64,000 nt of DNA from Promethearchaeota archaeon (GTDB taxonomy: Archaea; Asgardarchaeota; Lokiarchaeia; Sigyniarchaeales; SOKP01), in contig JBHLNZ010000007.1 in assembly GCA_048941015.1 (NCBI GenBank), positions 17,731 through 81,730 of the forward strand. Direction: 5' to 3'. The translations under genes and the position numbers were made by a program. This document shows positions 1 to 64,000 of this stretch, piece after piece (positions within the stretch are counted from its first letter, which is position 1; every line of letters starts with the position of its first letter). Under the pieces are notes generated by a model. That model had not been told where the DNA came from. It ran no database searches and saw only the letters and a list, made by a program, of their open reading frames with translations.

Positions 1-458
1 TTTTTAATAAAGAAATCGATAGGAATTTTTACAATTTCTTGTACTTCTCTATTATCCTTAACTAACTTTTGATTTTTATTTATAAGTCCTACAAAAGGAG
101 TGATTATGTATTTAGTCATCGTTGGGAAATCATCAAGACAACCAATAATTTTAATACTTTCTCTTTTTACTCCAATTTCTTCTTCTGTTTCTCTTAAAGC
201 AGTCTCCTTTAAGGATTTGTCTAAATACGGCTCGAATTTCCCACCAGGAAAGGACATTTCACCTCGATGTTTTGTGCCTTTATTTGTTCTATGTATTAAA
301 ATTAATTCATAAGGTTTATTTTCATAAGGGATAATTGAGAAAAGAATTGCTGAACTAGTGAAAAAATCATCTTTTAATATTACTCTTGAAGGGGAATCAC
401 AACGTTTTAATTTTTGTGTTATTAATACTTCATTGAAAATTAAGTTAGAAATATCCAT
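1..458 (-). CDS. Nudix hydrolase, CoA pyrophosphatase (NudL/PCD1-like), 3' end outside window
   Basis: Not in ORF track. Manual minus-strand translation from ATG at 458: MDISNLIF...LILIHRTNKGTKHRGEMSFPGGKFEPYLDKSLKETALRETEEEIGV; NuCoA-type motif followed by Nudix box. Confidence 0.88.
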   Translation of the reverse strand, partial: MDISNLIFNEVLITQKLKRCDSPSRVILKDDFFTSSAILFSIIPYENKPYELILIHRTNKGTKHRGEMSFPGGKFEPYLDKSLKETALRETEEEIGVKRESIKIIGCLDDFPTMTKYIITPFVGLINKNQKLVKDNREVQEIVKIPIDFFIK

Positions 459-533
459 TAGTATTAGGAAAAATTTTAAGATATATTATATTTAACAAAC
501 ATAATATTATATCCTAATAAAATTTTTAGTTAG

Positions 534-845
534 TTGATATTGTTGAAACTTCCAAAGGAACTCAGAGAGAAAGGAGAACTTAGTAGCACGACAATAAAGG
601 GAAAATATTGTTCTATAAAAGGTTGTCGTGAAATGGCAATAAGATCTCTTTCGGAAAATAAATGGAAATCATATGTAGAAAAAGCAAATCTAAACTATAT
701 CGAAAATAAGCAACATAAAATTTATTTATGCAAAAATCACTATAGAGATGCTAATAAGTTTCGAAAATCTCAAGAAAAGTTATACCAAAAGAAAGGATTC
801 CTTGAAGATGATAAATATTATTCTAAAGAACGGAGATTTGATTAA
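534..845 (+). CDS. small conserved archaeal Zn-binding protein
   Basis: CSIKGC...AIRSLS...IYLCKNHY (C-x4-C ... C-x2-H), basic; true start uncertain. Confidence 0.6.
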   Translation: MILLKLPKELREKGELSSTTIKGKYCSIKGCREMAIRSLSENKWKSYVEKANLNYIENKQHKIYLCKNHYRDANKFRKSQEKLYQKKGFLEDDKYYSKERRFD

Positions 846-868
846 CAATTTATTAAGAACTTAAATTT

Positions 869-994
869 TTACGGGATTAATGTCATTTGTTCATAAATTG
901 CACCAAATATCGTGTATTCACCATTAATTAATCCCAATGTTAATAAGGATAATGCAATTAAGAGAATTATAAAACCTATTAACTTTTTTCTCAT
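869..994 (-). CDS. small single-TM membrane protein (41 aa)
   Basis: Below ORF-track cutoff. MRKKLIGFIILLIALSLLTLGLINGEYTIFGAIYEQMTLIP*; fills the intergenic gap, basic N-terminus then hydrophobic helix. Confidence 0.55.
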   Translation of the reverse strand: MRKKLIGFIILLIALSLLTLGLINGEYTIFGAIYEQMTLIP

Positions 995-1044
995 TTAAAC
1001 CAAATTATATAATAATCTATTAATATTAAAATTTTAGATTTGAA

Positions 1045-1941
1045 TCATTTCGTAAGTTTTTCTAATGTCTCAATTTTTAAATCAATTTTCTTTAACTTAA
1101 GTTCAAAATCTTTACCTTTTTCTTTATAAACTTCTTCTGAAATTTCTTTAGCAGAATATCGTCCTTTGTTTAAATTTTTTTCTGCAGATAACTCCGTTTT
1201 TTCTAATTTTAATTCTTTGATCCATAATTTCATCCCCTCAATTAAATCTATTCTCTCAGTTTCTAAATCTTCTTTCTCCTGCTTGTATTTGTCTCTTAAT
1301 TTCTCGAAAGATTCTTTATCAACCTTGTGAAGCTTAAATTCTTTTGTTAAGTTTTTAAGTTGATATATTTTAGTATCGATATCATTTTTAATTCTCTGGA
1401 CAATAAATGGTTTCTCCATCTTTTTATCAATATCTACTTCTTTTTGTTTGAGTTCATTAATCAAAGTCTTAATAGCATCAAGCTTTACATTAATAGATTT
1501 ATTATACTCCTCGTCGTATTCATATTGTGAATCTTTTAATTCTTTTTGAAGATCCTTGAGTTTATCAGACAGAATCTGTTTATTTAATTGGATATCGTTA
1601 TATTCGATATAAAGAATCATTTGTTCTTTTACTTCGAAAGGAAGGGGTTTTTCATATTTTTCTTGTTCTTTTTTAGCTTTCTTCCTTTTTTCTTTCTTTT
1701 CAACGAATATCTCCTCTTCTGATTCTTCTTCTTCTTGTTCTTCAATAGAAAGTGCTTTTTGGGGAACTTTTTGTTTTATACGTTCTTTTGGGGTTTTTGT
1801 TGTTTCTGTTGTATCTGTTTGCTTTGACGGTGACGGCTTTTCGGATTTAGATAAATCTCTAAGGACAGGCTTTCCACATATAATGCAAAATTTATCAGTT
1901 TCTTTTAAAGGATTGCCGCAATAAACACAGTATTTAGCCAT
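1045..1941 (-). CDS. zinc-ribbon protein with CdvA-like coiled-coil C-terminus
   Basis: N-terminal CVYCG...CIICG ribbon, acidic/Lys linker, helical region with ...HKVDKESFEKL... and ...YSAKEISEEVY... repeats. Confidence 0.7.
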   Translation of the reverse strand: MAKYCVYCGNPLKETDKFCIICGKPVLRDLSKSEKPSPSKQTDTTETTKTPKERIKQKVPQKALSIEEQEEEESEEEIFVEKKEKRKKAKKEQEKYEKPLPFEVKEQMILYIEYNDIQLNKQILSDKLKDLQKELKDSQYEYDEEYNKSINVKLDAIKTLINELKQKEVDIDKKMEKPFIVQRIKNDIDTKIYQLKNLTKEFKLHKVDKESFEKLRDKYKQEKEDLETERIDLIEGMKLWIKELKLEKTELSAEKNLNKGRYSAKEISEEVYKEKGKDFELKLKKIDLKIETLEKLTK

Positions 1942-2157
1942 ATTAAATCCTACTTTTTTTAATTTATTTAATAAAATGGTCTTATAATTTAAATAAAATA
2001 TATTTAATTAAACTTTACTGGAGTCCAATTTTTAGAGTTTTTATAAAGAAATATTGAAGATATTTATTAACTTGATTCTTTCTAACCTTAAATAAAGTTA
2101 ATTTGAAATAAATTATTAATCATATTAAAACCCTTATTTAAGAAATAATACATTTCA

Positions 2158-3606
2158 ATGGCAGAACTAAAAGATAAGATTCCTGTTCATTTAGGATTAT
2201 TTGGGCATATTGATTCAGGAAAGACAGCTTTGGCTGCAGTTTTAAGTGAGATAATATCAACAGCAGGTATTGATGCTCATCCACAAAGTAAAGAAAGGGG
2301 TATCACAATAGACTTAGGTTTTACGAGTTTTTTATTAGAAGATTATCTAATCACTCTAGTGGACGGACCGGGTCATGCAGATTTGATTAGGATTAGTGCA
2401 TCCTCAGTTGAAATAATTGATTGTGCAATTATTGTAATTGATATAAACAAAGGACCCCAAATTCAAACTGGAGAACATTTAATCATGATAGAATCTCTTG
2501 ATATTAAAGATCTAATAGTGGTTCTTAATAAAATTGATTTATTTACAGGGAATATTGGGAAATCTATTGAAAAAACGAGAGAGTTCTTTAGATCAACATC
2601 ATATGGATTTGAAGTTCCGATATATGCTGTTTCTGCTAAGAAAAAAATTGGTTTCGAAGAACTAAAAGTTGGAATTTTAAATAAAGTAAAAGCTATAGAT
2701 ATTAAAAGAGATATAGAAGGTACATTTATTATGCCCATTGATCACCACTTTTCAATAAAAGGAAGAGGGGCAGTAATTACAGGAACTATCTTAAAAGGAA
2801 CTTTAAAGCTAGATCAAAAAGTTGAAGTAATTCCAATAAATAGTTCAGGAAGAGTAAAATCGATTCAAACCTTTCACCACAATGTAGATACAGCTAAAGC
2901 TGGTGACAGAGTTGGCTTAAACATAAAAGCTTTAGACGTAAAAAAGATATATCGAGGTTGTTATATTACAGATAATAAAAATGTTTTTGAATTCTGTGAT
3001 TTAATAGAGATTTTTGTTAAAGATAACAAATTATTTAAACCAGAAACTCATTTTGGAAGTCAAGTCCATGTAACCATAGGAATGGTGACAATCGCAGCTA
3101 CAATATATCCTTTCTATGAATTAGATGAAAAAAGGGTTCAAACGAACATTAAAGACCATGGATTAGGATTTAAAGCATTCCTATATTTAAATACACCAGT
3201 AATTATTAGTAAACAAAAAACAACTATATTAATGAGTCGTCTAGATTTACCTCCAACAACTCTAAGAATACTAGGGTCTGGTAAGTTAATTAAAATCCAT
3301 AAAGATCCACCATTAATGTACAAATTTAAAATTAAAAAGGGCAAGATTCAAAATCTTGATCATCCTCAAGGAATAATAGCCTATGGATTAGCCCAAAGTC
3401 TTAATGGTGCTAGGAAAATTACAGGTCGAAATTTAGAGACACCTTTTTCTAAAATCCTTGGACCCTTTGGGACTAAAGGAGCAGTAATTGTAGGTATTGA
3501 AGCTAAAAGGAATAAAAGTGAAATAAAAAAGGGAGATACTGTTATTTTAAAAGAATTAAGAAGTTTTCGGTTAAAACGCAAAAAAGATTTAAATGTTCAA
3601 AATTAA
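2158..3606 (+). CDS. selB: selenocysteine-specific translation elongation factor (archaeal/eukaryotic type)
   Basis: GHIDSGKT, SKERGITIDLGF, DGPGHADLIR, NKID, IDHHFSIKGRGAVITG, C-terminal GPFGTKG domain IV. Confidence 0.93.
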   Translation: MAELKDKIPVHLGLFGHIDSGKTALAAVLSEIISTAGIDAHPQSKERGITIDLGFTSFLLEDYLITLVDGPGHADLIRISASSVEIIDCAIIVIDINKGPQIQTGEHLIMIESLDIKDLIVVLNKIDLFTGNIGKSIEKTREFFRSTSYGFEVPIYAVSAKKKIGFEELKVGILNKVKAIDIKRDIEGTFIMPIDHHFSIKGRGAVITGTILKGTLKLDQKVEVIPINSSGRVKSIQTFHHNVDTAKAGDRVGLNIKALDVKKIYRGCYITDNKNVFEFCDLIEIFVKDNKLFKPETHFGSQVHVTIGMVTIAATIYPFYELDEKRVQTNIKDHGLGFKAFLYLNTPVIISKQKTTILMSRLDLPPTTLRILGSGKLIKIHKDPPLMYKFKIKKGKIQNLDHPQGIIAYGLAQSLNGARKITGRNLETPFSKILGPFGTKGAVIVGIEAKRNKSEIKKGDTVILKELRSFRLKRKKDLNVQN

Positions 3607-3632
3607 TTATATAATTAAGTGAGGTTATAAAA

Positions 3633-4073
3633 ATGGAAAGATTGCATGCTTCTGAAATAAATATCGATCAAGAAGTATTATCCGAATTAATGCGTAATTT
3701 AGAACATTTAGAAAGTTCAACAGATTTAGAAGGAACAGCGATCGTTTCAAAACAGGGATTGAGAATTGCTAGCTCTGAAACTGCTGATGTTGTGGCAGAT
3801 ATTTATAGTGCTAGTCCTGCTACCTTAATTTCTTTAGGAGAGAAAATAAGTACTGGTTTAGGACAAGGAGAATTGAGAGAGATTGTTATTAGAGGAGTAA
3901 AAGGTTACACGATAATTTTAGTTGGTTCTTCTGATAATAACTTTATGCTTTTTACTAATTGCAAAAAGGGCTATAAATTAGGATATTATTTTCACAAAAT
4001 CCGAAAAGCTTTTAAAGAAATGGAACCTGTGTTAAAACAAATTCCAACCCAGGAAAGTGGTCCTAATTTTTAA
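3633..4073 (+). CDS. roadblock/LC7 (MglB-like) protein
   Basis: EGTAIVSKQGLRIAS...GELREIVIRGVKGY pattern; SD-like GTGAGGT just upstream. Confidence 0.85.
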   Translation: MERLHASEINIDQEVLSELMRNLEHLESSTDLEGTAIVSKQGLRIASSETADVVADIYSASPATLISLGEKISTGLGQGELREIVIRGVKGYTIILVGSSDNNFMLFTNCKKGYKLGYYFHKIRKAFKEMEPVLKQIPTQESGPNF

Positions 4074-4109
4074 CTTAAAATATTAATGTATTCTTTAAAT
4101 AATATTATT

Positions 4110-4535
4110 TTATACATGTTTCCATTTTATAGTATCATTGTTCATTAAGTAAAAAAAATTTACAGGTATACTTGGAGGGGGATCATTATTAACACTATAT
4201 ACCCATCCAGGACCAACATTATTAATTTCTATAACAAACAAACCCCATCCATAATCTTGAATTTTAACGTCGCAACAATTTAACAATGCGTGATATGCCG
4301 TAGTTTCATAATTTATTAAATTAATATTTTCATATCTTTCATTATCTTTAATACCAGAGTAATCTATCAATACAGTAATATTTTCAACCATATACAGTTT
4401 TTCGTTTCTATTTTCATTGGTTTGATTAAGATTTGGTTGATAGTTTTGCAAAACAATGAAATTGAATAGAATTAGTAAAAAGAATGCGGAAAATCCTATG
4501 AATCCGATTATAATGAATTTCTTTTTATTTTCCAT
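4110..4535 (-). CDS. membrane-anchored DUF4430 (transcobalamin C-terminal-like) protein
   Basis: N-terminal TM; TAYHAL...YGWGLFVIEINNV...WVYSVN...NDTIKW motif. Confidence 0.75.
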   Translation of the reverse strand: MENKKKFIIIGFIGFSAFFLLILFNFIVLQNYQPNLNQTNENRNEKLYMVENITVLIDYSGIKDNERYENINLINYETTAYHALLNCCDVKIQDYGWGLFVIEINNVGPGWVYSVNNDPPPSIPVNFFYLMNNDTIKWKHV

Positions 4536-4573
4536 TATTTAAATTCAAGCTTTAAAAAAATGTAATTAAATTA

Positions 4574-5386
4574 TTATTTCGTTTTTTCTTTTAATTTAAA
4601 ATTTATTTTCAGCGATAAGAATGGTATTATAATAAATATAATAGAAGCCATTATTAGGATATTATAGGATGGGATCAAGGGGGTGTCTGTTAAATCGGGA
4701 AGATTCGTTAATCTCATCTCAAGAGTATAATTGCCGACACTAGTATTGGTGTAAACTAATAGTCCAGAAATTTTATCGTAACTTGATGTCGTATTCTGAA
4801 AAAATGTTTCTTGCTTAAAATCAAATGTAATTTTATCATTAATTTCCCGAATAGAAATAGTAGCATTCATGGGAGGCTGATCTTGAGCATATGCCTGTTC
4901 TTTTAAATAGGTAAAATTATCAATAGGAAGTAAAAATCCAGATTGAAAATAATTATACCCAATAGCTAAATTCATAGCAGCTTCTCCGTTAGAAACATTG
5001 TAAAAAGTAGTATTGGTGACTAGTGTACCATTTCTATTTTCAATAAATTCTATGCTCATATAAGGTATAGGACTTTCAAAGAGGTTAAAAAAATCATTAG
5101 GATCTTTTTCGTAAAATCCGGTAAAGTTTACTTTAATTTGACCTCCTGGTGTTGTATTTGCAAATCCTTTTGATGGTGCTAAATAATCTACATCTAACCA
5201 TTCGAGAGATTTACTAGTATTAAAAGCACTAACATTATATATGTAAATTGTGTCTAAATTTAGCTGTTTATTAAATTTACTTGGAATTGTTGAATTTGCT
5301 TTAACAATTGGGACTGTAAATAAGAAAAAGGCAGAGTTTAAAACTAAAAAGATAAAGAGTTCAGCCAAATAATTTTTAGTTCTCAT
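4574..5386 (-). CDS. secreted/surface protein with C-terminal sorting anchor
   Basis: Signal peptide, many N-x-S/T sequons, C-terminal IPSY + hydrophobic helix + Lys tail. Confidence 0.7.
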   Translation of the reverse strand: MRTKNYLAELFIFLVLNSAFFLFTVPIVKANSTIPSKFNKQLNLDTIYIYNVSAFNTSKSLEWLDVDYLAPSKGFANTTPGGQIKVNFTGFYEKDPNDFFNLFESPIPYMSIEFIENRNGTLVTNTTFYNVSNGEAAMNLAIGYNYFQSGFLLPIDNFTYLKEQAYAQDQPPMNATISIREINDKITFDFKQETFFQNTTSSYDKISGLLVYTNTSVGNYTLEMRLTNLPDLTDTPLIPSYNILIMASIIFIIIPFLSLKINFKLKEKTK

Positions 5387-5511
5387 AGTTTAATAGAAAT
5401 TTTATTTTTATTTTAATAAATAAAATGAAACATTATATAAAAAGAATAGGATAAGTTTCCTATAAATATATTTTGTTTTAATACCTAATTAGATTATAAA
5501 TCCAAAAATGG

Positions 5512-5856
5512 TTGAAAAATGAGTGGTTCATATATATATCGTTGCATAATTATGATGTGAATAAAGATTTTGATAAGAAACTATTTAAAGCAATTATTGA
5601 CAGCTATTTAAAACATTTTAATAACAAAAATGAATTAAATTTATGGTTATGCGAAACACTAATTAAATTAATGAATCTACTAAAAGCAATAAAAAATAAA
5701 GCATTAATTAAAGATGCGTTGATTATAGTTTTAAATTTAACACGAGATATGCCTTTAAATAACTATAATATGCATTTGAAAAATTTTAAGAATATATCTT
5801 TAAATAATAGTATAGAAGCTAAGCATCTGCTAAAAAAAGTATGGGGATTAAATTAA
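5512..5856 (+). CDS. hypothetical protein
   Basis: 114-aa helical ORF in otherwise empty region; start uncertain. Confidence 0.5.
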   Translation: MKNEWFIYISLHNYDVNKDFDKKLFKAIIDSYLKHFNNKNELNLWLCETLIKLMNLLKAIKNKALIKDALIIVLNLTRDMPLNNYNMHLKNFKNISLNNSIEAKHLLKKVWGLN

Positions 5857-5950
5857 TATGATAAGAAATTTCTAAACTTTCAGAGTCATTTCAAATTTTA
5901 ATCAAAATTTTTATGTTCAGTAGTGAATTTAGTTAGAAAATAATTATTAA

Positions 5951-6220
5951 TTGGATTTTAAAAAAATGAGTTCAGGAACAGCCCAAAAAGAAAGAACAGA
6001 CCTTATTGATATACAATTAGAAAATGAAAAATCTTTTACAGAGATAATTTCTGATATCAGTATCCCTTTTTCTGAAATTTTAAAGAGAGAAGAACCTAAC
6101 TTTATATATTCTGGAAGTGAAAAGATGCGATTTAATGAACGTCATCCAATATTTAAGGCTCTTTTAAAAATTGAATTTGAAGAAGCAGTACTACAGTACT
6201 TACACAAAATACAAGCATAA
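5951..6220 (+). CDS. hypothetical protein
   Basis: 89-aa ORF; probable start at the internal Met (MSSG). Confidence 0.5.
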   Translation: MDFKKMSSGTAQKERTDLIDIQLENEKSFTEIISDISIPFSEILKREEPNFIYSGSEKMRFNERHPIFKALLKIEFEEAVLQYLHKIQA

Positions 6221-6541
6221 TTCACTAAATAGTTAAATTACTACTTATTATTCTATTAATTACTTTAAAAATAGTAGATTTTTTCTAAATTGAAAGTAAT
6301 TACATAAATGAAATTGAAAAAAATCAAAAAAAGAATAAAAAGCAATAATTCAAGGATTTATATAAAGAATTAAGAAAAAGTTAAGTTATGTTAATTTATA
6401 TACATTTGTGTCTAATTTTTATTGTTTTAATTTTAAGATCAAATAGGAAATTTATCCTATAACTTTATAATAATTCTTAGATTATTAAACTTAATAAAAA
6501 AAAGAATAGTTAATTCCAATCTATACATTTTTTAAGAAATT

Positions 6542-7198
6542 ATGGAAAAAGTAAAGCACAATAATGCTAAATTACCCATTAAAGTTGCGTTTAAGGAGCA
6601 TTCTAAGCTAAATCGTGAAATTCTAAATCATAATGTATGGATTGAAAAAACATCATATCGTATTGCTTTAATAAGTATTTTTTCTGCCTTAGCAGTAGTA
6701 TTAGGATATATGTTAGCGTATATCCCAAACATAGAAATGTTTACACTTACTATATTTTTATCTGGATTTATTTTAGGTAAGAAGGAAGGGATTATAGTAG
6801 GATTATTAAGTTCATCGATATTTACTTTTTTTAATCCTTTAGGAGCTTCACCAGCGCCACTTTTTATTTATCAAATAATTCATTATTCTTTAACGGGTTT
6901 AGCTGGAAATATTACAAGAAACTTTTTAATTAAAAAAAATTATTTTGGAGCAAAAGAAGACTTATATGTTTTTCCAATATTTTTGATTTTTGGCTTCACG
7001 GGAGCATTAATTACCTTTATATATGATGTAATAAGCACTACTATTAGTGCTTTTTTGGTCTCAATTACTTTTAAATACTTTATCGTGACATATATGACAG
7101 GTATCATTTTCACAACTATTCATCTAATTGGAAATGTACTCAGTTTTGTATTCTTATTACCTGGTTTAGTCTTAGTAGTACAAAAAATATTAGATTAA
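6542..7198 (+). CDS. ECF transporter S-component (CbrT-like, cobalamin candidate)
   Basis: IALISIFSALAVV...IPNIE...FLSGFILGKKEG; multi-TM; IHLIGN near C-terminus. Confidence 0.78.
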   Translation: MEKVKHNNAKLPIKVAFKEHSKLNREILNHNVWIEKTSYRIALISIFSALAVVLGYMLAYIPNIEMFTLTIFLSGFILGKKEGIIVGLLSSSIFTFFNPLGASPAPLFIYQIIHYSLTGLAGNITRNFLIKKNYFGAKEDLYVFPIFLIFGFTGALITFIYDVISTTISAFLVSITFKYFIVTYMTGIIFTTIHLIGNVLSFVFLLPGLVLVVQKILD

Positions 7199-7237
7199 TA
7201 AATTAATAGAAATAATAAACTTCTTCAGAATTAGGGT

Positions 7238-7729
7238 CTATTTCGCTTCAGATAAAACTGTAACTTTTCCTCCTGCTGATTCTATTTTTTCTACAGCTCG
7301 TTTTGAAGCCTTTTTGACTGTGATATTAATCTTTTTATTTATTTCTCCTCGACCTAAAATTTTTTGAATATTAATATCATTTAAATTAATGGTGTATGTA
7401 TTTCCAGATTTAGTTGCTTTGTTTTGTTTAGCTAAATTCTCGATTTGGTGATCTAAATCCTTTATATTTAAGCTATTAACTTTATAAATACGAACAATAT
7501 CTTGAGGTCTTTTAAAACCTTTCTTACCGATATCCCAATCCGGATCAGGAAATCCTAATTCTTTTTGTTTAAGGTAATAAGACTTTTTGCTCTTTTTCCA
7601 TTGAGTAGTTTTTCCTTTTCCCGCTCTTTGTCCAGTTTTGCGATGCTGTCCTACTCTACCATAGCCACAAGTACGAGTTCCTCTCTTTTTTCTTATCTTT
7701 CTTGGATATTTTCTCATTTTTTTCACCAA
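7238..7729 (-). CDS. rpl15: 50S ribosomal protein uL15
   Basis: RGTRTCGYGRVGQHRK, KILGRG, AVEKIESAGGKV; true start probably ATG at 7717 after GGTGA SD. Confidence 0.96.
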   Translation of the reverse strand: MVKKMRKYPRKIRKKRGTRTCGYGRVGQHRKTGQRAGKGKTTQWKKSKKSYYLKQKELGFPDPDWDIGKKGFKRPQDIVRIYKVNSLNIKDLDHQIENLAKQNKATKSGNTYTINLNDINIQKILGRGEINKKINITVKKASKRAVEKIESAGGKVTVLSEAK

Positions 7730-7733
7730 GCGA

Positions 7734-8279
7734 TTAAATCATTTTATGGATTAATTCATTTATATAATTCTCAACATAACCAAGAGTTCCGCCTTCTTTA
7801 TAATGTTTCTTTATAGATCCCTTGTATCCTGTCTTTGGTGGGTGTAGTCGAAAGACTGGTTTTATTTTATCAATGTCTTTTGTTCTATATTGAATTTTAC
7901 CATTCATTAATGCTTTTGCAAATTCTTTAATATTTTGATATTGTGTTAAATTTTTTATATGTATGTCTGTAAGTGGTTTATTACCTTCTACTTTACCTCT
8001 AGCTCTTAATAATCTAATCAAAGTTTTTTCGTCTATTTCACCATAAGCAATATAATCTTTACATTTATTCAGCATCCCCATATAACTTGGTTCACCCCAT
8101 ATTAAAACTCCGTGATTTACTTTATGCATTCTTAACATTTTAAGAGTGTCGTTAATTATATTTCTCATTCCTGGAGCGCCCCTAATTCTTATAGCAAAAT
8201 ATAACTTAGGTTCCTTAAACTTCTTTAATTTATATTTTTTTCTTACTATTATTTCATTCTCAGCCATCATATACACCAC
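7734..8279 (-). CDS. rpl30: 50S ribosomal protein uL30
   Basis: AIRIRG, DYIAYGE, FRLHPP, GGTLGY; long archaeal form. Confidence 0.96.
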   Translation of the reverse strand: MVYMMAENEIIVRKKYKLKKFKEPKLYFAIRIRGAPGMRNIINDTLKMLRMHKVNHGVLIWGEPSYMGMLNKCKDYIAYGEIDEKTLIRLLRARGKVEGNKPLTDIHIKNLTQYQNIKEFAKALMNGKIQYRTKDIDKIKPVFRLHPPKTGYKGSIKKHYKEGGTLGYVENYINELIHKMI

Positions 8280-8286
8280 TCATAAA

Positions 8287-8901
8287 TTACAGGTTAAAAT
8301 TATATTTATGGGCATTCTTAAGTGCATTAAAGGTTGCTTTCACGAGATTTTCACTTGTTCTTGTATCTCCAAAAGTCTTACTCCATATATCTTCTATTCC
8401 TGCTAATTTTAATACTTGTTTGACTTTGTCTGCACAAGCTAGTCCAACTCCTGCTGGTGCTGGTATCAAACGTATTCGTATTGAACCACACTTTCCATCT
8501 ACTTTGAAAGGTACGCTATGAGTTCCCCCACATCCACATTCTCTGCTTCCACAACCTCTTAATACAGGTATTACAGATAATTTTGCTTTATCAATTGCCT
8601 TTCTTATTGCTGGTCCTACTTCTCTACTTTTTGCTGAACCAACTCCAATAAATCCATCAGTTCCCACTATAACAACAGCTTTGAATTTGCTCCTTTGACC
8701 ACTAGCAGACATCTGTTGTACCATGGAAATTTTTATGACATCTTCAGATAATTGAGGTAAAAGAATATCAATAATTTCTTTTTCTTTAACAACTAGATTA
8801 TTAGCAAAAATCTTATCAAGGGTTATTAGTCCTTGTTGAACTAGTTCACCTAGTCGTGTTCTTGGAACCCATGTTTCTTCAATATTTCTTAATCGACTCA
8901 A
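8287..8901 (-). CDS. rps5: 30S ribosomal protein uS5
   Basis: WVPRTRLG, GCGSRECGCG..HSVPFKV, IPAPAGVGL; TTG start. Confidence 0.97.
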   Translation of the reverse strand: MSRLRNIEETWVPRTRLGELVQQGLITLDKIFANNLVVKEKEIIDILLPQLSEDVIKISMVQQMSASGQRSKFKAVVIVGTDGFIGVGSAKSREVGPAIRKAIDKAKLSVIPVLRGCGSRECGCGGTHSVPFKVDGKCGSIRIRLIPAPAGVGLACADKVKQVLKLAGIEDIWSKTFGDTRTSENLVKATFNALKNAHKYNFNL

Positions 8902-8916
8902 TATTATTCACTTTTA

Positions 8917-9510
8917 TTAAGCTTTATTTTCAATAGTTTTAATTGTGTCTGAAAAAATTTGACTTATTTTTAACGGATTAATTTTATTTTTCTTCAAATA
9001 TCCTGAAAATATTTTCTCATATTTTTCCGGATCTTCCGCTTTCAATCGTTTGGCAAACTCTTCTATATGAGAGCCCTTTATCCTCGAATTTAAACTCTCT
9101 GGAAAAAATTCTTCATTATAGGGAATTTCCATTCCAGCATCTATTACACCTTTACAAGCTGCTAAGACTCTATTTCTATGATAAAAAATACCTAAATCAA
9201 AAATAGCTTCTTGAATTTTCTTACTTTTAGCTCTCAATCCAACTAAATATCCAGTTAAATAAGCAGCAGGGATATTACCGGTACTTGCTTTCCATCCATA
9301 TTTAGTTATTAACTCTTTAGAATGTGCTGAAACTAAAATTTTATCCCCACCAATATTAGATTGAATGATCTGAATAGTAATATGATTATTTGAAGATCTT
9401 ATAGCCACTCTTAGTTTTTTTGATTTAAGTAACTTTAATCTTCTATGATAATTCGTTTTACCTTCTTCTCTTCTTCGAAAAGATCTCCTATATCTCGGTC
9501 CTTTAGCCAT
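8917..9510 (-). CDS. rpl18: 50S ribosomal protein uL18
   Basis: MAKGPRY..FRRREEGKTNYHRRL, NIPAAYLTG. Confidence 0.97.
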   Translation of the reverse strand: MAKGPRYRRSFRRREEGKTNYHRRLKLLKSKKLRVAIRSSNNHITIQIIQSNIGGDKILVSAHSKELITKYGWKASTGNIPAAYLTGYLVGLRAKSKKIQEAIFDLGIFYHRNRVLAACKGVIDAGMEIPYNEEFFPESLNSRIKGSHIEEFAKRLKAEDPEKYEKIFSGYLKKNKINPLKISQIFSDTIKTIENKA

Positions 9511-9513
9511 AAT

Positions 9514-9969
9514 TTATCTACCCCTTCTCATTAATTCATTTTCTTTAATATAACGATGCATTTGTGAAACACTATTAAACATCCCGCCTTTTGCATTTTT
9601 ATATAATTTTCTGTAAGTAGCTGTCGTAATTAATTTGCGATCTCTCAATTTTTTCAATTCTCGCCTCTGAGGTCGAATTTTTCTTATCCATGCAGTCTTT
9701 TTAGGCGTTCTAGCATGTTTCTTTCCTTTTCTTTTTCCAAGTCCTCTAGCTCGTCCTCTCTTTTTTCTTTCATGGTTAATTGTTTTTCGATATTTTGAAA
9801 TTCCTTTCTTATATTTCTTCTTTATAACCCCTTCTTTAATTAAATTACGTATATCTTCGCGTGTGATTGCCATTTGAATATCTTCTATTAGATACGGATC
9901 GAAATAAATCCTATTTTCTCCACATTTCAGTATTTCTGCTGCTATCCTTTTTTGGGCTTTTAAACTCAT
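9514..9969 (-). CDS. rpl19e: 50S ribosomal protein eL19
   Basis: LKAQKRIAAEILKCG, ITREDIRNLI, GKRKGKKHAR. Confidence 0.97.
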   Translation of the reverse strand: MSLKAQKRIAAEILKCGENRIYFDPYLIEDIQMAITREDIRNLIKEGVIKKKYKKGISKYRKTINHERKKRGRARGLGKRKGKKHARTPKKTAWIRKIRPQRRELKKLRDRKLITTATYRKLYKNAKGGMFNSVSQMHRYIKENELMRRGR

Positions 9970-9991
9970 AAATTATCACTTACTTATTTAA

Positions 9992-10471
9992 TTAATCCTC
10001 ATCAATTAAATCTTCTAAATCTTCAGTATCTATATATTCTTCATCCTCAATAGAAGATTCTAACATAGATTCTAAACTTGCTAATTCCTTATGTGATATT
10101 CCTACATTAAGGACCTTAAAACCTCTATTTTGAACGTAATCAATCAAAGATATTCTTTTTTTAGCACCTAACTTACCTGCTATTCTTATTGCATGTTTTT
10201 TATTATTTAGACCGATTAAATCTTTTTTATTGAATATTCTAACTTCTTCATAACCCGATGGATGTAAACCCCTCACTTTTTTAGGATTTCTATAACCCAC
10301 TGTTGGAGATTTTACACCAGTTTTTGTCTTTTTTCTGGTTTGAGAATCAATTCCTCTTGATTTTCTCCAAGAATCTTTCACTCTTATATATCTCCAAGAT
10401 TCTACTCTCTTAAAAGAAGGTCTTTTCTTATTATTTCTTTTTCTAATTTCTAATAGCCTTTTTTGATTCAC
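9992..10471 (-). CDS. rpl32e: 50S ribosomal protein eL32
   Basis: SWRKSRGIDS, VGYRNPKKVRGLHPSG; GTG start; acidic C-tail. Confidence 0.96.
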   Translation of the reverse strand: MNQKRLLEIRKRNNKKRPSFKRVESWRYIRVKDSWRKSRGIDSQTRKKTKTGVKSPTVGYRNPKKVRGLHPSGYEEVRIFNKKDLIGLNNKKHAIRIAGKLGAKKRISLIDYVQNRGFKVLNVGISHKELASLESMLESSIEDEEYIDTEDLEDLIDED

Positions 10472-10483
10472 AGTTTATCACCT

Positions 10484-11062
10484 TTATTTTATTTGCCATA
10501 AAATTTCATTTTCGAGTTGAATTTTATATAAATAAACCCCATCTTGAAAAACCCTTGGATCTTTCTTCCTTATTCTACAACATCTTTTAAGATTTGCAGC
10601 AGTTTGACCAAGAGTTTCTTTATCCGGTCCAATTAAAACAATATCATCTCCATCGATCTGAACAGAAACGTTATTTAAACATTTTGTAATTCTTGGTGCT
10701 CTTTCTCCTAAGAAATTCACAATATGTATTTCACTTTTATCTTTTTTTACCTCCGCGTTGAAAGGAAAATGACTATAACAAATTTTACAATAATATTTAT
10801 AATTTTTTTGAACTCCGATGATTAAATTCTTAATTAAATTGTATATTGTTTTTATTAATGCTAAGGTATTACCTTTAGGGAAATATGTTGAAAAAATAAT
10901 CTTATTATCTTTTATTAAAACTTTTATTCCTTTAATATGAGAGAAATCTTTTGTAATTTGACCATTTGGTCCTTTAACTGTTATATGGTGATTTCCATCT
11001 AAAGTCACTTGAACACCTCTAGGAATCTCTAATTCTTCCTCAACAAATGCCGTTTTTACCAT
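10484..11062 (-). CDS. rpl6: 50S ribosomal protein uL6
   Basis: VKGPNG, YSHFP, NFLGE, KDPRVFQDGVY. Confidence 0.97.
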   Translation of the reverse strand: MVKTAFVEEELEIPRGVQVTLDGNHHITVKGPNGQITKDFSHIKGIKVLIKDNKIIFSTYFPKGNTLALIKTIYNLIKNLIIGVQKNYKYYCKICYSHFPFNAEVKKDKSEIHIVNFLGERAPRITKCLNNVSVQIDGDDIVLIGPDKETLGQTAANLKRCCRIRKKDPRVFQDGVYLYKIQLENEILWQIK

Positions 11063-11084
11063 TATATACCACCTAATAATTTTA

Positions 11085-11483
11085 TTAATAAATATAACAC
11101 AAGGTCATTCCACCAATTTGTTTTTCTTCTGCTTCATTGATGGTCATTATTCCTTGATTCGTCGTTAATATTATAGTACCTAATCCTGGAGCAGGAAGTA
11201 ACTTACGTTCCAACGTTTCAAATTGAGAAACCTTATAATTTAAACGCATAAGTCCTCTACATTCATTTATTTTTCCCAATAAAGCTATCTTAAACTTTCC
11301 TTGACGTCCATCATCATATCTTTCAAATTCTCCTATGTATGCCTTTTGCTGAAATATTCTTAAAACTTTTTGAATTAGCGTACTAGCTGGACTGATAATC
11401 ACTTCCTTTTTTTTTGCCTTTTCAGCGTTTTTTAAAATATTACAAGCATCATTTAATGTATTTGTCATATTTTTCACTCTCAA
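11085..11483 (-). CDS. rps8: 30S ribosomal protein uS8
   Basis: YIGEFE..DDGRQG, LLPA, ILTTNQGIM; true start likely MTNTL. Confidence 0.96.
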   Translation of the reverse strand: MRVKNMTNTLNDACNILKNAEKAKKKEVIISPASTLIQKVLRIFQQKAYIGEFERYDDGRQGKFKIALLGKINECRGLMRLNYKVSQFETLERKLLPAPGLGTIILTTNQGIMTINEAEEKQIGGMTLCYIY

Positions 11484-11494
11484 ATTATTTTTAT

Positions 11495-11644
11495 TTACTC
11501 ATATCGATGAAAACCAATTTCTTTTCCTATTTCATAGAAACATCGACGACATATATATAAGCCATACCTTCTGATAACTCCTCTATGGGTTCCACATCTC
11601 CTACATGATCGTTGCCCTTTACCGCTATTTTTTCCTTGTGGCAA
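11495..11644 (-). CDS. rps14: 30S ribosomal protein uS14 (zinc-binding)
   Basis: Missed by ORF track. TTG start: [49 protein letters not shown]; expected slot between uL5 and uS8 (alternative in-frame ATG at 11653). Confidence 0.95.
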
Positions 11645-11688
11645 TAAAATCATCCTTTTTTCTTAAATTATTTTTTAAATTTTTAAAT

Positions 11689-12294
11689 TTACAAAAATTC
11701 TAAATCAAGTTTATCAACAATTTTAACTCCAAAATTTTTTTCTAAAAAATATTGGGCTTCTATGCGAGAAATATAATGCTCTTTTGAAATTTTTGATCTC
11801 CCTTTTTTTCGATACTTAATTCTCATCCCTGGTCGAGCAATTCGACCAACTACATCCAAACCCCATATACCAATTAAATTGTCGTAATCGATTCCTGGTA
11901 TGGTTATATGTTCTGTAATTCCAAACCCGAAATTACCATAATTATCAAAACTCTTACGTAAAATTTTATTGTTATTTACTATTAGAAGTCTCTTTAATAA
12001 CTTTTCAGCTTCTTTTTTTCTTACGGTCACCTTGGTTCCGATGGGACGTCCTTTACGTAGATTAAATTCTTTGACATTTTTCTTAGAAATTGTTTTTATA
12101 GGTTTCTTGCCAGTAATAGTTTCTAAAACAGTTGAAGCTCTTTCGAGTTCTTCACCTCCTGCACCCACACCAATATTTAAAACTAATTTCTCCAAAAAGG
12201 GTCTTTTCATTGGATTGCTCCAAATTTCATCAAACTTTTTTGCTTGAATCCGTTGAATTTCTCCCTTAGCCTTAGTTGACATATTAATAATCAC
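11689..12294 (-). CDS. rpl5: 50S ribosomal protein uL5
   Basis: NPMKRP..EKLVLNIGVG, GNFGFGITEHI, RPGMRI. Confidence 0.97.
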   Translation of the reverse strand: MIINMSTKAKGEIQRIQAKKFDEIWSNPMKRPFLEKLVLNIGVGAGGEELERASTVLETITGKKPIKTISKKNVKEFNLRKGRPIGTKVTVRKKEAEKLLKRLLIVNNNKILRKSFDNYGNFGFGITEHITIPGIDYDNLIGIWGLDVVGRIARPGMRIKYRKKGRSKISKEHYISRIEAQYFLEKNFGVKIVDKLDLEFL

Positions 12295-12311
12295 ATAAAA
12301 TTTATCTATTT

Positions 12312-13067
12312 TTAATTCTTAACTTTAGGTATATTAATTTCTGATTGATCTTCTCCAATTATGAATGTATAATCATACAATGTTTCAGTATGTTCTGAAT
12401 TATGTTGAATGGAAACTGTACTTGCCTTAGGTCCGAATCGCTTTAAAATGTTAACTATTTTTCCTATTTGACCGATATTTTTTCCTGACATGATAATGGC
12501 TAAGTTTCCTTCTTTAAATTTTAATAATTTAAGAACTTCCTGTTCGGGTATAGAAATTTTCAATACATCCATTCTTTTATAAATATCTTCTTTTGGATTT
12601 TTTGGATCTTTTATTTGAATAAGAATATTTCTTCCATCATGTAAATTTAATTGAATATTTCCTCCTTTAATTGAAGTTTTTTGATTGATCCTACATAATT
12701 TAAAATTACTTTCCTTTTCAGATATCTCGTTTAAAATTAATCCATAATGAGAATCTGGAAGAACTCTGTAATACTTCTTCATTTTCTCTATACTCAATAC
12801 ATCCATTAAACCTACGGGATATGATTTATCCGTGATAACTTTTCCGTCTATTTTAAAGTAGCCTAAACCAATTAATTTCTTTGCTTCTCTATGATTATCA
12901 ACAATTCTAAGAAGATCTCTAACTATATGGAGTAATGGTAAACAAAATCGGCTAGCATGTGGCCCTGGTGATGGTTTAACAAAAAATTTACCATGTTTTT
13001 TTCTAATTTGTAAATACTTCGGAGTATTAAGACGTTTTAAAGTTTTTTGGCCGCCATGTCTTGTCAT
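12312..13067 (-). CDS. rps4e: 30S ribosomal protein eS4
   Basis: KPSPGPH, YPVGLMDV, QLNLHDGRN. Confidence 0.97.
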   Translation of the reverse strand: MTRHGGQKTLKRLNTPKYLQIRKKHGKFFVKPSPGPHASRFCLPLLHIVRDLLRIVDNHREAKKLIGLGYFKIDGKVITDKSYPVGLMDVLSIEKMKKYYRVLPDSHYGLILNEISEKESNFKLCRINQKTSIKGGNIQLNLHDGRNILIQIKDPKNPKEDIYKRMDVLKISIPEQEVLKLLKFKEGNLAIIMSGKNIGQIGKIVNILKRFGPKASTVSIQHNSEHTETLYDYTFIIGEDQSEINIPKVKN

Positions 13068-13499
13068 TTATTTCTCACCTTCTTTTTTTAATTTTTTTGG
13101 TGCCTCAATGAGTTCTTCTTTAATTCCATATATTGCTTTTCTCTCAATAACACTTGCTCGCCAAGGGTCCATTTTTTTCTCATCTTTAAACTTAGTTATC
13201 ACTAAATTTGAGATATGAATAGCGGGGTGAAATTGAGTACCATCTACCTTCTCAAAAACAGCTTCTTTAATCTTAGCTCTTTGATTCTTAAGAATTTCTG
13301 TAACTTCCCCTTCAAAATCCTTAAATTCTCCTCTTACTACTCTAACTTGATCCCCAACCCTGAGCGGAAGAGTTTTAATTCCATAGTCTTCTCTTAAAAA
13401 ATCCGCTACTCTTGTTGATAATAATTTAGATCTTTGATGATTTCTATAATTAAATAATGCTTTCCTTTGCACCCGAGGGCTTTTTGATCTAATTTTCAT
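13068..13499 (-). CDS. rpl24: 50S ribosomal protein uL24
   Basis: SPRVQRK, LRVGDQVRVVRG (KOW), IHISNLVIT. Confidence 0.96.
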   Translation of the reverse strand: MKIRSKSPRVQRKALFNYRNHQRSKLLSTRVADFLREDYGIKTLPLRVGDQVRVVRGEFKDFEGEVTEILKNQRAKIKEAVFEKVDGTQFHPAIHISNLVITKFKDEKKMDPWRASVIERKAIYGIKEELIEAPKKLKKEGEK

Positions 13500-13523
13500 A
13501 ACATTTACACATCCTATTTAGCT

Positions 13524-13949
13524 TTATATAATTAAGGAGGATATTGAGGCTAATCGAGGGAATAGTTCAGCGGCTTCTCTAGCAATTGGTCCTCTAATTT
13601 CAGTACCTTTTGGATCTCCTTCTTTTGTAATTATAACTCCTGCGTTATCTTCAAAACATAGTCGAGTACCATCGATGCGTTTATAGATCATTTTCTGACG
13701 AACTATTACTGCTTTCATAATATTACCTCTTAACTCTGGGCGACCCTTCTTAATTGTGACAGAACATACTGAACCTACAGTAGCTTTAGGCAGTCTTCTT
13801 AATCTTGTTTTTGCGTGATCAACGTTAATAATTTGAGCTATTTTTCCTCCAGAATTATCAGTTATAAAAATTCTTGTTCCATTTTGTAATCCATAGCTCG
13901 TCCTAGGTTTTACCATTTTTTTACGTCCTGTCTTTCTACGAGTTCCCAT
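13524..13949 (-). CDS. rpl14: 50S ribosomal protein uL14
   Basis: DNSGGK, AVIVRQ, FEDNAGVI, GPIAREAA. Confidence 0.97.
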   Translation of the reverse strand: MGTRRKTGRKKMVKPRTSYGLQNGTRIFITDNSGGKIAQIINVDHAKTRLRRLPKATVGSVCSVTIKKGRPELRGNIMKAVIVRQKMIYKRIDGTRLCFEDNAGVIITKEGDPKGTEIRGPIAREAAELFPRLASISSLII

Positions 13950-14300
13950 TTACTCTCCCTCCCGTGAAATTTTTTCTAATACTATAAAAGCTTTAGATTT
14001 TGAAATTTTTCTACTTTCTCCTACTCTAACTAAATCTCCGATATTAATCTCATTTCTTAAACATTCTGGTAAATGAGATGGAAGACGTGAATTGCGTCTT
14101 TCGTATCTTTGATACTTTTTTACAAATTGAACATAATCTTGTCTAATAATAACGGTATTCCTTGATTTTTTGCTCACAACAACACCTTTAGTAATTTTTC
14201 CCCTTATTCTTGTCGTTCCATGAAAAGGACAATTTTGATCGCTACATTCCTTTGCTTTTGGGGGATTCACTCCAGGAATACCAATATTTCGAACACTCAT
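13950..14300 (-). CDS. rps17: 30S ribosomal protein uS17
   Basis: CSDQNCPFHG, KYQRYERR, GESRKISKSK. Confidence 0.97.
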   Translation of the reverse strand: MSVRNIGIPGVNPPKAKECSDQNCPFHGTTRIRGKITKGVVVSKKSRNTVIIRQDYVQFVKKYQRYERRNSRLPSHLPECLRNEINIGDLVRVGESRKISKSKAFIVLEKISREGE

Positions 14301-14301
14301 T

Positions 14302-14595
14302 TTACTTTTTCAACCACTTTTTCTTTTTTAGGCTTCTAAGTCTATTTTCTGGAAGCCCTACGATTTTCAAACCATTTACTTCCAGATTTTCTCCATTTAA
14401 TTTGAATCTGAAGATATAATTTTTCTTTACATACTTTCTTATGATATTTCTTTTTTTAGTAACCAACATATTTTGAGTTTCATCAATAATGATACCGATA
14501 TCTCGAAAATTTGAGTCTTTTGTTTTTGATCTAAGTCTTGCGTAAACTTGGAAACCAATTAAATCATGATAGATCAAATATTTCGGACTTATCAT
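14302..14595 (-). CDS. rnp1: ribonuclease P protein component 1 (Rpp29)
   Basis: HDLIG...GIIIDETQNML...GLPENRL; canonical slot between uL29 and uS17. Confidence 0.9.
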   Translation of the reverse strand: MISPKYLIYHDLIGFQVYARLRSKTKDSNFRDIGIIIDETQNMLVTKKRNIIRKYVKKNYIFRFKLNGENLEVNGLKIVGLPENRLRSLKKKKWLKK

Positions 14596-14795
14596 CTTCT
14601 CTCCTCGTTTTTAACTGTAAGAATTCGGGCAATTTGCTTCTTTATTAATTTTGCTTTTGCGGGATTATCAGATATACCTCCTCCTGTTTGCATGCTATAT
14701 AATAACATCAATTCTTCTCTTAAATTAATTAATGTACGTTCTCTTTCTCTCTCATCCATTTTTCGTACCTTTTCAGCAGTTATGATATCTACCAT
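14592..14795 (-). CDS. rpl29: 50S ribosomal protein uL29
   Basis: LREEL...NPAKAKLIKKQIARILTV. Confidence 0.94.
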   Translation of the reverse strand: MVDIITAEKVRKMDERERERTLINLREELMLLYSMQTGGGISDNPAKAKLIKKQIARILTVKNEERR

Positions 14796-14814
14796 CTTTA
14801 ATCATACCTTTTTA

Positions 14815-15630
14815 TTACTTTTTCTTCTTTTTTTCTTTCTTTGAGTCTTTCTCAATTTCTTCATCTGGTTCAAGAGATATTTCTGAAATATCTTCTTCAT
14901 CTACTTCATCTAATAGTTCTCTATCCTCATCACTGAGTTCTCCTTCTTCTGTAATTTCGTAATCTTTTTCTACAATTTCCTCTATTCTAGTTTTGGTAGT
15001 TTTAGCCTCCGCTTTTGCTTGAGCTTTACTCAATTTTTCATCGAGGACTGTTATATCATCACCCATTTTAGTATCAGCACTCATAATTTTTACTATAACA
15101 CCTAAAACACCTGATTTTTGAATACATTGTGCTACTCCTTTATCTACTCCTACTTGAGCTGGTTGACCTGATTTGGACATAGTTCCTGCGCGGAATATCT
15201 GAGTACGTGCACGTTGTGAAGTCACTTTCCCAGATATTATTATTTCAACACCTCTAGCTCCTGCATCCATAACTTTTCTTAAAATATAATATCCTGCTCG
15301 CCTATAGTGGCGACCTCTGTCTAGGGAGTAAGCTAATCTTTCAGCCATTATTTGAGCATCTAAATCTGGATTGCTAACTTCTTCCACCTCAATTTGTGGC
15401 ATTTCTAAGCCGAATCGATCTTGCAGTACGTCGGTAATTTCTTGTATTCTTTTTCCTCCTCTGCCTATTACGAGTCCTGGGCGTGATGTTTTCAAAGTAA
15501 TTCTAACACCAAGTGGAGTCTTTTGTAAGTCAACACCAGCAAATCCTGCTCGAATCAATTCAGATCTCAAATATTCATTAATTTGCATTAATTTTATACC
15601 CTGCTCAATGAAATGTTTCGATAACGGCAT
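14815..15630 (-). CDS. rps3: 30S ribosomal protein uS3
   Basis: RPGLVIGRGG KH domain, GARGVEIIISGK; long acidic C-terminal extension. Confidence 0.97.
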   Translation of the reverse strand: MPLSKHFIEQGIKLMQINEYLRSELIRAGFAGVDLQKTPLGVRITLKTSRPGLVIGRGGKRIQEITDVLQDRFGLEMPQIEVEEVSNPDLDAQIMAERLAYSLDRGRHYRRAGYYILRKVMDAGARGVEIIISGKVTSQRARTQIFRAGTMSKSGQPAQVGVDKGVAQCIQKSGVLGVIVKIMSADTKMGDDITVLDEKLSKAQAKAEAKTTKTRIEEIVEKDYEITEEGELSDEDRELLDEVDEEDISEISLEPDEEIEKDSKKEKKKKK

Positions 15631-15676
15631 TGTTGATAACTTTATTATTATTATTTTATTATTATTTTTTAATTAC

Positions 15677-16156
15677 CTAACTTGGAAATTCATATATGAT
15701 AATTTCAACGTGGCTTAAATACTTGAATTTTGCTGATGAACGCCCGTGGGCGCGTTGAATATATCTTTTTATGATTCTTCCTCTATGAGTCGCTGCATGA
15801 ATAATTCTACATAATTCTATATCTAAACCCTTATATTCTGCATTAGATTCAACAGAGGTAAGAATTTCATATATACGGGCTGCTGTTTTTTGAGGAAATC
15901 TTCCTGCATACCACTTAAATTGCTTTAAATCTTTCCTGTGTGCCTGTTTTTTTTTATATTTTCTGAAGGGAACAGATTGTTTTAATTGTATAACTTTTTC
16001 TAAAAAATTTTTAGCTTGCTCTACTTTCATTCCCTTTATTACAGCACAAATTTCCCTAGCATGCTTTGGTTTTATCCTTAAATCTCTACCTGATGCTTTA
16101 GCTAATCTATCAGCATCATATTTTTGTTCTGTGAATGAATATCCCCAGTTTGGCAT
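15677..16156 (-). CDS. rpl22: 50S ribosomal protein uL22
   Basis: KHAREIC, GRFPQK, NAEYKGLD, RAHGR. Confidence 0.97.
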   Translation of the reverse strand: MPNWGYSFTEQKYDADRLAKASGRDLRIKPKHAREICAVIKGMKVEQAKNFLEKVIQLKQSVPFRKYKKKQAHRKDLKQFKWYAGRFPQKTAARIYEILTSVESNAEYKGLDIELCRIIHAATHRGRIIKRYIQRAHGRSSAKFKYLSHVEIIIYEFPS

Positions 16157-16194
16157 TTTATTACATCTCAGTTATTTATTTTTATATTAATTAC

Positions 16195-16728
16195 TTACTT
16201 CAATGGAACATATTTACTCGATCGTGTTGCTCCTATACCAGGACTTCCATGTTGCACCCTTCTTCTTGTTAAAGAAAACTCGCCTAAGTAGTGTCCAATC
16301 ATTTCTGGCTTAACCTCTAATGTTTCAAAAGATTGGCCATTATAAACACCTATTTTTAATCCCACCATCTCTGGAAAGATTAACATGTCGCGGACATGTG
16401 TTCGGGTGAGGAGATCTTTGCCTCTTTTTTTAGCTCGATATGCTCTTCTTAGTCTTTCAAGTAATTTTTTTTGTCTTGGAGGTAAACCGCGCCTCAAAGA
16501 TCTTCTTGCTCTTGCAGGAAGCAATTGTATAAATTGATCCATATTCATCTTTTTTAATTCATCAATAGTATAGCCGCGATAATGAAAACGTAATCGATCT
16601 AATTCTTTTTCGGCATCTAATTCTTCCGATCCTTCTTCTTCGTCAAGTTCTTCGATAATTTCTTCAGTTTGTTCTTCCTCTTCCAATTCTTCTAATTCTT
16701 TTTCATCAGGTTCTTCATTAGGAGCCAT
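16195..16728 (-). CDS. rps19: 30S ribosomal protein uS19
   Basis: [34 protein letters not shown]; acidic N-terminal extension. Confidence 0.97.
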
Positions 16729-16953
16729 TTTTCCACCAATCTATTTGTTCCATTTATTATATTTTGCTTAATTTTTACACTTTTATTATGACGTGTAAGA
16801 GGATTAGTTATCTATTAAATTTTAATTTTATTAAAACGAGAGAACTAAAAAACATAAAATTTAAAAGGTTGGCAGTTGAGTTCAAGTTTTTAGCGATGAT
16901 CTTAGAAGTAACAATTTTATCGATTAAAATGAGTGTTTAGACTTCTTTTTTTT

Positions 16954-17634
16954 TTAATAATTATGATAATTGTTCGGATTATAAACTCTTTCTATATCAT
17001 TTTCGTCAAAATTACCTTTCCATTCTTCCTTTATTAATGTGTATTCGTCCGGACTTTTATTTGGATTTATAATTGAATGATACATTAGTATATTATTTTT
17101 AATTGTTCTACCTTTTTCAACGAAATAATATATTCGGTTTCCATTAATAATTATAGGATTGCCTCCCAATATTTCCCATTTTTCGCTTCTGTTTTTATGG
17201 ATTTGTATAGAAATTCCCATTTCAGGTTTAATGTATATTAAATTATGCTTTGGATAGGTAAATTTTATGCTATACCATTTAGATAGAATGTCAATATACC
17301 CTTTCGGAACATTTTTTTTTCTTATAAATTCTTGGGAGTTGATTGCTTTTTTTTCTAAAAATTCATATTTATAAGGATTATAAATTGTTTTATGATTCGA
17401 AATGTTATGGCTATAGTTAATTTTAATTGTATCGTTTTTTTTATTTATTATCATATAAAATTGATTAGGCTTAATGATAAAGTCCGTTTGCTTTAAATTT
17501 TCAGTTAAAAAATTTATCCCATTAATTATAAAGATATTACTTATATTATTTTTATTAACTGAAATTATCAAATCTTGTTTTCCATTTTGTCTTAAGAGTG
17601 TCCCTCTTCCTGATTTTATAGATTCTTCAAACAT
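16954..17634 (-). CDS. cupin protein, mannose-6-phosphate isomerase type II C-terminal-like
   Basis: ISIQIHKNRSEKWEI...HSIIN...DENDIER. Confidence 0.65.
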   Translation of the reverse strand: MFEESIKSGRGTLLRQNGKQDLIISVNKNNISNIFIINGINFLTENLKQTDFIIKPNQFYMIINKKNDTIKINYSHNISNHKTIYNPYKYEFLEKKAINSQEFIRKKNVPKGYIDILSKWYSIKFTYPKHNLIYIKPEMGISIQIHKNRSEKWEILGGNPIIINGNRIYYFVEKGRTIKNNILMYHSIINPNKSPDEYTLIKEEWKGNFDENDIERVYNPNNYHNY

Positions 17635-17639
17635 AATAA

Positions 17640-18614
17640 TTATTCCAAATTGAATGATTTAATATATTTTCTATAACGTTCCTCAATCTCGTTAAAAAAG
17701 GGCATTGATTCTTGAGCTCCTTTCCTTGTTACTGCAATAGATGCAGCAGAAATAGCATATTTTACAGCATCAACTATATTTATCCCCTGATTAAGTTTAC
17801 TTGCTAATACGCCATTAAAGCAATCACCCGCTCCGACTGTGTCAATTGCTTGGACTTTATAAGCTGGGAGTAGAATTATTGAATCCTCAGTAGATTGATA
17901 AATAGCAGCGCCTCTAGCACCTAATGTAGTTATAACAGTTTTAACTCCAGTAGTTGTGATATCTTTGGAAATTTGTTTTATCTTATTTAATCCGTTAATG
18001 TGGACTTTTTTAAATCCTAATAAAGAATGTAATTGATATAATTCCCCTTCATTTGGAACAATGATATCGATATTTTTTAAGTTGTTGGATGTTAAGGGTT
18101 TTAAAGGCGCAGGGTTCAAAATCTTTATTAGATTTCCTATAGAAGCGATATTGTATATTTCTTGAATAGTTTCAAGGGGAATTTCCATTTGAACCATCAA
18201 GACTTTTGCTTTTTCTATAAGATCAGCACTTTTTTGTATATCTTCGACAGATAATTTCACATTTGCTCCTGGGGCCACACTAATCATATTTTCTCCATTT
18301 TCATCGATAATGATAAAAGCTATTCCACTTGCTTCTTTGGAATCTCTTATTATATTCTCAATATTAATACTTTCTTCTTTTAATTTAGAAAGCATTTCAT
18401 CCCCAAAAGTATCGATTCCCAGTTTTGCTATAAATTGTGTTTTTGATCCGGATCTAACAGAAGCAACTGCTTGATTAGCTCCTTTTCCTCCTAAAAATTG
18501 TTTAAATTTTCCTCCAGTGACAGTCTCTCCTGGTTTTGGGAGCCTTTTTATGTAGATATTGAGATCCATATTGCTTGAACCAATTATCAAAACATAACCA
18601 TCATGGTTTAACAC
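17640..18614 (-). CDS. rbsK: ribokinase (PfkB family)
   Basis: GSSNMD, GGKGANQAVA, NPAP, PNEGE, DTVGAGDCFNG. Confidence 0.92.
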   Translation of the reverse strand: MLNHDGYVLIIGSSNMDLNIYIKRLPKPGETVTGGKFKQFLGGKGANQAVASVRSGSKTQFIAKLGIDTFGDEMLSKLKEESINIENIIRDSKEASGIAFIIIDENGENMISVAPGANVKLSVEDIQKSADLIEKAKVLMVQMEIPLETIQEIYNIASIGNLIKILNPAPLKPLTSNNLKNIDIIVPNEGELYQLHSLLGFKKVHINGLNKIKQISKDITTTGVKTVITTLGARGAAIYQSTEDSIILLPAYKVQAIDTVGAGDCFNGVLASKLNQGINIVDAVKYAISAASIAVTRKGAQESMPFFNEIEERYRKYIKSFNLE

Positions 18615-18809
18615 ACCAAAACAACTCTTTTAATAAGCATTTATATTAGATTTTCTATTCTAATATACTATTTGTGGATCATCACAATTAAAATCATTTG
18701 ATTTGTATCGAATGGTTTTAATTGAATCATTTTTTAAATAGAAATATTAAGTAATTTTAAGTTACATCTAATCTTATAAAAGTTACAAAAACAGAAAAAA
18801 GTGATTAGA

Positions 18810-19136
18810 ATGGCAAAAGATAAGATTATTGGACTAATAGTTATGATTGTCGGCATCCTTATCGCCATTGTTTATACTATGGGAAGCATCATTGACTTAT
18901 GGTTTGAAACTCTAGGAGGCAATCCTGATTGGGATAATATTTTTATGGTATTCAATCACGATTGGCTTGATTGGAGATTATTTGTAGTACTTCCATTGTG
19001 GCTAATCGTTATTTTGATTTCCATTATCGCGATTTGGATTGGATATAGCATGCTCACCACTCCTGCTCCCGTTCCTTTAGAAGAACTTGAGGAAGAACTT
19101 GCCGCCGAAGAAGAAGCAGAAGAAAGCAGAGAATAA
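18810..19136 (+). CDS. two-TM membrane protein, DPM2/PIG-P-like
   Basis: DKIIG...IVYT / LPL...WIGYSMLTTPAP, acidic tail; ATG at 18810 (track begins 18801). Confidence 0.65.
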   Translation: MAKDKIIGLIVMIVGILIAIVYTMGSIIDLWFETLGGNPDWDNIFMVFNHDWLDWRLFVVLPLWLIVILISIIAIWIGYSMLTTPAPVPLEELEEELAAEEEAEESRE

Positions 19137-19168
19137 AATAACGTTAATTAAAAATTCTTTTTATTTTT

Positions 19169-19939
19169 TTATTTTAAAATTCTTGTTTTTGAGTTTAAAT
19201 TCATTAATTTATGTATTTTTAGTGCAAGATCTTTCAATTTAATTTGAATTAAGGATTTATTTGGAATTTCTTTAGTTTTTTTTATTATAGGAGAAGTAGA
19301 AACAAATATTTTAGATTTGCTTTTAGAAATGAATAAAGCATGATGTCTACCATTAAAATTGGTGTTATGATAGTTTATTACATTACATTCAACGGAGTTA
19401 AATAAAAATGCATTTGCTCCAGCTCCTAATTTTAAGATTTTGAAAATATATTCCAAGGTATTTTTTAAATTATGCTTTTGTTTTAATTGATCTAAAATGA
19501 AGCAAAGATATTTCCTTGTATCAAGATTGGTTGAAGAATTAATAATTTCTAGTTCAGGATTATTTAATTTAGGAAAAGATGAATTCTTTATTACCCCATT
19601 ATGGGTTATTAAATATTTTCCTCCGATATTGATTGGATGGATATTAAAATTATTTTTTTTCCATGGAAATGATTTTCTAGCATGTACTAGAAGAAATTTT
19701 GTATATAATTTTGATAAGCTTTCCCAATCTGAATGATAAATTGGATTTATATCCCTTTTTATAATAAGTTTATTAGTATCATCTTCAGGGATATATGCAA
19801 AGCCCCAACCTAATCCATGGTGCCCAAATACGTTATATTTTCGAAAATATTGCCAATGACAGGAATCAATAAATTTTTTAAGAAGATTGTATTCAATTGT
19901 AAAAGGTTCAGTTGAACATTGAAAAAACATTCTACACAT
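19169..19939 (-). CDS. class II (Ntn) glutamine amidotransferase family protein
   Basis: N-terminal MCRMF, HGLGWG, VHARKS, HP, HNG, DT. Confidence 0.85.
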   Translation of the reverse strand: MCRMFFQCSTEPFTIEYNLLKKFIDSCHWQYFRKYNVFGHHGLGWGFAYIPEDDTNKLIIKRDINPIYHSDWESLSKLYTKFLLVHARKSFPWKKNNFNIHPINIGGKYLITHNGVIKNSSFPKLNNPELEIINSSTNLDTRKYLCFILDQLKQKHNLKNTLEYIFKILKLGAGANAFLFNSVECNVINYHNTNFNGRHHALFISKSKSKIFVSTSPIIKKTKEIPNKSLIQIKLKDLALKIHKLMNLNSKTRILK

Positions 19940-19982
19940 TGTAATTTAATTAATACATAATAAGTCATAAAGATAAGTACTT

Positions 19983-21095
19983 TTAACTAATATTATAACT
20001 ATAAATATAACCATTATCATGGCATAAAATTAGTTGATTTGATTCTGAGATGAATTCAAAATCATTTATACTAAATTTGTTGTTAATTTGTGCTAATATT
20101 TCACCACTCTTTTCATTTATTATTAAAAATCTTCCTTTTGTTGTTCCAATTCCTATAAAGTTCTGTTTGGGAGTTTGAATGTATTTTAAAAGTTCAGAGT
20201 TAATATTTTTTTTTTCCCAGATTATATTTAAATATTCATTCAAACAAACTACTTTTGATTGAAATTCAATATCTTCTATGGGAATTGAATCAATCAAGAA
20301 ATCAAAAGAATAAGAACTAATTATTATAAAATTATTCCTATCTGGCGGAAAAGAAATAGATTTCCAAACAACATTATTCATAGCAATAGTTTTTATCTCT
20401 TCTCTCTTTCTTTTATCAATTATATGAATTAATTTATCATCACCCCCACAGATGATATATTTATCGTGAATTGATCTGATATAAGATATACATCTCACTT
20501 TATCAGTAAATTTCTTAAACCAAATTAATTCCCCGTTATTAGCATTAAAAATCCTTACCGTTCCGTCATTACCACATGCAATTATTTCTATATCTTTTGG
20601 ATTGTTTGAATTCCTCCATAGAATGGCTTCCCCTATTCCTTCTTCAAAAACTTGGCCCCATATCAAGGAGCCATCTACAGGATTTATAATCCTTAAACTT
20701 TTATCTAATGAGTAAGCTACAATTTCTACTTTTCCATCATTATTTATATCATCTATAAAGAATCCACTTATAGATGAGCCAAATTGATGTGCCCAATAAA
20801 ATTTTAATGAAAAATCAGGATTTAGTTTAAAAACCCTCAATAAGCCATCTAAACCACCCAAAAGCAACTCATAATTGCCATCATCATCGATATCAAAAAA
20901 TTTGCAGCACCAAATCGGAGAATTTTGAGTTATATTATCATCATATAATCTTAAACCCTCTAAATTAAAGATCCATAATTTACCCGATTTTGAATATGTA
21001 ATTAATAATTTTATATTTTGCTCAAGTAAAAATCCTAATTCTAATCCTAATAATTGTTCCTTAGCGTTGAATTCCCATACTTTTTTTATTTTCAA
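19983..21095 (-). CDS. WD40/FG-GAP beta-propeller protein
   Basis: Repeated blades DIDDDGNYELLLGGLDGLLRVF, DINNDGKVEIVAYSLD, CGNDGTVRIF, CGGDDKLIHI. Confidence 0.82.
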   Translation of the reverse strand: MKIKKVWEFNAKEQLLGLELGFLLEQNIKLLITYSKSGKLWIFNLEGLRLYDDNITQNSPIWCCKFFDIDDDGNYELLLGGLDGLLRVFKLNPDFSLKFYWAHQFGSSISGFFIDDINNDGKVEIVAYSLDKSLRIINPVDGSLIWGQVFEEGIGEAILWRNSNNPKDIEIIACGNDGTVRIFNANNGELIWFKKFTDKVRCISYIRSIHDKYIICGGDDKLIHIIDKRKREEIKTIAMNNVVWKSISFPPDRNNFIIISSYSFDFLIDSIPIEDIEFQSKVVCLNEYLNIIWEKKNINSELLKYIQTPKQNFIGIGTTKGRFLIINEKSGEILAQINNKFSINDFEFISESNQLILCHDNGYIYSYNIS

Positions 21096-21196
21096 AAATG
21101 TTCAATTTTGTTTTTGTTATGAAATATTATCACTAATAATAAAAAAGAAAACCATTTATTTACTTTTAAAACCTATTTAATTCTAAAAATAATTTT

Positions 21197-21640
21197 GTGA
21201 ATAAAATGTCTTCTGAACGAAATTTTGATATTTTTTCAGTAGGTGTATTAATACTTAGTGTCATTGCCTTAGTAATGGTTATCATTGGACCATTCGCTGA
21301 AGCATTTATTGGAGGATATACCTATTACTATTCCTGTTTAGACTGTGAAAATAGTACCCCACTGGATTATGTCTCGCAGATATTTATCATAATTCTCTTG
21401 ATAATTCAGATCATTATCTCGATAAATAACTTACTTCCAAACAAATTTATTCCAAAAGATACTACCAAGCTTGGTTTAATTTTCTCAGGATTAACATTTA
21501 TCTTTACAATTATTGGACTTACATCTTTTGGAATAGGTTATATCGCATATGATTGGTGGCCGGATATAGGCTTTTATGGACCGTTAGTTGCTGGGCTACT
21601 TAATACGATTTTATTCTATCTCAAACTGAGAAATCAATAA
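21197..21640 (+). CDS. four-TM membrane protein (claudin/PMP22-like topology)
   Basis: Four hydrophobic helices, CLDC in first loop, WWPDIGFYG before TM4. Confidence 0.6.
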   Translation: MNKMSSERNFDIFSVGVLILSVIALVMVIIGPFAEAFIGGYTYYYSCLDCENSTPLDYVSQIFIIILLIIQIIISINNLLPNKFIPKDTTKLGLIFSGLTFIFTIIGLTSFGIGYIAYDWWPDIGFYGPLVAGLLNTILFYLKLRNQ

Positions 21641-21811
21641 TTTTTTTTTATTTTTTATAACATCAATATAAAAAATTATTGGCGTTAGATTTTAGTCAAA
21701 TTATTATTTTAATATAACTCAAAATAAAAAAGAAATTTAAATTTTTTACTTTATTCTGTTAATTACTGATAAAATCTTTTATGTAATAAATAAAAAAGAG
21801 AGATAAAAAAA

Positions 21812-22009
21812 ATGAGTTTCGTAATTGAGATAGATTTAGATGCTTGCACTGGTTGTGGAACTTGTTATGAAGTATGTCCAAGTGAATGTTTTGGGGAACC
21901 TGAAGGCGGAAAAGTTAATGTAATCGAAGAAAATAGAGACGATTGCGTAGGATGTAGAGCTTGTGAAACCCAGTGCCCAGAAGAGGCAATAACTATCACT
22001 GAAGAATAG
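21812..22009 (+). CDS. 2[4Fe-4S] ferredoxin
   Basis: CTGCGTCYEVCP and CVGCRACETQCP. Confidence 0.95.
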   Translation: MSFVIEIDLDACTGCGTCYEVCPSECFGEPEGGKVNVIEENRDDCVGCRACETQCPEEAITITEE

Positions 22010-22067
22010 AATATCTGATAGTGCTAAAGAACAGACTTTAATATTACTTTTTTTTATTTTTATTATC

Positions 22068-22415
22068 TTATTTTAGAATCTCAACATTCTCTAAAGGTAT
22101 CCACCCATATTTTCCATTTTCAGATGTTACCCATAACCATCCACTTTCTTCATGTTCAATTAGAAATTTTTGGCCTATAGATGCATTTAATTCTGTAGCA
22201 TCATAATCTCTTAATAAAACCGCAGTATCCTCACTTATTTTAAGATAGTTATTAGGAATCCATCCTGATTGACCTGAATCCGTAATGCTCCATGTCCAAC
22301 CAGACCATTCGCATTCTTTTTCTTCTATTTTTAATACTTCTCCTTTCTTTAGGATTAATGGATCAGGAAAAGGGGATTTATAGTCTTTTATTACCCTACA
22401 ATATCTTTTTTTCAT
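22068..22415 (-). CDS. tandem SH3-domain protein
   Basis: Two repeats: DY..P/ELN...GW.W....G..GWIP. Confidence 0.85.
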   Translation of the reverse strand: MKKRYCRVIKDYKSPFPDPLILKKGEVLKIEEKECEWSGWTWSITDSGQSGWIPNNYLKISEDTAVLLRDYDATELNASIGQKFLIEHEESGWLWVTSENGKYGWIPLENVEILK

Positions 22416-22493
22416 ATTTCATTCTTATTAATTCTTTATAATATTCTAAAAAATGAATCATGATAATTTAAATCTTTAAAGAGAATTAATTCT

Positions 22494-22515
22494 TCGTGAA
22501 ACCCCCCTTTCACGA
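22494..22515. repeat. perfect 8-bp inverted repeat TCGTGAAA-C6-TTTCACGA
   Basis: GC-rich palindrome in an AT-rich intergenic region; function unknown. Confidence 0.6.
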
Positions 22516-22625
22516 TTTAATATATTTATCTATATAATATCTTAATATATTACTAAATATTATTTTTAACCTCGATCAGGTCCAGCAATAGCTATCATAC
22601 CATTATATAATTATAATGAAACTGA

Positions 22626-23915
22626 TTATATATCAACACATAAAAATACGATTAGTTCTTTTATGTAGGTTCGGACATCTTTCAATTTAACGTATTCGTT
22701 AACTCCATGAGAATTAGAACCACCATTTCCTACTCCATGGAAGATTATATCTTTTGTCCCCAAAATTTCTGAAACATAACCCATATCAGTACTGCCCGCA
22801 AGACCGATAACCATTATTTTATCTTCAGGGATATTTTGGACTATTTTCATCACTTTTTTCATCCTTGTAATATCAGGTGCATTTGGATCTGCAACCATCG
22901 GAGGATAATCGTAGATAAATGTAATTTTAACATCCAATAGTTTGCTTTTTGCTTTACCCCTCTGTATGGCATCCGAAATTTCTCTCTTAGCATCTTCTAG
23001 TTTTTCATCGGGAATAATTCTTCTATTTATTGTAAAAGTACAATAACCGGGAACAATATTAGTTTTAGTTCCAGATTTGATTATGTCCAAATTAAACATA
23101 GGAGTCATATTTCTTTTTTCTCCTGTTCCAAGACGAGGAAATCCTGGAATATCTTTGCTTTCACGGGATTCAACAACTTTTTTTAGTTTCATCAATTCAA
23201 CAAGTATAGGTATTGTTTCTTCTAATGCATTGATTCCCAAAAAATTTGTTCCAGAATGACAACTTCTACCAAAAGTTTCGACAATAACGTTTAAAGCCCC
23301 TGCAGTTCCTATTGGAATTATAGGATTTATAACTCCTTCCATACAAAAAACTGTTCCTTTAACATAACCTTTTTCGGCTAAATAACGTACTCCTGGCCAA
23401 ATTCCTATTTCTTCATCTGTACAATTTAATACATTTATATTATATTTTGGTTTTAGTTTTAGTTTATCAATTATTTGAAAGGCAAGAATTAAACATACCA
23501 TTGATCCTTTCATGTCTGACGTTCCTCTACCGTATATTTTTCCACTTTTGATCATAGTTGCTTCAAATGGAGGAAATCTCCATTTTTTCTCTCCTTTATT
23601 AGGCGCAGGTACAACATCCATATGTCCATAAAAGCTTACATCCTTTTCTTGTCCAAAATTTTTTGAAGCTACTAAATTTATTCGAGGTCCTTCTAATGGA
23701 TAAGGGATTTTTTTTACAAGTTCTTCAGGAACAACAACTTCCTCTAATGAAAACTTTAAGTTTCTAAAATAAGGAGACAACACATCCACATACTCACGAT
23801 AAGTATTAGCAGGAGGGACTGAAGTATTAATATTAATCAAACTGCGAAATACTTCCATAACTTTATCTCTGCTTAAATTTTCAACTTCTTCATGAATTTT
23901 TTCTAAAATAACCAT
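22626..23915 (-). CDS. M20 family metallohydrolase (ArgE/DapE-like)
   Basis: GHMDVVP, YGRGTSDMKG, DEE, SHGVNE. Confidence 0.9.
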   Translation of the reverse strand: MVILEKIHEEVENLSRDKVMEVFRSLININTSVPPANTYREYVDVLSPYFRNLKFSLEEVVVPEELVKKIPYPLEGPRINLVASKNFGQEKDVSFYGHMDVVPAPNKGEKKWRFPPFEATMIKSGKIYGRGTSDMKGSMVCLILAFQIIDKLKLKPKYNINVLNCTDEEIGIWPGVRYLAEKGYVKGTVFCMEGVINPIIPIGTAGALNVIVETFGRSCHSGTNFLGINALEETIPILVELMKLKKVVESRESKDIPGFPRLGTGEKRNMTPMFNLDIIKSGTKTNIVPGYCTFTINRRIIPDEKLEDAKREISDAIQRGKAKSKLLDVKITFIYDYPPMVADPNAPDITRMKKVMKIVQNIPEDKIMVIGLAGSTDMGYVSEILGTKDIIFHGVGNGGSNSHGVNEYVKLKDVRTYIKELIVFLCVDI

Positions 23916-24042
23916 TGTTATAAACTAATAGATTTTATTCAATTATAAGAGAAAAACACAATATGAAATAAATTAATTGTTAAATAACAATAAAGAAGTT
24001 ATATACAATAGAGTTAAGATAATTAAAAGAAACAAGCAGTAC

Positions 24043-25155
24043 TTACCACAATAAAATTTTACCACATTTTTTGCAAATTCCTTCATTTACTTGCATCTTT
24101 AAGCAGTTGTCATGATATTGTGTACCACAATCTTGACACATATAAATCTTTCCTGTGTATTCACTAAAATCATAACCACAATACCCACATTTATTAGCAT
24201 AAGAAAATGAGGTACTATTTACATCAACTTCAATAATTTGTGATGTCCCAGTCAATATACTTTCAGATTGTGTTGGTGTTATGTAATTTGATTGATGAGT
24301 TGGTGTAACCCACTGTTGATTTTGCTGTTGAATTTGTGGATTTTCCCAATTAGATACATATCCTTGAGCAGGTCCTTTTGAAATTCCCATTTTTTGGGAA
24401 ACTTTTTCATCTAAAATATTAGTTAATATTAAAGCAGAAGCGTATTTTCCTTTTGCTCCTCCTTTTTGTAGATGAGTGTGAGAGATCATATGTATAACAC
24501 GACCACCACTATTGCCATAATCAAAATAACAAAAAACAGGAGCTTCGCCCCACTTTTTCTGAATCTGATAAGAAGATATTAAAACATGGACTGCTGGGTT
24601 TAAGACAGTTATAGGAAATGATCGTGTTTCTAGCCACCAACGGAATTCTGTACTTTTTGTATCTTTAATTGTCATTTTTTGCCACTTTTGTTGTTGAATT
24701 TCACTTAAAACCCCTTCCATAAAAGGATGATTAGGTTCAAGAATTTGGCATGCAACAACTGCATCTGATGTTTTATTCCCATTCCATCTTATATATCCAG
24801 GAAAAATCACTTCAGTTATGTGTTTTAAAGCCCAATCTGTTGTTATTAACCACCCGCCATTTAATGAGACATACTCACTTATTTTAGGAAATGCAGAATG
24901 AGGGATTTTATCTCCTGGACAACCAATTAAAACTACATCATAATCAGTTAGATTATATTTTAAAATGTCTTTAGGTTTGATTGTGAAAGCTTTAGCAGCA
25001 TACATATGGCTAATAACTTTTTCAGGTTTTTCAAAACGGCCTTCTACAGCAAGGATTTTTCCATGCGTCTCGACAGCTTTAACTACATCTTTTTTATTAA
25101 GAGCTTCCATTTTCCTACGCTTAACTTCAGAGTAAAGATCCTTCCAGCTACTCAT
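24043..25155 (-). CDS. GATase-I-like domain protein with C-terminal C4HC3 (PHD/RING-variant) zinc finger
   Basis: YDVVLIGCPG..GGWLITTDWA; Gln-rich linker; C-x2-C-x13-C-x2-C-x4-H-x2-C-x9-C-x2-C. Confidence 0.65.
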   Translation of the reverse strand: MSSWKDLYSEVKRRKMEALNKKDVVKAVETHGKILAVEGRFEKPEKVISHMYAAKAFTIKPKDILKYNLTDYDVVLIGCPGDKIPHSAFPKISEYVSLNGGWLITTDWALKHITEVIFPGYIRWNGNKTSDAVVACQILEPNHPFMEGVLSEIQQQKWQKMTIKDTKSTEFRWWLETRSFPITVLNPAVHVLISSYQIQKKWGEAPVFCYFDYGNSGGRVIHMISHTHLQKGGAKGKYASALILTNILDEKVSQKMGISKGPAQGYVSNWENPQIQQQNQQWVTPTHQSNYITPTQSESILTGTSQIIEVDVNSTSFSYANKCGYCGYDFSEYTGKIYMCQDCGTQYHDNCLKMQVNEGICKKCGKILLW

Positions 25156-25237
25156 TTATTAATCAACCAAATAAAATTATAAGCGATTTAATGTTATTTT
25201 TATAATTAATAAAAATTAATTCATATATATATTTTCA

Positions 25238-26758
25238 TTGAGAACAGTAAATATGGAAAATTTAACAGATTTGTGTGATCCACCAGAGTTTTGGGAATAT
25301 TTTTATAAAATTTCTAGAATACCAAGATGTTCTGGTAATGAAGAAATGATCAGAAAATTTATTGTAGATGAAGCAAATACTATAGGCTTTCAGACAGAAT
25401 TAGACAGCGTTAAAAATTTAATGGTAAAAATTCCATCAAAAAATAATGAAGCTGATAAGAATTTCATTGTTGTTTTACAGAGCCATTTGGATATAGTTTG
25501 TGAAAAAAATCAAGAAATAAAACATGATTTTACTAAAGATCCATTAAAATTGAAAGTTGTAGAAATAGAAAACGAAAAATGGGTAACTGCTGAAGGTACT
25601 ACTTTAGGTGCTGATAATGGTGTGGGAATCTGTTATCAATTAGCATTAATGAAAAAAATCAGCAATGGAGATCTTGATCTTGGGCCTTTAAATATAAAAT
25701 TATTATTTACTGTTGATGAAGAAGGTGGTCTATTAGGAGCAAGTCATATTAGAAAAGAAATGGCTCAAGGTACATATTTACTTAATTTAGATTCTGAGGA
25801 AGATAACAAATTTACCATAGGATGTGCGGGAGGAAATAGATATAAAGTAGAAATAAAGATAGAAAAAGAAATTTTAAATCAGAAAAGCAAAAATTATATC
25901 CTTGCGAGAATTTCAGTTAGAGGATTAATGGGAGGGCATTCAGGTACAGATATTAATAAAGGAAGAGCAAACGCATTAAAAATTATTTCTGAACTTCTTT
26001 GGAAATTAAATAGAAAATTCGATATAAAAATAAATTCTATAAATGGAGGAAATTTATCAAACGCAATTCCCCGAGAAGCAGATATTAAATTCTTTTTGAT
26101 TGAAAAAGATTTTTCTAATTTAGTTGACGAACTCAATAAAGACCTAATAGAAATTAGAAAGATTTTTGAAGGAATAGAAAAAAGTATTGATCTTAAAGTA
26201 GAAAGATTGGAAAATTTATTAGATAATACGTACATCAAAAAGGAAATTCAAAATAGATTACTTGATCTTCTATACTTACTGCCAAATGGTCCAATTATAT
26301 TTCATCCAAAAATAAATAATTTAGTACATACTTCCTCTAACTTCGGAACCATAAAAACAAATAAGGGAAATATAGAATTTATTTTAAGCCAAAGAAGTTT
26401 TACAGATTATGATAAGGATGTACTGCATGATAAAGTAATCACTTTATTGGAACTCTCTAAATTGAATTATAGAACATATGAATATGTGAGATATCCCGGT
26501 TGGTCGCCTAATTTTGATTCAAAAATTTCAAAAATTGCTAAAGAAATTTATTTAGAGTTATTTAATCAAGAAGTAATGATTCAAGCAATACACGCTGGTT
26601 TGGAATGTGCTTATTTCAACTATTATTATCCACAGATGGAATTAATATCTTTTGGACCAGATATTATTGGAGGGCATTCTCCTGATGAACGTTTGAGAGT
26701 TAAAAGTGTTGAAAAGATTTGGAAATTCTTAGTAAAATTACTTAAGAATTTAATTTAA
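25238..26758 (+). CDS. pepD: aminoacyl-histidine dipeptidase (M20C)
   Basis: LQSHLDIVCEK, GTTLGADNG, DEE, NLDSE, GGHSG, IHAGLEC, HSPDE. Confidence 0.93.
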   Translation: MRTVNMENLTDLCDPPEFWEYFYKISRIPRCSGNEEMIRKFIVDEANTIGFQTELDSVKNLMVKIPSKNNEADKNFIVVLQSHLDIVCEKNQEIKHDFTKDPLKLKVVEIENEKWVTAEGTTLGADNGVGICYQLALMKKISNGDLDLGPLNIKLLFTVDEEGGLLGASHIRKEMAQGTYLLNLDSEEDNKFTIGCAGGNRYKVEIKIEKEILNQKSKNYILARISVRGLMGGHSGTDINKGRANALKIISELLWKLNRKFDIKINSINGGNLSNAIPREADIKFFLIEKDFSNLVDELNKDLIEIRKIFEGIEKSIDLKVERLENLLDNTYIKKEIQNRLLDLLYLLPNGPIIFHPKINNLVHTSSNFGTIKTNKGNIEFILSQRSFTDYDKDVLHDKVITLLELSKLNYRTYEYVRYPGWSPNFDSKISKIAKEIYLELFNQEVMIQAIHAGLECAYFNYYYPQMELISFGPDIIGGHSPDERLRVKSVEKIWKFLVKLLKNLI

Positions 26759-26847
26759 ATATTCTAACACCATATTTCCAATTTAACAAAAATTAAAATT
26801 CGAAAAAAATTTATTATATAAATAAAAACTTAGATTATTATAAAGTT

Positions 26848-27378
26848 ATGAAAAATTCTGCAAAGGCTAAATTTAAGTCGAATAAAGAAGATATAAGTGG
26901 TTCAGAAACGGTATTGGAGTTAATTAGAGGAAAAACTCCTTGGATCTTTGGAAAATCGTTGAGAAAGCCTAAGATTATTTTTCCAAAATTAAAACTTCCT
27001 AAAATGGACATGCCAATGCCAGGAAGATCTATTTCTGTAATAGTAATCTATGTTATTTTATTTCTTCTCCAAATGGGAATCATTTATTTAATTTATACAC
27101 AACCTCCAGCATTAGGTGGAAACCCAAACACCAATGAACCGATGTTTTTATATCCAAGTATTCATGATTCTTTCATCATTGAGGGGATAGTAGCATCAAT
27201 TCTAATATTTTTATGTTCGACAGGTTTTGTTTTGTTATATCAAGCATCAAAATATGTTTATAATAAGAGTATAGCAGTTAGAATATTGGTTATTGGAATT
27301 ATATTTGTTTTAGTCACTTTCGCAGCATTACAGGCAATGATAACTATTAAACTTGGAGAAACACTTTTTAATGTCTAA
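26848..27378 (+). CDS. OSTC/DC2-like (OST3/OST6 family) oligosaccharyltransferase subunit
   Basis: PKLKLP..MP, GIIY...QPPALG, FIIEGIVAS...GF, three TM, terminal KL. Confidence 0.8.
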   Translation: MKNSAKAKFKSNKEDISGSETVLELIRGKTPWIFGKSLRKPKIIFPKLKLPKMDMPMPGRSISVIVIYVILFLLQMGIIYLIYTQPPALGGNPNTNEPMFLYPSIHDSFIIEGIVASILIFLCSTGFVLLYQASKYVYNKSIAVRILVIGIIFVLVTFAALQAMITIKLGETLFNV

Positions 27379-27509
27379 AATCTTTCGAAATTCTTTTTAA
27401 AATATAGAAATGAATAAGAGTATGCTTTTCTTTTACTTATTCGCAATTTTTAAGTATAAAAAAATAAAAAATTAAAGAATTTAAGATTGTGATTTAATAA
27501 ATTACTCTA

Positions 27510-27908
27510 TTATAATGTTGCAATAAAAGCATCATAGGCTGCTTTATCTAATAGATTTGCTTTTTCGGAATCCCAGTTTGATGGCTCAACCTTAAATAAC
27601 CAAGCAGAAAGTGCATCTTCATTAATTTTTTCAGGTTCATCCATCAAATCACTGTTTACAGCAGTAACATTTCCCGAAACAGGACTATATACATCTCCAA
27701 CTGCTTTGCTAGATTCTACAGTGCAATCTAAGGGATCACTAGAAGGTTCATCTCCATCCATTTTGACTTGTTCAATTGTAGCTCCTTCGAGTGCTTCTAC
27801 ATCTACGAAGGAAATCTCTCCTAATTGTTCAGCAGCGTAGGGAGTAATTCCTACTTCACCATTAGCATCATTAAACCATTGATGGGTTTTTGTATACCAA
27901 ATAGTCAT
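27510..27908 (-). CDS. gcvH: glycine cleavage system H protein (lipoyl carrier)
   Basis: YTKTHQW, VGITPYAAEQLG, VESSKA (lipoyl Lys), SPVSG, PEKINED, WLFK. Confidence 0.9.
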   Translation of the reverse strand: MTIWYTKTHQWFNDANGEVGITPYAAEQLGEISFVDVEALEGATIEQVKMDGDEPSSDPLDCTVESSKAVGDVYSPVSGNVTAVNSDLMDEPEKINEDALSAWLFKVEPSNWDSEKANLLDKAAYDAFIATL

Positions 27909-27963
27909 ATTCTTTCAAACTCCTTGTTTATGATTTTATGAAATATTATTATGTTGAATTTAA

Positions 27964-28884
27964 GTGTATGATAAAATTAATTATATCAGAAATATAAAAT
28001 TTTTTCATTCAATTCATTCTAAACTTAGTTGCATAAAAATGGCGTCTTCCTTAATAAATGAAATCAATTTTTTTAGTGAGTTTAAAGCTTGGTATCTTAA
28101 GATTATGGAAGATTTTAATTTCGATTACGAAAATGATCTTAAAGCTAGGAACTATTTAAGTCAAATTTTAAGAACAAAGAACAAAAGCTGGGATTTAGAA
28201 GAAATTTTAGCTACTTTTAAAGAACTTATTCAAAGTAAAAAGATTATTTTAATTTATGGATGTGGCCCTTCATTAGAGATGACTCTAGCTAATATTTTAA
28301 ATGAATTCGGGATAGAAATTTTTGATAAATGCTTAAATTTGGCTGCGGATGGTGCTGTAAGATTGCTTAGAGAGAAGATAATTCGTGTAGATGGAAACTT
28401 TACTGATCTAGATGGTATAACTAAAAAGGATTTTAGATATTCTACCTTTAATATTGTTCACGCTCATGGTGATAATATTAAGAAGTTAACTTATTTTAGA
28501 GAAGAGATTAAAAAATTTAAAAAATTAATTGCAACTTCTCAAGTCGAGCCGATTGAAAACGTTATTAATCCTGGAGGTTTTACTGATGGAGATAGGATTT
28601 TATTTTTCTTAAAATCATTTTTATTACCTAATCAAGAAATATTTTTAATCGGGATGGATTTCAATAATATGGTCGGTAAATATAGTAAGCCCAAAATGAT
28701 TGGAGATGAAAAAGCAAATCCAATTAAAAAAAAGAAATTGAAATATGCAAAAGAACTAATTGAATGGCTCGCTTCTAAGATTGAAAATAATATTTTCTTT
28801 ATAAATTCGAATATATCATCAAAATTTATCAAATCTATATCATTAGATTATTTAAAAGAATTAATTCTTAATCAATTAGATTAG
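27964..28884 (+). CDS. mptE: 6-hydroxymethyl-7,8-dihydropterin pyrophosphokinase (DUF115)
   Basis: GCGPSL, AADGA, TDLDG, HAHGDN, GGFTDGDR, GMDF; true start probably MASS. Confidence 0.88.
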   Translation: MYDKINYIRNIKFFHSIHSKLSCIKMASSLINEINFFSEFKAWYLKIMEDFNFDYENDLKARNYLSQILRTKNKSWDLEEILATFKELIQSKKIILIYGCGPSLEMTLANILNEFGIEIFDKCLNLAADGAVRLLREKIIRVDGNFTDLDGITKKDFRYSTFNIVHAHGDNIKKLTYFREEIKKFKKLIATSQVEPIENVINPGGFTDGDRILFFLKSFLLPNQEIFLIGMDFNNMVGKYSKPKMIGDEKANPIKKKKLKYAKELIEWLASKIENNIFFINSNISSKFIKSISLDYLKELILNQLD

Positions 28885-29669
28885 ATTTTATAATCTTCAA
28901 TACCTTTATTAGAAATTTTATATAATATTTTTTTTTCAGGAAATAGAGACGAATTTATTAAATGTGCATAAACAGCTTCTTTTTCTTTATGACTTAGGTA
29001 AATATATTCTGAAAAGTAATGATTTAAGTATTGTAATCCTACAGGATATTCACGTAAAATACTATTATCATCAAAATTAGGAGTGATTTGCGCTGTTGCT
29101 AAAGTAATTAGATTAAATCTTTTTGTAAGGTCATTTAGAATTTCTAATATTTTTAGAAATGTGTTTTTAACTTGATGAAATGGTTTAGTTTTATCCCCAG
29201 ATTCTACTCGAAAATGATTATTAATAGAATCTATGATAATTATTTCATTTTTATTTGATTCAAGCATCTCATTAACCTCATTTAATTTTAATAACAGTGA
29301 TGAACTACTTAATATTTTTGATACTAAAATTTTTTTCAACACATTATCAGAATCTAAAGATTGAGAAATTGCTAACTCTCTTATTCTTTCAGGTCTAAAT
29401 GTATTTTCAGTATCGATAAAAATAGTACCAAATTTTTGTTTAAATGCTTGAATACACATCTGATGACAAATCTGAGTCTTACCAGTCTTATTAGCTCCAA
29501 AGATTAAGTGCATATGTTTCGATAGAAAGCCACCATTAAGAATTTTATCAAAATTTCTCGATCCTGTGCTAAATTGATAACTTATATCTCTCCCATATTC
29601 TAAAATTTTTTGTAGAGTTAATATCTTTACACTTTTCAAATGTTTTGTTTTAGTAATATCTAATTCCAT
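28881..29669 (-). CDS. RadA/Rad51 paralog (ATPase core only)
   Basis: STGS..FDKILNGG, GANKTGKTQ, FIDTENTFRPERI, IIIIDS. Confidence 0.88.
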   Translation of the reverse strand: MELDITKTKHLKSVKILTLQKILEYGRDISYQFSTGSRNFDKILNGGFLSKHMHLIFGANKTGKTQICHQMCIQAFKQKFGTIFIDTENTFRPERIRELAISQSLDSDNVLKKILVSKILSSSSLLLKLNEVNEMLESNKNEIIIIDSINNHFRVESGDKTKPFHQVKNTFLKILEILNDLTKRFNLITLATAQITPNFDDNSILREYPVGLQYLNHYFSEYIYLSHKEKEAVYAHLINSSLFPEKKILYKISNKGIEDYKI

Positions 29670-29851
29670 ATTTGGTTTTTTTAATTATGTTTTAAATCAT
29701 AAAGACGATGTACATTAATAAAATTTTATTAATTATTGGATTGCATAAATAGAAAAATTAATTTTTAATTGAGTATAAATTATTTATTGCATATTTCTGG
29801 AAGATATTTTTTAAAAAATATTAATATAATATTGTAAATAGATCGTTAAAA

Positions 29852-30463
29852 ATGGCTAAGAAAAAAAAAGAAGTTTGTCCTTACTGTGGGAAATCTTTTG
29901 CCTATTTAAGTCGCCATAAATGTAAAGTAAAAGAACGAATGGAAGGTATTGAAGATACTGATAAATCGGTTGTAGAAAGGAGAATGGAAAGAATTGAGGA
30001 GAGAAAGAAAGATTTTACCCGTACTCTAAAAAAGGATGAAAAGTTCATCCTAGAAATAATCAATAAAGAAAAGCAAATTTACTTCAATGAATTATTAAAA
30101 TTATCGAATAAAAAGAGAAGTGAATTAGATGATATTCTAGACTTATTGGCTTTGCAGTCAAAAATTAAGATAAAAAGGGAGCTTATAGATGCAGCATGGA
30201 CAAAATTTATATCTGCAATTGAAGATATTGAGGTATCGGTTAAGGAAATTAAAATTGACTTTGATAAAAAAGATTTTATCCTTGAGATTTTCTCATATCA
30301 ACCTTGTTTAATTTGTCCGTTCGCTAGCAAATGTAATGAAACAAATTTAGATCAATTCAATCCACATCACTGTCCATGGTTAACTGATTGGATTAATGCT
30401 TCATTAGAAGGAAAAACATATAAAGTGAATTTTGATGAAATTGCATCAGAAATATTAGAATAA
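29852..30463 (+). CDS. RPC34/TFE-beta-like protein (Zn finger, winged helix, Fe-S domain)
   Basis: CPYCGKSF..L.RH.C; wHTH; PCLICPFASKC...NPHHCPWLTDW. Confidence 0.75.
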   Translation: MAKKKKEVCPYCGKSFAYLSRHKCKVKERMEGIEDTDKSVVERRMERIEERKKDFTRTLKKDEKFILEIINKEKQIYFNELLKLSNKKRSELDDILDLLALQSKIKIKRELIDAAWTKFISAIEDIEVSVKEIKIDFDKKDFILEIFSYQPCLICPFASKCNETNLDQFNPHHCPWLTDWINASLEGKTYKVNFDEIASEILE

Positions 30464-31084
30464 CTTGTTTAATCCAATAAGATAAATTTCATTACTTTTC
30501 TTTTTTGAAGATTTTGGTTTAAAGCTCTTCAAAATATTGAAATTTTTTTTCATATCTGCATAAAATTTGTCAAAATCTGTTCCTTGAAATACTTTTATGA
30601 TGAAATTACCTTTCTTTTTGAGAAATTTTTTAAATTCAAGGATATTATAGCAAAGATTGAACTGCATGGCTTGATCACTAAATTTATTTCCAGATTTCTT
30701 AATACTAGCGTCTGAGATAATAAGATCTAATTTCTCTCCTTTAAAAAAAGAAGATAATTCTTTATGAAAATCTGGGACAGTAAAGTCCATCTTTATTATT
30801 TCTATATCTTCAATTGGAGCTAAACTTTTGATATCAACTCCCAATATTTTAAAGTGATCGCGATGGTAATATTTATCTTTATATTTTTCTAAATTTTCAG
30901 AAGCAAATTTTTTTGCAACTTGTAACCATGAACCGGGAGCACTTCCTAAATCTAAAATATAGAAGGATCTCTTAAAGATATTAAATCTTTTTTGAATTTC
31001 TAACAATTTATAAGCAGAACGAGCCCTATAGCCTTCCTTTTTAGCCATTTTATAGTAAGAGTCTCTACTATGTTCATCTGACAT
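30455..31084 (-). CDS. rlmE: 23S rRNA U2552 2'-O-methyltransferase (RlmE/FtsJ)
   Basis: GYRARSAYKL, DLGSAPGSW, ISD, KVFQG, KPKSS..SNEIY. Confidence 0.93.
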   Translation of the reverse strand: MSDEHSRDSYYKMAKKEGYRARSAYKLLEIQKRFNIFKRSFYILDLGSAPGSWLQVAKKFASENLEKYKDKYYHRDHFKILGVDIKSLAPIEDIEIIKMDFTVPDFHKELSSFFKGEKLDLIISDASIKKSGNKFSDQAMQFNLCYNILEFKKFLKKKGNFIIKVFQGTDFDKFYADMKKNFNILKSFKPKSSKKKSNEIYLIGLNKLF

Positions 31085-31094
31085 AATTTTTCGG

Positions 31095-32330
31095 TTAATT
31101 AGTTATTTTCTGTAAAATTTTTTCTAATTTATCTATAGATAAATCTGTTTTAATTGCTAAAAAATCAAAATGAGTTCTAGATGCCTTATATCCTTCTTGT
31201 TTTAATTTATTAATAATAATATTAATTTTAGGTATTGAAGATAATTTTAATTTTTGACTTAATTTATGAATATTAAAATATGTTAGAGGCATATCTATTT
31301 CTTCTAAGGCAAATTGAACAATCTTATTGATTTTATTTTTATTATTTGAATCAATTTCTCTATTTAAGTTGTCAATCTTTTCTAAGAATGATCTATTATG
31401 TAATTTACTAATCCAAAGTGGGCCAGCATATTCAATCTTTTTACTTTCTCCACAAATAGGGCAGCAATGAGATATTTTTAAGATATTACTTGGAAAAGAG
31501 AAGCGATGTCCACAATTCATGCAGTGTATAATATATCCATAATTCTTAGTACTTTTCAATATTTTTTCTTTACTCGTAAAGGTTATAATAAAGACTCTGA
31601 TAAAATGATTTGAGTAAAGTGTAAATAATGGGAGTATTCCGAGATTATTAATATTAGCAATTCTTGATATGAAATATAATAAAATTCTCGCTCCTATTTC
31701 TTTACAGTATTCTGAATGCAAAGGTTTAGCCATATACTTCCTAATACATACACCTGGTTTAATGCCAAATAAAACAGCTGTGTCGGTTGCTGTAACACAC
31801 ATGAATCCATTTTTTCTTTTAATTGCTTTAAATGCGGAGTCGACATATAAGTTTGGAGTACCATATGGATCAATTGAAATAATATTTGGTTTTACATAGG
31901 CATTAATAGATTTAAGATATGACCCCTTGGCTAATTCTAAAAAGAGAAGATTAGCATCTTTATTCGAGATTTCAATTTTAGAGTTTAATTTGTTTAATCG
32001 ATTCAATTTTAAGTTTTTTCTTATAAATTCAACTGCAGATGGATCTATATCATTAATATAAATTCTTTTAATATTATCACATTCTTTTAACATTCTTATT
32101 GAACTTATTCCTGAAGCAGCCATTGAATCAACGATAATCAATGATATTTGATTTTTAAGACATAAATTTTGATAAGCAATTATAGCTAAATTGGTAAAGT
32201 CTCGGTTTAATTCCATTTTTTTATTATAAAAAACATTCATAGATTTTGAAGGAATTGAATCTTTATCACGTCTATGAATGAAAATTTTCGCTGAGCCTTC
32301 CTCAATTATAACTAGTTCATTATCTTTCAT
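31095..32330 (-). CDS. trm1: tRNA (guanine26-N2)-dimethyltransferase
   Basis: VFYN..M..NRD, DPYGTP, VTATD, Zn ribbon, GPLW, ASRTHF. Confidence 0.93.
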   Translation of the reverse strand: MKDNELVIIEEGSAKIFIHRRDKDSIPSKSMNVFYNKKMELNRDFTNLAIIAYQNLCLKNQISLIIVDSMAASGISSIRMLKECDNIKRIYINDIDPSAVEFIRKNLKLNRLNKLNSKIEISNKDANLLFLELAKGSYLKSINAYVKPNIISIDPYGTPNLYVDSAFKAIKRKNGFMCVTATDTAVLFGIKPGVCIRKYMAKPLHSEYCKEIGARILLYFISRIANINNLGILPLFTLYSNHFIRVFIITFTSKEKILKSTKNYGYIIHCMNCGHRFSFPSNILKISHCCPICGESKKIEYAGPLWISKLHNRSFLEKIDNLNREIDSNNKNKINKIVQFALEEIDMPLTYFNIHKLSQKLKLSSIPKINIIINKLKQEGYKASRTHFDFLAIKTDLSIDKLEKILQKITN

Positions 32331-32383
32331 GTTCTTGTAAAGATTTAAGATAAAAATTAATTTTTTGTATAAAATTTATAAAC

Positions 32384-33370
32384 TTATAAAAATAAGTTAA
32401 CTAGCTTTCTACTTCCTAAAATTCCTCCACATGTTGTTGCATGAATCTTTTCAATACTATTCTTCTTTAACGGTTGAATTTCTTCTATTGTTTTAGTTTG
32501 ATCAAGATTCTCTCCTTCACCTATTGTTAAAAATTCCCCACCAAGCAATTTCACAATAAATGCTAATGGAAGCCATTCATAATATAACCTGATTTTCCCT
32601 TTTGGTGAAGGAAAATATGCATATACTCCCCCATAATGAGTGATTGCATGAAAATCTCCCACAAGACTTCCTGAATATCTATCTTTAGTGTGTTTTTCTA
32701 TTAATAATTTCTCATAAGTCTTGCATTTCTGAGACCACTTCCTAGGATCACCACCTAAGCATCTAATCCCCCCTTCTTCTTTATCTGGCATCATAATTTT
32801 ATTATGAAAAACATAATGATAAAATGTGGTACTATATGGTACAGTATCAAGTAAAAATTCAGCCACTTTTCCATCAATTGCAAGAATTAAATTAGTAAAA
32901 ATACCATATAAAACATAAAATCCACAAATAATCTTACCATTTTCATTAAATATACCCACTATTGTTCCTACAGTTCTATTTACAGCTACATTTGAAGATC
33001 CATCAACAGGATCTGTAGTAATACCAAATATTCCTTCCCCTAAAACTGGAGCTGATTCCTCAGAAGCTATAAATGCAAGATCTGTGTCAGTCTCCTGAAG
33101 TGTTTTAAGAATAATGCTATGGGTCAATAAATCTTCATGGATTTGCTCTTCATCATAAATATTTTTAGAATCTTTTTTAGGTTTCATAATATTCATCCTT
33201 TGTTCAATTTCCCTTGAAGTTATACCCCGTTCCAGCAAGCCTCGAATCGGTATGGTTGCTTCTGCAATCGTTTCAATAATATCAATTATTTCTTCTTTAT
33301 GTGGGAAATTTTGACGGATATTTTTTTCAAGCCACCGTGATAATTTTAATCTTTCAGTTTTTTCGCTCAT
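32384..33370 (-). CDS. fbp: fructose-1,6-bisphosphatase class I
   Basis: ASEE, DPVDGSSN, TVGTI, RYSGSLVGDFH, GKIRLYYE. Confidence 0.85.
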   Translation of the reverse strand: MSEKTERLKLSRWLEKNIRQNFPHKEEIIDIIETIAEATIPIRGLLERGITSREIEQRMNIMKPKKDSKNIYDEEQIHEDLLTHSIILKTLQETDTDLAFIASEESAPVLGEGIFGITTDPVDGSSNVAVNRTVGTIVGIFNENGKIICGFYVLYGIFTNLILAIDGKVAEFLLDTVPYSTTFYHYVFHNKIMMPDKEEGGIRCLGGDPRKWSQKCKTYEKLLIEKHTKDRYSGSLVGDFHAITHYGGVYAYFPSPKGKIRLYYEWLPLAFIVKLLGGEFLTIGEGENLDQTKTIEEIQPLKKNSIEKIHATTCGGILGSRKLVNLFL

Positions 33371-33585
33371 TTTATTGAATATTAAATCTATTTCATTTAA
33401 TTTAATTAAAATAATGACATATGGTTGATAACTCTTTTTAAAGCTCTTTCTATTTTATTAAATTATATATAAAATATTTTTTCTATATAAAATACATAAA
33501 CAATATTTATAATTTCTAATCAAACTATAATAGAGAGATTAAGAAAAAAGGTGAGAAAGCTATAAGATCAAAGAAAATAATCAAG

Positions 33586-34677
33586 ATGAAAAGTGTTATT
33601 AAACAAAACTCTTTTGCGTTTTCTATTGTATTAATTTGGTTTTTGGGTAATTTTTTATTTTTTCTATGGGTCACAGCAGATTTCTCAGATACATTATTAA
33701 TATTATTCTATTTTAAAGCTCATGAAAGCCTATATGGGAACTTTTATGCAAATTTTTCTGAATTTATAATATTTGGAGTACTTTTTTCTTTAATAACAAT
33801 CGACTTATTTAGAAAATATAATCCCGTTGACACTTGTCGAAAATTGGCTAACAGTTACGGTAATCACATCGTTATTATTGGTTATAATCACATTGGTAAA
33901 AGAATCGCAGAACATCTGAAAGAGATTGGAGAAAGTTATGTCATTATTGAAAAACGTAAAGATGCTATTCAAGATTTAATAGATAATGAGGAACCTGTAG
34001 TAAATGATGATGCTTTAAGTTTCGATACTCTATTAGATGCAGGAGTTGATAAAGCTAAAGCAGTTATGATAATGAGTGACAATTTAGAAGTCCAATTTGT
34101 ATTGAATGCGGACGTAAGACAATTAAATAAAGGATGTAAACTAATTTGTAGAATCTTCGAAGACGATATAGGAGAATTAATCTCAAAAACATATAATGCA
34201 AAGATTATTTCAACTTCAAAGTTCACGGCTGATATAATCTATGATAAAGTCATAAAGAATAGGTATAGGAATATTTTATTGATTGGAATGAATCATATTA
34301 CTGCAAGATTGATTGAAAAATTTCAAAGAATGCCTAACCTTAAATATCAAATAATTGAGGAAAATGAAGAAATTATCGAGGATATTGCATTTGATAAAGA
34401 ACCAATAATAATTGGTGACCCAAAAGATTATACTTTATTAAAGAAAATTAGTGTTCAGGATTTTGATTATATTATAAATTTAATACCTAATGTTACAGAT
34501 TCAATTCTAATAATAAAACGCATCAGAGAATTAAATAAATCATGCAAAATACTTGCTAGGTTCTTTAATGATAACGTTGCTGATATACTTGAAAAACCTC
34601 CATTTAATACAAAAGTCATATCTTCATCTAAATATACTTTGAAGAATATGATTAAGAAAGGAATGATGAATTTCTAA
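33586..34677 (+). CDS. membrane protein with two RCK/TrkA-N domains (K+ channel-like)
   Basis: Two N-terminal TM segments; HIVIIGY..IG and NILLIGM.. Rossmann folds. Confidence 0.8.
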   Translation: MKSVIKQNSFAFSIVLIWFLGNFLFFLWVTADFSDTLLILFYFKAHESLYGNFYANFSEFIIFGVLFSLITIDLFRKYNPVDTCRKLANSYGNHIVIIGYNHIGKRIAEHLKEIGESYVIIEKRKDAIQDLIDNEEPVVNDDALSFDTLLDAGVDKAKAVMIMSDNLEVQFVLNADVRQLNKGCKLICRIFEDDIGELISKTYNAKIISTSKFTADIIYDKVIKNRYRNILLIGMNHITARLIEKFQRMPNLKYQIIEENEEIIEDIAFDKEPIIIGDPKDYTLLKKISVQDFDYIINLIPNVTDSILIIKRIRELNKSCKILARFFNDNVADILEKPPFNTKVISSSKYTLKNMIKKGMMNF

Positions 34678-34691
34678 AAATAAGATATTAC

Positions 34692-35378
34692 TTATTGAAA
34701 TCCTTTTTCTGAGAAAATTGAATAATACTCTTCGGAAGTTTTTTCTTCTTTTCTTGATAAGATTAATCTTCTATGATTCAATTTTTCAGTTCTTTCTATT
34801 TTTAATGAATAATTGATCCAATACTCCATAATTTTACCACCAGCTTGAATTTGAATAGTTCGACCATTAATTTTTGTCTGGCTAACTTCAGTTGTAATCA
34901 AGATTTCAGTTTTATAATTCCAATTTAAAATGTAAAGATTGGCTAAAATTTGATTTAACTTATAATTAAGTATAAAATTCTTTTCTTTTTTGTCTCTATT
35001 TAATTCTAATCGATATAAATCAGTTATAGAATCAACAACTATTAAGTATATATTATTAGCTTTTAAATTCTTTAAAACATCAAATTCTAAATTAAATATT
35101 ATTGTGTATAAGTCATCATAATCTAAAACCTGAATAAACAAAATTTTATCAAGTATCTTTTTCGAAGAAGGTTGAATAAAATTTTTTATTTTTTCAAATG
35201 GAAAATTAGGTTTACTATATATGAAAATGACATTTTTTCCGTTTAAAGCATTAATAATAGCTGTTTGTAAGGCAAAAGTAGTCTTTCCAACTCCTATCTC
35301 ACCCCAAATAGAAAAAATTCCCTTAAATGGCTCTTTAGTGTTTACTTTTTTATTAAGTTGGAAAATTGGAAAATTCAT
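34692..35378 (-). CDS. RadB-like RecA-family ATPase
   Basis: GEIGVGKTTFALQ, LIVVDSITDLYRLE, AGGKIMEYW. Confidence 0.8.
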   Translation of the reverse strand: MNFPIFQLNKKVNTKEPFKGIFSIWGEIGVGKTTFALQTAIINALNGKNVIFIYSKPNFPFEKIKNFIQPSSKKILDKILFIQVLDYDDLYTIIFNLEFDVLKNLKANNIYLIVVDSITDLYRLELNRDKKEKNFILNYKLNQILANLYILNWNYKTEILITTEVSQTKINGRTIQIQAGGKIMEYWINYSLKIERTEKLNHRRLILSRKEEKTSEEYYSIFSEKGFQ

Positions 35379-35419
35379 AATTTAAAATTTTAATTTTATA
35401 GTTAATTTATATAACTGAT

Positions 35420-36271
35420 TTGAAAAAAAAATTTTTGTATATTTTAACTGAGAATCTGAACTTTTTCTATAAATTAAATAAAATTTTAACTGAGAAAAAA
35501 ATAAGCTTTAAAGTTTTAACACTTGGAAGTAAAATACCAAGTATAGCTTCCTTAATACTCACAACATCGGAAGAAGTCCCAAAGTTTGAAACCAAAAATA
35601 ACAACGTAAAGTTTCTAATTTATTCTCCTGAAATTTTTTTTGAGGATTATATTCTTAGAGTTATCGCAGCATATAGAATTGAATATAAAGAGCATTATTC
35701 GAAATTAACATTTTCAATAGATCCAGGAAAAAGAATTGGATTAATGGTTTTCTTAGATAATTATTATTTAGATTCCTATTGTTGTTATAAAATGGAGGAA
35801 TTAATAGAAAAAATAATAAAAATTATAAAAATTTTTCAAAAAAATAATCCGTATTTAATTGACGTAGATTTTAAATTTGGAAGAGGGGTATTATCAATAA
35901 CTTATGAATTAGTAAAAAGGATTTATAAAATCTTCAAGAATCGGCAGAATATGAGAGTCTATTTAATAGATGAATCTAGAACTTCGAAAATTAAGAATTT
36001 AAATAAATTTAAAGGAAAGAAATTATCTAAGGATGAAATCTCTGCGTTAATTTTAGCAATGAGGGAAGGGATGGAAGTCACACATGAAAATTATATTAAG
36101 ATTTTTAATAAAATAAAATCTAAAAAATTAAAACTAAATCCTATAAATAAGAGAGATTCTGAAAGTAATAATGGAGCTTCATTCAAAATAGAAGATATTA
36201 TAGAAAAAGTCTTAAGCGGTGAATATTCATTAATCGAATCATCGCAATTAATAAAAAATGATGATATTTAA
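35420..36271 (+). CDS. hypothetical protein with RNase H-fold (YqgF/RuvC-like) motifs
   Basis: SIDPGKRIGL, IDESRTS, DEISALILA. Confidence 0.6.
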   Translation: MKKKFLYILTENLNFFYKLNKILTEKKISFKVLTLGSKIPSIASLILTTSEEVPKFETKNNNVKFLIYSPEIFFEDYILRVIAAYRIEYKEHYSKLTFSIDPGKRIGLMVFLDNYYLDSYCCYKMEELIEKIIKIIKIFQKNNPYLIDVDFKFGRGVLSITYELVKRIYKIFKNRQNMRVYLIDESRTSKIKNLNKFKGKKLSKDEISALILAMREGMEVTHENYIKIFNKIKSKKLKLNPINKRDSESNNGASFKIEDIIEKVLSGEYSLIESSQLIKNDDI

Positions 36272-36423
36272 ATTCAAAAAGAATTAACTTTTTTTAACAG
36301 ATAGAATTTAAGTATTCAAATTAGGCTAATTTAATAAAAAAAATTTTTACAAATATTTTTAATTCTACAAAGAATTGGAAGCCTTTTAAGTTAGCTTATT
36401 TTGAAATTGGGATAATATTAATT

Positions 36424-37545
36424 ATGAAACGATTCATAGCTATCGATATCTTTCGAGGACTCTGCATTTTTTATATGACATTTGGACATATGGTATATTG
36501 GGGGGTTTCATCTGCAAACTTTTGGCTTTATGAAATCATTTGGAATTTTGGGGCACCGATTGGTGGAGGTGGATTTTTATTAGTATCAGGTATGAGCGCA
36601 TCTCTTTCTTATAGAAACAGAGTAAATAAAGCTAAAATTTCTGGTGATATTAGACTGAAAAATATAAGAAATGAGTATCTGTTAAGAGCTTTAATTATTC
36701 TTTTAATATCAACTGTATGGAACTTTATAGGAACTTTGTTTATGAATCTTCCAGGAATTTGGTTATGGTTTGTTATACAAACAATTTCATTCTCTTTATT
36801 AATGGCATGGCCTCTTTTTAGAGTATCAAAATTTCTTAGATTAATATTATGTTTTTCCAGCTGGATTGGTAATGAATTGATATTCTTTTGGTTAAGCCCT
36901 TATTATGGGCAACAAAATATTTTTGGAATTTTATTTTATATCCTATATAATACTCCTGAACAAAATGTCATTTTAGGATACTTTCCTTTTCTTCTGTTAG
37001 GGACTGTCCTTGGTGATTTATTTTTTGAATCCAGCTTACATCAAGAATTAAACGAGCAGAATAATTTTCTTAAAGAAAAACTTATAAAGCCAAGTATAAT
37101 TGGAGGTTTTATTTTAATAGTATTCGGGTTATTATTTCGTTTTCCTGATTTTTCTAATAAAGAAACCTTTTCATCTCATATGTTTATTGTGGGAATTGAG
37201 CTCATTTTAATCTCAATTTTAACTTATTTAAAGGATATTAAAAAAATCCATTTTAATAAAAGATACCGAGTATTTGAATATTATTCGTTTTATTCTTTTA
37301 CAATATTTCTTGCTCATAATCTACTCTATTTTCTATTTCAACCTAGATTAAATTTTATTGAAATTTGGTTATATATTGTTCCAATAATGGTTTTATGGAC
37401 TTTACTATTTAGATTTATTTATAAGAAATGGGGAAAATATGTTTCATTAAAATTTTTAATTAACAAATCAGCAGTTTATATTAGTGATAAATTAGAACTA
37501 GCTCATACTTCAGGAGAAAAAATAAGGTTAATTAAGAGAAATTAA
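36424..37545 (+). CDS. HGSNAT/DUF1624-family membrane acyltransferase
   Basis: RFIAIDIFRGL...GH, FLLVSGMS, SFTIFLAH; multi-TM. Confidence 0.8.
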   Translation: MKRFIAIDIFRGLCIFYMTFGHMVYWGVSSANFWLYEIIWNFGAPIGGGGFLLVSGMSASLSYRNRVNKAKISGDIRLKNIRNEYLLRALIILLISTVWNFIGTLFMNLPGIWLWFVIQTISFSLLMAWPLFRVSKFLRLILCFSSWIGNELIFFWLSPYYGQQNIFGILFYILYNTPEQNVILGYFPFLLLGTVLGDLFFESSLHQELNEQNNFLKEKLIKPSIIGGFILIVFGLLFRFPDFSNKETFSSHMFIVGIELILISILTYLKDIKKIHFNKRYRVFEYYSFYSFTIFLAHNLLYFLFQPRLNFIEIWLYIVPIMVLWTLLFRFIYKKWGKYVSLKFLINKSAVYISDKLELAHTSGEKIRLIKRN

Positions 37546-37562
37546 GAAAGTAGCAAATAATT

Positions 37563-38639
37563 ATGAAACGTATAAAAGCAATTGATACTTTTCGTGGTTT
37601 AAGTATGTTATGGATGTTTTTTGGACATCTTCAAGCTTGGTGGTTAAGAGATACTGATTTATGGCTTTATAATTTAACCTTTAAAATAGTTGATCCCATA
37701 GGTTCATCTGCATTTATTTTTATTGCAGGAATAACGACAGTAATTTCAATAAGAGGAAGATTTGTAAAAGCAAAAATATCAGAAAATTATAATTATCGAG
37801 TTATAAGGAAGGAATATTTTTATAGAGCAACAATAATATTTATAATCGCAATTTTGTATAACAGTAGTATTGCATTAACAATTATGAATCCAATATGGAT
37901 ATGGACTTGGTTTGTGTTGTTAACTGTATCAGTATCACTTTTTATGGGCTGGTATCTGATGAAATTACCGATTTTGTATAGAATTATCATTGGAACATTG
38001 ATATGGATTATAAGCCAGGCTATTTTATCATCTTTATATCCTTATCAAAACCAAATCAACATTTATGGTGTAATTTTTCATATTTTTTTTCATAGATTAG
38101 AATTAGATGTAATTCTCTACTTTTTTCCATTTTTCTTGTTTGGGACAGTTGTAGGAGATCTTTTATACAAGTATTATAACATTGAGAATAAATATAAAAG
38201 GAGGAAAATAATTGTTAATAAAGTTATTTTACCTATATTCTGGGTTGGAATATTATTAATAATTTTTGGAATCCTTTTTCAATTTCCTAAATTTTTTATT
38301 AATAGGAGTTTTCCATGGTTATTCTATACACTAGGTATTGATTTAACACTACTAGCAATTCTTATCATATTTGAGGAGTTTCCTCTAATTAATACTAAAA
38401 AAGGACTACATTTTCTTTTTTATTTTTCTTATTATTCACTAACAGTATATCTAGCTCATAATATACTTTATTTCATATTCTTCAATAAATTAAATATATT
38501 TAATATTTGGATCTTCATTCTAATCACATGTATCCTAACGGGAATAATATTAAGATTGATTTATAAAAGATTTGGGTCAAAATTATCTTTAAAGGTCCAA
38601 ATCGGTAGGTTGGCTTACTATTTGGCGAAGAAAAAATAA
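37563..38639 (+). CDS. HGSNAT/DUF1624-family membrane acyltransferase (tandem paralog)
   Basis: RIKAIDTFRGL...GH, FIFIAG, SLTVYLAH. Confidence 0.8.
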   Translation: MKRIKAIDTFRGLSMLWMFFGHLQAWWLRDTDLWLYNLTFKIVDPIGSSAFIFIAGITTVISIRGRFVKAKISENYNYRVIRKEYFYRATIIFIIAILYNSSIALTIMNPIWIWTWFVLLTVSVSLFMGWYLMKLPILYRIIIGTLIWIISQAILSSLYPYQNQINIYGVIFHIFFHRLELDVILYFFPFFLFGTVVGDLLYKYYNIENKYKRRKIIVNKVILPIFWVGILLIIFGILFQFPKFFINRSFPWLFYTLGIDLTLLAILIIFEEFPLINTKKGLHFLFYFSYYSLTVYLAHNILYFIFFNKLNIFNIWIFILITCILTGIILRLIYKRFGSKLSLKVQIGRLAYYLAKKK

Positions 38640-38642
38640 TTT

Positions 38643-39161
38643 TTACTCCTTTTTTATTGTCTCACATCTAATTTCCATCGGAATCTTCATATGTATATTA
38701 TTGTAATATCTGAAATTAATATAGTTGTTAAATAAGAAATTAATTGTTTTTATATAGACTCCATTATTCCCAATAGCAATAGCTCGATCTTTGTTTATAC
38801 AATATAGTATTCTTACTAATTTTTTATCTGAATTTCCATGCTGACCTAATATTATATCATAAATATTAGTATCTTGGAAAAAGCTGAATAATAACCGTAT
38901 TAAAGTTGATTCTTCTCTCAGAATTATTATCTTCTTATTTTTTAACATGGATCTTAATTTTCTTATATACTGTTTAGATTTAAAATAATCTTGGTTATTG
39001 ACGAAAAAGAATATATAGGCTTCTTTAATGATTATATTGACTGGAAAGGTTTTGGTTATTTTATAAAATAATTGATAAAATTTTAATTCCGTATTTGAGA
39101 ATTTTTTTTTAATGTCAATAATCTGCCAAAAGAAAAAATAATCTTCAATAATGCTATACAT
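38643..39161 (-). CDS. divergent NusA-like KH-domain protein
   Basis: DRAIAIGNNGVYIK KH motif in second half. Confidence 0.55.
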   Translation of the reverse strand: MYSIIEDYFFFWQIIDIKKKFSNTELKFYQLFYKITKTFPVNIIIKEAYIFFFVNNQDYFKSKQYIRKLRSMLKNKKIIILREESTLIRLLFSFFQDTNIYDIILGQHGNSDKKLVRILYCINKDRAIAIGNNGVYIKTINFLFNNYINFRYYNNIHMKIPMEIRCETIKKE

Positions 39162-39291
39162 TAAAATATAATTTTAATTCAAAGATTTAAAATTCGATAA
39201 ATTTATTTTTATTTAAATTTAATAAATTTAGCTCATAAATAATTTTATTTTATGCTTAGGTCAAAATTTTAGGTTAAAAAGATAAACTGAA

Positions 39292-40092
39292 ATGAAAGAA
39301 AGATTGGACTTACTTCTAGTAGAAAGAAGATTTGTTGAAAGTAGGACAAAAGCACAGTGGTTGATAAAAAATGGTTTTGTATATGTGAATGGGAAAAAGG
39401 TATTAAAACCTGGAAAAAAGGTGGATAATTTTAATGAGATATTATTAATAGAAGAATTTCCATATGTTGGTCGAGGTGGGTTAAAATTAGAAGCCGCCCT
39501 AAAGTATTTTTCAATTGAAGTTAAAGAGAAAGTCTGTGCTGATATTGGAGCAAGTATAGGTGGATTTACAGATTGCTTATTAAAACACGGAGCGAGAAGA
39601 GTTTATGCAATTGACACAGCAACAGACTTATTACACCCTTCTTTAAGATGTAATAAAGTTAAGGAAAAAGTAATTCCTTTATTAGGCGTTGATGCACGCA
39701 CTTTAGATACATTAAATGAAAAGATAGATGTAGTTACAATTGATGTCACTTTTGCTACAATAAAAAGTATTCTTCCAAATGTAAAGAACTATTTAAAAGA
39801 GAATGGAGATATCATCGTTTTAGTAAAACCTATTTTTGAAACAGATTTTTATCAAGAGGTTAAATTGGAAATAATAAGAGATTCAAAAAAATTATACGAT
39901 ATATTGATAGATTTATTAGAATGGTGTTGGAATAATGGATTAATTCTATATAAGATCTTAAAATCCCCACTTTTAGGAAAAGGAGGATCTATTGAATTTT
40001 TAATTCATTTAAAGATAAAAGGTCTAGATAAAATTAACTTTCATTCTCAAAAGCAATTAATCGAATTAGAATTTCAAAATGAAAAAAAATAA
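39292..40092 (+). CDS. tlyA: TlyA family rRNA (cytidine-2'-O)-methyltransferase
   Basis: S4 domain RLDLLL, YVGRGGLKL, DIGASIGGFTDCLL, DVTF, LVKP.FE. Confidence 0.92.
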   Translation: MKERLDLLLVERRFVESRTKAQWLIKNGFVYVNGKKVLKPGKKVDNFNEILLIEEFPYVGRGGLKLEAALKYFSIEVKEKVCADIGASIGGFTDCLLKHGARRVYAIDTATDLLHPSLRCNKVKEKVIPLLGVDARTLDTLNEKIDVVTIDVTFATIKSILPNVKNYLKENGDIIVLVKPIFETDFYQEVKLEIIRDSKKLYDILIDLLEWCWNNGLILYKILKSPLLGKGGSIEFLIHLKIKGLDKINFHSQKQLIELEFQNEKK

Positions 40093-40107
40093 TAATGTTC
40101 TAAAAAT

Positions 40108-41280
40108 TTAGGATTTTGGATATTCTTTAAATAGATTACCCCAATCAGTAAGCATAAATTTATTAATTCTTCGTTTTCCAATTGTAGGGTACCAAATCAT
40201 ATCATGATATATTTTAGATGCATAAGTAGGACCTAAAAAAAAGAGTTCACTTCGAAATAACGGATATAAAAATTGAAGAGGCCCCTTTCTTACCATTTGA
40301 TCCCCCCATATGACCAAACTGCGTCTAACTTTAAAATTCCAATCTATGTTTGAAACATCTTCTCCAATAATCTCAATTTGATCAACATCACCACAACCTA
40401 ATCCCTCATCATGAGCCATTTTTATCGCTGGTAATTTTAAAGGTTCAAAACCCATCAATTTTGCTACAATTGCATCAACAGCGACTTGATCATATCCAGC
40501 AAGTAAATAATTTTTAATTCGGGGAATCATTGTACGTGGCCCAGCTCCATCTCCACATACAGTTCCATCAACAATTGCCAATATAGATGGATGAATTTGT
40601 TTTTGAATAATTAATAAATCGACTAGTACTTCAGACATAAATTGGTGTGAAAAATGTCTCCTTTTGGTTAAGAGCCCTCCAAATGCGTTTTTCATCGCAC
40701 AAGTGATTCCTCCATGCTTAAGTACTCCTTCTGTATGTTTCAATGAACCTCCAATTGCACCTGTATGTCCATGTGTTTTCATTGTAGGCAAATGTATAAT
40801 AGGTTTCCCCACATAGAATTTAGGGATATTAAACCCTTCGGGAAATATTTTAGTATCAAGAGCAAATAATCGCTTATTTTTCAAATTTAAAAATTTTGAT
40901 CTAAGAGATTCATATGGGACAAATGGAATTCGGGTTAATGGTAGAAACCATACACCGTATTTTTTAATAATTGGAGCCCATTTATTTCCCTTTAAACCCA
41001 TTTCGATATTGGTGACAACAGTCCTATTTTCCGCTGTAAAAAGATTTTTTGGTTTATAATCATCATCTATCATAGTTTTAATTACTCCTTCCAGCTGCCA
41101 AGGAGGACTAGAACATGCGGGAAAGAATTTTGACCAACTTAAATTAAGTTTAATAATAATTTTGTTATTATGATTATAATATTGTTGATAATCTGCTAAA
41201 TGCATTAATCTACTATAATCTTTTAAAATGCTAATAGGTGAAGTTTTAACAACAAAAATGTTTGGTTTATTTCTTCTCAT
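40108..41280 (-). CDS. DUF362 domain protein
   Basis: KLNLSW..FFPACSS.PWQLEG, LPTMKTH, AMKNAFGG, DGAGPR, DQVAVDA. Confidence 0.85.
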   Translation of the reverse strand: MRRNKPNIFVVKTSPISILKDYSRLMHLADYQQYYNHNNKIIIKLNLSWSKFFPACSSPPWQLEGVIKTMIDDDYKPKNLFTAENRTVVTNIEMGLKGNKWAPIIKKYGVWFLPLTRIPFVPYESLRSKFLNLKNKRLFALDTKIFPEGFNIPKFYVGKPIIHLPTMKTHGHTGAIGGSLKHTEGVLKHGGITCAMKNAFGGLLTKRRHFSHQFMSEVLVDLLIIQKQIHPSILAIVDGTVCGDGAGPRTMIPRIKNYLLAGYDQVAVDAIVAKLMGFEPLKLPAIKMAHDEGLGCGDVDQIEIIGEDVSNIDWNFKVRRSLVIWGDQMVRKGPLQFLYPLFRSELFFLGPTYASKIYHDMIWYPTIGKRRINKFMLTDWGNLFKEYPKS

Positions 41281-41392
41281 TGAAGTTTAAAAGATTTAAT
41301 TATTTATCATTTTATCGGAATTTATTGAAAATAAAATAAACTATAAAAAGATTGAAAATAGAAAATTTAAGAGATTTTATATTGAAAGGAAT

Positions 41393-42463
41393 TTAATCTG
41401 AAATAAATTCCATTCCTTCATATGATTTCTCTTCATCTGCAAAAGGAAGGCAATACATATAATGTTCTCCTGTTTCTCCTCCTAAGGGGATTCTTACTGG
41501 ATCTTCTATACCGCATCCCTTATGTTTATCTTTTTCTGGACATCTTGGATGAAAAGGACATCCAATTGGAGGATTAATTGGACTTGGAACCTCGCCTTTT
41601 AAAATAATTCTATTTTTTCTTTGTGAAGGATCAAATGTAGGACGTGCAGATAGTAGAGCTTTTGTATATGGATGAGACGGATTCCTAAAAACATCTTCAA
41701 TAGTACCACCTTCAACAAATTTACCCAAATACATTACTGAAATTTTATCAGCGATATGTTGAACAACACTTAGGTCATGAGTGATGAACAAATAGGATAA
41801 TCCAAATTCTTGTTGTAAATCCCTTAATAGATTAAGAATCTGGGCTTGTACTGATACATCAAGAGCAGATGTAGGCTCATCTAAAATAATTATTTCAGGA
41901 TTACAAGCTAATGCTCTAGCAATTACTATTCTTTGCTTTTGTCCACCTGAGAATTCATGCGGATATCTATCTAGATGTTCGTTCTTCATTGATACGGTTT
42001 CTAGAAGTTCAAGCACTCTTCTTCTAATTTCTCTTCTCTTTTTCATTCCTTGTAATATTCTGAGAGGCTCTCCTATTATATTAACCACTTTCCAACGTGG
42101 GTTAAGAGAAGAATCAGGATCTTGAAAAACCATCTGAATACTTTTTCGTAATTTGTGAGTAAAATTCTCATCTATTCTTTTGCCCCTATAATATATCTCA
42201 CCTGATGTGGAGGGTACTAAATTCAAAATAGTATTTCCAATTGTCGTTTTACCACATCCACTTTCTCCAACTAAACCTAATGTTTCTCTTTTTCTAAGTT
42301 CAAAAGAAACTCCATCTACAGCTTTAACTTCACCAATTTTTCGTTTAAAAATACCGCCTAGGATTGGATAATATGTCCTTAAGTTTTTTACGGTTAGAAT
42401 AGTCTCTTTTTCACTGTCCATATCACTTACTTTTTCTTTAGAAATAGTCATTTTTTTTATCAT
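41393..42463 (-). CDS. oppF: oligopeptide/dipeptide ABC transporter ATP-binding protein (OppF)
   Basis: GESGCGKTT, FSGGQKQR, DEPT, HPYT, GCPFHPRC. Confidence 0.93.
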   Translation of the reverse strand: MIKKMTISKEKVSDMDSEKETILTVKNLRTYYPILGGIFKRKIGEVKAVDGVSFELRKRETLGLVGESGCGKTTIGNTILNLVPSTSGEIYYRGKRIDENFTHKLRKSIQMVFQDPDSSLNPRWKVVNIIGEPLRILQGMKKRREIRRRVLELLETVSMKNEHLDRYPHEFSGGQKQRIVIARALACNPEIIILDEPTSALDVSVQAQILNLLRDLQQEFGLSYLFITHDLSVVQHIADKISVMYLGKFVEGGTIEDVFRNPSHPYTKALLSARPTFDPSQRKNRIILKGEVPSPINPPIGCPFHPRCPEKDKHKGCGIEDPVRIPLGGETGEHYMYCLPFADEEKSYEGMEFISD

Positions 42464-42481
42464 TCCTCAATATTTAAATAA

Positions 42482-43753
42482 TTATACTTTGTATGATTCA
42501 AGATCTTCCTTTTTCTCCCATTCATATTTTGGTGAATCTTTATATTCGGGATCAAACAAATGACAAGCAACAAAATAATCTTCTCCAATTTCATTAAGTT
42601 TAGGTTTTACTTTATCGCAAATTTCGAGTCGATAATCGCATCTTGGATGAAATCTACAACCTGATGGAGGATATATTAAATTAGGGACCATTCCTCTGAT
42701 AGTTAGTAGTTTTTGGTTTTTCTTTTCAATACTTGGAATAGCTCCAATAAGACCTTTTGTATAAGGATGCCTTGGATTTTTAAATAGGTCATTAACGTAA
42801 GCATATTCTACAATATTTCCACTATACATAACAGCAACACGATCGCAAATATCAGCGATAATACCTAGATCATGAGTTATCATAAGAATTGAGGTTTTGA
42901 ATTTCCTTTTCAAATTTCTCATTAATTCAAGAATTTGAGCTTGAATAGTGACATCTAATGCTGTTGTTGGTTCATCTGCAATTAGTAAAACTGGATTGCA
43001 AGAGAGAGCCATAGCAATCATAACTCTTTGTCGCATGCCTCCACTTAATTCATGTGGATATCGTTTTAAGATTCCTTCGGCATCAGCAATACCAATTTCC
43101 TTTATAATTTGGGCTGATTTTTCTAAAGCTATAGATTCTATGTTTGGTTTATGAGATGTTGCTTTTTTTAATTCATGGATTTTACGTGTAAATTCCTTTT
43201 TTTCTTTCTCTGAGAGTGTGTTATTTTCTTCGCTTTCCTTTAATTCTTGCTCCAAATCTTTATATTCTTGAATGAGTCTCTCTCGCTCCATTAAGCGACT
43301 ATCTAAAACGCTCTGAAGTTCTTCCTTCTGATGCAGGTAAAATACTTCAGATACTTGCTTTCCTACACTCAATACCGGATTAAGAGAGTTTAAAGGATCT
43401 TGAAAAATCATTGTAATTCTACTACCACGATTTAATCGCATTTCTTCATCCGTTAAATCAAGTAAATTCACGCCTCTTAGCAATACTTTTCCTTCTATAA
43501 TCTTTCCAGGAGCTCTAACAAGTCTTATTATTGATAAAGCTGTTACTGACTTTCCACAACCAGTTTCACCAACTAGACCAAGGACCTCATCTTCAAAAAT
43601 TGTAAAAGATACCCCATCAACTGCCTTAACAACCCCTTCTTCAACAAAAAAATAAGTTTTAAGATTTTCTATTTTTAACAATGCTTTTGATTGTTTTTCA
43701 GGTGAGATTTGATTGTTTTTTTTTGGAAGTATCTGTTCTTCTTCTATAGTCAT
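42482..43753 (-). CDS. oppD: oligopeptide/dipeptide ABC transporter ATP-binding protein (OppD) with coiled-coil insertion
   Basis: GETGCGKS, LSGGMRQR, DEPTTALD, GCRFHPRC. Confidence 0.93.
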   Translation of the reverse strand: MTIEEEQILPKKNNQISPEKQSKALLKIENLKTYFFVEEGVVKAVDGVSFTIFEDEVLGLVGETGCGKSVTALSIIRLVRAPGKIIEGKVLLRGVNLLDLTDEEMRLNRGSRITMIFQDPLNSLNPVLSVGKQVSEVFYLHQKEELQSVLDSRLMERERLIQEYKDLEQELKESEENNTLSEKEKKEFTRKIHELKKATSHKPNIESIALEKSAQIIKEIGIADAEGILKRYPHELSGGMRQRVMIAMALSCNPVLLIADEPTTALDVTIQAQILELMRNLKRKFKTSILMITHDLGIIADICDRVAVMYSGNIVEYAYVNDLFKNPRHPYTKGLIGAIPSIEKKNQKLLTIRGMVPNLIYPPSGCRFHPRCDYRLEICDKVKPKLNEIGEDYFVACHLFDPEYKDSPKYEWEKKEDLESYKV

Positions 43754-43817
43754 TTTTATTTTTTCCTACAGTATTAATATTCTTAATTCTAATAATAAAG
43801 AAAATAAAAAAAAATAA

Positions 43818-44828
43818 TTAAAGGTTTTTCAATCGTGGATCTAACGCATCCCTTAATCCATCGCCAACTAACATAAAACCTAAAACTGTTATTAAAATCA
43901 TCATTCCTGGCCAAAATGCTGCCCAAGGTGCATCATACATACGAAGTCTTGCTTGATTTATGTCATTTCCCCATTCTATTAAAGTTGGATCGCTATATCC
44001 AAGAAATGCTAAACCTGCTAAGCTCAATATTATTCCTCCAATATCAAATGTAAATGAAATTATAATTGGTTGAATACAATTCGGTAATACATGTCTAAAC
44101 ATTATTCTCCAATTTCCCGCACCAGCTACTTTTGCTGCTTCTACATAGGGTAATTCTCTTGCTTGAATTACTGATCCTCTAATTAATCTGGAATAATAGG
44201 GCACCCCAAGAATACCATATGCTAACATGATATATTCCATTCTCTGGCCTAAAATCGCAACAAATACTAAAGCAAGAATCAATCCAGGAAAAGCAAGAAA
44301 CACATCCATAATTCTCATTATTACAGAATCTATCCATCCTCCATAAAATCCTGCAATTATGCCAAATATTACTCCTACTACTACACTGAATCCAATTGCG
44401 GGTAAAGCTATCGTCAGCGAAGATCTTGCTCCGTAGATCATTCTTGATAAAACATCTCTTCCAAATTTAGTTGTACCAAGCAAGTGTTCGGGAGAAGGAG
44501 GATCAAAAGTTCCAGGAAAAACTCCTGTTGCTTGACCTTCGTAATTGTAGGGAGCAATCCACTGGCCAAAAACTGCAAATGATATTACCACAAAAATAAT
44601 GGCAATTCCTATAATTGTAAGAACAGATTTCAGCCGTCTAATAAATTTTCTTTTACTTATTGTTTTTTCATATTCAAATTCTCTTCTTGATAGTTCTTCT
44701 AATCGAGAACCAGGAATAAAAAGAAATTTTAAATTTTTTACTACCCACAATAACACTTTTTTAATTAAACTTTCCTTTCTTTCTTCTTCTTCATAAGCTT
44801 CAAGTTCAATTTCTTTTAGTTCTACCAT
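43818..44828 (-). CDS. oppC: oligopeptide/dipeptide ABC transporter permease (OppC)
   Basis: HLLGT..GRDVLSR, EAA loop YVEAAKVAGA, GDGLRDALDPR. Confidence 0.93.
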   Translation of the reverse strand: MVELKEIELEAYEEEERKESLIKKVLLWVVKNLKFLFIPGSRLEELSRREFEYEKTISKRKFIRRLKSVLTIIGIAIIFVVISFAVFGQWIAPYNYEGQATGVFPGTFDPPSPEHLLGTTKFGRDVLSRMIYGARSSLTIALPAIGFSVVVGVIFGIIAGFYGGWIDSVIMRIMDVFLAFPGLILALVFVAILGQRMEYIMLAYGILGVPYYSRLIRGSVIQARELPYVEAAKVAGAGNWRIMFRHVLPNCIQPIIISFTFDIGGIILSLAGLAFLGYSDPTLIEWGNDINQARLRMYDAPWAAFWPGMMILITVLGFMLVGDGLRDALDPRLKNL

Positions 44829-44847
44829 AAATATTCACCATTTATTT

Positions 44848-45870
44848 TTAATATCTTATTCTTGGATCTATAAGACCATAAATAAGATCAGTTATTAAAT
44901 TAATAATTATGAAAGTGATAGTTGTTACGAATACAATAGCATTGAGAACCCAGTAATCTGTATTTTGAATTGCTGAAACTAGTAATTCCCCAATAGCATG
45001 TAAATTAAAGGTGGTTTCAGTGAGTACCGCTCCTGCTAATAATCCTCCAAAATTTAAACCTATTACTGTGACAGTGGGAATTAAAGCATTTCTACGGGCG
45101 TGAGAATTAATCACATCTTTTTCTTTACAACCTTTTGCTCGAGCGGTTCTGACATAATCTTGTTCTAATACCTCAAGCATACTCGAACGTGTCTGTCTCG
45201 TGATAGATGCTAGCGTAATAAAAGATAAACACATAATCGGTAAAAATAAATGATATAAGTAATCAAAAAGCAGATCAAACCTACCTGTTAATATGCAATC
45301 AATTATTCGAAAATTAGTAATTACGGTTGGGTCACCGATACCTGCTGTTTTAAACCCTACAGCAGGAAAAAGGTCAAGTCTGTATCCTAAAAAGTATTGA
45401 AGCAGCATTCCTAACCAAAATACAGGAATAGAAACACCTACAAGTGCAAATCCTCGAAAAATTGTGTCTTTAGCTTTATTTCTATGAGTAGAGGAAATGA
45501 CTCCTGTTTTTATTCCAACTAAAGATGCGATGATAATGGCAAATATAGCAATATCAAAAGTTCTTGTAAATCGACCCATTACTAAATCCCAAACGGGTGC
45601 ACCTCTGGCATATGAAACCGATACACCCCAATTACCTGTAAACAAATTTTGCAAATAAATAAAATACTGTTCAATAATCGGTCGATCCAGACCAAGCTGA
45701 TGTAGAGCAGCAGCGTATTGTTCTGCAGTAAAGCCATGTGATTCTCCGAGATATGCTACTACTGGATCACCGGGCATTAGTCTTGAAAGAATAAAGGTTA
45801 AAGTTAATACTCCAAATAGTACAGGAAGCAAAGCCAACAATCGTCTAAATATGTATTTTAATAAACTCAT
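44848..45870 (-). CDS. oppB: oligopeptide/dipeptide ABC transporter permease (OppB)
   Basis: PGDP, LGLDRP, QDYVRTARAKG, DLIYGLIDPRIR. Confidence 0.93.
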   Translation of the reverse strand: MSLLKYIFRRLLALLPVLFGVLTLTFILSRLMPGDPVVAYLGESHGFTAEQYAAALHQLGLDRPIIEQYFIYLQNLFTGNWGVSVSYARGAPVWDLVMGRFTRTFDIAIFAIIIASLVGIKTGVISSTHRNKAKDTIFRGFALVGVSIPVFWLGMLLQYFLGYRLDLFPAVGFKTAGIGDPTVITNFRIIDCILTGRFDLLFDYLYHLFLPIMCLSFITLASITRQTRSSMLEVLEQDYVRTARAKGCKEKDVINSHARRNALIPTVTVIGLNFGGLLAGAVLTETTFNLHAIGELLVSAIQNTDYWVLNAIVFVTTITFIIINLITDLIYGLIDPRIRY

Positions 45871-45951
45871 ATCCTATTTTATCACTTCAATTTATTTTAT
45901 TTTCTGGTAAGAAAATTAAACTTTTAAGATTTTTGTTAATTTCAATAAAAA

Positions 45952-46404
45952 TTACACTTTTTTTATTCTCTCTAAGTATCTTTTATATTGTTCTTTTGCA
46001 TATGATGCTAAAATTGCTGTAAATAAATTAATCCCGAAGAGGGTTAAAATTGTGATATATCCTTCAATCCGGATAAAATATCCTCCTATTATTGTGATAT
46101 CAAATCCATTTAAGAACCAATACCATATCCAGGACATAATAATAATAATTGGAGTAAGCCATATGCTATTTCTTATTCCATATTCAAAAAAATTTTCTCT
46201 GAAAACCATAATAAATACTATAAGAATTAAAATAATTAGAGATAGATATGAGGAAGGACTAAATAAGACTTGATATAAAAACACTAGTTCCTCATCAATA
46301 AATTTTGCATAAACATTACAAATATAACCAAAAAATACAAAATGGATTAGTAAAATTGCCATTATAAAATTTCCTTGACGACTAAAATCAATCTTAAATC
46401 TCAT
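45952..46404 (-). CDS. hypothetical four-TM membrane protein within opp operon
   Basis: Hydrophobic ORF, FRENFFEYGIRNS motif; 4-nt overlap with upstream gene. Confidence 0.7.
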   Translation of the reverse strand: MRFKIDFSRQGNFIMAILLIHFVFFGYICNVYAKFIDEELVFLYQVLFSPSSYLSLIILILIVFIMVFRENFFEYGIRNSIWLTPIIIIMSWIWYWFLNGFDITIIGGYFIRIEGYITILTLFGINLFTAILASYAKEQYKRYLERIKKV

Positions 46405-47273
46405 ACCAATTCCACCAAATTGATTTGTTTTAAATTAATTTCTCGGTTTATTTTATAAGTTTTCGGATCCTTATTAATTATTCTATTGTTTTCCCATATG
46501 TTTAGACTTACCATCTCTTCATTTTTATTTTGTAATAATTTTCTGTTATACCAAAAAACTTCAAGAATATCTTCAAATATTAAATATGGTATAAAAGTCA
46601 TATTCCGAATTTTCCTATTAGTTAAATTTTCAACTTTAATGGGGATAATTTCGGGATAATATTTTTGTTTTTTTTCCCTATAAATCTCTCTAATTTCAGT
46701 GGTTCCTCCTTTTTCAATTTGAAATTCGTTTTTTTCAATTTTTTCTTGAAAATATTTAATTATAACCTCACAATATTCAATTAATAAACTTCTCTGATCT
46801 TCAATGTTATTAAATTTATCTAATTGATGTAGATATTTACGATATAATACAAGAAATTCACGAAGGATAAAAGTAAATTCTTTGCTAAATAGGGCCCATT
46901 CTGGCTGTAAATTTAATGATTTCTCAAACCATTCATAAATTACGAGTTTATTTAATTCTCGATAAGTTATATCTTTATATTTACGTTTTGCATAATTGAT
47001 TAGGTTTTTAATACCGAAAGTATAAAAATTTTTAAAATTTATTTCGATATTATACTCCTCGAATAAAGGAATTAATTTATCTATATCAGGCAAAACCAGA
47101 TAGGTAGGTTTCCCATTTGTGACTTTATCAATCCTCATCGGAACTGGGAGTACTGGTATATTGAAAAGATCAGTACAAAACATATCAAAAAAAAATCCGA
47201 TGGGAGCAAGATCGTTTTTAAATGTCTTTAATTTTGTTGGAGGATTGATAATCGGACACATTAATATAACCAA
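46401..47273 (-). CDS. hypothetical soluble protein within opp operon
   Basis: 290-aa ORF, PIGFFFD...PVLPVPMRIDK; probable start MCPI. Confidence 0.7.
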   Translation of the reverse strand: MVILMCPIINPPTKLKTFKNDLAPIGFFFDMFCTDLFNIPVLPVPMRIDKVTNGKPTYLVLPDIDKLIPLFEEYNIEINFKNFYTFGIKNLINYAKRKYKDITYRELNKLVIYEWFEKSLNLQPEWALFSKEFTFILREFLVLYRKYLHQLDKFNNIEDQRSLLIEYCEVIIKYFQEKIEKNEFQIEKGGTTEIREIYREKKQKYYPEIIPIKVENLTNRKIRNMTFIPYLIFEDILEVFWYNRKLLQNKNEEMVSLNIWENNRIINKDPKTYKINREINLKQINLVELV

Positions 47274-47329
47274 AAAAAAATAATAGAAAAAAAAATAAAT
47301 ATTTAATTGATTTGATTTTAAAATTCAGC

Positions 47330-49387
47330 TTATGTTTCGAAATAAACAGGGTAGAAGTATAGCTTGCCAAAATTGTTATAGGGATATCCTTTTAACTGAG
47401 TGATATGAGCGTCATATTGATCTGCGCAATAACCATAAACCCAACCCATATCCTGTTCAATTAATAACTGTTGTATTCTAGTATACATTGCTTCTCTAAC
47501 ATCTGGATCAGCTTCTATAAGACCTGCCTCCATTAACAACTGAACATTATCCCATGTTTCGTATGGGTCTCTTGCAAGACCTGTTGGTGAATAAGGTCCA
47601 TCCCAACCTTCCCAAGTAGATGCATAAAATGCGCCTGAATCAAATGCAGCTGCAGCTTCTTCAGCTGCTCGGAATCCATCATATTGACCACCATTAGATG
47701 CGATTGATCTATTAGTAAATAATGGATTTATAAAGTTGCTAGGGTCATTATAATCTGGACCCCATCCAATCCAGTAGAGTTGCAACATATTTCTTTGTAG
47801 ATTTCCTACTTCATACAATCTGTAAATGAATTGCGTCCACGTCATACCAGCACCGGTTACTTGGATACCAAGTAAAGATAATTGATTGGTAACCATTGTT
47901 AAGATATCTTCTCTGAATTGATTTCCAATATTGTATGTGAAATTAACTATTCTAAATGGTCCTGGCGGTCTGGTTGCTGCGCGAGACCAATTATAGTTAT
48001 TGGTGGTATCATCTGTAGGATCATCTACTTCTCCATCATCATCCATATCAGGATCAACACCCCATGGAGTACCATATTCATCGAGTCCAAAACCCATAGA
48101 TTGCATGATCAGTCTTGCATGTGTAAGATTCGTTACAGGTTCTTGAGTTCCGGTCCAATTGGAATAAGTAATACCTTCTGGGATAGGTCCTTCACATCGT
48201 ACGGCATTACCCTCCCACCATTCTTCAACAATATAATCGTAATCAATGGCCCATGCTATCGCATTTTTCCAAGTTACATTCAGTAATATACTGTTCATAC
48301 CTAAGTATTGAACTACTAGCCCACCACCTGCGTATGGTAATTCTGTGCCAGGATCTGATCTAAAAGTATCATATAAAGAAGGTAATGGATCATCTACGAA
48401 GTGAACATCCCCAGCTAATAAAGCTTGGTTTCTGGCATTCGCATCATTTATAACTGAAAAAACTAATTTTTTCAATTGTGAAGCTCCTCTCCAGTAATCG
48501 GGGTTGTAATTAAAGACGACCTCTACACCATCTTCATAATGATCATACTCCCAAGGTCCAGTACCTAGAAAGCCAGAAGTTGATGTATCCATATAGTCTT
48601 CCCATAAAGTTTCAGCGCCCTCATCATCTAATGGGATAAAGATGTAAGAAGAGCTAAAGCTTAAGAGAGGAATAAATGGTTTATATTCCTTATTCAGAAT
48701 AAAGTCTATAACATATTCGCTAACAATGACAGTATCATTAATAATTGGTACTAAGCATGCATCCGCATATATACCGTCATATAATCGTGTGTTAGGCCAT
48801 TCATATAATTCTGCAACTTGAGTAACACCAACTGTGTCTGGAAGCGGGTTAGTCTCATATGTCGCGTTTAATAAAAAGGCTAACCTATCGAAAGAGTCTT
48901 TAACAGAAGTGGCATTAAACTTTCTTCCATCATGAAAAGTCGCATTTTGGATTAGGTTGAAGGTATATTTTACTTGAGTGGAACTCCATTGTAAATCAGT
49001 ATCACCAAGATCAGCAGGATCTTGACCATCACCATCACCATCAAAATATACGTCATAAGATCCGACAACTGTGGAAGTTATGGTTAATGGATTATCGGTT
49101 GCTAGATGAGGTCTTAATTCGTTAATATTATTTCCCGCAGTGTCCTGAAATTGAACTCTAAATAAACCCTCAGCGACTTGATCAATGACATCAATAGAAG
49201 CACTGTCCCAAGCTAAGTGGGGATCAAGATCGGATGGTCCTTCAGCGGTACCGTGTATAACGGTATCACCTAGACGGATACCTCCGCCCATTAAAAAGAC
49301 CACCACGCCACCAACAATAGCTGCAACAGCGATTATCGCAATTACTCCTACCGCGATTTGTGCTTTCCTTTCCATATTTTTAATCAC
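47330..49387 (-). CDS. oppA: oligopeptide/dipeptide ABC transporter substrate-binding protein (OppA, SBP family 5)
   Basis: N-terminal TM anchor, LDPH, EGL, FHDG, GTGPW, NPDYW, GWGPDYNDP. Confidence 0.9.
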   Translation of the reverse strand: MIKNMERKAQIAVGVIAIIAVAAIVGGVVVFLMGGGIRLGDTVIHGTAEGPSDLDPHLAWDSASIDVIDQVAEGLFRVQFQDTAGNNINELRPHLATDNPLTITSTVVGSYDVYFDGDGDGQDPADLGDTDLQWSSTQVKYTFNLIQNATFHDGRKFNATSVKDSFDRLAFLLNATYETNPLPDTVGVTQVAELYEWPNTRLYDGIYADACLVPIINDTVIVSEYVIDFILNKEYKPFIPLLSFSSSYIFIPLDDEGAETLWEDYMDTSTSGFLGTGPWEYDHYEDGVEVVFNYNPDYWRGASQLKKLVFSVINDANARNQALLAGDVHFVDDPLPSLYDTFRSDPGTELPYAGGGLVVQYLGMNSILLNVTWKNAIAWAIDYDYIVEEWWEGNAVRCEGPIPEGITYSNWTGTQEPVTNLTHARLIMQSMGFGLDEYGTPWGVDPDMDDDGEVDDPTDDTTNNYNWSRAATRPPGPFRIVNFTYNIGNQFREDILTMVTNQLSLLGIQVTGAGMTWTQFIYRLYEVGNLQRNMLQLYWIGWGPDYNDPSNFINPLFTNRSIASNGGQYDGFRAAEEAAAAFDSGAFYASTWEGWDGPYSPTGLARDPYETWDNVQLLMEAGLIEADPDVREAMYTRIQQLLIEQDMGWVYGYCADQYDAHITQLKGYPYNNFGKLYFYPVYFET

Positions 49388-49601
49388 TTAAAATTTTTGA
49401 ATTTTTTAATTTTTTTTAGATTTAAGGTGTTAAGTAATTTCTTAAATTTATAAACTTATAAGTTTTATCTTTTTTTTATAATACAAAATTAATATTAAAA
49501 ATAGACAATAATTTCAATATAAAATTTTAACTGAAGAAAATTATTAGATTTAAAAAATAATATTTTAGTTTGATATTGGAACCAATCTGAAGAATTTAAC
49601 A

Positions 49602-50543
49602 TCAGAATTGAATAGTTTGCAAAAATCCTATTATATTGTCAAAATAGAAAGAATATGTTAGAATCGCAAGTAAAATAGACCCTGCACTTATAATTCCTTT
49701 GTCAAGAAAAACTCGTTCGGGGTTGCGTGCAATTTTAGGTTTAGCTGAGGTTAAATACATGTATCTCATAATGATATAAAGAGAGATGGGGATAGTAAAA
49801 ACTGCAATATATTCATAAAGTTTGATGCTTTCAGGCATAAAGAGATTAAATTTAAAAATTAGATATAAGGAATATGTTATGAATAATGAACCAGAGATCA
49901 TTACATGAAATTGATCCAACAGCTTAAGAGAGTATTGATCATAGACCTTTTTATGCTGTACTGCTTTATCTTTTCCTAAAAGTTGCAGATCTGCTTTCCT
50001 TTTCGCGATACTCAAGAACATTGCCAACTCAAATATTGCTAGAAATAACCAAGCAGAGATATATTCTTCAATAATTATACAACCTGCTAAAGCTCTCCAT
50101 AAATATCCTGTTGATAAAACTAATATATCAATAAAAGCATGAAACTTAAAGAAATGGTTATATAATTGTCCTGTAACAATAATTAAAATTAGCATGTAAA
50201 ACAAATATAGATTTGGTATTAGAAATAAAAATAAAATAATCATAATTAATAAAAGAATTATCAATAATGATATCGCAAAAATGATTGAGATATCACCACT
50301 GGCTAAAGGTTTCTTTTTCAATTTTTCTGGATGTTTTTTATCATATTCAATATCTCTTAAATCATTTATTATATAATTGAAGGAAGAAGCTGAGCACAAC
50401 AAAATAAATCCAATTAATAAAGGTAAATAAAGTTTAAAATCAAATAATCTCTCACTGAAAAAAACTCCAACAAAAATTAAAACATTTTTGTAATATTGCC
50501 TTACCCTTAAAAGATATAAAAGGCTTCTAATTTTTCTCAGCAT
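49602..50543 (-). CDS. UbiA-family prenyltransferase, decaprenyl-phosphate phosphoribosyltransferase-like
   Basis: LRVRQYYKN, YIINDLRDIEYDKKHPEK..KPLASG, RALAG, KRKAD. Confidence 0.85.
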   Translation of the reverse strand: MLRKIRSLLYLLRVRQYYKNVLIFVGVFFSERLFDFKLYLPLLIGFILLCSASSFNYIINDLRDIEYDKKHPEKLKKKPLASGDISIIFAISLLIILLLIMIILFLFLIPNLYLFYMLILIIVTGQLYNHFFKFHAFIDILVLSTGYLWRALAGCIIIEEYISAWLFLAIFELAMFLSIAKRKADLQLLGKDKAVQHKKVYDQYSLKLLDQFHVMISGSLFITYSLYLIFKFNLFMPESIKLYEYIAVFTIPISLYIIMRYMYLTSAKPKIARNPERVFLDKGIISAGSILLAILTYSFYFDNIIGFLQTIQF

Positions 50544-50570
50544 AATAAATACTTAATAAGATCATTAAAG

Positions 50571-53108
50571 TTAAACTTTATTAAGGTAAAATATTTTTTC
50601 TGGTTTGAATTTTCTTAATATTCTATACCCTAACTTACTGATTAAACTTGTTTCAGATTTTCTTTGTATGATTGCTGTATTGAAATCAAAAGATACCAGC
50701 TCTAATGACTTATAACTAATTTCTAATTTTTTACCGAAAATATTTTCTATTGAAATGACAATTTCGTTATTATTATGCACTAATTCTGATTTGTTTGCAT
50801 TCATATTTTTAGATCTGATGTCTTGAATATAACCAATTTCAAGATTATTAACGGGTTTTTTCAAAAATAGGAATGTACGTAATTTTTTCTTTTTTAACCA
50901 GTGAATAATATTTAATTCAGATTCTCTAAAAATTTTATTTTTAGTTATTGAGAAGTAAATATTTTTAGGACGAATTATTATATCTTTGAATTTTAATATG
51001 TAATTACTATTCTCTTTTGGGTTCAGTAGTTCAATTACAGACTCATTTAAATTATCGCTGATTTTAACATTGATACATATATAAATCTCTAGTCTACCTT
51101 TCACTTTTAGAAATATCTCATTATTAACGTACTCTTTTACAGTATCTATGGAATTTGATAATTTTGTCTTTCTAATTCGCTTAAAAATTAATTTTTTTTT
51201 ATTATCAAGAAAAATGAGTTTACCTTCTGTATTATCATTGAATAGTTCTATATCTTTCAGGATTAGAGGATTATCTTTTTTGAAAAAATATTTCTTGTTT
51301 AAACTTATTGGATATCTATTAAAAAGTGAAGAATTAAGCACTTTTTCATTTTTATTTTTAGTATCAAATATTAAAAATTGGTCAATATCACAAATGTCGT
51401 CACTATATTGGATTTCTTCAAACTTTCCTATTATTAATTCATCTGTAATTTTATTACGAAAAAGATAATCTTTATTTAAATCAAATTGGAAAAGTTCATC
51501 CCTTCTTAGAGTTTTCATTAATGTAGAAATATTATTAATATTAAAATATTCTTTAAATTTAGTGTTTGCAATTTGTTTGAACAAATTACGCGCATTTTCG
51601 AATTTCTTCGCATACTTTTTTTGAACTGATCTTCTTAGGCAAAAAAAAGGTAATAAAGCTTCTTTAGTAGGTTTTAATTTATCATCTAGAATTGCTGCAA
51701 CTCTGTGATAACTTGGAGGATGCGAATTGATTATATTACCAATTAAAGAAGTTCTTGATGGTTTTATCATTGATAAGTAAATATATTCTGCTGTGTCTTT
51801 ATAATTAAGCAATTGATTATCTTTATTTATTTTCTCATTACATAAAAGCATAGTATTTAAACCAATTTCACGTCCTGAAGCATAAAAGCTTTCCAAATTA
51901 TAAAGAGCTTTCACGAGTTCATTTCCTAATCCAGCATTTTTAGCCCTTAAATCTGCTTTTCCTTCAAGAATTCTAACAAAAATAAAAATTAAGATATAGA
52001 TTCCAATATTTAAAAAAATAAAATAAACTAAAGGAATTTTAGGATTACCAAAAGTATAATCATAATATGTTGCGGGAATTCCTAGAAACATTCTTATCAG
52101 TAAATCTAGTGAGGTTATAAAAGTTAAAATTAGCGTATGTTTTCCTTTTGTATGAGATAATTCATGAGCTATTATCCCTTTTAGCTCTTCGTCGGGTATC
52201 TCGCTAATATTTTCAGCAATAATTGCTATTCTTTTATCAAAAAAAGAACCATAAGCCATAGCGTTCAATATAGGATATTTTCCGTAGCCAATTTTGACCT
52301 TACCTCTTATACCAATTAGTTCTTTAATTTCAGATACTAATTTTAATAATTTTTTATCTTTAACTCGTTTAATGCCTAATAATTTATCCAAAATTGGACC
52401 AGATATGAAATATATAACCCAGTTGGTAAATATTAAAATTATATAGATGTTTAATAACAATTCTAATAAATTAAGACTTAAAATATCAGTTTGATTAAAA
52501 TTGTAAAAATTTATTGGAGTATATTGATTTAAAAATACTACTGCTATCCAAGCTATTATATACAGAAAGAGAGTTAAATATTCTGGTGATAAAAATCTCC
52601 AAACAATAATATATTTCCTGCCAAATAATATAAATCCTAAACCCAGTATTATCCAGAAGGAAAAAGCAAAGGAGGTATTTAATACAAGAGGATTCCTTAA
52701 ATAATTTGAAATTATTCCAGATATAAAGATTACATTATATGTTATTAGTGAGATTATTAATAATTTGTTAATTACTTCATATTCCTTTAATTCTATTATA
52801 GCAAACCACATGTAAATCGAAAAAGCACCCATTATTGATGTTAATAAATCTTTAGAAAAAAATAAGATGAGAAAGAAAAAGAAGAATATTGCGACAAAAT
52901 CACTTAATTCGCTCCGTTTACCGTTTTTAGCCCAACGATAAAATTCTTCTATTGAAAAAATATAAAGTAGACATGTGATTAAAAATGTCCAATCTAGAAT
53001 AATCTCGAATATATTATTTGAAAAAAACAAAACCAACCAAAAAAAAATCCCTAATAATGAAATGATTAAAAACAAGAAAAAAAGGAAGTATCTTTTGAAT
53101 GTATTCAA
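50571..53108 (-). CDS. large M48 (HtpX/Ste24-like) membrane zinc metalloprotease
   Basis: LNAMAYG, GIIAHELSH, EGKAD, SHPP; many N-terminal TMs and a long C-terminal soluble region. Confidence 0.85.
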   Translation of the reverse strand: MNTFKRYFLFFLFLIISLLGIFFWLVLFFSNNIFEIILDWTFLITCLLYIFSIEEFYRWAKNGKRSELSDFVAIFFFFFLILFFSKDLLTSIMGAFSIYMWFAIIELKEYEVINKLLIISLITYNVIFISGIISNYLRNPLVLNTSFAFSFWIILGLGFILFGRKYIIVWRFLSPEYLTLFLYIIAWIAVVFLNQYTPINFYNFNQTDILSLNLLELLLNIYIILIFTNWVIYFISGPILDKLLGIKRVKDKKLLKLVSEIKELIGIRGKVKIGYGKYPILNAMAYGSFFDKRIAIIAENISEIPDEELKGIIAHELSHTKGKHTLILTFITSLDLLIRMFLGIPATYYDYTFGNPKIPLVYFIFLNIGIYILIFIFVRILEGKADLRAKNAGLGNELVKALYNLESFYASGREIGLNTMLLCNEKINKDNQLLNYKDTAEYIYLSMIKPSRTSLIGNIINSHPPSYHRVAAILDDKLKPTKEALLPFFCLRRSVQKKYAKKFENARNLFKQIANTKFKEYFNINNISTLMKTLRRDELFQFDLNKDYLFRNKITDELIIGKFEEIQYSDDICDIDQFLIFDTKNKNEKVLNSSLFNRYPISLNKKYFFKKDNPLILKDIELFNDNTEGKLIFLDNKKKLIFKRIRKTKLSNSIDTVKEYVNNEIFLKVKGRLEIYICINVKISDNLNESVIELLNPKENSNYILKFKDIIIRPKNIYFSITKNKIFRESELNIIHWLKKKKLRTFLFLKKPVNNLEIGYIQDIRSKNMNANKSELVHNNNEIVISIENIFGKKLEISYKSLELVSFDFNTAIIQRKSETSLISKLGYRILRKFKPEKIFYLNKV

Positions 53109-53157
53109 TTAAAAAACCATTTTATTCCAATTTTATTAATTAAATAGATAAAAATAA

Positions 53158-53259
53158 TAGCCCGGCACGGATTTTCGATAAGTAAGTTATCTTACAAATA
53201 TTCGAACCGTGGTCACGGGGTTCAAGGCCCCATATGCTTGGCCGCTACACCACCGGGCT
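53158..53259 (-). tRNA. tRNA-Gln (anticodon UUG) with 29-nt intron at 59/60
   Basis: Acceptor AGCCCGG/CCGGGCT (A1-U72), D-arm GTGTAGCGGCCAAGCAT, anticodon arm TGGGG-CCTTGAA-CCCCG, T-arm CACGG-TTCGAA^T-CCGTG, discriminator A; 73 nt after splicing, CCA not encoded. Confidence 0.92.
53172..53200 (-). other. bulge-helix-bulge tRNA intron
   Basis: TATTTGTAAGATAACTTACTTATCGAAAA; central helix TTCG/CGAA flanked by two AAT bulges, internal GTAAG/CTTAC hairpin. Confidence 0.88.
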
Positions 53260-53284
53260 ATAGTTATACTTTCAGTAATATTCA

Positions 53285-53292
53285 TATTTAAA
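53285..53292 (-). promoter_or_regulatory. candidate TATA box for tRNA-Gln
   Basis: TTTAAATA 26-33 nt upstream of the mature 5' end, overlapping the trm112 stop codon; AT-rich background limits specificity. Confidence 0.4.
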
Positions 53293-53911
53293 TATTAAAA
53301 GGCTTTAAATCTTGGTTAATAAATTTGTCATCTATTAAATGTTTATTGTTTTTTAAAAATTCCACGTCTTCCCTTTCATTTCTATATTCATCTGGAAGCA
53401 TTTGTGGGATAGTATCAATAATAGGATACCATCGATTACATGTTGTACAAAAGAGAATGCCTGACCTTATTTCTGTCTCCATCTTAATTTTATTAAGAAA
53501 ATAAATATCGGGTAATATATTTTCAAAATAATTTACATTTTGTGATTCTATAGCTTTTGTAATATTTTCTTTGATATTTGATGTAATTATTGTAAAACAT
53601 TTTTTAATTAAGTTATCAACCGCATCAAGATTTATGTTTTTTATCTCATTAATACTAGTTACTATATGTTTTAAATATGAGTTAATCGGTTTCCTTTCGA
53701 GAATAATGTTATCCCTAACAAGAATTTGATCTCCTTCTTTAATTATATCAATTATTTTTTCTTCTTTAATGGAATCTATTTCTTTTCTTTCATATATATT
53801 TAAGATTTTTTGAAAATGGTCTAATTCAGTTTCAAAAGAAAAGATATATAATTTTAAAGGGAAATGTTTGTCGATCGGGCATGCCAAAATATCAAATAAC
53901 CAAGGTTTCAT
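53288..53911 (-). CDS. trm112: Trm112-family methyltransferase activator with long central insertion
   Basis: LFDILACPIDKHFPL ... GILFCTTCNRWYPIIDTIPQMLPDE. Confidence 0.85.
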   Translation of the reverse strand: MKPWLFDILACPIDKHFPLKLYIFSFETELDHFQKILNIYERKEIDSIKEEKIIDIIKEGDQILVRDNIILERKPINSYLKHIVTSINEIKNINLDAVDNLIKKCFTIITSNIKENITKAIESQNVNYFENILPDIYFLNKIKMETEIRSGILFCTTCNRWYPIIDTIPQMLPDEYRNEREDVEFLKNNKHLIDDKFINQDLKPFNI

Positions 53912-53930
53912 GATATTAATAAAAAATAGA

Positions 53931-55811
53931 TTATAATAAATAACTTCTTAATTGTTGGATATATTTATCAATAGTTCTATCAATTTTTTTTCTTCTATTA
54001 AAGAAATCGTTTGAGAGTTTCTGATATGCAGCTTTTGAGGGTAATTTACCTCTCTTATATCTACTTTCTAAAAGACTTAAGCTATCATTTATACTTGTTC
54101 GCTCGGCGTCTAATACATCCAATTTCTTTATAATACCCCCAAAAACTTCACTTGTTTGGTTTAAAGTTTGTTTAAATGGAATAATTTCTTGTTTAATTTG
54201 CTCTATCTTCGAAATATTTTTACTAATAATATTCTTTAATTGCTTTTTAGCCACCTTTTTATGTTTTGCATCTTCCTCAGTCTTTCGAATTTCAAGTATC
54301 AAAGCATTCATTTCTTCATATAAATAGCAAAATTCTCTGATTTCGTTAACTGGGATTGACTCTTTTTTAAAGATAGTTGGCCCTTCAATTTTTCTTCTTG
54401 TTTTTGTAATGATAATATAAACAGCTGAGATTATTGATATGATTAACATTATTGTTAATGGTCTTAAGAGTAAATTAAATAAATCTACTGAAAAAGTAAG
54501 CTGTAATTCATAATTTTCGGTGGGAATAACATAGTTAGATTCATATACTATTATTTTAGCATCTTGTGACTCTTCAATTGCATTTGGTGGATTTGAGTAA
54601 AAACTTACCCTGTTACAACCTTCAATTATGATTTTTGTTACTTGATTTTTTCCTAAATAGTCATATTTAGTTGTAAAAATATCCATTTGAATTGAATCTT
54701 GAAACCAATTTGTTGAGGAATATTTTTCAAATGGTAAATAATATTCAACAATGAACCTAAATTTTGATCCAGGGGTTAGTAAAGCGCGATTATCTGTTAA
54801 TTTTATCGATAATTGTTGATAATTTGGATCATCATCGTATTGGATCAATGTTGCTCCGGATAGTTGGCCAAGTTCATCATACACATCTACATTTTTTGCA
54901 TCTTCTGGAACTCTAAGAAAGAAATATTCAATATTAATTACTCCATCGTTCTTAATTAAAAATTCTTCTTTAACTTTTATTACTCCCCATGGAGAAATAA
55001 TTATATCTCGATTGATTCCTTCCATATCCATGCGAGTAAATCGGATCCTATTCTGGGTTGTTGGATCCTCCTGATTATCCTGAAACGTTATTGTTATCTC
55101 CTTATGATCATCATCGATATTAGCAAGATATGGTTCTATAAAATTTATGCTAGGATCTCCTGAAATATCATATTGCACACCTATACCAGTATCAACTCCC
55201 ATTTCTCCAACTTTTTCAAATTCGACTTCTGTCGAATCTTCAGTCACGAAAAGAGCTTTTACAACACCTATTGATTTATATGGAAATATTGGAAATAGGT
55301 AGCCTGTAAAATTTATTACTTGTTCTGTTGCTTGTATTTCATAACTTACCTGGTTTTGATATGAATGGAAGAAATGAACGAGTCGCGTTTGTTGTGGTAA
55401 TAAAGGTGTATCAAAATAGATTGCAATCATTTCATAGTCATTCATTACAAAATACGACCTTTCAGTTATCAATGTGTTTTGTGTATCACCAGTTGCTTTG
55501 AAAAATAGAAGATCATCTGAATTTTTTAATGGAATTCCTATAAAAATAGAATTAATGGGGTTATTATTTTCATTTGAAACAGTAAAAGTATCTTCAAAAA
55601 TAACGAAGCCATACTTTAAAATATTGACATTTCGATCAGGGTCAATAATTATTATATTTTCTGTTCCTTCTAAACTGGCAGAAATTTTAGGAATTCTAAT
55701 GTTTTCATTGTTAAATTCGTTTAAATTTGTTGGAAATCTGAAAAATGACAAAATTATTAAGATTAACAAAAAACTTATAAGAAATAGAAGCAAATTTCTC
55801 TTTTTTATCAT
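53931..55811 (-). CDS. ribophorin I (OST1/RPN1)-like protein
   Basis: N-terminal signal/TM, two beta-rich luminal domains, RDIIISPWGVIKVKEEF.IKN.G, YDELG, single TM, cytoplasmic helical bundle. Confidence 0.8.
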   Translation of the reverse strand: MIKKRNLLLFLISFLLILIILSFFRFPTNLNEFNNENIRIPKISASLEGTENIIIIDPDRNVNILKYGFVIFEDTFTVSNENNNPINSIFIGIPLKNSDDLLFFKATGDTQNTLITERSYFVMNDYEMIAIYFDTPLLPQQTRLVHFFHSYQNQVSYEIQATEQVINFTGYLFPIFPYKSIGVVKALFVTEDSTEVEFEKVGEMGVDTGIGVQYDISGDPSINFIEPYLANIDDDHKEITITFQDNQEDPTTQNRIRFTRMDMEGINRDIIISPWGVIKVKEEFLIKNDGVINIEYFFLRVPEDAKNVDVYDELGQLSGATLIQYDDDPNYQQLSIKLTDNRALLTPGSKFRFIVEYYLPFEKYSSTNWFQDSIQMDIFTTKYDYLGKNQVTKIIIEGCNRVSFYSNPPNAIEESQDAKIIVYESNYVIPTENYELQLTFSVDLFNLLLRPLTIMLIISIISAVYIIITKTRRKIEGPTIFKKESIPVNEIREFCYLYEEMNALILEIRKTEEDAKHKKVAKKQLKNIISKNISKIEQIKQEIIPFKQTLNQTSEVFGGIIKKLDVLDAERTSINDSLSLLESRYKRGKLPSKAAYQKLSNDFFNRRKKIDRTIDKYIQQLRSYLL

Positions 55812-55958
55812 ATTTTTTACTATCTCATACGTAAATTATCTAAGAATAATTAAAACAATTAATAAAGATTTTTCAAATTTTTGATAATATTTCGAGATAA
55901 ACCTAAATATAAATGATAATTTAAATAATTATAAAATAAAAATTAAGAAGAGTCTATA

Positions 55959-56180
55959 ATGTCATCTAGACGAACACAATCAAGAAGGAAGAAAAGAAGA
56001 GGCGGTAATGCTCCAATGCCCCTAGGTGGAGCAGGATTAATGAGATTTTTTGAGGATAGTTCCATAGGAATAAAATTAGGTCCAATTAGTGCCATGATTA
56101 TCTCATTAGCATTGATTTTGATTGTGATTTTTGCCCATATAGGTATATTTGATTGGATCTTTACACCGGGAGCAGTATAA
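55959..56180 (+). CDS. preprotein translocase subunit Sec61-beta
   Basis: Basic N-terminus, AGLMRFFED...IKLGP + single TM ending in H. Confidence 0.92.
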   Translation: MSSRRTQSRRKKRRGGNAPMPLGGAGLMRFFEDSSIGIKLGPISAMIISLALILIVIFAHIGIFDWIFTPGAV

Positions 56181-56228
56181 CTTAATTATTTATTTTTTTA
56201 TTTAAACTTCAAACAGCTTTATTGCATA

Positions 56229-56543
56229 ATGAAGATATCTGAGTTTCAAGAATTAATAAAAGAAATTTATTTCCATCAAGATAAAGAAAGAGGGATTAAG
56301 GGTACTTTTATTTGGTTAGTAGAAGAAGTGGGAGAATTAGCACGGATTATTAAAAACCAAAGAATTGATATAAGAAAGGCATCTGAAGAAATTGCTGATA
56401 TTTATGCTTGGATTAATTCAATTGCTAACCTCTTAGAAATAGATATGGAATCAATTTTGAAAGATAAGTATCCGGATAAGTGTATCCGATGTGGTTTGAA
56501 ACCTTGCCAATGTGATTTACTGAGAGATAATAGAAAAATCTAA
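56229..56543 (+). CDS. MazG-like nucleotide pyrophosphohydrolase
   Basis: WLVEEVGELAR, EEIADIYAW, C-terminal CxxC..PCxC. Confidence 0.9.
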   Translation: MKISEFQELIKEIYFHQDKERGIKGTFIWLVEEVGELARIIKNQRIDIRKASEEIADIYAWINSIANLLEIDMESILKDKYPDKCIRCGLKPCQCDLLRDNRKI

Positions 56544-56749
56544 TATTAGATTATTAAAAGAAAACAATTATATTTAATTTTGGTATTCTATTATATTTTA
56601 AGGAAAATAGAATTAATTTTTCTTGTAAATATTCTTAAAAAGTAATCGAAAGATAGATACAGATAATAGAACATAATATTTAGTTTAAGTGAATATTAAT
56701 TAACTTAATATTTTTTACATAAATATCTTAGAATAAACTTATTATCGGA

Positions 56750-57499
56750 TTGAAATTGACAAAGGAAAAACAGAATTTTTCAGACATTCACTCTGAAGCA
56801 GAAGTTGATAAAAATGCATTTATTGATACCTTTACTATAATTGGAAAAGGAGTTAAAATAGAGAAAAATGTTTACATTTCAAGAGGTACAAAAATATATG
56901 GGAAAACTTACATTGATGAAGAGACATATATCGGTGAAAATTGTATTATTGGACATCCGCAAAGAAATTTGTTAGTTAGTATAATCAATAGCAAACAACA
57001 ATGTAGTAATCTAGAAAGCCCGCAAACAATAATAGGCAAGAAATGTATCATTAGGGCTGGTTCAATCATATATTCAGAAGTTATTATGGGGAACATTTGC
57101 CAAACGGGGCATAGTGTTTTGATAAGAGAGAAAACGAAGATTGGAAATAATACTTTAATCGGTACTAATACTGTTATTGATGGAAATGTATCGATTGGAT
57201 CTAATGTAAGTATTCAAACTGGAGTCTATATCCCATTATATTCGAATGTTGGAAATAATGTATTTATGGGACCCTATTGTAAATTAACAAATGATAAATA
57301 TATGATGCGTAAACCTTATGATTTGAAAGGTGTTAATATTGAAGATAATGTTTCTTTAGGTGCAAATTCGGTAATATTACCGGGGATAACTTTAAAAAAA
57401 GGGACAGTTGTGGGTGCTGGAGCCATAGTAACAAGAGATACAGATGAAAATGATGTAATTATAGGTAATTCTGGGAAATTTTTAAGAAAATTTAGCTAG
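56750..57499 (+). CDS. hexapeptide-repeat N-acetyltransferase (nucleotide-sugar, WbpD-like)
   Basis: Left-handed beta-helix repeats, TGHSVLIRE, TNDKY, GANSVILPG, GAGAIVTRD. Confidence 0.85.
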   Translation: MKLTKEKQNFSDIHSEAEVDKNAFIDTFTIIGKGVKIEKNVYISRGTKIYGKTYIDEETYIGENCIIGHPQRNLLVSIINSKQQCSNLESPQTIIGKKCIIRAGSIIYSEVIMGNICQTGHSVLIREKTKIGNNTLIGTNTVIDGNVSIGSNVSIQTGVYIPLYSNVGNNVFMGPYCKLTNDKYMMRKPYDLKGVNIEDNVSLGANSVILPGITLKKGTVVGAGAIVTRDTDENDVIIGNSGKFLRKFS

Positions 57500-57543
57500 A
57501 GAAGAATATAGAGAACAAAAAATAGGAAAAAGAAATATCTATT

Positions 57544-58647
57544 ATGAGTTTTTTTAAAAGAAGAATTTGGATTGACATTGAAGAACCTAAAACGGCAATA
57601 ATGTTCAATTCTCTTATCAAAAAGTTTCGCAATGAAGGAGCAAGTCTTCTTATAACAGCTAGAGATTACGATTCTACTTTTCAAATCTTAGAAGACTTAA
57701 ATATTGAATATATTCAAGTTGGAAAGCATGGAGGAGATAAACTTAAGGATAAATTAAAAACTTATATTGATCGATTAAGTGAATTGTATCCTTATGTTAT
57801 TAAATTCAAACCAGAATTCTTTTTGACCTTTTCATCTTTAGAAGGGGTTAGAATATCCTATGGATTAAATATACCATCTATCGGTTACAATGATGAGCCA
57901 AGAAACGTACCTGTCTGTAAATTATTATTCCCCTTCCTAGATCAAATAATAACACCAAAATGTGTACCGATTGAGTGGTATATGAAACTTCATGCAGATA
58001 AAGAAAAGTTGATAAGATATAATGGAATTGATGAAATAGGCTGGTTATCAGAATATAAACCTAATCCTAACATTCTTAAAAAGTATGATCTAGAAAAAGG
58101 AAAATTTGTTATTATTAGAAGTGAACCTAGTTTTGCGAGTTATTTCTTAAATACTCTTAAACCAGAAAAAACCCTAATCTCAGAATTCTTTCCTCTCATT
58201 TTCAAGGAGTTTCCTGATCTAAAATATTTAATCATTTTAAGAACAGATAAACAAGAAAATTATCTTAAGTCTATGTTAAAAAACTATATTAATAATCAAA
58301 ATGTAATAATTACTCAATTTTTACCAAATATGAGTGATTTTTGTTTCTATGCTTCGCTTGTTATAAGTGGAGGAGGGACAATTGTCCGCGAATCAAGTTT
58401 ATTAAATGTTCCTAGTATTGAGTTTTTTCCTGGAGAGACTGCACCACAAGAACACTTTTTAATGGATAATGGTTTTCCATTAGTTCATATAAAGCAAAGC
58501 GATGAAATCGGAAAAAAAGCGACCGAAATATTATCATTAAAACATAAACCAGAGAGGTTTTCTCTTTCCTTTAAAGAGAAAATTAAGAATTTCGAAAACC
58601 CTAATGATATATGCTACAAAATCATAGAAGAGAAACTAACAAGATAA
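57544..58647 (+). CDS. DUF354 family GT-B fold protein
   Basis: IWIDI, ITARDY, VGKHGG, YNGIDE, IRSEP, SGGGTIVRES. Confidence 0.85.
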   Translation: MSFFKRRIWIDIEEPKTAIMFNSLIKKFRNEGASLLITARDYDSTFQILEDLNIEYIQVGKHGGDKLKDKLKTYIDRLSELYPYVIKFKPEFFLTFSSLEGVRISYGLNIPSIGYNDEPRNVPVCKLLFPFLDQIITPKCVPIEWYMKLHADKEKLIRYNGIDEIGWLSEYKPNPNILKKYDLEKGKFVIIRSEPSFASYFLNTLKPEKTLISEFFPLIFKEFPDLKYLIILRTDKQENYLKSMLKNYINNQNVIITQFLPNMSDFCFYASLVISGGGTIVRESSLLNVPSIEFFPGETAPQEHFLMDNGFPLVHIKQSDEIGKKATEILSLKHKPERFSLSFKEKIKNFENPNDICYKIIEEKLTR

Positions 58648-58715
58648 ATTTTTTATTACAATTTTTTTTGATTCTGGACACTATTGATTCAGATTGAACT
58701 AAAAAATTGATAGTT

Positions 58716-60071
58716 TCACTTCTTTAATTTTTTGATTTGCGACCAAAAATATTTGATTGTTAAAAAATACCATATTATTAAAATTGGTGCTATTAATATA
58801 AGTGAAAATAGGATATTAGTTGGTATTCTTATAAATATTAAATCAATTTCCTCATAAAATAATTTCATTATTACTGAATCTATTAAGATTAATAATAAAA
58901 TAATTACAATTAGAAGAATTATCATTAAACTGATGATCCCCCTTATTCTTGGATAATAATATAACAAAATGGTTGTTGGAATTAAAAAAATAAATATAAA
59001 TAAATAAATGTAAAACAAATTAAGATTTCCTAAAGTCCATTGTGTAAGTAATATCGAAATTATTGAAAAGAATCCACAGATTATTGATATCACATAAAAA
59101 TTTTTAACTATATCAGGTTCTTTTAATGGTCCTTTCGCTAAGATTAATCGAGGTAAAGTTAATGCGGAAGTTCTTTTTTCAGAGGCTATTATTATATCAT
59201 TATCCAATAAAATGATATCACTTTTTTGATCTTGGATTTCACTACTTTCAAAAAAACCCTTTACAGAACTTATTACAAAAAAACTATTAAATATGTGAAT
59301 TAAGAGTGCACAAAAAACAGCAACCTCCATTGAACCTAATAAAGCAATGCAGGCAAAAATAGAACCCATACTTAATGTACCTATATCACCTGGAAAAATT
59401 TTAGCGGGAAATTTATTATAAATGAAAAAAGCTATAATTACTGCTATTGAAGTTGAAGTAATTAAAATAACAATATTTGAATTCCAAATTAAGCCACATA
59501 TAAAAAGAAAACAAAGAGCTATTAATGATGTACCTGAACCTTCTCCATTATAACCTTCTAACATATTCGAAGTGTTTGCAAAAACGGCAACAATTAAAGG
59601 AGCCGCTAAAGGGTAGATCATTGTCAATCTTGTAACTCCTAGAAAAGGTAAGGTAGGGGAATTGATACTTATGAAGCCTATATAATTAGCTAAAAAAATT
59701 GCAGTACCAGTTAATATTGTTAATACAATTTTATAAAATGATTTAAGTTTGATACGATCATCAATAAATCCGATTATTCCTGATATCAGTATTGTTAAAA
59801 AATATATTATAATCTCGTTATATACATTATGGAAAAAAAACATTAGTAGTAATGAAGTTACTGATATACCAATAACTATACTTAAACCTCCTGATTCTGG
59901 TACTTCAGGTCTAGAATTTTTATGAATATCATATCCAATATATCCTTTTTTTTTCATTAGCCTTATAATAAAGGGTATAGAAGTGAAAGTTACAAAGAAA
60001 CCTATAATAGAAATTATAATTAAACATAAAACTTCGAAAATCCCCCAATTGAACTCAGTTATAAAAATCAT
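58716..60071 (-). CDS. UDP-GlcNAc:dolichyl-phosphate GlcNAc-1-phosphotransferase (AglH/DPAGT1-like, MraY family)
   Basis: GYDIHK..PEVPESGG, GFIDD, NTSNMLEGYNG, YNKFPAKIFPGDIGT. Confidence 0.87.
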   Translation of the reverse strand: MIFITEFNWGIFEVLCLIIISIIGFFVTFTSIPFIIRLMKKKGYIGYDIHKNSRPEVPESGGLSIVIGISVTSLLLMFFFHNVYNEIIIYFLTILISGIIGFIDDRIKLKSFYKIVLTILTGTAIFLANYIGFISINSPTLPFLGVTRLTMIYPLAAPLIVAVFANTSNMLEGYNGEGSGTSLIALCFLFICGLIWNSNIVILITSTSIAVIIAFFIYNKFPAKIFPGDIGTLSMGSIFACIALLGSMEVAVFCALLIHIFNSFFVISSVKGFFESSEIQDQKSDIILLDNDIIIASEKRTSALTLPRLILAKGPLKEPDIVKNFYVISIICGFFSIISILLTQWTLGNLNLFYIYLFIFIFLIPTTILLYYYPRIRGIISLMIILLIVIILLLILIDSVIMKLFYEEIDLIFIRIPTNILFSLILIAPILIIWYFLTIKYFWSQIKKLKK

Positions 60072-60310
60072 TAAAATATCCTTTTTCTCATAATATATTG
60101 AATATTTAGAAATTTCATAATTAGAAAAAATTTATGAAAAATTTTAAATTAATTTTTAAAATTTCCTACAACTTATAAAAAATATAGATTAATATTTAGA
60201 AATAAATTAGTTAAAATTATTACTTAATTTATTTATAAGATTAACAACCAAATTATCATTATAAAATGGTTTAAGAAGTTAGAGAAATATAAGATCTATT
60301 GATATTTGTT

Positions 60311-61426
60311 TTACAATTTTTTAAATTGAAAATACAATTTTTCTAATTTATTTCCTATAATATCCCACCTATATTTCTGAATATAATTATGGGATTTGCT
60401 TATTAAACTTTCTCTTAGCTCTTTGTTCTTCAACAAATTAATTATTTCTTCTGCTAATAATTTTGAATTTTTTGGTGGAACAAATATAGCATTATCTTGC
60501 AAAATTTCTCGAAAAACCATAATAGAAGAGCAAATTACGGGAGTTCCACATGCTATTGCTTCTATTGATGTTAATCCAAAACCCTCAGATGCGTGAGAAT
60601 AGGTAATAAAAACGTCTCCCATTGAATAATAGAAAGCTAATTCTTCATCGGAAATAAAACCTACAAACCTTATATCCTTGTAAGAATTTTTCCATTGGTA
60701 ATAAGATTTTTCCATGGAATAATCTGGCAAACCTCCTATAACTAAATTTAGATTTGGTATTTCTGCTTTAGCTATTTGAAATGCTTTTATGATATATTCT
60801 ACTCCTTTATATGGAGCTATTCTTCCAATATAAAGAAGAACTGGTCCTTCAATATTTAGTTTATTTCTAAGTTTCATTGCTTCATTTGGATATGGTTTGA
60901 ATTTTTTATCAATTCCATTAAAAAAGTTAAATATTTTATTATTGTCAACTTGAGGAATAAAATATTTAAATTCTTTTTTAACAAATTCTGAAACAGTTGT
61001 TATATAAGTTGATCTCTTTGCTATATATCTCAATAATATCTTAGCTATTGGTATTTTATAAAAATTTGTTTCAAAATGACCTAAGTCATGAATTGTAGAG
61101 ATAAATTTTTTTACATTAGCTAAAATTATAGGAAATGTTCCTTTTGGTCCATTACCATGTATAATATCAAAATTCGATTTATTTTTAATTAAAAAAAGAG
61201 CTACTTTAAAATTGAATTGAGGAATCCACAAGAAACGTTTTCTTATTATATTTATTTGAATGATATTTGGATCCTTTAACTTTTTCTTCCATTTACCAGT
61301 TATAACAGTTACATTATGGCCTTTAGATCTCAGAAAATCATAATATTCTCTAAAAACTTGGGCTTCACCATCTTTATCGTCAGGTGGGAACTTTAATGAT
61401 ATAAGACAGATTTTTAATTTTTCCAT
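60311..61426 (-). CDS. glycosyltransferase family 4
   Basis: TIHD, NGID, GRIAPYKG, EGFGLTSIEAIACGTPV. Confidence 0.92.
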   Translation of the reverse strand: MEKLKICLISLKFPPDDKDGEAQVFREYYDFLRSKGHNVTVITGKWKKKLKDPNIIQINIIRKRFLWIPQFNFKVALFLIKNKSNFDIIHGNGPKGTFPIILANVKKFISTIHDLGHFETNFYKIPIAKILLRYIAKRSTYITTVSEFVKKEFKYFIPQVDNNKIFNFFNGIDKKFKPYPNEAMKLRNKLNIEGPVLLYIGRIAPYKGVEYIIKAFQIAKAEIPNLNLVIGGLPDYSMEKSYYQWKNSYKDIRFVGFISDEELAFYYSMGDVFITYSHASEGFGLTSIEAIACGTPVICSSIMVFREILQDNAIFVPPKNSKLLAEEIINLLKNKELRESLISKSHNYIQKYRWDIIGNKLEKLYFQFKKL

Positions 61427-61441
61427 TTTTAAAATTAAAAT

Positions 61442-62422
61442 TTAAGTTAGTTGTTCATATCCCTCTTCAGTTATTAGAATTGTTTCTTCGCTTTGTGCTA
61501 CAAATTCTCCCTTTTGTTCAGCTAAAACGTAATGAGCTTTAACTTTTCCCTGTTGTATGAGTTCCTGAAGTCCAAATATTACACCTACTCTAAAATGTTT
61601 TGCTAGCCATCTTTCTGCGAATGGTAATGTTTTATAATTTTTGTTAATATAACCTAAAATTTGTTTTGAGGTTTTCCTTCGTAAAGGAACTCTTCCAGTA
61701 TAAGGATTTAACTCGTAAATATATGAACTACTTGTATTGTGAATTGATCCTTCTCCAGTAGAAGCAAAGATCTCAATAGCATATATTTCTCCTTCTTCCA
61801 TGATATCTCCCCCTTGAGATCCTAATTCAGGTAATTGTTTCTTGCCATGAACAGTCCATTGTTCGATTTGGTGGCCTCCAAGTTCTTTAATGGGATTAAA
61901 TTTAAAACCCTTGATAATACTTTCAATTTTTTTTCCAATTTCTTTTGTATTGATTTTTGGTTTAGTCATCATTTTTGCAGCCTCAACTGCTACTTCAGTA
62001 GATTGTATTATGTTCTCTAACGCTTTATCATCATTAAAACTCACAGAAAATGCGGTATCAACAATATAACCCTCTATGTGTACTCCTAAATCTACTTTAA
62101 CAATATCTCCTTCTGAAATCGTAAGATTATCATCCTTCATAGGCGAAGTATAATGCGCTGCTATATTATTTATACTAACATTAGCTGGAAATGCGCAATT
62201 ACCTCCCAATTCAATGATTTTAGACTCGATAGATTCTACTAAGCTAAATACATTTGTACCAATTTTAATCTTGGGTTTAATGTGTTGTTTTACTTCCTTA
62301 GCAATGTTACCTGCTTTTCTTAAAGACTCAATCTTAATTTCTCTTTCTTTTTCTTCTTTTTCTAATTCTTCTTTAGTTTTTTCTTTCCTAGAACTCCTAC
62401 TCATCTTAGTTTTCTCATTCAT
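61442..62422 (-). CDS. map: methionine aminopeptidase type II
   Basis: AFPANVSINNIAAHYT, KVDLGVHIEGYIVDTA, GGHQI, AIEIF, LPFAERW, AQSEET. Confidence 0.95.
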   Translation of the reverse strand: MNEKTKMSRSSRKEKTKEELEKEEKEREIKIESLRKAGNIAKEVKQHIKPKIKIGTNVFSLVESIESKIIELGGNCAFPANVSINNIAAHYTSPMKDDNLTISEGDIVKVDLGVHIEGYIVDTAFSVSFNDDKALENIIQSTEVAVEAAKMMTKPKINTKEIGKKIESIIKGFKFNPIKELGGHQIEQWTVHGKKQLPELGSQGGDIMEEGEIYAIEIFASTGEGSIHNTSSSYIYELNPYTGRVPLRRKTSKQILGYINKNYKTLPFAERWLAKHFRVGVIFGLQELIQQGKVKAHYVLAEQKGEFVAQSEETILITEEGYEQLT

Positions 62423-62647
62423 TAGATTATAAATATGAAAAAATTGATAAAAATATTTTTTAAATACACTATATCTAATTTAATAGATAAATAAAAATAA
62501 ATAAAGTAAAGATTAATAAATAAATAAAGTTAATTTTAATAATCATATTATTTATTATTCTATTAGCCATTTAAGTTGAATTAGCATTAAATATGAAAAT
62601 TTACGAGACAATTAATTTATCTGATTATAACAAGGAGGGAATAAACG

Positions 62648-63019
62648 GTGTCGGAAAATATCAGTGAACTCACTGATTTACTAAGAAAATTATCTGCGGT
62701 TAATTCTGACATAGAAGGATCAGCTATAGTTAGTGTACAAGGATTACCGATTTGTTCGGTACTAAGTAGAGATGTAAATGATGGTATCGTTTCAGCAATG
62801 TCTGCAGCGATTCAAAGCGTTTCAGAACGTGCTGTTGAAGAGCTTGATCGAGGCGAATTAAAACGTATTCTTATAGAAGGAGTTAATGGTATAATAATCT
62901 TGTCAAAAGCAGGAGAAAACGCAATATTATGCACACTCTGTCATGCTAATGCCAGTCTCGGCATGGTTTTTCTCAATATTCAAAGTGTATCTAATAGAAT
63001 TGCCGCTTTATTAGATTAA
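62648..63019 (+). CDS. roadblock/LC7 (MglB-like) protein
   Basis: IEGSAIVSVQGLPI, VSAMSAA, GELKRILIEG, ASLGMVF; GTG start after AGGAGG SD. Confidence 0.92.
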   Translation: MSENISELTDLLRKLSAVNSDIEGSAIVSVQGLPICSVLSRDVNDGIVSAMSAAIQSVSERAVEELDRGELKRILIEGVNGIIILSKAGENAILCTLCHANASLGMVFLNIQSVSNRIAALLD

Positions 63020-63077
63020 ATGCTATTAATCACAAGTATTGATTAAATCTAATAGAATTTATCTACATTAAATTGTT

Positions 63078-64000
63078 ATGTCGTTTAAGCAACAAGATGA
63101 AATTATTTTTTATAAAAGGTTAGCCAAATCATTAAGTTCTAAGGAATTTCTACAATTTAGAAAAATACTGCATGAATTAAAAGATTCTAACTTAATATTT
63201 AATCCTTATAAGGTATCAAATCGATTTGAAATTTTATCTCAACTGCTTATCAATTGTATAAGAAATGTGACTGAAGGATATCAAACTTCTTCTTTAGGAG
63301 AATTTATTGAAATTCTAAAATTCTTTAATAATTTCAATTTAATTGAGAGAGAGCTAAAAAAGTCTGAGTATAATCAAATAAAGATAATTAAGAAGGATAT
63401 ATTATTCTTATCTAATTTAGAGGATTTATTCGGTAAACTAACCAATTCATTCATATTTTATATTTATAATGAAATACCGAACCTGCTATATGATGTTTTA
63501 CATAATTCTTTTAAGGATCTTCAATTTTATTACTTTCCAAGCCCTGATGATTTTGTAAATTATGTAAAGTTTGTATTTTTTAACCAATATTCTATATACG
63601 GCTTAATAGTGAAATATTTAGGACCTGTAAAGCAATTTATTAATGAATTTAAGAAGTATTATTCAATTACTGAAAAAAAAAACGATTTGAATTCTAAAAA
63701 ATTCATAAATGACTTTATTGAATTTGATGTAATTTACAAGGATATGAATTTTTATGAAAATTATGGAGAAGAAAGAAGCTATTATATTATTAAGAAGCAT
63801 TTAGTTTCTCCAAAAAACCTATTGGAGAATCAAGAGAAGATTCAAGAAAAAGACACTTACAAATTTTTTAACTTATCTATGGTTTTACTAGGAGGAGTAG
63901 GTCCTCAGGGTATGGGATTTACTTATTCGACTCCAAAAGGAGAACTAGTTGAAATTTGTTCTGATATGAAAGAAAATGAGGCAATTATTATAAAATACAA
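63078..64000 (+). CDS. hypothetical protein, 3' end outside window
   Basis: Not in ORF track. Frame open from ATG 63078 (MSFKQQDEII...) to window end, including MVLLGGVGPQGMGFTYSTPKGELVEICSD. Confidence 0.75.
   Translation, partial: MSFKQQDEIIFYKRLAKSLSSKEFLQFRKILHELKDSNLIFNPYKVSNRFEILSQLLINCIRNVTEGYQTSSLGEFIEILKFFNNFNLIERELKKSEYNQIKIIKKDILFLSNLEDLFGKLTNSFIFYIYNEIPNLLYDVLHNSFKDLQFYYFPSPDDFVNYVKFVFFNQYSIYGLIVKYLGPVKQFINEFKKYYSITEKKNDLNSKKFINDFIEFDVIYKDMNFYENYGEERSYYIIKKHLVSPKNLLENQEKIQEKDTYKFFNLSMVLLGGVGPQGMGFTYSTPKGELVEICSDMKENEAIIIKY

Follow-up and report, generated by a model that had tools for sequence, protein, structure and literature searches.

A Lokiarchaeial OST1 (ribophorin I) orthologue, encoded divergently from the translocon subunit Sec61-beta, rather likely belongs to a conserved block of genes that starts and decorates a lipid-linked glycan. 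This arrangement is found in the window, a stretch of 64,000 nucleotides of a Promethearchaeota genome. Both the Asgard proteins concerned and the concept of an archaeal OST of several subunits are already in the literature. What is added here is modest, namely an OST1/Sec61-beta pairing that is kept across three families of one order and was not found in the other Asgard families sampled.

Organization of the Locus

The features considered in this work are listed below, and they include, at these coordinates, all genes named in a preliminary description of this DNA.

26848..27378, plus strand: OST3/OST6-type membrane protein without thioredoxin domain, 176 aa, Pfam OST3_OST6 35.5 bits (cut-off 27)
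53288..53911, minus strand: long Trm112-like protein, 207 aa, Pfam Trm112p 35.8 bits
53931..55811, minus strand: OST1/ribophorin I homologue, 626 aa, Pfam PF04597
55812..55958, no strand: AT-rich divergent spacer, 147 nt, with a core of ~80 nt at about 55833-55912
55959..56180, plus strand: Sec61-beta (SecG-type translocon subunit), 73 aa, Pfam PF03911
56229..56543, plus strand: small protein of the MazG-like NTP pyrophosphohydrolase fold, Pfam MazG 28.8 bits, downstream of Sec61-beta
56750..57499, plus strand: hexapeptide-repeat sugar N-acetyltransferase (NeuD/PglB/VioB type), Pfam Hexapep 96.8 bits
57544..58647, plus strand: DUF354 protein of GT-B fold, Pfam PF04007 149 bits
58716..60071, minus strand: AglH/DPAGT1-type polyprenol-phosphate HexNAc-1-P transferase (GPT), PF00953 95.6 bits
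60311..61426, minus strand: GT4-family glycosyltransferase, Pfam Glycos_transf_1 126.5 bits and Glyco_transf_4 60 bits

The genes of OST1 (minus strand) and Sec61-beta (plus strand) are located back-to-back, and the intergenic region from which they had been said to diverge is indeed exactly 147 nt long. The GPT, GT4, DUF354 and acetyltransferase genes lie within 6 kb of this pair, and profile matches bear out the description of these neighbours as glycan-pathway genes.

The OST1 Protein

Sequence and predicted fold together confirm the gene at 53931-55811 as a true RPN1/OST1 homologue. Its product, which contains ISPWGVIKVKEE, matches the Pfam Ribophorin_I family with 43.5 bits (cut-off 25). 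The AlphaFold2 (AF2) model, with a pLDDT of 88, is characterized by a helix at residues 2-23, strands between residues 53 and 442, a transmembrane (TM) helix at 444-471 and four helices at 488-625. It thus depicts a type I protein, in which an N-terminal signal or anchor helix precedes beta-sandwich domains outside the cytoplasm and a single TM helix leads to a four-helix bundle in the cytosol. When this model was compared with solved structures using Foldseek, the best match was human RPN1 (8B6L_O, E 5.8e-33), and further top matches included 6S7O_E (E 5.3e-30) and yeast Ost1 (8AGB_E, 7OCI_A and 6EZN_A, TMt ~0.7). Residues 475-626 match the solved ribosome-binding domain of MK-D1 OST1 (PDB entry 8WHN) by sequence (phmmer E 6.1e-33) and by structure, with 42% identity over 142 aligned residues, TMt 0.89 and an rmsd of 2.0 Å. 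The initial assignment of a ribophorin I-like protein with a single TM helix and a cytoplasmic helical bundle therefore stands. In two Asgard families, OST1 carries a fused FKBP foldase domain on its extracytoplasmic side.

Sec61-Beta and the Intergenic Spacer

Sec61-beta matches its Pfam family with 50.7 bits (cut-off 27) and falls under the cut-off of NCBIfam PRK01253 (47.9 bits versus 55). The N-terminus of the protein is basic, and a TM segment anchors its other end, with the hydrophobic stretch GPISAMIISLALILIVIFAHIGIF near the C-terminus; its closest PDB entry by sequence is mammalian Sec61-beta (E 4e-5).

The spacer at 55812-55958 presumably holds both promoters. It measures 136-176 nt in 32 of the 34 relatives, and 24 species of the genus conserve the ~80-nt core, while the part shared with other families consists of a short T-rich/TCA motif only. 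A search with Rfam and ARAGORN over positions 52900-56800 gave no RNA or tRNA match. Exceptional conservation of the spacer was considered as a sign of a shared promoter and rejected, because the divergent M24/Roadblock spacer, used as a control, is equally conserved. The OST1/Sec61-beta spacer thus provides no special evidence of shared control. The spacer between the Trm112-like and GPT genes was unsuitable as a control, being GC-richer and probably containing an RNA gene.

Neighbouring Genes

The Trm112-like protein is a split zinc-ribbon with a helical insert of ~125 aa. Its gene shares the strand of OST1 and follows it at a distance of 19 nt, is the sole PF03966 match of the genome, scores under the cut-off of NCBIfam Trm112_arch (53.6 bits) and is found near OST1 in at least nine Asgard families. 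On the other side, the MazG-like gene is tied to Sec61-beta also in families f4, f5 and f23, where OST1 is located elsewhere.

GPT is the only PF00953 match in this 95%-complete genome. It scores far under the cut-offs of MraY equivalogs (38 versus 192 bits) and is not MraY. Its identity to the OST1-facing GPT of family f4 is 38%. Its presence in the window had been regarded as a local insertion, a view that was revised, as in the majority of relatives GPT is found downstream of the Trm112-like gene, on the opposite flank. The GT4 gene is kept in the block across family f1, and the acetyltransferase scores under the cut-off of NCBIfam TIGR03570 (97.9 bits).

The DUF354 product was described as a GT-B protein. 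Its AF2 model (pLDDT 92) has the GT-B fold; the 30 best Foldseek matches are all UDP-GlcNAc 2-epimerases (E ~2e-13, TM 0.65-0.71), and the modelled protein resembles these enzymes more than glycosyltransferases. Pfam and NCBIfam assign it to DUF354 or to no family, and a literature search on DUF354 returned unrelated DUF354x matches only. Since most Asgards were reported to be without Alg13/14 (PMC8993221), the protein was considered as the missing Alg13/14-type second-step transferase. This candidate was rejected, as the model matches the epimerases first, and not MurG or Alg13/14.

Distribution of the Pairing among Asgard Archaea

Loci were surveyed with protein and alignment queries. The preliminary description had made its reading depend on adjacency being conserved in relatives, and this is true of one lineage. 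The OST1/Sec61-beta pairing is present at every locus (34/34) of three families within one order (f1-f3), including Ca. Promethearchaeum syntrophicum MK-D1 and Lokiarchaeum ossiferum, but at none (0/4) in the sister family f4, and it is missing from all ~45 loci of 27 further Asgard families. Outside f1-f3, a distance of 18 kb to 1.4 Mb separates Sec61-beta from OST1, or the two are on different contigs. A six-sequence alignment query, which reached Loki-type genomes only, yielded 55 named loci with enough flank, MK-D1 and L. ossiferum among them; the two genes are divergent within 400 nt in 52 of these, divergent at ~430 nt in two and inverted in one.

The adjacency is more than chance; all relatives of the three families that could be checked have it. 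The OST1 tree unites f1-f3 in a single clade with f4 as its sister group. The pairing had a single origin, in the common ancestor of the three families (the clade of MK-D1, L. ossiferum and Harpocratesius), which have retained it as OST1 diverged to ~25% identity. In MK-D1 and Harpocratesius, only a four-gene core of the block is left, pairing included, and in genus g5 the Trm112-like gene has been relocated while Sec61-beta stayed with OST1.

Other genes adjoin OST1 in other lineages. The GPT gene is divergent from it in f4, f5, f11, f23 and f30, and an acetyltransferase homologue lies directly upstream in f14, f16, f18, f20, f28 and f29. In the distant family f26, secY stands head-to-head with OST1 in 3/3 loci, independently of the Sec61-beta pairing.

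Other Subunits Encoded in the Genome

The idea that the locus encodes the whole machine did not hold. STT3/AglB is present on another contig (C109), the SecY gene is 68 kb away, SecE is on another contig, and a weak Ost5-like match lies outside the locus as well. The OST3/6-type protein, encoded 27 kb away, is a candidate part of the machine judged from its profile match, which covers the TM part only and does not distinguish DC2 from OST3/6. With these subunits encoded elsewhere, the OST1 locus is not a whole-machine locus. Screening with one- or two-sequence queries of low sensitivity revealed no STT3, OST3/6 or SecE gene next to OST1 in any locus.

Proposed Mechanism and Alternative Explanations

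In the mechanism that we propose, GPT would make polyprenol-PP-HexNAc, and the enzymes encoded next to it may extend the glycan or supply sugars. OST1 would join AglB/STT3 and OST3/6 at the SecYE-beta channel, and its cytosolic four-helix bundle may hold the ribosome, by analogy with the MK-D1 orthologue in vitro. The ~150-nt spacer could carry two back-to-back promoters that keep the expression of OST1 and Sec61-beta in step.

A distinct possibility is that the gene order is a frozen accident, in which a single rearrangement in the ancestor of the three Lokiarchaeial families joined older Sec61-beta/MazG-like and OST1/Trm112-like pairs, each gene retaining its own promoter and no functional coupling being involved. 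The single origin of the pairing agrees with this, as do the separate occurrence of the two older pairs in other lineages, the lack of the pairing in all other Asgard families sampled and a spacer no more conserved than the control. Such an accident fits less well with a pairing that outlives the rest of the block, as in the four-gene remnant of MK-D1 and Harpocratesius, that persists in genus g5 although the Trm112-like neighbour has been relocated and that survives the extensive divergence of OST1 itself. The independent OST1/secY pair of f26 also speaks against it.

It is unlikely that archaeal OST1 is not an OST subunit and serves instead as a ribosome-docking or substrate-holding accessory of SecYE-beta, independent of AglB. 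OST1 pairs with Sec61-beta or SecY and never with STT3 in the loci screened (with an STT3 query of low sensitivity), the FKBP fusion would suit such a role, and ribosome binding is the sole experimentally shown activity (PMC11417166). The recurrent linkage of OST1 to GPT and sugar-modifying genes in many families, the full-length match to RPN1/Ost1 of solved OST complexes and the co-occurrence of STT3 and OST3/6 in the genome all point the other way.

Very improbable in its complete form is the reading of the preliminary description, according to which this is a co-regulated unit encoding an OST-A-like glycosylation machine docked on the translocon. OST1, Sec61-beta and the lipid-linked-oligosaccharide genes do lie within 8 kb, with an OST3/6-type gene in the same window. 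Against this stand the distances of STT3, SecY, SecE and OST3/6 given above, a gene arrangement that uses both strands and needs no fewer than four transcription units, and the lineage-specific nature of the arrangement. What remains of that interpretation is the RPN1 identity, the conserved Sec61-beta pairing and the glycan neighbours, confined to one lineage and with further subunits encoded elsewhere.

We retain the reading of a conserved glycan-pathway block around the OST1/Sec61-beta pair. On two independent occasions, a translocon gene has come to lie head-to-head with OST1, namely Sec61-beta in Lokiarchaeales and secY in a distant family, and elsewhere OST1 faces the enzyme that starts the lipid-linked glycan; on this basis we tentatively suggest that selection may tie OST1 expression to the channel and to glycan supply. 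If this is true, a ribosome-SecYE-beta-OST supercomplex already operates in the cell membrane of Asgard archaea, and its missing adaptor subunits might be traced through gene order; the long Trm112-like protein, which travels with OST1, would be one candidate.

Significance

Asgard homologues of OST1, Sec61 and TRAP bear on the origin of the ER translocon. This work adds genomic context, namely that a glycosylation neighbourhood is organized across the phylum around OST1, an accessory subunit, and not around aglB, and that the Sec61-beta/OST1 divergent pair is fixed in Lokiarchaeales. As the cultured MK-D1 and L. ossiferum carry the same pair, co-expression and complex formation are directly testable in culture. 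A published statement that MK-D1 lacks Ost1 is corrected here.

Comparison with Known Systems

In mammalian OST-A/Sec61 structures, RPN1 contacts the ribosome and is not known to contact Sec61-beta, so the adjacency of the two genes need not mirror a direct contact between their products. The full-length fold of OST1 matches that of eukaryotic RPN1/Ost1, a component of the ribosome-Sec61-TRAP-OST-A translocon (8B6L and 6S7O; yeast 6EZN and 8AGB), over ~620 columns with E 6e-33, although sequence identity is ~15%. The topology is shared with mammalian RPN1, including the cytosolic four-helix bundle, whereas yeast Ost1 is without this bundle; the archaeal protein resides in the cell membrane, and its eukaryotic counterparts in the ER.

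The closest described system is that of MK-D1, whose OST1 (WP_147663064.1; cytosolic domain PDB 8WHN) has the same architecture and the same gene context, with Sec61-beta head-to-head on one side and the Trm112-like gene following on the other. The two genomes belong to different families of the same order, and full-length OST1 identity is only ~27%. GPT, DUF354, acetyltransferase and GT4 genes are kept in the block described here but have been lost from the OST1 neighbourhood of MK-D1. It was demonstrated that the cytosolic tail of MK-D1 OST1 binds ribosomes in vitro (Carilo et al. 2024, PMC11417166), and the text of that paper makes no mention of the OST1/Sec61-beta gene pairing. The Asgard Sec61/OST/TRAP machine, as well as the inference, with experiments, that an archaeon has a multi-subunit OST acting co-translationally, are already in print (PMC11417166, PMC10307638).

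The inventory reported here, comprising OST1, OST3/6, STT3 and Sec61 subunits, agrees with the translocon-linked ESP set of Asgard archaea (Zaremba-Niedzwiedzka 2017), as far as it is relayed by Eme et al. 2023 (PMC10307638); in that account, ESP studies give presence or absence rather than gene order. The OST1 neighbourhood patterns involving Sec61-beta, GPT, acetyltransferase and secY are absent from the literature texts searched. In MK-D1, agl genes were reported not to be clustered near aglB (PMC11284389). The agl clusters of Euryarchaeota likewise group glycan-pathway genes with a component of the transfer step; while those clusters are centred on aglB, the cluster described here is centred on the accessory subunit OST1.

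Gene content of the block

The source genome is a Loki-type Asgard MAG (3.59 Mb, 95% complete, ~28% GC), in which the window lies within contig C119. The genes named in the preliminary description, and the divergent layout of OST1 (the ribophorin I/RPN1 homologue) and Sec61-beta (the translocon subunit gene), with 147 nt between their start codons, proved correct in every particular.

Genes of the block (window positions)
53288-53911, minus strand: Trm112-like protein, 207 aa; OST1 lies 19 nt upstream on the same strand
53931-55811, minus strand: OST1, 626 aa; Pfam Ribophorin_I 43.5 bits (cut-off 25)
55959-56180, plus strand: Sec61-beta, 73 aa; Pfam Sec61_beta 50.7 bits (cut-off 27)
56229-56543, plus strand: small MazG-like protein
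56750-57499, plus strand: hexapeptide sugar acetyltransferase (NeuD/PglB/VioB type)
57544-58647, plus strand: DUF354 protein
58716-60071, minus strand: PF00953 polyprenol-phosphate HexNAc-1-P transferase (GPT)
60311-61426, minus strand: GT4-type glycosyltransferase

The block is bordered on one side by a UbiA-type prenyltransferase and an 845-aa M48 (Ste24/HtpX-like) peptidase (49602-53108, minus strand), and on the opposite side by a Roadblock/LC7 protein (62648-63019, plus strand), which shows up to 95% identity between species in which OST1 identity is only ~50%.

The DUF354 protein had been described as a GT-B protein. Its model (pLDDT 92) does adopt a GT-B fold, but the closest structures are UDP-GlcNAc 2-epimerases. 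This epimerase-like fold, together with the adjacent NeuD/PglB/VioB-type acetyltransferase, suggests that the two proteins may serve nucleotide-sugar tailoring rather than lipid-linked transfer.

Identity and fold of OST1

The product of 53931-55811 is ribophorin I. An AlphaFold2 model, built with 50 Asgard homologues as input (mean pLDDT 88), starts with a signal/anchor helix, continues with beta-sandwich domains and a single TM helix, and ends in a four-helix bundle. As the preliminary description anticipated, the top Foldseek match in the PDB is the human RPN1 chain 8B6L_O of the Sec61-TRAP-OST-A translocon (E 5.8e-33); the other leading matches are OST-A and OST-B (6S7O_E, 6S7T_E) and yeast Ost1 chains. 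The OST1 tail superposes on 8WHN with an rmsd of 2.0 Å (Foldseek).

In the Asgard families labeled f11 and f30, the OST1 homologues are enlarged to ~990-1230 aa (L059:1663-4626, plus strand; L058:2968-6666, minus strand; L054:2974-6075, minus strand). Here the OST1 ectodomain is preceded by a fused extension that consists of a signal peptide, an FKBP-type prolyl isomerase domain, and a Big_7 Ig domain and carries many N-x-S/T sequons. A foldase joined to an OST accessory subunit is thereby placed on the external side of the membrane.

Conservation of the OST1/Sec61-beta pairing

In a first sample of 40 relatives, searched with the OST1 protein and screened for flanking genes, Sec61-beta is divergent from OST1 in all 34 sufficiently flanked loci of f1, f2, and f3, three families of the window's order. 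The pairing is kept while OST1 identity drops to ~25%, and the spacer measures 136-176 nt in 32 of the 34. A second, overlapping sample of 60 loci takes in Promethearchaeum syntrophicum MK-D1, Ca. Lokiarchaeum ossiferum B35, and Ca. Harpocratesius repetitus; sufficient flank was available in 55, of which 52 have the divergent pair within 400 nt, two have it at ~430 nt, and one shows a local inversion. Several close relatives of the genus (L133, L144, L149, L152, L162, L167) are deposited under names such as Hermodarchaeota, Hodarchaeota, Odinarchaeota, or even Nanopelagicaceae bacterium, so that record names are unreliable for this Loki-type clade.

The expected synteny holds within f1-f3 but not beyond them, as the flank screen found Sec61-beta near OST1 in none of four loci of the sister family f4 and in none of ~45 loci from 27 further Asgard families. 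Sec61-beta is still present in genomes lacking the pairing. In single-contig genomes the two genes are separated by 18 kb to 1.4 Mb; in f4 and f5 Sec61-beta lies on another contig, except in the single-contig f4 genome G033 (~2.8 Mb apart). A quick maximum-likelihood OST1 tree places f1-f3 together (aLRT 83), with f4 as sister (97), followed by f5 (95), which fits a single origin of the pairing.

The spacer contains an ~80-nt core conserved in 24 species of the genus, and it shares only a short T-rich/TCA motif with other families. A control divergent spacer (M24 peptidase/Roadblock), compared over the same set of genomes, is conserved to an equal degree (mean pairwise identity 0.61 vs. 0.56), so that spacer conservation lends no special support to the co-regulation proposed in the preliminary description. 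No known RNA family or tRNA was found in the OST1/Sec61-beta spacer by Rfam or ARAGORN.

The main argument against the pairing being a pure accident comes from a second, independent placement of OST1 beside a channel gene. Each of the three sufficiently flanked f26 loci (L117:2084-6515, L118:2029-6135, L122:2037-6169) carries secY head-to-head with OST1, and consequently no ribosomal-protein genes precede secY there. Two such placements beside one of three channel genes across ~30 families would have a chance of the order of 1 in 1000, a rough estimate that is our approximation rather than a computed statistic, related genomes being non-independent.

Neighbours of OST1 in other Asgard families

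The gene divergent from OST1 in f4, f5, f11, f23, and f30 is a PF00953 GPT (38% identity between the f4 and window proteins), while a hexapeptide acetyltransferase lies immediately upstream of OST1 in f14, f16, f18, f20, f28, and f29. The window GPT is the only PF00953 gene of its genome; most close relatives carry their GPT gene after the Trm112-like gene, so that it remains within 3 kb of OST1. Across Asgard archaea, a glycan-pathway neighbourhood is anchored by OST1, not aglB.

The Trm112-like gene is close to OST1 in f1-f4, f11, f17, f20, f23, and f26, whereas a MazG-like gene is linked to Sec61-beta in f4, f5, and f23; because of these separate linkages, the Loki arrangement appears to join two gene pairs of earlier origin. 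DUF354 is also linked to Sec61-beta in f4. The association of the small MazG-like protein with Sec61-beta, seen in several families, does not depend on OST1 being close by, and the Trm112-like gene adjoins or nears OST1 in at least nine families, a wider spread than that of Sec61-beta.

The Trm112-like protein, the sole PF03966 match in the genome, has a split zinc-ribbon with an ~125-aa insert, and its length and split form recall eukaryotic Trm112. The spacer after its gene (53109-53287; the Trm112-like/GPT spacers of relatives' loci L134-L179) has a higher GC content (0.35 vs. 0.16) and is strongly conserved in 26 relatives, features suggesting an RNA gene. A tRNA with a non-canonical intron had been proposed there; ARAGORN and Rfam find no RNA gene in 53109-53287.

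Comparison with described Asgard systems

The locus does not encode a whole OST/translocon machine: STT3 is on contig C109, SecE on C115, SecY on the window's own contig (C119), 68 kb off, and an OST3/6-type gene in the window, 27 kb away. A weak Ost5-like match occurs on contig C58, and no Ost4 was found in the genome.

A multi-subunit co-translational glycosylation machine in Asgard archaea has already been inferred in print, since such proteins were reported in two studies. The MK-D1 inventory comprises Sec61-alpha/beta/gamma, OST1, OST3/6, STT3, and TRAP subunits, and the same authors solved 8WHN and recovered human ribosomes in pull-downs with the OST1 tail (Carilo et al. 2024, PMC11417166); an expanded translocon-linked protein set was described across Asgard archaea (Eme et al. 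2023, PMC10307638). Gene order is not mentioned in either text. According to another work, MK-D1 lacks Ost1, and agl genes are not clustered near aglB (PMC11284389). The claim of absence is contradicted by 8WHN, from which the OST1 tail encoded in the MK-D1 genome differs at one residue, and by the locus itself, in which Sec61-beta adjoins OST1 (NZ_CP042905.2, ~1.600-1.603 Mb; L034/L185).

The protein set is genuine and already known, and the gene arrangement is conserved and lineage-specific. This arrangement is circumstantial evidence that OST1 operates between the supply of glycans and the protein channel.
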